Shown here: positions 1 to 26,247 of the stretch, piece after piece
Layout: the number at the start of each line of letters is the position of its first letter
Position numbering within the stretch: the stretch's first letter is position 1
NCBI GenBank assembly: GCA_021774015.1
Contig: JAJFJO010000015.1
Location: 1-26,247 of the forward strand
DNA length: 26,247 bases
From: Gammaproteobacteria bacterium
Lineage (GTDB): Bacteria; Pseudomonadota; Gammaproteobacteria; Coxiellales; Coxiellaceae
Direction of reading: 5' to 3'
Notes under the pieces: model-generated
Database searches by the model: none
Told to the model about the DNA's origin: nothing
What the model saw: only the letters and a program-made list of their open reading frames with translations
Made by a program: the position numbers and the translations under genes

Positions 1-2
1 TT

Positions 3-434
3 TCTGATTTTCTCGATGGTGAAGTGCTATCAGAATATATTGCTAGACAACCCAAACAATGTATCTTGCCCTTTGAGGCATTACATTTGTTTTATGCTCT
101 TGTTCAAGGAGTAGAGCAAATTCATTTTTTAGGAGAGTATCATGGCGATATTCATTCTGATAATATTATTGTGAAGCGTAAGGGGCTAGGATTCGAAGTC
201 AACCTTATTGACTTATTACATCTCGGCAAACCAAGCAAACTACGTATTCAAAAAGATGTTCATGATTTAATTTCTGTATTTTATGAAATGATCGGTGGTA
301 ATAAACACTATCGTCATATGCCCAAACATATCAAAAAAATTATCTTGGGTAGAAAACATCATTTGATTAATAAACAATTTAAAATGGCTGGGCATTTAAG
401 GATTTATCTTGAAAACTTAGAATTGTACAACTAA
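3..434 (+). CDS. Protein kinase-like protein, C-terminal part (truncated by the window edge)
   Basis: Frame is open from position 3; catalytic-loop-like YHGDIHSDNIIV followed by a DFG-equivalent NLIDLL. Confidence 0.8.
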   Translation, partial: SDFLDGEVLSEYIARQPKQCILPFEALHLFYALVQGVEQIHFLGEYHGDIHSDNIIVKRKGLGFEVNLIDLLHLGKPSKLRIQKDVHDLISVFYEMIGGNKHYRHMPKHIKKIILGRKHHLINKQFKMAGHLRIYLENLELYN

Positions 435-473
435 CCTGAGTCAGTTGAACGCCCCTTTTCGTACGGAACCCAA

Positions 474-866
474 TTATGTCTTATCAAAAGCAAATTTTAA
501 TGAATGCTGTAAAAACACTGATTTGTTCTGAATGGCTTCAGCAAAACTTTGTGATAAAAGCATGCAGTAAAGATCTGGACGAAATTTCCCTTCTCGATGA
601 AGCATTCTTTTTTCACGTTCAGTTAAAAAATCCATCGGCGCATCTTTTTCTACAAGCCCGTTTTTCTCGTTAAAATAATCAATTGCTTGGACTAAGTTGC
701 TGTCAGAGTGCTCTTTATCTAAATCGAGCACTTTTAATACTTCAAATAGACTGTCTTCTTTTGCTTTTTTATATTGCCGTTCAATTTCGTCACAATAAAG
801 AGCAAATTCAACGTCATCATACTGCTGATGTTCGTTGCTATACGAATTATTTTGTTTTATTGCCAT
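474..866 (-). CDS. 130-aa protein resembling an internal segment of a Tn3-family transposase (fragment or derived protein)
   Basis: VLKVLDLD..SD..LVQAIDYF...G....APMDFL...EK..L...GKFR..LY.MLL...A.AI....L.HS recalls the mid-region of Tn3 TnpA; likely start MAIKQ at 866; no DDE domain. Confidence 0.55.
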   Translation of the reverse strand: MAIKQNNSYSNEHQQYDDVEFALYCDEIERQYKKAKEDSLFEVLKVLDLDKEHSDSNLVQAIDYFNEKNGLVEKDAPMDFLTEREKRMLHREGKFRPDLYCMLLSQSFAEAIQNKSVFLQHSLKFAFDKT

Positions 867-956
867 TGAATGCCTATTCCATAAAAATATATTAAGCACC
901 AATTTTACCAGAGAACCAAGGTTTTCGCATAATTTAATCAAAAACTTCAAATTAAG

Positions 957-981
957 AAAAGGCGGGGCAAGCCCGCCTTTT
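957..981 (-). terminator. Rho-independent terminator, potentially bidirectional
   Basis: AAAAGGCGGG-GCAAG-CCCGCCTTTT, a 10 bp stem with T-runs on both strands, just downstream of the 1005..1199 gene. Confidence 0.85.
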
Positions 982-1004
982 GAAAACAAATTGCTTATGC
1001 GCCA

Positions 1005-1199
1005 TTAAAAATGGGATGCCTGATAGTGTGTTGGTTGGTTTAACTGGGTAGATAATTCACCCAATCTCAACGCTAACGATTTCAAGTAAATTTTATCTGC
1101 TTTCTCCATGAGCTGGAGTAAATCAGTTAATCTTGAAACCTCAACATCAATATTTTGCATGCTCATTTCCAAAGGAATATGTTTGTTATCCTTTATCAT
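1005..1199 (-). CDS. Small hypothetical helical protein (64 aa)
   Basis: ATG preceded by GGAG RBS within a leader repeat; ends just before the terminator. Confidence 0.7.
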   Translation of the reverse strand: MIKDNKHIPLEMSMQNIDVEVSRLTDLLQLMEKADKIYLKSLALRLGELSTQLNQPTHYQASHF

Positions 1200-1276
1200 G
1201 TGCCATCTCCGTTTTTTAAAATAAAAAAACAGGAACGGACCCCCTGAAGGAAAGTCTCATTCCCATCAGGGTTAAA
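1200..1276 (-). repeat. Leader repeat copy 5
   Basis: Minus strand TTTAA-CCCTGATGGG-AATGAGACTTT-CCTTCAGGG-GG-TCCGTT...AACGGA-GATGGCAC-ATG. Confidence 0.8.
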
Positions 1277-1308
1277 TGAAATGTCTTGTAAGCCCTGTAA
1301 CACAAAGG

Positions 1309-1671
1309 TTACAAGTGACTGACTTGATCAATCCATTCTTGCAGCTTAGGATCAATTAACCGATAAAGGTTTTTAACATTGATCACCGCAGCAGTGCGTT
1401 TTTCACCGGCTTCAGTTTGCCATTCATCGTATTCTAGTTCCCCAGAAACAGATAAATAGCTCCCCTTCTCGACCCTATCTTTAATAGCATCGACCAGGTG
1501 CCCAAAGCACTGCAATGTATGCCAAGCCGTTTTTTCCACTTTTTCGCCTTTCTTATTCGTAAAGCGTTTCGTGGTTGCTAACGTGAGTTTCGCAAACGGT
1601 TTTTTACCTTCATTTTCATAAAGAGTTACTTGGCCTACAAAGCCAACAAGATTTACTGTGTTTTCATACAT
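1309..1671 (-). CDS. ssb: Single-stranded DNA-binding protein (second copy), no acidic tail
   Basis: NTVNLVGFVG...LTLATTKRF....GEKVEKTAWHTLQCFG....KGSYLSVSGELEYDEW is a typical SSB OB fold. Confidence 0.93.
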   Translation of the reverse strand: MYENTVNLVGFVGQVTLYENEGKKPFAKLTLATTKRFTNKKGEKVEKTAWHTLQCFGHLVDAIKDRVEKGSYLSVSGELEYDEWQTEAGEKRTAAVINVKNLYRLIDPKLQEWIDQVSHL

Positions 1672-1748
1672 AATGATTCTCCTTTAAGAATGTTAAAAAA
1701 GGAAATAATGAAGCCATGTCGGGCTTATTATTCCCGACTTGGGTTAAA
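1672..1748 (-). repeat. Leader repeat copy 4
   Basis: Minus strand TTTAA-CCCAAGTCGGG-AATAATAAG-CCCGACATGG...TCCTTT...AAAGGAG-AATCATT-ATG. Confidence 0.75.
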
Positions 1749-1757
1749 CAACGTGTG

Positions 1758-2060
1758 TTATTGAGTGCTGAGATGAAGAACTTGACTACCATAATAATCA
1801 CGGATCTGATCCATGCTAATTTGGCGATCACTTTTCTTTTTGCTCGGCAAGGTGCTGGGTTTATAAAACCAGCGCTCTTTGGCTTTTGACCATTGAAACC
1901 CCGCTTCGCGAAGATCTTGAGCATAAGGTTTGGTCTGGCCAGATAGCCATAACCAATTACCAACGACTTCAACAGTTAATCCAAGGTGTTGGATACTGTC
2001 AATAGCGCGCTCAAGCTCTCCTTCCACTCGGCCCCAATCAATATCAGCGTTATTGTTCAT
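1758..2060 (-). CDS. Small mobile-element protein matching the C-terminal domain of proteins often annotated as 'molecular chaperone DnaJ'; no J domain here
   Basis: EVVGNWLWLSGQTKPYAQDLREAGFQWSKAKERWFY...SMDQIRDYYGS pattern; no HPD motif. Confidence 0.65.
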   Translation of the reverse strand: MNNNADIDWGRVEGELERAIDSIQHLGLTVEVVGNWLWLSGQTKPYAQDLREAGFQWSKAKERWFYKPSTLPSKKKSDRQISMDQIRDYYGSQVLHLSTQ

Positions 2061-2143
2061 CACGATCTCCTTCCTGTTTTAAAAAAGAGGAGAACCACTA
2101 TGCCCCGTGAGGAAGCAGTCATGATTCCCCGAGGGTTATTAAA
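2061..2143 (-). repeat. Leader repeat copy 3
   Basis: Minus strand TTTAATAA-CCCTCGGGG-AATCATGACTGCTT-CCTCACGGGG-CATAGTGG-TTCTCC...GGAGA-TCGTG-ATG. Confidence 0.8.
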
Positions 2144-2162
2144 CAAAGTTATTATCAAAAAA

Positions 2163-2567
2163 TTAATATTCACTTGGTAGCAGTAAGACATGCTTTTTAA
2201 ATCCACCATCGTAAATCAGAAACAATCGTAAAAATGGATCAAGTTCTGATGCAACCAGTGATTGGCTGTCGATAGATAAATCGCTGTAAGGATACTTATT
2301 GCTAAATAACAAATGATCATTGCCATCTGTTAACCCTAATACCGCTTTATCATTATTATGGCTAAAATCAGCCGTGATAAATGATTCTTTTTCCCAGAAA
2401 TCTCTGGAAAAAATAGCAATATCGTCAATTAACCAATGACACTCAAGTTGTTCACGCAGGAATGAAACGCCATCGGTAAAAACAATTCCAAGGAAGTGTT
2501 TATACCAGTTGTCAGTGCCGCTGAACTGTCTTGCCTCTAATGCTAATTTTGAGTTGTAAGTGCTCAT
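2163..2567 (-). CDS. DUF6876-like protein
   Basis: FTDGVSFL......HWLIDDIA...AVL..TDGND......YSD...LLLPSEY C-terminus; GGAGG RBS before the ATG at 2567; ATGA overlap with the upstream gene. Confidence 0.75.
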   Translation of the reverse strand: MSTYNSKLALEARQFSGTDNWYKHFLGIVFTDGVSFLREQLECHWLIDDIAIFSRDFWEKESFITADFSHNNDKAVLGLTDGNDHLLFSNKYPYSDLSIDSQSLVASELDPFLRLFLIYDGGFKKHVLLLPSEY

Positions 2568-2950
2568 AAAACACACCTCCCATCAAACGTTAGGCCGAAC
2601 TCTCTTGATAGATCGAACGTCAACGCTGCTTTAAAACAGCCTTTCCACAAGTCAGCACCAGAAAAGTCTTTTCCAAGCCCTTTCCAGTTTTTCTTGAGAT
2701 ACATTTTCCATTTGGTGACGCCCATAATAAAGGCGTAACTTCGAAGGAATATGTAATCATTAGTTAACGTTGCAACAAAGTCATCTACGTAATTTGAGAT
2801 AACCTTACTATCAAGCTGTTTATTGGCATTTAACAGATGAATCCTGTTATACAAGATCTTGATTAGAGTCCGGTATGGGCCGTGATAAGTCCATCCAGTC
2901 TCATAACCCTTGAGCTTAATTTTAGGATATGAATTAATTGCTTCAATCAT
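2564..2950 (-). CDS. Hypothetical protein (128 aa)
   Basis: ATG at 2950 follows GGAGAAA in a leader repeat; coupled to the DUF6876-like gene. Confidence 0.75.
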   Translation of the reverse strand: MIEAINSYPKIKLKGYETGWTYHGPYRTLIKILYNRIHLLNANKQLDSKVISNYVDDFVATLTNDYIFLRSYAFIMGVTKWKMYLKKNWKGLGKDFSGADLWKGCFKAALTFDLSREFGLTFDGRCVL

Positions 2951-3040
2951 GATTTTCTCCATTAAGTTTTATTAAATAAAACCCAAGGAGAAACGTGATT
3001 GCACCCATCAGGGAAAATCAAATTGCCCCACTGGGCGTAA
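2951..3040 (-). repeat. Leader repeat copy 2
   Basis: Minus strand CCCAGTGGG-GCAATTTGATTTT-CCCTGATGGG-TGCAATCACG-TTTCTCC...GTTTTATTTAATAAAAC...GGAGAAA-ATC-ATG. Confidence 0.8.
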
Positions 3041-3051
3041 GACACAACGTA

Positions 3052-3582
3052 TTATCGGGCATTTATCGCACGATATACCAGAAAAGTCAGCACAGAACCT
3101 AAGACACTTACCAAGCCTAGTATCGAATGTAATGCTTTCGATGCGGCTTTTTTCGTGTCTTTGGACGCGTAACTTTCTTTTTGGACGTGATCAGGAAACG
3201 CTTTTCCCAATAAGTCCGCTTTTAAATCAGGCAAAATGGTTTTTGCCCGTTCAAAATCGGGTATATGAATGCTTTCATGCACAAAAGGTACAATCCAGAT
3301 AAAGTTATGCAATGCATAACAACCAAATCCTCGTGACCGCAAGATGCTTTTGATATGGTTAACCACATCTAGTGCCTCTTTACTACCAGAACAAGTGATA
3401 AACTCTCCATTTTCATGGAGGGTTAGTTCTCTGATCTGATAAGCGGTCATTTTTGTGAGACAAGACAACGACTCTGCTAATGTTTTAACAGCGTGTTTAT
3501 TTGCGCTCACTTTAGAGTTAGCTCTTAATTGAAGCCTCTCTTGCATGCTACCTGAGTTTTTCAGTTTATTTTGTAGTGACAT
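3052..3582 (-). CDS. Hypothetical protein with a single C-terminal hydrophobic anchor (176 aa)
   Basis: GGAG RBS in a leader repeat; C-terminal ILGLVSVLGSVLTFLVY-RAINAR. Confidence 0.8.
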   Translation of the reverse strand: MSLQNKLKNSGSMQERLQLRANSKVSANKHAVKTLAESLSCLTKMTAYQIRELTLHENGEFITCSGSKEALDVVNHIKSILRSRGFGCYALHNFIWIVPFVHESIHIPDFERAKTILPDLKADLLGKAFPDHVQKESYASKDTKKAASKALHSILGLVSVLGSVLTFLVYRAINAR

Positions 3583-3668
3583 AGTGATTTCTCCTTTTAT
3601 TAAAAATAAATCGGAGAAAGCTATGCCTTCCCGTAGGGAAGAAATAAACCTTCCCCACCGGGATTAAA
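3583..3668 (-). repeat. Leader repeat copy 1
   Basis: Minus strand TTTAAT-CCCGGTGGG-GAAGGTTTATTTCTT-CCCTACGGG-AAGGCATAGC-TTTCTCC-GATTTATTTTTAATAAAA-GGAGAAA-TCACT-ATG. Confidence 0.8.
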
Positions 3669-3721
3669 CTTTAACGTCAGGCAAAACGCCTTTCACGCAT
3701 AAGCTAAATTGTTAAAGAGCA

Positions 3722-3897
3722 ATTGTCATAAAGACAAAATTCAAGTCAATGAACATCAAAACAACGGTTTCAAAATAACGATTTTATTTTGTTTGAGGTT
3801 GTCTTTCGCTTCATATTGTCCAACGGTATTGAGTGTATGCTTGATGCTTTTTCATAAAATGAATCTGCGTTCAATACTATTGTAACTATGACAATAT
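3722..3897 (-). promoter_or_regulatory. Candidate sigma70 promoter embedded in long imperfect inverted repeats (possible Frpo-like ssDNA promoter)
   Basis: Minus strand TTGACT (3749-3744), 16 nt, GACAAT (3727-3722); ATTGTCATA 3722-3730 pairs with TATGACAAT 3887-3895; nested stems. Confidence 0.45.
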
Positions 3898-4311
3898 AAA
3901 GGTGGTCAATGATTTAAAATCATTGAAATTAGTGGGCATCGAATCGATATTGATGCGGTGAGCATTAAGCGCTGTCTGCGACAAAACTGTCATGCCGACA
4001 GAAATCAATCGTGTATAGCTACGTTAGGGCTAACACAATTGCGCTTAATGGATTGGGACGTCATTCATCGTTCTGTGATAAATTCACGTGGGTTGCATGG
4101 CAAACCGGAACTTTTAGGACAATTATTATTGTCGCTTGAATGTGGTCTTTGGTGGGTCCTGCTAATCTTCGATTAGGTTCACGACACGTAGGACGGCATG
4201 TGACATTTATAGTAGACGCTTGTTTCACGTTTCATGGCATCTCAGCCATTCATCAGTACTACTTTTGAAAGTCTATTATATCAAAATCACCCTAAAAAAC
4301 CAGTGTTTTTC

Positions 4312-4710
4312 TTAGATTTCAGACTTTTTATCAGTTTGGTTTTCTTCATTAAAAATATGGTCATATAGCTCCTTTGTAACCGTCGCCTTAGTGCTGATCA
4401 TAAATTCATCAACTAAAATCTGTGGCAAAATATCCGTTCGCCCCGCCTTTTCGCGCTTGTGATAATGGATCGTGCCGCGCACATGGATCTGGGATCCTTT
4501 CATCAGTAATTGTTCAGCACGCTCAGCATTTCGCCCAAAGAACACGCACCAATGCAGCTCTTTAAATACTTGCTGTTCGCCACTGTTGTGATAGGCCCAA
4601 TGCTCGGTATAAACAGGTAGACGACATAGTTTACGACCATCTCCATAGGATTTTAGCTTTGGAAAAGTGCCACAGTAGCCAATCAATCGAACCTCATTGC
4701 AAAGTGCCAT
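4312..4710 (-). CDS. ssb: Single-stranded DNA-binding protein (divergent)
   Basis: NEVRLIGYCG..P.L...HWCVFFGRNAERAEQLLMKGSQIHVRGTI OB fold; follows topB. Confidence 0.88.
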   Translation of the reverse strand: MALCNEVRLIGYCGTFPKLKSYGDGRKLCRLPVYTEHWAYHNSGEQQVFKELHWCVFFGRNAERAEQLLMKGSQIHVRGTIHYHKREKAGRTDILPQILVDEFMISTKATVTKELYDHIFNEENQTDKKSEI

Positions 4711-4713
4711 CGC

Positions 4714-6888
4714 TTATTGCTCCGCCTTGTCTTTTTGGGGCGTAGCCAAATTAGGCTTGCCTTTTTGATCCCAATAGACCGCTTTGCAGTCAGGATATTG
4801 GGTGCAGCCCCACCAATAACCTTTCTTCTTTGCTTTTCGTTTAATTAGCTTGCCTGATTGACAGCTTGGGCAGTCAATGTCTGATGGTACTACGGTTTCT
4901 TTCATATGAGGCTTACCCCCCTTGTCTTGCATCAAACCATTGCAATCTGGGTAACGAGAGCATCCCCAGAAAAACCCATTTTTACCTTTTCGCCGAATCA
5001 ATGGCGATTTGCATTTAGGACAAGGATGTTGTGGCCCTAGATCGATACCTTTACCTCTGATTTGTCGAATTTTACTTAAGTCCTCTAGCATAAACTCAAG
5101 CACTTCTTCCTGATCAAGCAAAAAATCTTGCAGGTTACCATGCCCTTCGGCAATGTTATCGAGTTCTTGCTCCCAAGCGGCCGTTATGGCTGGATTTTTC
5201 ATTTGCTCAGGTAACAGATTGATTAATTCACGCCCACGATCCGTTGAAACTAATATTTTTTTATCTCGCTTGATATACCCACGGTTTAGCAATTTTTCAA
5301 TCGTATCAGCACGAGTTGCTTCCGTTCCTATGCCCGCGGTCTCTTTTAAGGTTTTTTTATGTGCCTCATCATCAACAAATTTTGCAATATTTTTCATAGC
5401 AGCAATGAGCGTACCTTCGGTGAATCTAGCCGGTGGTTTTGTTTGCTTAGATAAGCAATGTGTTTCTTTTGATGTAACGGATTCATTTTCGGTTAATTTA
5501 GGAATATTTAATTCTTTTTGTTTGTCATCGCTATCAAGTTCTTCCTGGTTTTTGCTAATAGCCTGTTTCCAACCAAGCTTTTTGGGCGTATTACTTGTTG
5601 CTGCGAAATTGTCATTTTCGCAATTCACCTCAACCTTTCTTTGATTGTATTCATAAAACCCGAGAAATTGGGCAATGTATTGGCGACGGATCAAATCATA
5701 AATAGCCAGCTCATCTTTACTCATCGCACCCGGATCTACCGATTCATTCAGTGTTGGTATAATGCCATGGTGAGCGGTGACTTTTTTATCGTTCCAGACG
5801 GGTGATTTTAGTGTAGCGTCGCAGTGTGATACCAACGCTTTAATCGAAGGATCAATACTGACGAGTGTATTCAATATACCTTCTGCTTCATCGAATTGAT
5901 TAACTGGCAAATAACCTGTATCCGTTCTTGGATAGCTTGTCGCCTTAAATTTTTCATAGAGAACCTGTGCAATTTCAAGCGTTTTTTTTGCCGATAGTCC
6001 AAGTCCACTCGATGCAACCTTTTGCAGGCTTGATAACGAAAAACAGACTGGCGGCGCTGTTTTTTTAGCTTTATCTTCAAATAGTGTCACGATACCGTTT
6101 TTGTCCTCAATTTTCTTTGCCACCGACTCCACTGTTTCTTGCTTTAAGCAATGCCCATCCATATCAGTTAATTCTTCTGGCGCTTGCCAACGTGCTATAA
6201 ATTCGCCCTGTTTGGCTTCAAACAAAACATCTAATTCAAAATAATCAGTTGACTTAAAATTTTCGATTGATCGATCACGCTGGACAATTAAGTTCAGTGT
6301 CGGAGTTTGAACACGACCCACTGATAATACACCTTGCCCAGGTGCGCCAAATAAACAACTGGTTGCCATGGTCATCGACATCCCAATAGTCCAATCAGCG
6401 CGTTGCCGCCCAAGTCCTGCAAGGTAGAGTGGATACGTAGACTCTCCAGGACGAATATTAGCTAACGCTTTTTTAATTGAAGCCTCATCCAAAGCTGAGA
6501 GCCATAAACGCTGTACTTGACCTTCATATTGATAGTAATCGAGAATTTCACGCCCAATAACGTCTCCCTCACGATCAGCATCCGTTGCGATAATGACATG
6601 GTTGGTTTGCTTCAGTAGTTTTTTAATGACAGTCAGTTGTGCTTTCGTTTTTTTATTCGGAATAAGATGCCATTCTTTGGGGATAATAGGTAAGACCTCC
6701 ATGCGCCATGGTTTTAGATTTTCACAATAATGCTCTGGTGGCGCTAATTCTAATAAATGGCCTAGACACCATGTTACTGTAATGCCACTGCCTTCAATGT
6801 AACCGTCTTGCCTTGACCCTGCCCCCAATACGTTTGCAATATCGCGTGCTTGTGATGGTTTCTCGCATAGGTATAGTGTATTTGTCAT
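4714..6888 (-). CDS. topB: DNA topoisomerase III (ICE type) with two C-terminal C4 zinc ribbons
   Basis: Toprim LCEKPSQA, ATDADREG, SVGRVQTPTL, catalytic SYPRTD, GIGTEATRA; CPKC/GCSRYPDC and CPSC/GCTQYPDC; ATG 6888 best spaced from GAGG. Confidence 0.96.
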   Translation of the reverse strand: MTNTLYLCEKPSQARDIANVLGAGSRQDGYIEGSGITVTWCLGHLLELAPPEHYCENLKPWRMEVLPIIPKEWHLIPNKKTKAQLTVIKKLLKQTNHVIIATDADREGDVIGREILDYYQYEGQVQRLWLSALDEASIKKALANIRPGESTYPLYLAGLGRQRADWTIGMSMTMATSCLFGAPGQGVLSVGRVQTPTLNLIVQRDRSIENFKSTDYFELDVLFEAKQGEFIARWQAPEELTDMDGHCLKQETVESVAKKIEDKNGIVTLFEDKAKKTAPPVCFSLSSLQKVASSGLGLSAKKTLEIAQVLYEKFKATSYPRTDTGYLPVNQFDEAEGILNTLVSIDPSIKALVSHCDATLKSPVWNDKKVTAHHGIIPTLNESVDPGAMSKDELAIYDLIRRQYIAQFLGFYEYNQRKVEVNCENDNFAATSNTPKKLGWKQAISKNQEELDSDDKQKELNIPKLTENESVTSKETHCLSKQTKPPARFTEGTLIAAMKNIAKFVDDEAHKKTLKETAGIGTEATRADTIEKLLNRGYIKRDKKILVSTDRGRELINLLPEQMKNPAITAAWEQELDNIAEGHGNLQDFLLDQEEVLEFMLEDLSKIRQIRGKGIDLGPQHPCPKCKSPLIRRKGKNGFFWGCSRYPDCNGLMQDKGGKPHMKETVVPSDIDCPSCQSGKLIKRKAKKKGYWWGCTQYPDCKAVYWDQKGKPNLATPQKDKAEQ

Positions 6889-6901
6889 GTGATGCATCCT
6901 C

Positions 6902-7528
6902 TTATGTATTAGTTACCGATGTTTGTGCAATAAGATCATCAAAAACACCCTTTCTAAAAATGGGCATAACCTCAGACTGTAGCGCATGAGATAATGTGCT
7001 TTGCTCTTTCTCCGTTAAAGAGCGCTCGACAGTGGTGTTATTTGAAATTTTATACTCAGATATTTCAGTCATAATTTTTAACAACCTTTTAGAGTAAACG
7101 TGATTTTTTTTAGATAATGTACGGCGCTTTTTGAATAGACCCAGCATAATGCAGGTTTCAACTAGGCACATTAATGTATCGTGTTTTGATATCAATCGAT
7201 AAAAACAAGCGGATGGTGGCGCAGATACCTTTATGCGATAACTTGTTCCTGAATTGGGTTCAAATAAAAGCTGGTCCTTACACTTGCGCCTTACTAGTTT
7301 TGTTAAACGCGCAATCTCTTTATCAAAATACCCCTCAATTTGACACATACTTTGATGCCAATGGAATAGCGTGAGTATATCCTGCGATCGGCCAAGGCGC
7401 GCATGATGAAAAAGCCGAGCGATCTTATTCATCACCGTCATCATGCGTGAAACACCCGGCTTGATAGTTATAGACATCAGCCACGCTGTTTCATGAGAAC
7501 ATGGTTTTAAAACAAATACAGTGCTCAT
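6902..7528 (-). CDS. DUF1845 / PFL_4669-family protein (InrR/AcaB-like putative regulator)
   Basis: PG...MMTVMNKI...QD...W...IE and LISKHDTL..LV....LGL resemble the family; adjacent to topB-ssb as in ICEclc-type elements. Confidence 0.6.
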   Translation of the reverse strand: MSTVFVLKPCSHETAWLMSITIKPGVSRMMTVMNKIARLFHHARLGRSQDILTLFHWHQSMCQIEGYFDKEIARLTKLVRRKCKDQLLFEPNSGTSYRIKVSAPPSACFYRLISKHDTLMCLVETCIMLGLFKKRRTLSKKNHVYSKRLLKIMTEISEYKISNNTTVERSLTEKEQSTLSHALQSEVMPIFRKGVFDDLIAQTSVTNT

Positions 7529-8766
7529 AGGCCCTCCTCAATACTGCCGCTCAATTCAGACGATGTTTTGGTTTCAAAATTGACGTTAATAGATAGCAAT
7601 TGTTTGTCTGGCTGCCCTTCTTCTTTAAATTGATAGAGCTTACCATCAGAATGCTTTAGCAAAACTAAAGCTTCTTTAATGTCACTTGCCGCAATTTGTG
7701 TTTTTTTAGAAAAATCAGATAGCGCAATATCCGTGATAAACAGCATTGAGTCCCCATGTTGTTTACAATCCTGATAAAAGTATTCGCTGCAATTAATGGG
7801 TTTGCGATCAATCTGCCGTTGCAACCACTTAAAAAACTTTTCGCATTGCTCTATTTCTATATTGTCGATATTGGGTTGATCGGTATTTATTTCTTTTTTT
7901 GACTCATCTTCAACTACCGTCTCTTTAACGACGGCTGGGGTCTTGTCTGTTTGTTCGGCGGTACTGTCTTCTTGTGATTGGGATAGGGTTTTTTTACTTT
8001 CTGTATCTGACATCTCATTTATTTCATTTGCAGAGGGTTTTTTAGGTGTTGGTGCTTTTGGCTGACTTTTATCTTCAAGCAACTGAGGTGCTAATGCGGA
8101 TCGTAGTAGTGGCTCAAGATCTGAATTAAAATTAAGTGACAGCCACCGGCCTTCAACCAAAGCGCCCAACTCATATAAACGATAATGCTCTCTAAAAAGA
8201 TAATTAGGCGCATTTTCAAGCCGGATATGTGTAAACACATCGCGATAGGCTGATAGTGGCTTTTTAAATAATGATTTAACAGCATAGGGCTTTAATGATT
8301 CAATCACTGTCGTAAAAAAGGTTAGTGCAACGAATGCATTATCTTTATTTCTCTCTTCTAATATTTTATACAAGCAATCGCTGGGCGTACGATTAAAGAC
8401 AAATATGAGTTTATCGGCCAGTGTGTTTGCTAAATCAGATAATGCCTCTTTTGAACGTTTCTTTTGTAAAATTTGATAACATTTATCTAAACTCATTAAG
8501 AGCCATGATTGATAGAGTTTAATGGCATCATGTGGTAGCGCATTTTCAATGCGTTTGGCAAGCTCGCGAGGAAATACAGGCGTCACTTTGGGTTTTCTGG
8601 GCTTAACCAACATAGTCCCTATCGCTGCAATAATAATGACAACCCAAGCTAACTCATACAGCCAAACCCCTTCCTGTATAATTAGGCTTTTAAAAAAGAA
8701 AAGAGCGATTGCCGCGATGATTAAGATCACAAAATCACTGACCAATGTGTATAAATATTTAATCAT
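7525..8766 (-). CDS. N-terminally membrane-anchored, degenerate MOBH (TraI_2)-relaxase-like protein
   Basis: Two N-terminal TM segments, helical core, acidic low-complexity linker, C-terminal FFKWLQRQI..KPIN...LFIT resembling TraI_2_C; no HHH or HD motif. Confidence 0.5.
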   Translation of the reverse strand: MIKYLYTLVSDFVILIIAAIALFFFKSLIIQEGVWLYELAWVVIIIAAIGTMLVKPRKPKVTPVFPRELAKRIENALPHDAIKLYQSWLLMSLDKCYQILQKKRSKEALSDLANTLADKLIFVFNRTPSDCLYKILEERNKDNAFVALTFFTTVIESLKPYAVKSLFKKPLSAYRDVFTHIRLENAPNYLFREHYRLYELGALVEGRWLSLNFNSDLEPLLRSALAPQLLEDKSQPKAPTPKKPSANEINEMSDTESKKTLSQSQEDSTAEQTDKTPAVVKETVVEDESKKEINTDQPNIDNIEIEQCEKFFKWLQRQIDRKPINCSEYFYQDCKQHGDSMLFITDIALSDFSKKTQIAASDIKEALVLLKHSDGKLYQFKEEGQPDKQLLSINVNFETKTSSELSGSIEEGL

Positions 8767-9319
8767 GCGATGCCTCCTGGATAGCTTTAATAATCACTCT
8801 TGGATCTGTTTCTCCTTTGAAAACAAATTTCCTTGATGGGTTGTTGGTTGGATAAACTAAAATAAGCGGCGTACCACTGTGATATTGTTTTAAGAGCGAT
8901 AGCCCAGCTTCCATTTCACTTAATACCCAAGGTTGATGCATCTTGGCTTGAAAGGTCTTTGTGTCTAAGTGCAAGTGATTCAAAATAATAAACACACCTT
9001 TTGCGCCTACGGCGCGTGACATTAAAAACTCATGGTATTTCAGAAAATCATTGGTGTTTTTAGCCATCACATAGCTACTGGTCGCTTCAACCAATGAATT
9101 TTTATTAATAATGGCAACAGGGATCAGTCGTATTTTTAAATGCTTGTCATGCACCATCAGCCAATTAATCAGTGGTTGCATTCGATGACAATGCCCACAC
9201 TGATAATCCATCACTTCTGTCAGTGTGACTGTCCCTTGTGGGTTACCCGCGACAATCGCCGCCAGCGTCACCTGGGAAAATAATGATAAGCATAATAGGA
9301 TCAAGCAACGCTTAAACAT
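8759..9319 (-). CDS. Exported DsbA-family thiol-disulfide oxidoreductase
   Basis: Signal peptide (…QVTLA), GNPQGTVTLTEVMDYQCGHC, cis-Pro loop GTP; GGAGG before ATG 9319. Confidence 0.9.
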   Translation of the reverse strand: MFKRCLILLCLSLFSQVTLAAIVAGNPQGTVTLTEVMDYQCGHCHRMQPLINWLMVHDKHLKIRLIPVAIINKNSLVEATSSYVMAKNTNDFLKYHEFLMSRAVGAKGVFIILNHLHLDTKTFQAKMHQPWVLSEMEAGLSLLKQYHSGTPLILVYPTNNPSRKFVFKGETDPRVIIKAIQEASHD

Positions 9320-11327
9320 CACAGTGCCCTCCGTTGCTATTAACAATCTCAATCAGCTCAACAAAATTTTTTGGTGCTAAAGACTCATTGGTAGGTAATG
9401 GCGCACGCACTTTATAAAGTTCACCACCATTGGTAAAAACAAAAGCATGGCCCTTGGGCAAGCTGATAATATCGTTGGCTTGCAGCATAGGGGTTGGTTT
9501 TAAGCTAATTCTGACGTCATTGCCGGTATTAAAATAAATCCCGTCTTCACCATGCGGTGTATCGGATGCAGAACTCCCTTCCATGCGGGTAACCACTTCA
9601 ACCTCGTTAAGCTGATCCACCAGCACCATCGCCGTGTCTTTGTTTTTTACACGCAGAAATATCTGAGATTGAAAATTGCCTTCTAGCATTTTTGCTTTAT
9701 CGTGATTACCACTAAATGCTGCGCCCAAATCATTAATCGTTTGGCAGGCTGCAATCACCTGAAATCCAGCGCCACCGGCTTTATTGAGTAGTGTTACAAA
9801 TTCATCCTGCACGATTTCTGAAAATTCATCACAATAAAGACAGACATCAACGCTTTCGTTGGCGTTATAGATTCGCCCAGCGCAAGAAACTAAATCTGAA
9901 ATAATAGCTTTCCCTAACGCAACAGAGACTTCCCTATTGACTAATGAGTTCAGACCAATATAAATAACCTGTCCTCGTTTAATGGCCTCCATTAAGTTAA
10001 CTTCAGGTTGCGGCGGATTTTCTTCAAACGAAAAAATATCACTTGCGTTGCTTTGATTAATCTTGTCGAGCACGGGACCGACACTGGCCGTGATTTTTTG
10101 ATAATACGTGGAATCCAGGGTTGCTGCGTCATAAAGCGGTACAATGACGTCATCCACCAAAGTTTGCATATCACCCTTTGAGACACTGGATTCAATAAAC
10201 GTCTTTAAGTATTTTTTTATCGCTGTGGAACGATTCATTTCAGTGAAGGCTTCGCCCTCTTCCTCTTTTTTTACCTGATATTCATCCATGATGTCCTGAA
10301 CCCCTGATAAGTATTCAAGATCTTGTTCAGGTAAGATCGCGTCAGCATATTTCAACAATAACACTTCAGGGCGTGTGATATAAAAACTGATCGTGCGATA
10401 GTTAATCGGCTCGCCTAGCTGTATTAAGCATTTAGCCGTGATATTAATGTATTTCCAAGCAAAATCTTTAAATTGACTACCCTCGCCTGATGCATCCATA
10501 GCGCTGGTAATACGTGTTGCCACATCAGCAATATCACTGTAGGACGATAAGGTATTTAACCTTGCAGAAATAGTGGGGAATCCCACATGCACAACCTTAA
10601 AATCATCTAAGCGCCCTGCGACAGCACTTGCAGCATACATATCCCGCAAAATGTCTAAATCCCCTTTGGGATCTAAAAATATCAGTGGTTTTTTACGGCG
10701 AATATCTTGATTAGCTAAAATGGATAATAATCGCGTTTTACCCACGCGCGTAGTGCCCAGCAGCAACACGTGTCCGTTGCGTTGTGATTCCAATAACCCA
10801 ATGGCCCTTTCACGATCGCCTAACCCATGTAACCAAGGCTTACCACCGATATCCGGCAGCTTCTTAAGCGGATTAAAAGGCACATCACTTTTCAGCATCG
10901 CGGCAAGCGTGTTTTGATGGGCTTTTTCATAGTCTCTAGCCCACTGATAAGCCTTACCCTTGCGCTGGTAAGTTTCATTTTCGACTTCATTAATGAAGCA
11001 TTTGCGTTGCGTATGCGTGCCCTCCCACGCAAAACCTTCGCCAATGTACTGCACCCCGGCTTTAAGTGGCACTTCCTCGGTTGTCATCCCAAACGTTTTT
11101 AATTTAAGTAGCCGCCGCTGAAAATTAATAATGCGAACACCCTGAAAAATTCGAGAGAAGGCAAATAACAACATAAATGCTTCAAAAGACCATAAATAAG
11201 CCCCTGACAGCAAAAAATAATGTGGATATAAGAGCACCAACAAACTACCGCAAAGTAACGCTACCCCTGAGTAACACTCAACAGCATTTCTAAAGGGATT
11301 TTCAACGGTATAGTGTGTACTCATCAT
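9312..11327 (-). CDS. traD: Type IV coupling protein TraD, PFGI-1 class
   Basis: YTVENPFRNAVE N-terminus, two TM segments, Walker A GTTRVGKT, FLDPKGD, Walker B YCDEFSE, NKAGGAGFQV. Confidence 0.96.
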   Translation of the reverse strand: MMSTHYTVENPFRNAVECYSGVALLCGSLLVLLYPHYFLLSGAYLWSFEAFMLLFAFSRIFQGVRIINFQRRLLKLKTFGMTTEEVPLKAGVQYIGEGFAWEGTHTQRKCFINEVENETYQRKGKAYQWARDYEKAHQNTLAAMLKSDVPFNPLKKLPDIGGKPWLHGLGDRERAIGLLESQRNGHVLLLGTTRVGKTRLLSILANQDIRRKKPLIFLDPKGDLDILRDMYAASAVAGRLDDFKVVHVGFPTISARLNTLSSYSDIADVATRITSAMDASGEGSQFKDFAWKYINITAKCLIQLGEPINYRTISFYITRPEVLLLKYADAILPEQDLEYLSGVQDIMDEYQVKKEEEGEAFTEMNRSTAIKKYLKTFIESSVSKGDMQTLVDDVIVPLYDAATLDSTYYQKITASVGPVLDKINQSNASDIFSFEENPPQPEVNLMEAIKRGQVIYIGLNSLVNREVSVALGKAIISDLVSCAGRIYNANESVDVCLYCDEFSEIVQDEFVTLLNKAGGAGFQVIAACQTINDLGAAFSGNHDKAKMLEGNFQSQIFLRVKNKDTAMVLVDQLNEVEVVTRMEGSSASDTPHGEDGIYFNTGNDVRISLKPTPMLQANDIISLPKGHAFVFTNGGELYKVRAPLPTNESLAPKNFVELIEIVNSNGGHCDV

Positions 11328-11336
11328 AACAAGCCC

Positions 11337-11705
11337 CTAACTGATAAAAAATAAAACACATAAAAACGCCAACACCAGCATGACCGCCCATTTCCAGTCT
11401 GATGCCCGTTTGATCATCTCTTGTGGCCAACGATTACGCGCGCCTCTGGCACGAATATAAGCTGGCCACCACCAAAGTGCCGATAAGATAAACACCGCGT
11501 GTAACACCCAAAAGACAACCCTGTAGTGGTTCAAAAAGGTGCTCAAATGCAGTGCTCTGTGATGATTTGCCAGAAAAAGTGGGCCCAAAACCATGGCTAC
11601 CACCATTAATCCTAAAAAAAGCCCAACCCATTTTGTGACAAAGCCGAATTTTTGTAGAATTGGCCTTTTTTGAGTATAATGGGAAGGCTTAGGGAACTTT
11701 TTCAT
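11337..11705 (-). CDS. ICE-associated inner-membrane protein (122 aa, about 3 TM segments)
   Basis: GGAG RBS before ATG 11705; hydrophobic segments; directly upstream of traD. Confidence 0.8.
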   Translation of the reverse strand: MKKFPKPSHYTQKRPILQKFGFVTKWVGLFLGLMVVAMVLGPLFLANHHRALHLSTFLNHYRVVFWVLHAVFILSALWWWPAYIRARGARNRWPQEMIKRASDWKWAVMLVLAFLCVLFFIS

Positions 11706-12031
11706 AGGACATCTCCATGCGTGAACTGATACGAGCCAAAAGAACCACCCAACACGCTTTGAATGTGGGTAAAGACACACTCAACTTTGCACGTCAGATG
11801 AAACAGGCGGACAATAAAACGCGCTTTAAAACGACGGGTAAGTTGTTGGCGTTGATCACGCTCGGTCTTAGCAAATGGTTTGTTAAAGAAATGTGGAGAC
11901 AATCCAAAAACCTTGATCTTACACACAATGGTGAAATACCACTGATGAACGTCCCTCGTGGTGGACGTAATGAATCCGGTCAGTTTGAAACTCGAATAGA
12001 CACTTTTAAGGTCAAATAGATATTTTTTCAT
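11702..12031 (-). CDS. Possible 109-aa ORF, exactly antisense to 11717..12019
   Basis: ATGA overlaps with both flanking operon genes; no recognisable domain. Confidence 0.3.
   Translation of the reverse strand: MKKYLFDLKSVYSSFKLTGFITSTTRDVHQWYFTIVCKIKVFGLSPHFFNKPFAKTERDQRQQLTRRFKARFIVRLFHLTCKVECVFTHIQSVLGGSFGSYQFTHGDVL
11717..12019 (+). CDS. Small protein convergent on traG, with one hydrophobic segment; candidate entry-exclusion-type gene
   Basis: AGGA RBS before ATG 11717; protein-like composition; KLLALITLGLSKWF; position like that of small opposite-strand genes after traG in other ICEs. Confidence 0.6.
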   Translation: MRELIRAKRTTQHALNVGKDTLNFARQMKQADNKTRFKTTGKLLALITLGLSKWFVKEMWRQSKNLDLTHNGEIPLMNVPRGGRNESGQFETRIDTFKVK

Positions 12032-13638
12032 AACAACGCCGCCGTTCCTGCTACCTCTGCCGCTTCTGCTGCGCCTTCCCCTGCTTCAGCAGCTTCGCCA
12101 GAACTGCCGCCGCCGGAGCTTCCTCCAGATGAGCCACCACCTGAAGAAGGGCTGCCATCAGAGGTAGATGATATTTTTCCTGACATTTGGCTTAATTTGT
12201 CTCCAAGCAAAACTCCAGTCCCAGCTATTAATGAATTAAAAAATAATGGGACCACATAGTAGAGCGTTGTAAAAAAATTATTAAAGACGGGTTTTTCTTC
12301 GGGGTTTTGGAAGTTTACATAGCTCATACTGTTATTAACCATATCTTGTAGCGTGGTTAGCGCATGCCATATGGCTGTGGTAAAAATCAAACTGAACAAT
12401 AAAAAAATTAACCCGGTTAGCACCTTAAGATTGTAATTTCCTGCAATCATAATAAAGGGGTAAAACATCAAAATTAAAAAGATCAATACGGCTTGCACAA
12501 TAGGCAATAAATCCTGTGCTTTGGCTTGATCCATCGGCTCCGTTAATATATTATTTTTAAGCTGGCCAATGGTGACGCCAATATTAGCGATATGACTTAA
12601 TACCCCACCACCCGTGTTAATATGCGTTTCTTGCATGCTGTTGGCATCATACAGTGCGCCACGTGCAACAATGTCATCAGCTGTATCACTGGTCGTAAAA
12701 GGTGCGTGTATTTCATGGAGCCATGAAACAATCCGATCGGTTAAAGGTAATTCCGATAAATGTGAATTTTTAGGTGTAGTGTTATTCACCTCTTTAACAA
12801 TATTTTTTTCTAACCCATATTGTGGATCACTCCACCACTGTTTACAGGTTGGGTAACCATGAATCGGCTGCTGTTGCAATCCCGCTTTGACGTTGTGATC
12901 GACAAGGGGTGATGGATACATGGTATAGGGAAATGGCGCAACCGGCTGACTGGCACGCATATTCTGATAATATAGCAGCGATAGCACGTGTGATCCCATC
13001 CAAGCTAAGTCTCCGCTGCCACCATATTGTTTCATCACATCTTGGTAAGTGGATGGATCAGGGTTGCGCGTATTAAACATGGCTTTAGCCGGTAAATAGC
13101 ATTGATTGTTAAATTCCTGAATTTGGTTTTGTAATGGCTGAGAAAATCGTGTCATCACCACCGAATGCATCAACTGATTAATGTTCTGCGTACAAGGCAT
13201 ACTTTTAGTAACAGCATAGGTGATCCCAGATGACACATCTAACGCTAAACCTAACAAAACAGGCACCTTCACCGAATCAACCACCATCCCTTGAAACATG
13301 TCGTCATAGGTCGTACCGCTATTACCCGGCGTTGACACTTGCGAGCCTGCCTCACAAATAGGCTGGTATTTAATTTCTTTAACATCTAAATGAAACGCAG
13401 GTGCAACTGCTAAATAGCACACTAATGACATTAAGATAAATTCAATAAACGTTCGGCGAAAAGAAATATCAGCACCGTTGCCGATAGCCGTTTCGAACGG
13501 TTTAGTCAGGCTGTTGATCATCAACATTAAAAACGGCAGGTAAACAATACCAAAACGCGAGCACACTTCCCAAATCAGGTCATAATATTTAAACCCCAAA
13601 AAGGTGGTGTACAGTTCTAATGGGCTTTGTACCATCAT
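12028..13638 (-). CDS. traG: TraG N-terminal-domain mating-pair stabilisation protein with a Gly/Ser/Ala tail
   Basis: M.VQSPLELYTTFLG..YYD.IW, FNNQCYLPAK, YPTCKQWWSD, C-terminal TM bundle. Confidence 0.92.
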   Translation of the reverse strand: MMVQSPLELYTTFLGFKYYDLIWEVCSRFGIVYLPFLMLMINSLTKPFETAIGNGADISFRRTFIEFILMSLVCYLAVAPAFHLDVKEIKYQPICEAGSQVSTPGNSGTTYDDMFQGMVVDSVKVPVLLGLALDVSSGITYAVTKSMPCTQNINQLMHSVVMTRFSQPLQNQIQEFNNQCYLPAKAMFNTRNPDPSTYQDVMKQYGGSGDLAWMGSHVLSLLYYQNMRASQPVAPFPYTMYPSPLVDHNVKAGLQQQPIHGYPTCKQWWSDPQYGLEKNIVKEVNNTTPKNSHLSELPLTDRIVSWLHEIHAPFTTSDTADDIVARGALYDANSMQETHINTGGGVLSHIANIGVTIGQLKNNILTEPMDQAKAQDLLPIVQAVLIFLILMFYPFIMIAGNYNLKVLTGLIFLLFSLIFTTAIWHALTTLQDMVNNSMSYVNFQNPEEKPVFNNFFTTLYYVVPLFFNSLIAGTGVLLGDKLSQMSGKISSTSDGSPSSGGGSSGGSSGGGSSGEAAEAGEGAAEAAEVAGTAALL

Positions 13639-13644
13639 AGACGA

Positions 13645-15051
13645 TTACTCCCCTTGCCCTTTCTTATAAACCGCACCGTTATTGGTTACAGGCCCGGCAC
13701 GATGTTCATTTACTTGATTAGCAGCGTTTTCTTCATTGTTATTCATTTGTTGTAGGAGCGTTTGCATCGTATTAGACGTCATTTGTTTTCTGACTTGATG
13801 CTCAAACAATAAATTCTCGATATCTTTGTTTAAACGAGCAATGCTTTCATTCACGGCAGTTAACGCAGGCTGTAAGTTCTGCACGACTTGTGCTTGACTA
13901 CCTGCAATGAGCACACGTCGTAACATCAATGATTCATCAATCAAATTTTGTATCGCCACATCTTGTGAAATGCGATTGATATAAAGTGCTTGACCTGATT
14001 TATCTAAATTACGCAGCCCATCAATGACACGTGGCGTAATAGCCAAACCATTAGCACTGATTTGCTCTAAATCAGTCGGGCTCGGCGTGTCATTGCTTGC
14101 AACAATTTGTGCAAGCTTGTCACGAATTGTTTTGACACAGGTTTTGTCAGTATTTGCGATATCAGGACACGATGTTAAGATAGGCACCAGCCCAACGCCA
14201 GCAGTGGTTCCCTGCGCTTGATCACTTTTTTGCGTGGTAATTGTAATATTACCGAGTACTAAGGCTGAGAATTTTCCGGCATCATCCGGTGTTGGCCAGA
14301 ACGTCGTTAGATCGGGGTGATCTGCTTTTGACGGCGTAGAATTATCATCAAGCGGACGACTTGGATCAATCATGATATTGTAACCGGCAATTGCTACATC
14401 AGAAATCACTTTAATCGATACTTGGGAGCCAATAGAGCCCCCCGATGGTCCTTTATGCACCCATTGCACGCCGTATTCTGGGCCTTTTTTCGTGGTGTCG
14501 GTTCTGGCGGTGTTGATATCGACATCTTGGCCTTGGGCAGCCGCCTTCGCGTGGTTCATCCAGCCATTAGAGTCAGAAATACTAAACCAATCTTGATACG
14601 GTGATTTGCCATTTTTAATTTGATCAAGCGACTGTTGGCACGATTTCATTGACACGTTAAAACGATCTTGTGCGCCCGTCATTGCATTTTGAATGAGGTT
14701 ATACAATTTAGGGTCCATTTTTTCGAGTTCATACATCGGCAATGAGCCCACTGCCGTCGTGGCTGAACCAATCACGCTTTTACTCAAGCCCTCAATCGAC
14801 CCACCAATGTTATTAATCGTATTTGAAATAGAAATAGCAGGGTTAAAGCCATTACAGGTGTAACCCAGATTTGAATTAACATTACCACCCACATCAATAC
14901 TGGTGGTAGGTGACACAGGTGGCATGGAGATATCCGAGCCACCATTTAATTGATAGTAATCATAGGATTTTGTTGGCAACAAACTGTCAGCAAATACCGC
15001 GCTACTACTGATCATCAGTGTCAACCCTAATAATATTGTTATACTACGCAT
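13645..15051 (-). CDS. ICE protein, PFL_4711 family
   Basis: Signal peptide; YYQLNGG, LGYTCNGFNP, P.LYNLIQN, KSCQ; synteny. Confidence 0.88.
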   Translation of the reverse strand: MRSITILLGLTLMISSSAVFADSLLPTKSYDYYQLNGGSDISMPPVSPTTSIDVGGNVNSNLGYTCNGFNPAISISNTINNIGGSIEGLSKSVIGSATTAVGSLPMYELEKMDPKLYNLIQNAMTGAQDRFNVSMKSCQQSLDQIKNGKSPYQDWFSISDSNGWMNHAKAAAQGQDVDINTARTDTTKKGPEYGVQWVHKGPSGGSIGSQVSIKVISDVAIAGYNIMIDPSRPLDDNSTPSKADHPDLTTFWPTPDDAGKFSALVLGNITITTQKSDQAQGTTAGVGLVPILTSCPDIANTDKTCVKTIRDKLAQIVASNDTPSPTDLEQISANGLAITPRVIDGLRNLDKSGQALYINRISQDVAIQNLIDESLMLRRVLIAGSQAQVVQNLQPALTAVNESIARLNKDIENLLFEHQVRKQMTSNTMQTLLQQMNNNEENAANQVNEHRAGPVTNNGAVYKKGQGE

Positions 15052-15063
15052 ACCCTACTTCTC

Positions 15064-16098
15064 CTATCGTTTAACCGTTGGCGGTACATTCACCATGGCC
15101 CATAAAAATTTACCGGAATGTTGTATACAGCCGCGATAATGTCTCCACACTAAAAATACGTAATTACCATTGCCTGCTTTCTCATCCGCTTCACCAAGAT
15201 AATGGCCTGGCGAAATCGCACTTGCATCCTGTCCTAATTGAATATGTCGATCATTCGGGTAAACTTCTTCCCAAATCTCATGCTTATCATTTTGTTCTTC
15301 AATAACATTAGCAACAGCGCAGTTTGTACCGCATGTATCACCCGTGCTTTTAACAATATGTAAGGTATTATTGTTGGTGACGATATCGGCTGCACGAAGT
15401 GCTGCCATGATAGAAGCCTTATAATCATTGGTTGTATTACTCGTCATGCTTCTTGGAAATTCATAACCCCATTTATTAGTAAAACCACTACCAATGTAGT
15501 AATTAAAAAGATTAATATTTTTTGTAAAACGTAATGCCTCAGCCACACCTAAGCGTCCTGTTGTGTCTGTTGCTGAACTGTAATAAGGAAAAAAGCCCGT
15601 TGTATCTAAGCGCAAGCTTAAAAAAGGAAAGTATTTGAGTGGATCAGGATTGCCAACAACATCGACATATTTGGTGATTAAACTATTGGCCTGCTCATGA
15701 CTATCGTTATCTTCGCTGGTTTTACCATTACCTAACGAATAACCTGTAATTGATTTGGAAGCAATATTGCCTGCTGCATAACTTGCTTTATCAAGGGTAA
15801 TTCTTGCTGCATCCCACGGATCATCGCCTGCTTCGTTAAAGCTTGTCACCACCATATCAGGCAGGTATTCATCTAACTCCAATGTGAAGGCAAGATAAGG
15901 AATGCCAAAGGCACCATGATCGAGCCAAACACACGTGCCAATAACACCAAAATGTGAATAATCAAATACGTGACGCGATGAATCCCAAGCAATGCCCAAC
16001 GTGCTAATCGTTCCTGGTGGTTTTGTGGTAGCGCTGGCAATTGTGAATGCAGCAAGTAGCAACACACTTAACCCAATTATTTTAAGTTTATTCCACAT
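15064..16098 (-). CDS. ICE protein, PFL_4710 family (TraU-like)
   Basis: GTCVWL, YLPDMVVTSF, FPYYSS.TD, WG..FPR, Y...VWRHYRGC; GGAG before ATG 16098. Confidence 0.88.
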   Translation of the reverse strand: MWNKLKIIGLSVLLLAAFTIASATTKPPGTISTLGIAWDSSRHVFDYSHFGVIGTCVWLDHGAFGIPYLAFTLELDEYLPDMVVTSFNEAGDDPWDAARITLDKASYAAGNIASKSITGYSLGNGKTSEDNDSHEQANSLITKYVDVVGNPDPLKYFPFLSLRLDTTGFFPYYSSATDTTGRLGVAEALRFTKNINLFNYYIGSGFTNKWGYEFPRSMTSNTTNDYKASIMAALRAADIVTNNNTLHIVKSTGDTCGTNCAVANVIEEQNDKHEIWEEVYPNDRHIQLGQDASAISPGHYLGEADEKAGNGNYVFLVWRHYRGCIQHSGKFLWAMVNVPPTVKR

Positions 16099-16507
16099 GA
16101 TCGCGCTCCAGAAAGGCTTGGTATTCTCTAATCCCTGAATCAACGTTTTGTTGTCCATAAATGACGTATCGATGATTAATAACAATGGCAGGCAAGCGGG
16201 TTACACCGAGTTTGGCCGCCTCATATTGGCAAATAACATTGTTAGACAAGGCTTTAAATTGTTTTGAATAACGTTGAGTAATGTTAGTTGCGCTCATTGA
16301 CCTTGTTGCCATTTGTTTTTTTAAATCCTGATTAATCGCTGTTTTAATCTGATCGGCTTTATCCAATAAGCACACTGATGTAGTTTTCGTGTTCTGCACA
16401 GACGGCTGGGTAGTCAAACCAAAATACTGAACCGTCATCGCAAAAGACGATAAAGGTAAAACGATGCAGACTACACAAGCCGCTTTAATCATCAAATGTT
16501 TCATCAT
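16088..16507 (-). CDS. ICE protein, PFL_4709 family (DUF1525); exact start uncertain
   Basis: AAKLGVTRLPAIVINHRYVIYGQQNV motif; signal peptide; synteny. Confidence 0.88.
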   Translation of the reverse strand: MMKHLMIKAACVVCIVLPLSSFAMTVQYFGLTTQPSVQNTKTTSVCLLDKADQIKTAINQDLKKQMATRSMSATNITQRYSKQFKALSNNVICQYEAAKLGVTRLPAIVINHRYVIYGQQNVDSGIREYQAFLERDHVE

Positions 16508-19391
16508 CGACAATCTCTCTTCGGTAGGATTTTAGTTTTTCAGCAATTTTCTCAACCGCTTCTAAATCGGTATAACCAAACTGTTCACATAAGGCCCGGC
16601 GCTCTGCTTTCTCATTTTGCTCAGTCATAGCAAGCGCCAATGCAATTCTTGGTGGAATATTTCGAAATAATCCTTGATAGTTTTCACCTAATAACACGCC
16701 TTCGGCATAGACCTTGGGATACTTCTTCACACTGCTCAATAAATCGCGTTGTTCTTTCGTGAGCGCCCTAAATTTCGGAATAAGATCGATTTCTTTTTCA
16801 GAGAGCGCCAGACATAACCAGTTCTCCATCATGGATAAAAGCTTGCTGGTCTCTAACCCCTCTAAATCCGCAATGTTCTGTGTGGCTGGCATAAGCCAAA
16901 GTCCTAATTTTCGAGAAACTTTTGCCATCAAGGTCGCAAAAGCGGCAATCATTTGGTTTTTAAATAACAGATGCGCCTCATCCATGATAAAAATGGTTGG
17001 ACGGTTGCTGAATTGATTGGCCTCAGCAATGCCTAATACCCGAGAGAGCACGGAAATAGCCACGACATTCAATCCTGACTCTTGGCCCTTATCTTTCAAA
17101 AAGCCAAGATCAATGTGCATGTAATCAAAATCGGTCGCAGGCTTGGCAGGAGAATTAAAAAAGTTAGCTAAATCTCCCGTAATGAATTGGGTCATACTCG
17201 CAGCAAAGTCTTTAAAGCGTGCAGCGTTATCAGCATCTTCTTCTGCCGCCAACAAAAACCCTTCTATAAAGTCCTCTGTTAAGACTTGTTCTTTACCCGC
17301 TTGATAGCAACGCTTAACCGTATCGATAATAGTTTTCGTGACACGCCCCATATCAGCACGCGTGATATTCGCTTCTTCTTGCTCATCACCGCCTGTAATC
17401 ATGCAACGAATGACCAATGCCATTTCGTTCAGCACATCACGATCTTCATCAGCTTTCTTTTCTTTTTCAGTCGCTGCCTGATGTATTGTTTCAATTTCAT
17501 CGATTTGTTGACCCGCGTGTTCTGCCACGATGGTTTTATCAACGCCTGTCTCATCAACCCCAAACTTTAAGCCTGCTGATTTTTGATCTTTAAGATCGGT
17601 GACAATGCGCTCTTTTTCCAATTCAACAGCATCTAATATTTTATAGGCGTCCATAAATGGATTGGTAGGAATGGCCATGTTACGATCAAACTTTAAATAC
17701 TCGACTTTCTTGCCATGTTGTTTTAAATAACGAGTCAACACATCAAAAGACCCACCCGCTTCTAAAATTACGACACGTGCATCAATGATGGCTAATAAAC
17801 ACATAACGATATAGCTAATCGATACTGACTTGCCTGCACCACTGGTACCAAATAACACGACATGGCTGTTGTTTGACTTAAATTGTTCATGGTAAGGATC
17901 AAAAATAACCCCTTCCCCACCACGGTTGTAAAACAAAAACAAAGGATGCAGTTGATCGCCACGAAAACGCCCATAAAAAGGCAAAAGAGCCGCTAAATCT
18001 GTCGCAAACAAATATTGCGACACAAACATTTTATGTTTTTCAAACGTATAATCATAATTGCCCGGTAAAAATCGAATATAGGTGTCGATAGGATAAAGGT
18101 TAAACTTAGTCTCAATGACTCTGAGGCTCGCATTGCGCAGCAACCCTCTGAGCTTACGTTCTTTTTTCGCAAGGTCCTCTTCATTCTCACCACGAAAGAA
18201 GACGGCTTGGGAGGTGCGAATTAATAAATTACCATTGGGAATTTCATCACGCGCAAGTGCGACATCTCGTTTAACACGACCGGGTTCACCGCCCTTACCA
18301 ATCGCACTTTTTTCAATATTGTCTAAATGTTTTTCCAAGGTTTGTTTTGATTCAAATACCATTTGAATCGTATACACACTCCCCGGTGGGAAATGGTCAA
18401 TCAGTGCTGCCCGTTTACCATTAATACTACGCTCCCTTGAAATAACACCAATTTTGGGTGCGTTCTCAAGTTCAGCAAAAACTAATACCCGGTGTTCTAA
18501 TCCATCAAACAACCAGCCCTTTTCATCATCAGTCGCAACCGGCTGCGATTTAAACGCATTTTGCATAATCGACCAGCCAAAGGGTTTTTTTTCAGGATAA
18601 GGAAACAACTCTAATAGCTTATCAACATCACCGTCTGTGATTTCAGGTCTGGGATTAAACCAACGTACATGCCAATCATAAACGTGCTTACCCGTTAATG
18701 TTCGCACCTTCATCCCTTTATCTTTCAACGTATCAATCATATTTTCTGTGACTTCATCTAACTCATTAAAGGTTTCACGTCTATAATCAAAACCTTTAAT
18801 ACGACGCTTATGTCGCCTATAAAGCGCCATGCGTAATCGCCTACTTCGCCCTCGAAAAGGCAAGCCCGACATTGGATCAACAAAGATACCGTTTTCTTTA
18901 CACATCAAATCGAAATGATCGTTCATTACGTCATTTATAAAGTGCTGACTAAAAGCATCATCTTTTAATTCTGGTTTTACATAATCATGAAGTCGTTTTT
19001 TAAGCCCTTTTAGCGTCATATCATCTTGGCAATAAATGGCAACGGTCCAAGGATTGACATCTTCTAGCGGTACAATGTGAGAAAGCAGCGCAGTGAGCTT
19101 TTGATACAGCTCAATAATGGCCTCTCCAGATAAGGTTTCACAAGAAATATCTTGGATTTCTAAAAAACGGATCAGTGAGACACCGTCTTCTAAAAGCCCT
19201 ACATTTTTTTCATCATCCCAATCAACGATAGACATTTCATCCGATAAGGATCGATGTGCCTGATAACCTTTTTCTTTATCTGAATTCTTAATAGCACTTC
19301 TTGTGCTATTATATGAAGGCGCGATTTCTTCAACCGAACCAGTGGCGTTACCTGCATCTCCTTTTAATTTCTTTTTAAGACTTTTCAACAT
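16485..19391 (-). CDS. virB4: Conjugative transfer ATPase VirB4/TraC, PFL_4706 family
   Basis: Walker A GTSGAGKS, Walker B IMDEAH, KVSRKLGLWLMPATQN, RNIPPRIALALAMTEQNEKAER. Confidence 0.96.
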   Translation of the reverse strand: MLKSLKKKLKGDAGNATGSVEEIAPSYNSTRSAIKNSDKEKGYQAHRSLSDEMSIVDWDDEKNVGLLEDGVSLIRFLEIQDISCETLSGEAIIELYQKLTALLSHIVPLEDVNPWTVAIYCQDDMTLKGLKKRLHDYVKPELKDDAFSQHFINDVMNDHFDLMCKENGIFVDPMSGLPFRGRSRRLRMALYRRHKRRIKGFDYRRETFNELDEVTENMIDTLKDKGMKVRTLTGKHVYDWHVRWFNPRPEITDGDVDKLLELFPYPEKKPFGWSIMQNAFKSQPVATDDEKGWLFDGLEHRVLVFAELENAPKIGVISRERSINGKRAALIDHFPPGSVYTIQMVFESKQTLEKHLDNIEKSAIGKGGEPGRVKRDVALARDEIPNGNLLIRTSQAVFFRGENEEDLAKKERKLRGLLRNASLRVIETKFNLYPIDTYIRFLPGNYDYTFEKHKMFVSQYLFATDLAALLPFYGRFRGDQLHPLFLFYNRGGEGVIFDPYHEQFKSNNSHVVLFGTSGAGKSVSISYIVMCLLAIIDARVVILEAGGSFDVLTRYLKQHGKKVEYLKFDRNMAIPTNPFMDAYKILDAVELEKERIVTDLKDQKSAGLKFGVDETGVDKTIVAEHAGQQIDEIETIHQAATEKEKKADEDRDVLNEMALVIRCMITGGDEQEEANITRADMGRVTKTIIDTVKRCYQAGKEQVLTEDFIEGFLLAAEEDADNAARFKDFAASMTQFITGDLANFFNSPAKPATDFDYMHIDLGFLKDKGQESGLNVVAISVLSRVLGIAEANQFSNRPTIFIMDEAHLLFKNQMIAAFATLMAKVSRKLGLWLMPATQNIADLEGLETSKLLSMMENWLCLALSEKEIDLIPKFRALTKEQRDLLSSVKKYPKVYAEGVLLGENYQGLFRNIPPRIALALAMTEQNEKAERRALCEQFGYTDLEAVEKIAEKLKSYRREIVDDETFDD

Positions 19392-19566
19392 AATGATCCC
19401 TGATCGCTGCCATTAAATTGGTTTTACCAACGCGTGTTGTTCCCATTAGAAACTTCGCATCCGGTGTTATCATTCGGCCGTGATACGCAACATGTGTGAC
19501 ATCACTATCTGCATTACTAGTTTCTGTTTGCGTTGTTAACAACCTGCTTTTTCCGTTCTTTGTCAT
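19375..19566 (-). CDS. 63-aa peptide containing a TraD-type Walker A motif (GTTRVGKT)
   Basis: ATG immediately after the TIGR03751 stop with GAGG upstream; fills the gap and overlaps the virB4 start. Confidence 0.65.
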   Translation of the reverse strand: MTKNGKSRLLTTQTETSNADSDVTHVAYHGRMITPDAKFLMGTTRVGKTNLMAAIRDHYVEKS

Positions 19567-19567
19567 C

Positions 19568-20008
19568 TCAATATTCCTCACCTGGCATGGCATAATGATT
19601 TTTTTCATACAAGAAAAATGTCGTGGTATACCCCGGTACTGGCACGTTAGTACCACTGTAATGTGACATATGCGGGAAGATATAGGCCGCAATGTTTGGG
19701 TTGGGTAATACCTTAAATTCACTGTTCATTTGATTCTGTGCCACATCGGTATATTGATCATTGATCGGCATAATTGGCTTTGACACGCGACGGTAACTGG
19801 GTGGATCAACTCGATTGCTTGATGACGTCTCATTGCCAACCGCTTGCGTATTGCTGGGCACGGCTAATCCTGTCTGCACACGATAAATTTGTGCCATCGT
19901 CATATCACCGTGTGGCAACATATTTTTACCTGGTGTCGTACAACCACTTAACAGCACAATGCTAGTCAAGCTGATGAGTAGCGAACTGGTTTTGATTATT
20001 TTGTTCAT
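19568..20008 (-). CDS. Conjugative transfer lipoprotein, TIGR03751 family
   Basis: Lipobox LLSGC; F..LPNP.I..YIFPH...VPVPGYTT.F.LYEK.HYAMPGE. Confidence 0.93.
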   Translation of the reverse strand: MNKIIKTSSLLISLTSIVLLSGCTTPGKNMLPHGDMTMAQIYRVQTGLAVPSNTQAVGNETSSSNRVDPPSYRRVSKPIMPINDQYTDVAQNQMNSEFKVLPNPNIAAYIFPHMSHYSGTNVPVPGYTTTFFLYEKNHYAMPGEEY

Positions 20009-21308
20009 AGTCTATTTTTCTCCCATGACGTTTTTTATCAATTGGAATCGTTTTCGTGATATTGACGACAACATGTGTCATTTGCTGTTTAAAGGATGAA
20101 GGGATATATACTACATCAAACACGCCATTGATTCGGCTGGTATACCAATCCAATGCTTTATCCGCACCCGTTCCCACCATTTTGCCACCCATGTATTTGA
20201 AGGCATTGCCGGTCACTTGGCTAATAGATTGATACGGACTCGATGAGGTGGTGGTTTGTGTCTGTGCAAAAGCATTGGCACCACCTGCCAATCCACCCAT
20301 TGCAGCAATACTTGCTAACACTCTCGGCGCATCGGTAATGTATTTGCCAGGCAGACAAGGATTCCCATAGGGCGTTGAAATGTAGCCTAACGCATCTTGT
20401 GGGTTCAGACTGGTGCCCTTCTGATTACTCCCCACCACCGTAAAACTGCCATCGCGCCAGGTAAATAACATTTTGGTGATGTAACCGCGCGCACAGCTCA
20501 TTGCCATATTGCCAACAGAGTACCCCTCAAAGACAATACCGCTTAAATCAGGTGGTAACGTGATCCCATTGGAAGCTAGCAGCGCTTTGCGTCCTACAAT
20601 CGCCTTAAATTTAAAAGCGGGTTGCAATAACGTATTGTTCACCGGCACCTCGCCCAATATGTCACTTTGTAAAACCACATCGGCTAAGGTTGAATTCGCA
20701 GGGATAGTAAAATACGGGATATCATTTTTATGATTGCCAGGACTTATCGCGCCGTTAATTCCATTGACTTGATTTAGCCGGGCAGTTTTTAAGATAGGTC
20801 GATAACCAACAGATGTTTTGCCATCCTTATCTTCAAGCGGCAGGGACATATCATTAACAACCGTGATCATATGGTTTTTTGATGGGTGAGTGCCTTGTTT
20901 TCCATTTAACGGGTAATCACCTTTTCCTGTGTTTGATTGACCCGTGTTTTTTAAAATGCCAATACGGTTGCTTAAATCGTGCAACTTGGATTGTTGGGAT
21001 GTAATCAATGCTTGCATTTTTTGTTGCGCGGCATAGAGCTTACTGTTCCCAGTTTGCTGCATCCGATCTTTTAGATAAGCATTTTCTTGGATCACTTTTT
21101 TGTTTTGCTCGGTTAATTGATTCATTTTGGCGGTTAGGTATCGCAACTCTTCGTTATTCGTCGCATGCACCACTGCCGATGCACCCTTATTATTAGCCGT
21201 TTGTTTCTCTTGCGCTGAACTCCCAGAGTGCCCTGCAAACCAGACAACCACGAAAAAGCCTACAGCGCCTAAACCCACCCATTTTGCCAATGTCATTTTT
21301 TTTCGCAT
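19962..21308 (-). CDS. ICE protein, PFL_4705 family (VirB10/TrbI-like)
   Basis: N-terminal TM and coiled coil; PYFTIPANSTL, GYSVGNM..SCARG, GYISTPYGNPCLPG, FDVVYIP; AGGAG before ATG 21308. Confidence 0.9.
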   Translation of the reverse strand: MRKKMTLAKWVGLGAVGFFVVVWFAGHSGSSAQEKQTANNKGASAVVHATNNEELRYLTAKMNQLTEQNKKVIQENAYLKDRMQQTGNSKLYAAQQKMQALITSQQSKLHDLSNRIGILKNTGQSNTGKGDYPLNGKQGTHPSKNHMITVVNDMSLPLEDKDGKTSVGYRPILKTARLNQVNGINGAISPGNHKNDIPYFTIPANSTLADVVLQSDILGEVPVNNTLLQPAFKFKAIVGRKALLASNGITLPPDLSGIVFEGYSVGNMAMSCARGYITKMLFTWRDGSFTVVGSNQKGTSLNPQDALGYISTPYGNPCLPGKYITDAPRVLASIAAMGGLAGGANAFAQTQTTTSSSPYQSISQVTGNAFKYMGGKMVGTGADKALDWYTSRINGVFDVVYIPSSFKQQMTHVVVNITKTIPIDKKRHGRKIDYEQNNQNQFATHQLD

Positions 21309-21309
21309 G

Positions 21310-22203
21310 TTATGCTCCTGATCGAACAAATGGATTTAGGGCGCTTAAACTCTCGCCAAATGGCCTACTTGAGACGACAAATAGCAGAGTAAAATCACGC
21401 TTTGAGCCACGGGGCGTTAACGTATTAAACGGCACAACCGGTACCGTGAGTGTCTTCATCGCGTCAAATCGATAAAAGCCTGCGGCTTGCCAATGGCCGA
21501 TCAGCTTTCTAGGATCAAGTTGAATCATTTGGTCTGTTGTGTTTTTTAACTGCACTGCCGTCACATAAAGATCCCCTGCCCGCCATGAGATCAGTGGAAA
21601 CCCCTCTACGGCATCACCGTAATAAATATTGATCGCTTTGTGGGTATACATGGGTGTTCGTGAGATGTTGTTCGGCTGACTCGCAAGACGTTTTACGCCG
21701 AACTGTTGCACAGCAAATCGAAGCAAGCTCACATCATTAATGGTGACCGTTGGTTTTTGTTGATTTTTACCTGCGTTATAGGCCGATGGACTAATCGATG
21801 GGATCACGACATCAAGCGGATGATTATCTTCTACATTAGCCGATGATGATAAATAAACTAACACCACCTCACCGGATGCCATTAATTTAATTTGTAATAA
21901 AATCGGCTTGAAGACTTTGTGCGCAGTCACGTAAAGCGTGCCTGCATTGTTATAGATGGTCACTTTATCCGTTGTGAGATCAGGATTGTTATTATCGACT
22001 TGTACACGGTTTGGGAACGACAGCATCCGTTGGTGATTCAATGGCACTACAAAATTAATGGGCGTTTTCACCCAAACAATATGCTCATCATTCGATGTAG
22101 CATTGGCAACAATGCTATTTTGTGCAAACCCCATAACAGGTAATAATGCAAATAGCAGAAACAATGTGGTCGTTATTTTTTTAATCAATAGTTTTTTCAT
22201 CAT
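21310..22203 (-). CDS. ICE protein, PFL_4704 family (DUF3438)
   Basis: W...PI...VP....R.L.FP, GTLY..A, P..SWRAGDLYVTAV.L.N, LDPR.L.G. Confidence 0.9.
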   Translation of the reverse strand: MMKKLLIKKITTTLFLLFALLPVMGFAQNSIVANATSNDEHIVWVKTPINFVVPLNHQRMLSFPNRVQVDNNNPDLTTDKVTIYNNAGTLYVTAHKVFKPILLQIKLMASGEVVLVYLSSSANVEDNHPLDVVIPSISPSAYNAGKNQQKPTVTINDVSLLRFAVQQFGVKRLASQPNNISRTPMYTHKAINIYYGDAVEGFPLISWRAGDLYVTAVQLKNTTDQMIQLDPRKLIGHWQAAGFYRFDAMKTLTVPVVPFNTLTPRGSKRDFTLLFVVSSRPFGESLSALNPFVRSGA

Positions 22204-22209
22204 TAGCCC

Positions 22210-22860
22210 CTACACAAATGTCTTCAATCGTTTCTTAGAAACCAAGCCATCTAATGCCAGACCCCACGGGTTGTATTGAATACTTTCCGCCGTTCTGATG
22301 ACTCTGACTTTATATTCATACAAAGCATCCATCAGGACTGCATTGTCTTTATAACGCGTCACTCGCAAACGTAAATCAACCACCCAACTGTTATCCCCTG
22401 TGCGTTTAACCTGCGTTCCACTGACATAGCCCATGCCATTGTATGGCGCGATGGTTTGTACAGAATCGAGTAAGTTTCCTGTTTCAAAACTGTTTTCATA
22501 ATCATTATTCAAATAACTGCGATAGTTAGGTGTAATGTAGTAACGGTAATCAATGATGTTTTTCTTATAGTCTTTTTGAGCGTTATCAGACCATGTATTG
22601 ATTGCCACAAACATTTGATAAGAAAAACCATAAACGAAGGCATTGGAAACGCTATTGGTTTTGTAGTAACCGCCTTGTAAAACCTGGGCAGGCGTTAAGT
22701 AGATACGCTGATTTTTTAATTGGTCTTTGATGCCATTGACGCTACTCCAAAGCAGAAAAATAATGACACATAGAATGCCGATAAAGGCCCAGAGCATTTT
22801 TGCTTTTTGTTTTTGGAAATCCATGATTTTCCAAGTATCAAAATGTTTTTTTATCATCAT
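22210..22860 (-). CDS. ICE protein, PFL_4703 family (DUF2895)
   Basis: N-terminal TM; VY.F.YQ.F..INTW..N..KDY..NI..YRYY.TP; NPWGLALDG. Confidence 0.9.
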   Translation of the reverse strand: MMIKKHFDTWKIMDFQKQKAKMLWAFIGILCVIIFLLWSSVNGIKDQLKNQRIYLTPAQVLQGGYYKTNSVSNAFVYGFSYQMFVAINTWSDNAQKDYKKNIIDYRYYITPNYRSYLNNDYENSFETGNLLDSVQTIAPYNGMGYVSGTQVKRTGDNSWVVDLRLRVTRYKDNAVLMDALYEYKVRVIRTAESIQYNPWGLALDGLVSKKRLKTFV

Positions 22861-23210
22861 CGATCCTCATCAACACGAAAGGTTCGTCTTGTTTCCCAGA
22901 CCCCTGTTCGACATATTCTGCTAGATGCACCCAGTCCAAAACGTTTGGAAATATCAAGCAATATAAAATTATAGGGTTTGCCTTTTTTATATTTGGCAAA
23001 GCGTTTAGCCGTTAACAAAACACTGTGGTAAACAACGCAGCCCATGACTAATAGCACCAATGGGAAATGCCCAACAAAAAAGGACAAGATCAAGGCCAGC
23101 AGAAATAAGCTCACTACAACCAATACGGTCAATAAAATAAGCTCTTTAAACGTGCACTCCTGCCACATGGGATAAGGATGCGTTAAAAATCGGCTGCGTG
23201 GTCGTCTCAT
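22857..23210 (-). CDS. Conjugative transfer membrane protein, TIGR03750 family (DUF3487)
   Basis: Two TM segments, K.GKP.N motif, GVW..RR; synteny. Confidence 0.8.
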   Translation of the reverse strand: MRRPRSRFLTHPYPMWQECTFKELILLTVLVVVSLFLLALILSFFVGHFPLVLLVMGCVVYHSVLLTAKRFAKYKKGKPYNFILLDISKRFGLGASSRICRTGVWETRRTFRVDEDR

Positions 23211-23223
23211 TTGTGGTGCCTCT

Positions 23224-23655
23224 TTACTGGTTGGTTGCCCATTGTTTTAGGATGTATTGCCCCAAGAAGAAAAGCACTAAACCGATAACCACCAGTATTG
23301 CGCCTGTCACTAAGGCCATTTTAAATTTCCCAAAATCATCGGTTTCTTGGTATTTCTTATAGCCGCGATAGATATCAAAAACAGCTAACACAATGAAAAA
23401 CAACGCGCCGCCATACACCAATATGGGGCCTGCTTGTTTTTGGATAATATTTTTTAGAATATCCAAAAAGTCTTTTCCGCCTTGCGTTGGATCATCCCCG
23501 GCATCCGGCGTAGGAATAGCACCATCGGCCATCGCTTGATCGCTGATAAATATCATCGTAAACACCATCAGTGCCCTGACAATGGCAGGATGGCAATAAA
23601 CCCATGTTTTGGCTTTAGCCGACATGCTTTTTACTTTGCTAAGTAAGGTCTTCAT
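23224..23655 (-). CDS. PFL_4702-family membrane protein, probable pilin
   Basis: Leader, then A.PTP, two TM segments separated by a basic loop; synteny. Confidence 0.78.
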   Translation of the reverse strand: MKTLLSKVKSMSAKAKTWVYCHPAIVRALMVFTMIFISDQAMADGAIPTPDAGDDPTQGGKDFLDILKNIIQKQAGPILVYGGALFFIVLAVFDIYRGYKKYQETDDFGKFKMALVTGAILVVIGLVLFFLGQYILKQWATNQ

Positions 23656-23667
23656 TTCAATCTCCCG

Positions 23668-23892
23668 TTAATAAACAATTACCCAAATCGCTACCAATAA
23701 AATCAGCACCAATACCAGCTTGACCAGCCAGCTATTGGGTTCTTCTGACTCATTCATTTGTGTCAACATTCCTTTAATAATGAATGTGCCCCAAACCACT
23801 GACAGCAGAAAAATTAAGGTTCGAATAAATATCGACAAGCTTTCTCCTGAAAACCCGGCGGCAATTTGGAACCATTGACTTAATTGATCCAC
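23668..23892 (-). CDS. ICE protein, PFL_4701 family (DUF3262)
   Basis: FQIAAGFSGESL...VWG, two TM segments; synteny. Confidence 0.8.
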   Translation of the reverse strand: MDQLSQWFQIAAGFSGESLSIFIRTLIFLLSVVWGTFIIKGMLTQMNESEEPNSWLVKLVLVLILLVAIWVIVY

Positions 23893-23903
23893 TAATATCT
23901 CCC

Positions 23904-24326
23904 CTACCGCCCAACATAGTCACCATTCATCGGTGCGATCTGTTTGGGTGTTAAATTCGATTGATTAATCTGGTTGACCAAGCCTGCTCTAATCTCAAGC
24001 AGGTTTTCTTTAAGGCCAGCGTGTTTATCCCCGTTAGCATCTGTCCACTCGTTAAAATGAAACTGTACACGTGCTGTTTTGTCTTGTTCTTTGGAAGCTT
24101 GTGCGATCAACGGGAATAGTGCATCAATTTGATTGATCATGCGCACCATCGTTTGATTCATTTGTGCTGTACTTGCTTGTGCCTGAACAGCAAACATGAG
24201 CGGTAATGAGATCAGCAGACCAAATATCGTTAATTTTGCAGATTTCGGAGCGATTCTTCTTATCAATCCAGTTATAAAGTGCCGCGCCTTTTTTGTTTTT
24301 TCGTAGTTAATCATCATTTCACTCAC
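23904..24326 (-). CDS. RAQPRD-family ICE protein
   Basis: RVQFHF...LKENLLEIRAGL...P..IAPMNGDY; synteny. Confidence 0.85.
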   Translation of the reverse strand: MSEMMINYEKTKKARHFITGLIRRIAPKSAKLTIFGLLISLPLMFAVQAQASTAQMNQTMVRMINQIDALFPLIAQASKEQDKTARVQFHFNEWTDANGDKHAGLKENLLEIRAGLVNQINQSNLTPKQIAPMNGDYVGR

Positions 24327-25054
24327 ACATATTTTTTAAATTTAGACACGGTTCTTGAGGCCAATAACAACGTCATCAAGCTCACACCGATAAAAAACAC
24401 CACGGGATTAATCCAAAGCGGCACTACCAAATAAATAGTAATTAATAGCCACAAAACCCCTGGCACAAATCCCAAAAAGCGATGAAAAATAAAGCTCGAT
24501 TCACGTCCAAGCTCTGCGGTTCTTACCTCTCGCAGCGCGAAGCCATCTACAACACCAAAAATCCAACTCAGCCCTAAAAGCGGCAGCGCCAACACAAACA
24601 ACAAAAGCTTCCCTAACACCATGAGCGAGTTGTTTTTTGCAATAGCACCGGTTTTTATCACCTCTTGTTTTATAGTGTTCCAAAGCTGGCCCGCCTTGTG
24701 TTCGGCAGGTGCCAAATAACCATTCTCCTTTCCACCAACAGCACCTTTGAGCTGAAGGCTCGCTGTATTCATCACATTTGAATGCGCAATGTCTTTGGCT
24801 GCATGAGCGATGAGTGCACTTGTGGACATCACAAAAGCAAAAACTCTTGTATCAGAATATGTTTGCTCAATGTGTTGTTCTGCTTGCATCATATTAATTA
24901 ACCTATTATTCGCCGTTTCAAATCCACTCACATTCCAATAAAAAACACTAAAACAAAAACTCAAAACCCATCCCCAAAAAACACCTTTTACCAATGCACC
25001 TATTATTCGATGGCGACTAAATCGTTTTTTATTAATCGCCGCACTTTCTTTCAT
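24323..25054 (-). CDS. ICE membrane protein, PFL_4697 family (DUF4400)
   Basis: GVVDGFALREVRTAELGRESSFIFH motif. Confidence 0.9.
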   Translation of the reverse strand: MKESAAINKKRFSRHRIIGALVKGVFWGWVLSFCFSVFYWNVSGFETANNRLINMMQAEQHIEQTYSDTRVFAFVMSTSALIAHAAKDIAHSNVMNTASLQLKGAVGGKENGYLAPAEHKAGQLWNTIKQEVIKTGAIAKNNSLMVLGKLLLFVLALPLLGLSWIFGVVDGFALREVRTAELGRESSFIFHRFLGFVPGVLWLLITIYLVVPLWINPVVFFIGVSLMTLLLASRTVSKFKKYV

Positions 25055-25572
25055 TGCTCCACATCACCCTTTGTCCACAAAAAAGGGTAATGTGAGACTT
25101 GCAAATACTGACTTAGCCCGCTCAGCTGAGCAGGCAATAAGGTTAAGCCGGTTTCATGTTCTATTTGCTCAACGCGCACTTGATTTTTAACATTGGTAAT
25201 AATCCCAATAGCGCCTACTTTCTTAAGCTCGGGAGCATTGGTTCTTGCCCAGCTTAATGACAGTGGATCATCACCCATGACAAAAATAGATTTTGTTAAG
25301 ACTTTTGTTTTGATCGGATGTGAGTTTATTTTCCCAGGCGTTAATCGACTTGTTACTGGGTACATTAATTTTTGTATAGGAATCGTTTTTCTTTGGTAAA
25401 ATGACTTATTCATTTGCAAGAGTGCTAACGAATCGCCTTTTTTTGGATAATGGATATCACTTAAATACGGTGCTGCTTCAACAGTTTCTCCGTCCGTATT
25501 TACTACGACTAACTGTGCGTTACTCGTAGCACTTACCAATAAACCGATTGTGATCAATATCCACTGTTTCAT
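25051..25572 (-). CDS. ICE protein, PFL_4695 family (DUF2859)
   Basis: LTPGK...IFVMGDDPLSLSW......L...GAIG...NV...HYPFL. Confidence 0.9.
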   Translation of the reverse strand: MKQWILITIGLLVSATSNAQLVVVNTDGETVEAAPYLSDIHYPKKGDSLALLQMNKSFYQRKTIPIQKLMYPVTSRLTPGKINSHPIKTKVLTKSIFVMGDDPLSLSWARTNAPELKKVGAIGIITNVKNQVRVEQIEHETGLTLLPAQLSGLSQYLQVSHYPFLWTKGDVEQ

Positions 25573-25575
25573 CGC

Positions 25576-26247
25576 TTAGAACCTCGATACATCTATGATG
25601 GTGGCTCTCCCATTTCGAACCAAAATCAATACCGGTAGCGTTTTTGTGTTTTTGAATCGACTAAAAGGCCCTTCATTGGTATTAATAGTGATCTCCCCTT
25701 TCTTAACCAGACTGACGGGTATACTTTGATTGTTTGCCCAGTCTTGTATGCCGCGAGCAGAGGGGGTCCCCGAAAAATAAAGGTTGAGCGTAATGTTTTT
25801 GTCTGATTGAATATCGGCTAATAATGTGCTCACCACCCGACGAACATTCAAATTAAGCCGTGTTAGCAAAAACAGTTTATCGCCTGAGTTCAGGCTAACA
25901 GCGTGATAGCTATAAGGGCTAAATTTGCTAACATTAAATGGTCTAATTAATGGCAAGCCTTTATTCGCCTCTGATTTTGCAAAGCCTGCAGCAGACTGCC
26001 AAGCCAACTCTTTAGCCATTTTTTCTTGTAGCTGTTTTGCATAAAGCAAGGCGAAGCGTTTTCGCTCACTGGGATTGCGTGCATTTATTCCTAATATTTC
26101 TACAGGCGATAATTTAGAACCCTTCCAATAAAGGCCACTGCGATTCTGCATGAGAAGCACATAGCGTTTTTCATCATTTTTTGTTAAGCCCCAAACTTCT
26201 GCCTGATGAAGCTCTGCTGGTGTTAACTTAACATCCTTGATGTTTTG
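25576..26247 (-). CDS. ICE protein, PFL_4693 family (TIGR03759), 5' end outside the window
   Basis: Frame open to the edge: EVWGLTKNDEKRYVLLMQ...LSPVEILGINAR..SERKRFA. Confidence 0.9.
   Translation of the reverse strand, partial: QNIKDVKLTPAELHQAEVWGLTKNDEKRYVLLMQNRSGLYWKGSKLSPVEILGINARNPSERKRFALLYAKQLQEKMAKELAWQSAAGFAKSEANKGLPLIRPFNVSKFSPYSYHAVSLNSGDKLFLLTRLNLNVRRVVSTLLADIQSDKNITLNLYFSGTPSARGIQDWANNQSIPVSLVKKGEITINTNEGPFSRFKNTKTLPVLILVRNGRATIIDVSRF

Follow-up and report, generated by a model that had tools for sequence, protein, structure and literature searches.

A structured leader repeated before establishment genes of MPF_G-type elements, probably a two-state mRNA leader

Introduction

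The survival of a conjugative element that enters a new host is decided by genes such as ssb, ardA, radC and those of orphan methylases. To our knowledge, little is known about how ICEs time the expression of these establishment genes. The locus analyzed here raises the question in a concrete form. It belongs to a Gammaproteobacteria bacterium of the family Coxiellaceae (assembly GCA_021774015.1), and the 26,247 nucleotides of contig JAJFJO010000015.1 that were analyzed are called here the window. A sequence-only reading of this DNA had seen five diverged copies of one leader in the gaps before small genes of the minus strand, and had proposed for it a translational switch, a single-stranded DNA structure acting during transfer or a recombination handle. 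What are these copies, and which of these roles fits them?

Five copies of one leader

All five gaps named by that reading contain one module each, always on the minus strand. The module is a leader of approximately 85 nt (77-94 nt in the window). In it a 5' box with the sequence AACCC is followed by a GC hairpin of two tiers (H1), by an anti-SD strand of pyrimidines with a U-run, and by an A-rich stretch with a strong SD located 5-9 nt 5' of the ATG, which belongs to a second hairpin (H2). The SD is very strong (AGGAGAA) and has AU-rich tracts upstream, and in 80 of the 87 copies collected a GGAG lies 5-9 nt ahead of the ATG. Where the sequence-only reading had placed adjacent CCC-N-GGG hairpins, the data give one nested two-tier hairpin, with an outer CCC/GGG stem, an inner GGGAA/TTCCC stem and AU-rich loops such as UUUAUU and AAUAAUAAG; the anti-SD/SD hairpin and the mutually exclusive pairings of the same proposal were retained.

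The common architecture of the five gaps could be recovered from the orthologues of a single copy. A covariance model (R1) made from three orthologues of the first copy (L1) only gave scores of 30.9, 23.7, 18.9 and 17.0 bits for the other four (L2-L5), which outranked every other site of the 26-kb window. A search of the whole 2.48-Mb assembly with model R2 returned at E<0.2 these five copies only. The matches of model R3 were located at 3580-3668 (L1), 2948-3041 (L2), 2058-2140 (L3), 1669-1748 (L4) and 1197-1276 (L5), all of them ending on an ATG. Four copies folded better than their dinucleotide shuffles (z of -4.5, -4.4, -2.9 and -2.6), while the MFE of L3 was no better than that of its shuffles (z -0.96).

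The genes served by the modules span positions 1005-3582 of the minus strand. L1 is the 5' UTR of orf176 (3582-3052). It starts with the box TTTAA (3668-3664), followed by H1 (3663-3629; outer stem TCCCG/CGGGA, inner stem UGGGGAAGG/UCUUCCCUA), the anti-SD UUUCUCC (3619-3613), the AU-rich interior of H2 (3612-3595), the SD GGAGAA (3594-3589) and the ATG (3582-3580). L2 precedes orf128 (2950-2564), with H1 at 3036-3003, anti-SD at 2991-2985, SD at 2963-2957 and ATG at 2950-2948. The next gene, coding for a DUF6876 protein (2567-2163), is the one without its own module; it is coupled to orf128 through an ATGA overlap that had been pointed out before and is real. L3 is located 5' of orf100 (2060-1758), a gene with only three homologues among 5.8 billion proteins, and has its H1 at 2135-2103, anti-SD at 2093-2088, SD at 2071-2067 and ATG at 2060-2058. 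The SSB gene (1671-1309) is preceded by L4 (H1 1743-1714, anti-SD 1704-1698, SD 1682-1678, ATG 1671-1669), and orf64 (1199-1005) by L5 (H1 1271-1242, anti-SD 1236-1230, SD 1211-1206, ATG 1199-1197). The sequence CCCTGATGGG, reported earlier as identical at 1262-1271 and 3004-3013, is present at both places; however, the identity is incidental, since L5 uses it as the 5' strand of its H1, and L2 as the 3' strand.

A sequence scan found sigma-70-like hexamers on the minus strand at 3722-3749 (TTGACT-16-GACAAT), likely the promoter of the five-module operon. The operon is closed after orf64 by a predicted strong intrinsic terminator of the same strand at 957-981 (stem of 10 bp with 6 GC pairs, followed by a T-run). 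Upstream, also on the minus strand, are the genes of topoisomerase III (6897-4714) and of a second SSB (4710-4312), which come after MPF_G-type transfer genes of the same orientation. A blastn search of plasmids with positions 1000-4800 as query gave no match. Contigs from RNA libraries of a relative of approximately 90% identity, which are unstranded and may include DNA carry-over, covered 1056-3690 and had nothing at 3708-3824; a single metatranscriptome contig of this relative spans L2-L4 unbroken.

Covariation and competing pairings

For the analysis of the pairings we divided the leader into seg1 (the 5' purine strand of H1), seg2 (UUCCC), seg3 (the anti-SD strand) and seg4 (the SD and its spacer). 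Segments rich in purines and segments rich in pyrimidines readily pair with many partners. In an alignment of 37 copies the proportion of paired cells was 89%, against 69% after shuffling, and double changes were found in 25 of 27 pairs, including 6 of the 7 outer pairs of H2. The covariation score was 0.518 compared to 0.205 for shuffled alignments and 0.12-0.21 for slid controls, all these counts being taken from model-fitted alignments and biased towards the structure of the model. Covariation supports in this way both predicted hairpins, H1 and H2. On the sense strand G-U pairs were 4.6 times as frequent as A-C mismatches (96 vs 21).

To this we can add an alignment-free test, in which the duplexes formed by the segments of one copy were compared with those formed across copies (87 copies in 69 groups). 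The duplex of H1 was stronger within its own copy (-11.3 vs -8.4 kcal/mol, p 1e-10), and so was that of H2 (-10.6 vs -7.6 kcal/mol, p 2e-9). A third pairing, seg1:seg3, which is mutually exclusive with both hairpins, is supported just as strongly (-10.5 vs -7.0 kcal/mol, p 8e-11). The control pairings seg2:seg4, seg1:seg4 and seg2:seg3 were null in the same test. These controls argue against a pure effect of composition in the computed duplexes, although function is not proven thereby. In L3 the seg1:seg3 pairing is already present in the MFE, and in L4 the alternative is a 14-bp hairpin, GGGAAUAAUAAGCC/GGCUUCAUUAUUUCC, followed by U6.

The SD-AUG region was paired in the MFE of 80 of the 87 copies, its partner being an upstream complementary strand that covaries with it. 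Opening it costs 7.7 kcal/mol when seg3 is allowed to re-pair and 13.4 when it is not, and the best fold with an open SD uses seg1:seg3 in 58 of the 87 copies. The mutually exclusive alternative is thus conserved and specific of each copy, and it frees the SD. The idea of a shared leader with a ribosome-binding site closed by default and able to refold agrees well with these figures.

Distribution and gene context

Arrays of 3-15 copies were found in 11 of 63 other genomes of the same family and in 13 of the 150 families sampled from the GTDB class Gammaproteobacteria. The leader is also present in marine Coxiellaceae-like MAGs. In the annotated records (Ralstonia solanacearum SY1 and Vibrio parahaemolyticus pVP157-1) all 7 matches end exactly on start codons annotated by PGAP. 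The genes preceded by a module code for RadC, SSB, DUF3577, ArdA, methyltransferase and SNF2-helicase proteins. Among 81 downstream proteins there were 13 RadC, 11 SSB, 5 DUF3577, 4 SNF2, 3 DUF6094 and 2 ArdA, and the copies of the window precede an SSB and small proteins without assigned function. A conserved and unannotated RNA leader stands before nearly every establishment gene of this kind.

The arrays adjoin MPF_G-type transfer genes. In two of the genomes (G083 and G091) a VirB4 homologue is located on the same strand about 10 kb from the arrays, with outlying copies farther away. Besides two close relatives, a search for the TopB locus returned only Legionella fairfieldensis and a Clostridia MAG, and the loci of this species and this MAG contain no module. 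The distance between the stop codon of the upstream gene and the start of the module was 9-40 nt in most copies, with a median of 37 nt.

A two-state leader and its alternatives

The three helices, their conservation, their position with regard to the start codons and their gene context are observed features of the family. Folding and duplex energies suggest that the module is a cis-acting two-state mRNA leader, to which we give a probability of roughly 60%. A single operon transcript would carry the five modules, one as its 5' UTR and the others between its cistrons. In state A, predicted as the more stable fold of the full leader, seg1 (GGGGAA and the loop) would pair with seg2 (UUCCC) in H1, clamped by the conserved outer CCC/GGG stem, and seg3 would pair with seg4 (the SD with its spacer as far as the AUG) in H2, so that downstream translation would be held down. 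In state B seg1, a mimic of the SD and its spacer, would pair with seg3 and free the SD; in about half of the copies this gives a GC-based stem right before a U-tract that resembles an intrinsic terminator. Seg3 would then be the shared negative strand, and the conserved AACCC/GGG clamp would choose the partner of seg1.

The direction of the regulation and its trigger we infer from these folds. The mean advantage of state A is 7.7 kcal/mol, which means that state B would need a helper. The balance may be set by something that acts on the clamp or on seg3 (a protein, RNA processing and melting are candidates), and all the establishment genes would be co-ordinated in this way: ssb, radC, ardA, methyltransferase, helicase and the small unknowns. 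No candidate trans-factor was found. The transcribed region at 3869-4123 was discarded as the source of a trans-acting RNA, since its duplexes with the five leaders were no better than those of shuffles (z from -1.75 to +1.9). Nor do we accept coupling through the terminating ribosome as a general mechanism: the median distance between the upstream stop and the outer stem is 37 nt, at which unwinding by the ribosome would not be general. CsrA-type GGA sites were discarded by eye, the upstream GGA being within the long stem and not in a loop, and neither an aptamer-like domain nor a leader peptide is evident in the window.

The same helices could be read at the level of transcription, with the seg1:seg3 hairpin and its U-tract as an intercistronic terminator and H1 as antiterminator. 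The module would set read-through and polarity, and the pairing of the SD would be secondary, a reading that is compatible with the translational one. When the leaders were cut before the SD, 67 of 87 folded as seg1:seg3 (-21.2 vs -17.3 kcal/mol for H1 alone); of these 67, the 8 nt that follow contain 5 U or more in 32, 4 or more in 48, and no more than 3 in 19. Terminator sites are also in excess in 900-4800 (11 vs 3.2 ± 1.8 expected), several of them inside modules, and in all five copies of the window a U-run is found right 3' of the alternative stem. On the other hand, about half of the copies, especially in GC-rich genomes, have no convincing U-tract, and the alternative hairpin has a large or branched loop. 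Besides, read-through transcripts would keep the SD locked, so that both outcomes would be off, and the unbroken contig of the relative across L2-L4 does not favor termination there. Attenuation in this sense is a possibility that we find rather doubtful. More simply, H1 could be a stabilizer or insulator that shields the upstream cistron at its 3' end, or a 5' end after processing, and H2 could tune a strong ribosome-binding site, with neither switch nor trigger. That the modules fill intercistronic gaps, mostly 9-40 nt past the upstream stop, the strength of the SD with its AU-rich upstream tracts and the failure to find a trans-factor would all agree with such a passive cassette. However, a passive hairpin has no need of a copy-specific seg1:seg3 pairing as strong as both hairpins with three null controls, and specific recognition is suggested by the CCC/GGG clamp and by an AA that is conserved and single-stranded; we regard this explanation as unlikely.

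The two DNA-level roles proposed by the sequence-only reading fared worse. Frpo/ssi promoters and IncN CUP repeats act at the level of DNA, as promoters or operators, and are repeated modules through which the early genes of establishment, ssb and ardA among them, are co-ordinated. The likeness to them (the CUP repeats were compared by description only) lies in the repetition of regulatory modules at establishment genes. Our modules could act likewise on the entering strand, as promoter or priming sites, given that they are placed in an establishment or leading-type ICE region beside ssb and topB and that DNA could form these hairpins too. Yet the excess of G-U (G-T) over A-C on the sense strand means that the template strand folds worse, and the stems have only 12-17 bp. 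The promoter scan found no -35 or -10 hexamers inside the modules, as opposed to the long hairpin that recreates both in Frpo/ssi. Moreover, the element is anchored to the SD and the ATG, and one of its covarying helices consists of the SD and its spacer, something sensible only in mRNA. A role in single-stranded DNA is accordingly highly improbable. The recombination handle, an integron-attC-like cassette boundary that shuffles cargo genes, seems to us scarcely credible. It could be argued from one genome (G013) in which the L5 leader precedes a different gene, of 389 aa, and L2 is absent, and from arrays whose gene sets differ between genomes while each gene has its own module. But modules of the same genome before different genes are 0.51 identical against 0.50 for unrelated pairs, in a comparison with mostly one array per genome, indicating no homogenization. 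Neither co-inheritance with the gene nor homogenization within arrays is visible (identities 0.53, 0.51 and 0.50). A RYYYAAC-like box (GTTTAAC or ATTTAAC) appears in only two of the five copies, and the opposite end, occupied by the SD and ATG, never has GTTRRRY, so that attC-like cores are not found at both ends. No integron-type integrase was found among the window ORFs examined, and the anchor is the start codon and not the 3' end of the gene.

Relation to known RNA elements

If the two-state leader is correct, its nearest mechanistic parallels are translational attenuators and riboswitch platforms, for example of the ermC type, in which anti-anti-SD, anti-SD and SD helices alternate. Common to both are four segments, exclusive pairings, a sequestered SD and an upstream purine strand that competes for the anti-SD. 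Unlike in ermC-type leaders, the alternative in the module is 1:3 and not 2:3, no leader peptide or aptamer is evident, and the same platform is repeated before the genes of the operon.

Rfam scans of the window and seven related loci, at gathering and permissive E-values, returned group II introns and chance matches only, besides radC RNA in one genome (G150), and no characterized Rfam motif removes the novelty of the family. By context, the closest known elements are radC RNA and STAXI, and judged by model scores and structure the modules belong to neither. Weinberg et al. (2010, PMC2864571) described radC RNA (RF01754) in what may be the 5' UTRs of genes for RadC, methyltransferases and anti-restriction proteins, and Cury et al. 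(2017, PMC5587801) report it as abundant in ICEs of the MPF_G type. The module family fits this location, defined for radC RNA as the 5' UTR of radC, methyltransferase, integrase or anti-restriction genes, with RadC, SSB, DUF6094 and ArdA among its downstream proteins. However, radC RNA is a 149-position structure of several hairpins (three hairpins on the 5' side, then a linker that is conserved, and on the 3' side a two-tier hairpin), whereas the modules of the window have H1 and H2 only, lack the radC 5' domain, and H1 is the sole counterpart of the 3' two-tier hairpin. Membership was set at 40 bits, and the positive control, G150, scored 86-113 bits. The radC model did not match the window at gathering score, and more permissive searches of 900-4800 (E<=10) and of five genomes with arrays (E<=1) were equally empty. 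STAXI (RF01728), which is repeated on mobile elements in the neighborhood of genes for SSB, topoisomerase and anti-restriction proteins, has been debated as RNA or single-stranded DNA (Weinberg et al., 2010). It had been suggested as an analogue, and resembles the modules in its repetition and in this mobile-element context, but its model did not match the window or the array-bearing genomes. STAXI is a tandem-repeat pseudoknot with frequent UUCG tetraloops, independent of start codons, while the modules come one per gene, each ending on an ATG, with AU-rich loops in H1.

In G150 both elements meet. One radC RNA match ends 28 nt 5' of a module, the last hairpin of another is the H1 of a module, and one of the three radC RNAs has no module behind it. 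We tentatively suggest that the module could be the expression platform of a family-wide MPF_G riboregulatory system that includes radC RNA, in which seg3 would both terminate and lock and a single factor acting on the clamp or seg3, encoded by the element or by the host, would release all the genes. If true, this would be an RNA-level counterpart to the zygotic induction of plasmids through single-strand promoters. The radC RNA motif, unexplained since 2010, would also gain a likely function for its 3' side. The leader provides a concrete and mutable handle for tests of regulation on the establishment genes, and with about 90 instances aligned (alignment A7, model R3) it is a candidate for a new Rfam family.

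The predicted five-module operon and its leaders

The contig is represented in full by the 26-kb window, within an assembly of 2.48 Mb that is 87% complete, and the nearest relatives of the window are MAGs labelled Coxiellaceae bacterium and Gammaproteobacteria bacterium. All the features concerned lie on the minus strand. A long transfer-gene operon is found upstream of topoisomerase III (6897-4714), next to which lies a first SSB gene (4710-4312), and an ORF-free stretch of 730 nt separates the latter from the five-module operon. There, a promoter-like TTGACT-16-GACAAT (3749-3722) precedes, in this order, orf176, orf128, an ATGA-coupled DUF6876 gene, orf100, a second SSB gene and orf64, and a strong intrinsic terminator (981-957) closes the run. 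The coordinates proposed in the sequence-only reading were right, since a module of 77-94 nt precedes every gene except the coupled one (leaders 1 to 5, at 3580-3668, 2948-3041, 2058-2140, 1669-1748 and 1197-1276). A mini-ORF of seven codons (ATG...TGA, MREGRFA) with no obvious SD is located at 3677-3700, its stop 14 nt before the CCC of the outer stem of leader 1.

The paired small CCC-N-GGG hairpins described in that reading were not borne out. The copies share instead one nested hairpin, H1, and a second one, H2. H1 has an outer stem CCC/GGG, with a conserved unpaired AA just 5' of it, and an inner stem GGGGAA/UUCCC. In the window, 5-11 nt separate H1 from a UUUCUCC-like pyrimidine strand, which leads into a tract rich in U. 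Next come a stretch rich in A and a strong SD, and in 80 of the 87 members of the family GGAG stands 5-9 nt ahead of the ATG. H2 is the pyrimidine strand paired with the SD, a pairing that in many copies reaches through the spacer to the AUG. The 10-mer CCCTGATGGG is indeed identical at 1262-1271 and 3004-3013, with opposite roles: H1 5' strand in leader 5 and H1 3' strand in leader 2. In five leaders (L042 7135-7227, L044 7178-7269, L045 7030-7121, L046 6327-6409 and L047 3564-3651) the word TTAACTTT(A), identical to the 'epsilon' translational enhancer of phage T7 gene 10, stands just 5' of the SD, and one copy has it twice. Four of these leaders precede SSB genes and one a 134-aa gene without a Pfam family.

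Folding energy beat dinucleotide shuffles in four of the five leaders (z -4.5 to -2.6), and leader 3 folded no better than its shuffles. That the five form one family was confirmed with covariance models. When three orthologues of leader 1 were the sole input and the window was searched unfiltered, the top non-self matches were the other four leaders (30.9, 23.7, 18.9 and 17.0 bits), and the next-ranked were antisense echoes of the same leaders. With a 13-copy model, the five window leaders were the only matches in the whole 2.48-Mb genome.

Evidence for pairing at the RNA level

In an alignment of 37 copies, itself fitted to the model, 89% of cells paired against 69% in shuffles, both-sided changes affected 25 of 27 pairs, and the covariation score was 0.518, compared with 0.205 when shuffled and 0.12-0.21 with slid partners. 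Because such alignments are fitted to the model, we added an alignment-free test, comparing the duplex energy of each strand with its own partner and with partners of unrelated copies (87 copies, 69 sequence groups). Own duplexes were more stable for H1 (-11.3 vs -8.4 kcal/mol, p 1e-10), for H2 (-10.6 vs -7.6, p 2e-9) and for an alternative pairing, seg1:seg3 (-10.5 vs -7.0, p 8e-11), tested as the H1 5' strand (seg1) plus loop against the spacer plus the anti-SD strand (seg3). Own and cross values did not differ for the control pairings seg2:seg4, seg1:seg4 and seg2:seg3, where seg2 is the H1 3' strand and seg4 the SD with its spacer. Therefore seg1:seg3 is supported as strongly as H1 and H2, and seg1 effectively imitates, copy by copy, the SD and spacer of its own leader. 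There were 96 G-U pairs against 21 A-C mismatches, a bias that speaks for folding of the sense strand, and thus of RNA.

Distribution and gene context

The earlier reading had proposed a covariance-model search of other MPF_G ICEs; such a search, run on other genomes, found arrays well beyond the window. Two Coxiellaceae genomes carry arrays ~90% identical. Apart from the source genome, 63 genomes of the family were searched with the models, and 11 of them had arrays of 3-8 copies. The 37-copy model had clustered matches in 13 of 150 gammaproteobacterial genomes (one per family). A phylum-wide sample of 150 genomes gave only two weak single matches. In a GC-rich genome (L073), an 11-kb stretch contained 11 matches at E<0.01, rising to as many as 14 at the looser threshold of E<0.05. 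Group II intron RNA domains (RF02012, RF00029) adjoin the arrays in three unrelated genomes (L043 14510-14660; L073 3774-3923 and 1568-1645; L070 57-193).

In two annotated public records the matches ended exactly at PGAP start codons (7/7). One is an ICE on the megaplasmid of Ralstonia solanacearum SY1 (topoisomerase III ... DUF3577, DUF3275, methyltransferase, helicase ... TraD) and the other Vibrio parahaemolyticus pVP157-1. The commonest among 81 downstream proteins were RadC (13), SSB (11), DUF3577 (5), SNF2 helicase (4), DUF6094 methyltransferase (3) and ArdA (2). In two genomes (G083 and G091) a homologue of the window VirB4-like ATPase is encoded on the strand of the array, at a distance of ~10 kb from its nearest copies, an arrangement like that of the window. 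The module is therefore part of the establishment region of MPF_G-type conjugative elements. In a relative ~89% identical (G013, locus L005, 11328-12146 and 13436-14671) the gene behind leader 1 has 273 aa, leader 2 and the start of its gene are absent, and a 389-aa gene replaces the 64-aa orf64 behind leader 5, so a leader can be conserved while the genes that follow it differ.

Relationship to known RNA families

The Rfam scan suggested earlier revealed no characterised motif: neither the window nor seven related loci contained a match to any Rfam 15 family at its gathering score, and permissive scans gave chance matches alone. The radC RNA and STAXI have been reported to make up 80% of the RNAs in MPF_G ICEs (PMC5587801; PMC2864571). 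Searched directly in five array-bearing genomes, both were absent, which leaves the proposed STAXI analogy without a match there. The radC RNA was detected in one of the 150 gammaproteobacterial genomes (G150). Its first match stops 28 nt short of a module, the second has the H1 of the module as its last hairpin and the third occurs without a module, so the module is not the radC RNA. The two are distinct, and the module can be the 3' neighbour, which suggests that it is the output part of radC RNA leaders. The leader family is a real, conserved and widely distributed cis-regulatory RNA outside Rfam.

Predicted function and alternatives

In the full leader H1 plus H2 is favoured (mean -32.4 kcal/mol) and the SD region is paired in 80 of 87 copies. 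Forced opening of the SD-AUG costs 7.7 kcal/mol with re-pairing of seg3 and 13.4 without, and the best open-SD fold uses seg1:seg3 in 58 of 87 copies. When leaders are cut before the SD, 67 of 87 adopt the seg1:seg3 hairpin, which exceeds H1 alone in stability by 3.9 kcal/mol. In 32 of the 67 the stem runs into at least 5 U within 8 nt and so resembles an intrinsic terminator; in 19 there is clearly no such resemblance. The U-run is present in all five window copies. The alternative fold may therefore act by exposing the SD, by halting transcription, or through both, one after the other. We favour a predicted two-state lock on each establishment gene.

Other roles were considered and rejected. 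A single-stranded DNA structure, one of the options of the sequence-only reading, would act as promoter or priming site, but the stems are too short, promoter hexamers are missing, the G-U bias is that of the sense strand and one helix is built of the SD. The recombination handle also contemplated there is contradicted by the lack of homogenisation within arrays (identity 0.51 vs 0.50) and by the absence of a pair of attC-type cores flanking the module. As a general mechanism, coupling by a terminating ribosome does not agree with upstream stops at a median of 37 nt, and for a regulatory RNA from the transcribed stretch 3869-4123, complementarity to the five leaders was not above shuffles.

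Transcription of the array

A public metatranscriptome contains contigs ~90% identical to the array, a single one of 1.7 kb covering leaders 2 and 3 and most of leader 4. Coverage extends from ~1056 to 3690, and none falls on 3708-3824, a stretch that contains the predicted promoter and its immediate downstream flank. The pattern is consistent with a single operon whose start is near 3712, although the contigs are unstranded, derive from a relative and may include DNA carry-over. In the same library (X20), contigs of the relative also cover 3869-3912 and 3972-4123 at a depth of 62-75, about twofold the 32-36 on the array, with zero cover at 3708-3824 and 4176-4400. A terminator-like hairpin is located at 4001-3987 on the minus strand. 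The transcribed stretch 3869-4123 could represent a small RNA, or else a leader of its own, within the 730-nt ORF-free region. Inside orf128, at 2814-2916, the relative in X20 has 104 different letters replacing 101, a replaced segment within the coding region.

Follow-up and report, generated by a model that had tools for sequence, protein, structure and literature searches.

A lineage-restricted ORF with a TraD-like P-loop patch in the lipoprotein–virB4 spacer of an MPF_G element: a possible translational bridge

Results

An additional ORF at the lipoprotein–virB4 junction

The window, that is, the whole analysed stretch of 26,247 nucleotides, carries an element of the MPF_G type (ICEclc/PAPI-1/ICEHin1056) with its T4SS operon. 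In this operon, the lipoprotein gene and virB4 are separated by 176 nt, and this spacer is occupied by an extra open reading frame, ORF63 (Table 1). On the minus strand we recovered everything that the original prediction had stated about the layout: the ORF63 coordinates, the positions and codons of its GTTRVGKT motif, the upstream GAGG, the lipoprotein stop and the overlap with virB4.

Table 1. Positions of ORF63, its neighbours and traD in the window
Feature	Coordinates	Strand	Description	Basis
traD	9312..11327	(-)	Coupling protein; Walker A GTTRVGKT at 10734-10757	TIGR03754, 667 bits
virB4/traC	16485..19391	(-)	PFL_4706-type conjugative transfer ATPase, full length	TIGR03744, 741 bits
Hypervariable patch	19290..19567	(-)	Spacer and first ~35 virB4 codons; unalignable to the closest relative, L011	
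ORF63 (P0005)	19375..19566	(-)	63 codons; occupies the spacer between lipoprotein gene and virB4	Direct translation
Overlap of ORF63 3' end and virB4 5' end	19375..19391	(-)	17 nt; virB4 in the +1 frame relative to ORF63	
TraD-like patch	19408..19452	(-)	ORF63 residues 39-53 (FLMGTTRVGKTNLMA); sole TraD-alignable segment	hmmsearch, BLASTP
Walker A octamer of ORF63	19420..19443	(-)	GTTRVGKT	
Lipoprotein gene	19568..20008	(-)	TIGR03751 conjugal transfer; ICEclc orf62755 equivalent	NCBIfam, 112 bits, E 2.4e-32
Shine-Dalgarno of ORF63	19576..19579	(-)	GAGG within the conserved end codons of the lipoprotein gene (PGEEY)	

The junctions on both sides of ORF63 are tight. A single base separates the lipoprotein stop codon (TGA, 19570-19568) from the ORF63 start (TGA-G-ATG), and the GAGG located 9 nt upstream of this ATG represents a strong Shine-Dalgarno (SD) sequence at optimal spacing. 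The energy of the anti-SD duplex is -7.3 kcal/mol for ORF63, compared with -4.9 for virB4 and a median of -5.6 for the other genes of the window. A GAGG element is also found upstream of the virB4 start in the related loci L015, L017 and L018. At the distal end, virB4 begins with an ATG at 19391, and the ORF63 stop lies 17 nt downstream of it. Thus, ORF63 has the features of a translationally coupled ORF: its start adjoins the upstream stop, its SD is inside the upstream gene and its stop falls close to the next start. The last feature recurs at the same site elsewhere, as the stop of the homologous ORF P0006 precedes virB4 by 15 nt and a short upstream ORF (uORF) in L011 overlaps virB4 by 23 nt. 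The earlier idea of translational coupling is therefore compatible with the junction geometry.

Known copies of ORF63 and soundness of the sequence

Only two homologs of ORF63 were found, both at the same site and both with the frame open. The first, P0006, encodes 59 aa and comes from an NCBI contig of 556 bp (GCA_002998485.1); it shows the same 1-nt spacing after the lipoprotein stop and is followed by a separate virB4 start. It is 64-68% identical to P0005, from which it differs by an in-frame 24-nt (8-codon) indel and by its C-terminal tail. The second, X5, is a 151-nt unitig from a marine metagenome of another study, which covers positions 19382-19532 with 8 mismatches and 0 gaps. Walker A reads GTTRVGKT in two of the three copies and GATRVGKT in the third, and its flanks are kept (FLMG.TRVGKTNL.AA). 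Changes number 2 in the 15 residues of the patch and 11 in the 32 residues outside it (Fisher p 0.17, with three copies known), so that the P-loop is conserved no more strongly than the N-terminus. Among the six X5 differences that could be positioned, four fall at codon positions 1-2 (Y28H, H29N, G30D and K38R) and two at position 3, one being synonymous (P35) and the other lying inside the G30D codon.

Protein database searches, in which word-index searches covered 5.8 billion clusters and HMMER was run exhaustively over 1.84 billion representatives, yielded one homolog. A word-index search with ORF63 returned only the self-match, and a search with a two-sequence profile returned P0005 and P0006 only. 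No ORF63 turned up in the host family or its relatives (162 genomes), where six-frame searches addressed 60 relatives, 63 genomes of the family and 99 genomes related to that of L011. It was likewise not found in plasmids (tblastn, blastn) or in viral contigs (degenerate DNA pattern). A search with the VirB4 N-terminus retrieved L050 only. A weak match in contig C38 turned out to be a low-complexity, non-P-loop protein. Words of the locus are shared by marine, sediment and soil runs (X5, X7, X3 and X4); X3, X4 and X7 share 3 of 16 sampled words, which we did not count as evidence. None of the listed sequencing runs containing words of the locus is an RNA run.

Given that the contig belongs to a MAG of low coverage (word depth ~3.5) and that ORF63 and virB4 overlap one frame apart, one might suspect a chimeric assembly, or a frameshift error splitting an N-terminally extended VirB4. 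However, a biofilm metagenome that probably belongs to the source study provides independent Logan contigs from two runs, which are identical over the locus and free of indels, the unitig from the other study is gapless, and P0006 likewise has an ORF and a virB4 start of its own. Furthermore, the TIGR03744 profile spans VirB4 residues 36-957, beginning only at residue 36, relatives' VirB4 begins with the same ML..KLKG, and no slippery site that would permit a +1 shift was apparent on reading the sequence. An artefactual origin is hardly credible, and ORF63 is not a product of misassembly. A programmed frameshift fusion to VirB4 was rejected on inspection as well: virB4 is in the +1 frame, and no slippery site was visible.

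A hypervariable spacer in related loci

Of 29 MPF_G loci sampled, about 20 have their virB4 start approximately -20 to +10 nt from the lipoprotein stop. Similarly, the coordinates of ICEclc orf62755 and iceB4 imply, by our own arithmetic, that these genes abut, and ORF63 does not appear in the gene table (PMC10018362). Since virB4 adjoins the lipoprotein stop in most sampled elements, the extra DNA here represents a lineage-specific replacement of a hypervariable spacer. Compared with L011, whose VirB4 is 90% identical to the resident VirB4, the entire spacer and the VirB4 N-terminal tail are replaced, whereas the flanks of the patch mostly show 80-90% identity per 30-nt block (windowed identity).

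ORF63 is missing from L011, L050 and L016, the three relatives with an identity of 89% or more in the C-terminal part of the lipoprotein, an absence that the original prediction had named as evidence against its own proposal. It is also absent from L015, L017, L018 and 23 further loci, and no Walker A motif was found in the lipoprotein–virB4 spacer of the 28 other loci. Thus, ORF63 is not a general or conserved component of the MPF_G T4SS. The spacers of the relatives contain different short ORFs or none: a 20-codon ORF overlapping the virB4 start in L011, where the spacer measures 44 nt, a 13-codon ORF in L016 and a 45-nt spacer with no uORF in L050. The ORF63 start (M-T-K-N-G-K) resembles both the start of L015 virB4 and that of the L016 uORF (MxMPKNK).

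The P-loop patch and its relation to TraD

When TraD-family proteins were sampled across the class, 16 of 28 carried exactly the octamer GTTRVGKT. The 2.48-Mb genome has 196 Walker A matches in its open frames of 60 aa or more, and of these only TraD and ORF63 read GTTRVGKT; VirB4, for comparison, has GTSGAGKS. In ICE TraD proteins, GTTRVGKT is the signature form of Walker A. A TraD profile built from 29 sequences (the 28 sampled proteins and the resident TraD) matches ORF63 with 11.8 bits (hmmsearch, E 8e-6 for one comparison) over residues 39-53 only, and BLASTP against TraD gives E 5e-5. The match thus exceeds chance.

At the DNA level, the picture is different. The octamer is encoded by GGA ACA ACA CGC GTT GGT AAA ACC in ORF63 and by GGC ACT ACG CGC GTG GGT AAA ACG in traD, with synonymous differences in 5 of 8 codons. 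The two share 19 of 24 bases, where 18.2 would be expected for two unrelated encodings of the same octamer. We found neither a DNA-level link between ORF63 and the resident traD, nor a donor, nor a second copy of the patch in the genome. With synonymous sites saturated and no DNA donor found, ORF63 does not represent a recent duplication of the resident traD, just as had been proposed. In contrast, the suggestion of a relic of traD relocation does not hold up: the resemblance to TraD is limited to 15 residues, and most of the sampled MPF_G virB4 starts adjoin the lipoprotein stop.

ORF63 gave zero matches to NCBIfam, Pfam and PDB sequences even at E values up to 10. The N-terminal transmembrane anchor typical of TraD is absent, as the sequence has no hydrophobic stretch and the N-terminus is disordered in the AF2 model; VirB3-like membrane-spanning helices are absent as well, ORF63 being hydrophilic throughout. 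On these grounds, ORF63 does not belong to the TraD/T4CP family. Instead, its Walker A segment may be a 15-residue patch of the TraD-family type captured from another P-loop gene.

It is unlikely, in our view, that the patch came from a non-TraD family, such as an AAA+ (IstB/DnaA/DnaC-like) mobile-element gene, or arose by coincidence. In favour of such an origin, the TraD homology extends over 15 aa only, and the residues following the loop (GKT-N-L-M-A-A-I) are as close to the AAA+ pattern GKTHL..AI as to GKTRLAELL of TraD. Moreover, the ESM Atlas neighbours of ORF63 are short IstB-like P-loop fragments, the top ones being IstB_IS21 (score 0.92-0.93). On the other hand, the inner TTRV is a TraD-family signature and occurs in no other P-loop protein of the genome. 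Moreover, no IS remnants or repeats were noticed around the patch, which has no second genomic copy, and by a rough estimate an intergenic ORF would match a Walker A of its own window with a probability of ~5e-8 per window. Insertion of a repeat or mobile element was rejected, there being no second copy in the genome and no flanking repeats noticeable by eye.

Coding character and predicted structure

In codon usage, which looks coding-like, ORF63 scores at the 21st percentile of true in-frame windows; among spurious open stretches, only 2.6% score as high. Its AF2 model has a mean pLDDT of 59 with the N-terminal 26 residues disordered, and the only confident element is a helix (residues 45-61, pLDDT ~77) directly following the loop. 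Complex prediction for ORF63 and VirB4 residues 1-480 returned a score of 0.00, which amounts to no verdict and was counted neither for nor against binding. The possibility of a structured RNA in the spacer was rejected (fold z-score -0.2; no Rfam match, promoter or terminator).

Discussion

Our results suggest, with moderate confidence, that ORF63, which is lineage-restricted and probably translated, acts as a bridging ORF: it would relay translation from the lipoprotein gene to virB4 and contain a captured P-loop fragment. An open frame that runs from a coupled start into virB4 makes such a relay by ribosome re-initiation possible. In the majority of such elements, the virB4 start lies at the lipoprotein stop or within ~20 nt of it, with its SD embedded in the end codons of the lipoprotein gene. 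In this subclade, the virB4 start (ML..) has shifted 44-176 nt downstream, and the spacer in between is hypervariable. Here, the spacer forms a single open frame that extends from the old coupled start into the first 17 nt of virB4. After finishing the lipoprotein gene, ribosomes could re-initiate on ORF63, cross the spacer, terminate at its end and start anew at the ATG of virB4, a gene with a mediocre SD of its own. The geometry, the distribution and the short reach of the homology are observed; we infer the translation of ORF63, its relay function and the origin of its patch by capture. The relay is supported by the different short ORFs that close relatives have at the same site and by the frame remaining open to the virB4 start in both P0006 and X5. 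At the same time, it would not be obligatory, because virB4 has a usable SD and L050 copes with a 45-nt spacer devoid of any uORF. It also has to be admitted that if the open frame alone matters, the intact Walker A in three of three copies becomes a coincidence of young age.

Another possibility, which we consider doubtful, is that ORF63 is an untranslated or neutral relic, a piece of coding DNA in a hypervariable spacer that is still open owing to its youth, while virB4 relies on its own SD. Several observations agree with this. L011, L050 and L016 do without ORF63 with T4SS genes apparently intact where sampled, the C-terminal tails of P0005 and P0006 differ, and most of the peptide has no predicted fold. 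Moreover, four of the six positioned X5 changes fall at codon positions 1-2; for the lipoprotein gene in that sample, third positions account for 5 of 9 changes. However, a 63-codon frame leading exactly from a coupled ATG to the virB4 start has a chance of only ~1-2% in AT-rich DNA (a rough estimate from base composition). In addition, the P0006 frame has stayed open despite the sequence divergence, the indel and the changed tail, and ORF63 has a strong SD at optimal spacing and coding-like codon usage.

Could the peptide itself be functional? The original prediction entertained a P-loop mini-protein or decoy, and a strand, a P-loop and a helix might indeed bind phosphate ligands or DNA, or modulate the TraD and VirB4 ATPases. 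The Walker A consensus with its flanks is kept in all three copies, the frame is kept in both environmental ones, the predicted helix follows the loop as in P-loop folds, and the ESM Atlas places ORF63 among P-loop fragments. Nevertheless, we regard this possibility as quite unlikely, having found no positive support for it. The T4SS of close relatives can do without ORF63, and none of the other sampled MPF_G loci has it; it was not found in the 162 genomes, and billions of proteins yielded one match. It lacks Walker B and a complete domain, and its P-loop is no better conserved than the N-terminus. A product of 63 aa that has neither Walker B nor the remainder of the fold cannot be an NTPase. 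The most elaborate variant, a natural β-(P-loop)-α micro-protein derived from a TraD fragment, produced together with VirB4 and serving as a nucleotide- or DNA-binding or ATPase-tuning accessory of the T4SS, seems very improbable. Most likely, ORF63 just hands ribosomes over to the next gene and is no new ATPase.

If the relay is real, ORF63 offers a small case in which the coupling of virB4 was preserved after its start codon had drifted away, and in which a fragment of another gene was recruited as spacer filling. For annotation, the implication is that ORFs of this kind should not carry the label 'ATP-binding protein'. An active peptide would represent a rare natural equivalent of the minimal P-loop peptides that model the origin of NTPases, as well as a new T4SS accessory factor, although the present evidence does not favour this.

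The comparison with known systems puts these readings into perspective. With TraD coupling proteins of ICEs (TIGR03754/TIGR03743; IceD4 of ICEclc), ORF63 shares the exact Walker A, the preceding hydrophobic strand and the following helix, but it aligns over only 15 of ~650 residues and has no TM segments, Walker B, all-alpha domain or profile match. Designed β-(P-loop)-α peptides of ~40-55 aa from the Tawfik laboratory reportedly bind ATP and ssDNA. ORF63 resembles these prototypes in size and in the strand-loop-helix layout around Walker A; however, they are engineered, and we know of no natural free-standing β-(P-loop)-α peptide. The orf62755–iceB4 junction of ICEclc has the same gene order and the same families on both sides, but there the genes abut by their implied coordinates, while here they are separated by the spacer with its extra ORF (PMC10018362). 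Finally, although 63 codons is a considerable length for a pure relay and a recognisable protein motif is present, ORF63 shares with translationally coupled gene pairs and bridging ORFs of bacterial operons the 1-nt start spacing, the upstream SD and the 17-nt overlap, and short unrelated ORFs at the same site in sister elements add to this likeness.

A proposed bridging frame between the lipoprotein gene and virB4

In our best-supported reading, which we hold at about an even chance, ORF63 (P0005), the 63-codon frame between the TIGR03751 lipoprotein gene and virB4, is a lineage-specific bridging ORF. The window, one entire contig of a gammaproteobacterial MAG (2.48 Mb, 87% complete), is the transfer region of an integrative conjugative element of the MPF_G (ICEclc/PAPI-1/ICEHin1056) type, with every gene on the minus strand. 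The T4SS genes are transcribed in the order TIGR03759, TIGR03765, TIGR03747, RAQPRD, TIGR03750, TIGR03746, TIGR03749, TIGR03752, TIGR03751, TIGR03744, TIGR03757, TIGR03756 and TIGR03755.

Features of the transfer region that bear on ORF63 and its surroundings
Feature	Position	Strand	Remark
TIGR03751 lipoprotein gene	19568-20008	minus	
ORF63	19566-19375	minus	M-T-K-N-G-K-S ... F-L-M-G-T-T-R-V-G-K-T-N-L-M ... E-K-S
TIGR03744 VirB4/TraC ATPase gene	16485-19391	minus	
TraD gene (TIGR03754)	9312-11327	minus	further downstream of T4SS genes
Topoisomerase III gene	4714-6897	minus	further downstream of T4SS genes
ssb gene	4312-4710	minus	further downstream of T4SS genes
ssb gene	1309-1671	minus	further downstream of T4SS genes
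Tn3-family transposase fragment	474-989		downstream of transfer genes

The ATG of ORF63 lies 1 base past the lipoprotein TGA, a GAGG 9 nt upstream falls within the final codons of the lipoprotein gene, and the TAA is reached 17 nt into virB4. At -7.3 kcal/mol, its Shine-Dalgarno pairing is stronger than the median of the window (-5.6), and that of virB4 is weaker (-4.9). The original prediction was right in all the details it gave: position, GAGG, virB4 overlap, the octamer and its codons. An assembly or frameshift artefact is unlikely, since Logan contigs from a biofilm metagenome, which probably belongs to the source study, agree with the window in two runs with zero indels, and a marine metagenome from another study contains a 151-nt unitig (X5) that aligns to 19382-19532 without gaps, at eight mismatches.

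A narrow likeness to TraD

The GTTRVGKT of ORF63 is identical to the Walker A motif of TraD (10757-10734), with synonymous differences in five of the eight codons. Several lines of sequence evidence indicate that this match exceeds chance: BLASTP against TraD (E 5e-5), a profile built from the resident TraD and 28 sampled ones (29 in all; 11.8 bits), the rarity of GTTRVGKT, which only TraD and ORF63 read among the 196 Walker A matches that the genome has in open frames of 60 aa or more, and its status as a family signature, carried by 16 of the 28 TraDs taken from across the class. The similarity is narrow, the profile alignment being limited to residues 39-53. At the DNA level, the octamers share 19 of 24 bases, compared with 18.2 expected for two independent encodings under this element's codon usage, and no DNA-level match to the spacer was found among about 30 sampled traD genes or elsewhere in the genome. 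The proposal that ORF63 is a relic of traD relocation is not supported. As part of the bridging-ORF reading, its P-loop would instead be a captured 15-residue TraD-type patch; that the patch came from an AAA+ source rather than a TraD gene is unlikely, and is a question of its own.

Residues 2-11 (19537-19563; T-K-N-G-K-S-R-L-L-T) also bear a faint resemblance to the latter half of TraD's Walker A region (T-R-V-G-K-T-R-L-L-S; 6/10 identical). This is probably chance, given that the M.KN.K start is ancestral and that P0006, the homolog described below, lacks the RLLTTQTE part.

Distribution and neighbouring junctions

When 1.84 billion representatives were scanned exhaustively with HMMER, a single homolog emerged, P0006 (59 aa, 64-68% identical, motif GATRVGKT), which has an in-frame deletion of 8 codons and a different C-terminal tail. 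On its 556-bp NCBI contig it occupies a matching site, 1 nt past a gene end and with its stop 15 nt ahead of the next gene. The known copies are thus three: ORF63, P0006 and X5. Six-frame searches of the host family and its relatives, 162 genomes in all, found none, and ORF63 is missing in the relatives that share at least 89% identity over the C-terminal part of the lipoprotein: L011 (VirB4 90% identical; spacer 44 nt), L050 (45 nt, no ORF) and L016 (107 nt). ORF63 is rare, and dispensable in sister elements. No other lipoprotein-virB4 spacer among the loci sampled from the class carries a Walker A motif. In L015, L017, L018 and about 17 of 23 further class loci, the virB4 start lies between about -20 and +10 nt relative to the lipoprotein stop, and in ICEclc the published coordinates imply, by our arithmetic, that the two genes abut (PMC10018362).

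Unrelated short ORFs occur just past the lipoprotein stop in L011 (2960-3023, 20 codons) and L016 (2405-2447, 13 codons); the former shares 23 nt with the start of virB4, an architecture like that of ORF63. In L058, a GC-rich MPF_G element, a 77-codon ORF without Walker A opens at +12 nt from the lipoprotein stop and runs across a virB4 start that lies 91 nt downstream; it may be a second long bridging ORF, or the virB4 start may be mis-set. The three virB4 copies of one 8.3-Mb MAG (CBDALO01; L012, L013, L014; 57-58% identical) have transposase genes directly upstream or breaking the 5' end, and the junction is destroyed. In L050 (4001-6901), virB4 is broken up into pieces of 98, 609 and 153 aa, probably through low-coverage frameshift errors (the contig is labelled 3x) rather than as a pseudogene.

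In comparison with L011, the flanks are 80-90% identical in most 30-nt blocks, except for a variable stretch within the lipoprotein gene, whereas 19567-19290 (the spacer and the first ~35 virB4 codons) cannot be aligned. This VirB4 tail (19290-19391) precedes residue 36, where the TIGR03744 profile begins; it is hypervariable and mosaic, and is closer to the tails of L015 and L016 than to that of L011, although the remaining VirB4 is 90% identical to L011's. The opening residues M-T-K-N-G-K resemble the L015 virB4 start and the L016 short ORF (MxMPKNK), and ORF63 therefore starts at the ancestral coupled start site.

Coding character and possible roles

Ranked by codon-usage log-odds among true 63-codon windows read in frame, ORF63 falls at the 21st percentile, and only 2 of 77 spurious open stretches score as high. 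Of six positioned differences from X5, none lies in the P-loop; four are at codon positions 1-2 (Y28H, H29N, G30D, K38R), the other two at position 3 (synonymous P35, and one inside the G30D codon). In the lipoprotein gene from the same sample, third positions take 5 of 9 differences by our count. Between P0005 and P0006, 2 of 15 residues changed in the TraD-like patch and 11 of 32 in the remainder (p 0.17). These differences do not establish selection on the peptide. Two features suggest selection for an open frame: the indel keeps the reading frame, and both full copies have their stop close to where virB4 starts. That ORF63 is a silent relic seems rather doubtful to us on balance.

An active P-loop mini-protein, the other role originally proposed (there also as a decoy), is quite improbable. 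A 63-aa chain without Walker B cannot form a P-loop NTPase domain. ORF63 has no Pfam, NCBIfam or PDB match, and its AF2 model (mean pLDDT 59) has 26 disordered N-terminal residues and one helix (45-61) after the P-loop. The ESM Atlas groups it with short IstB-like P-loop fragments, i.e. as a truncated P-loop piece.

For the bridging ORF, we propose that the virB4 start drifted downstream in the subclade in question, and that the spacer of this lineage, which is a single open frame from the old coupled site to the virB4 start, would let ribosomes leaving the lipoprotein gene carry on into virB4. Among known systems, ORF63 belongs with coupled short ORFs and with small ORFs derived from gene fragments, as an unusual case.
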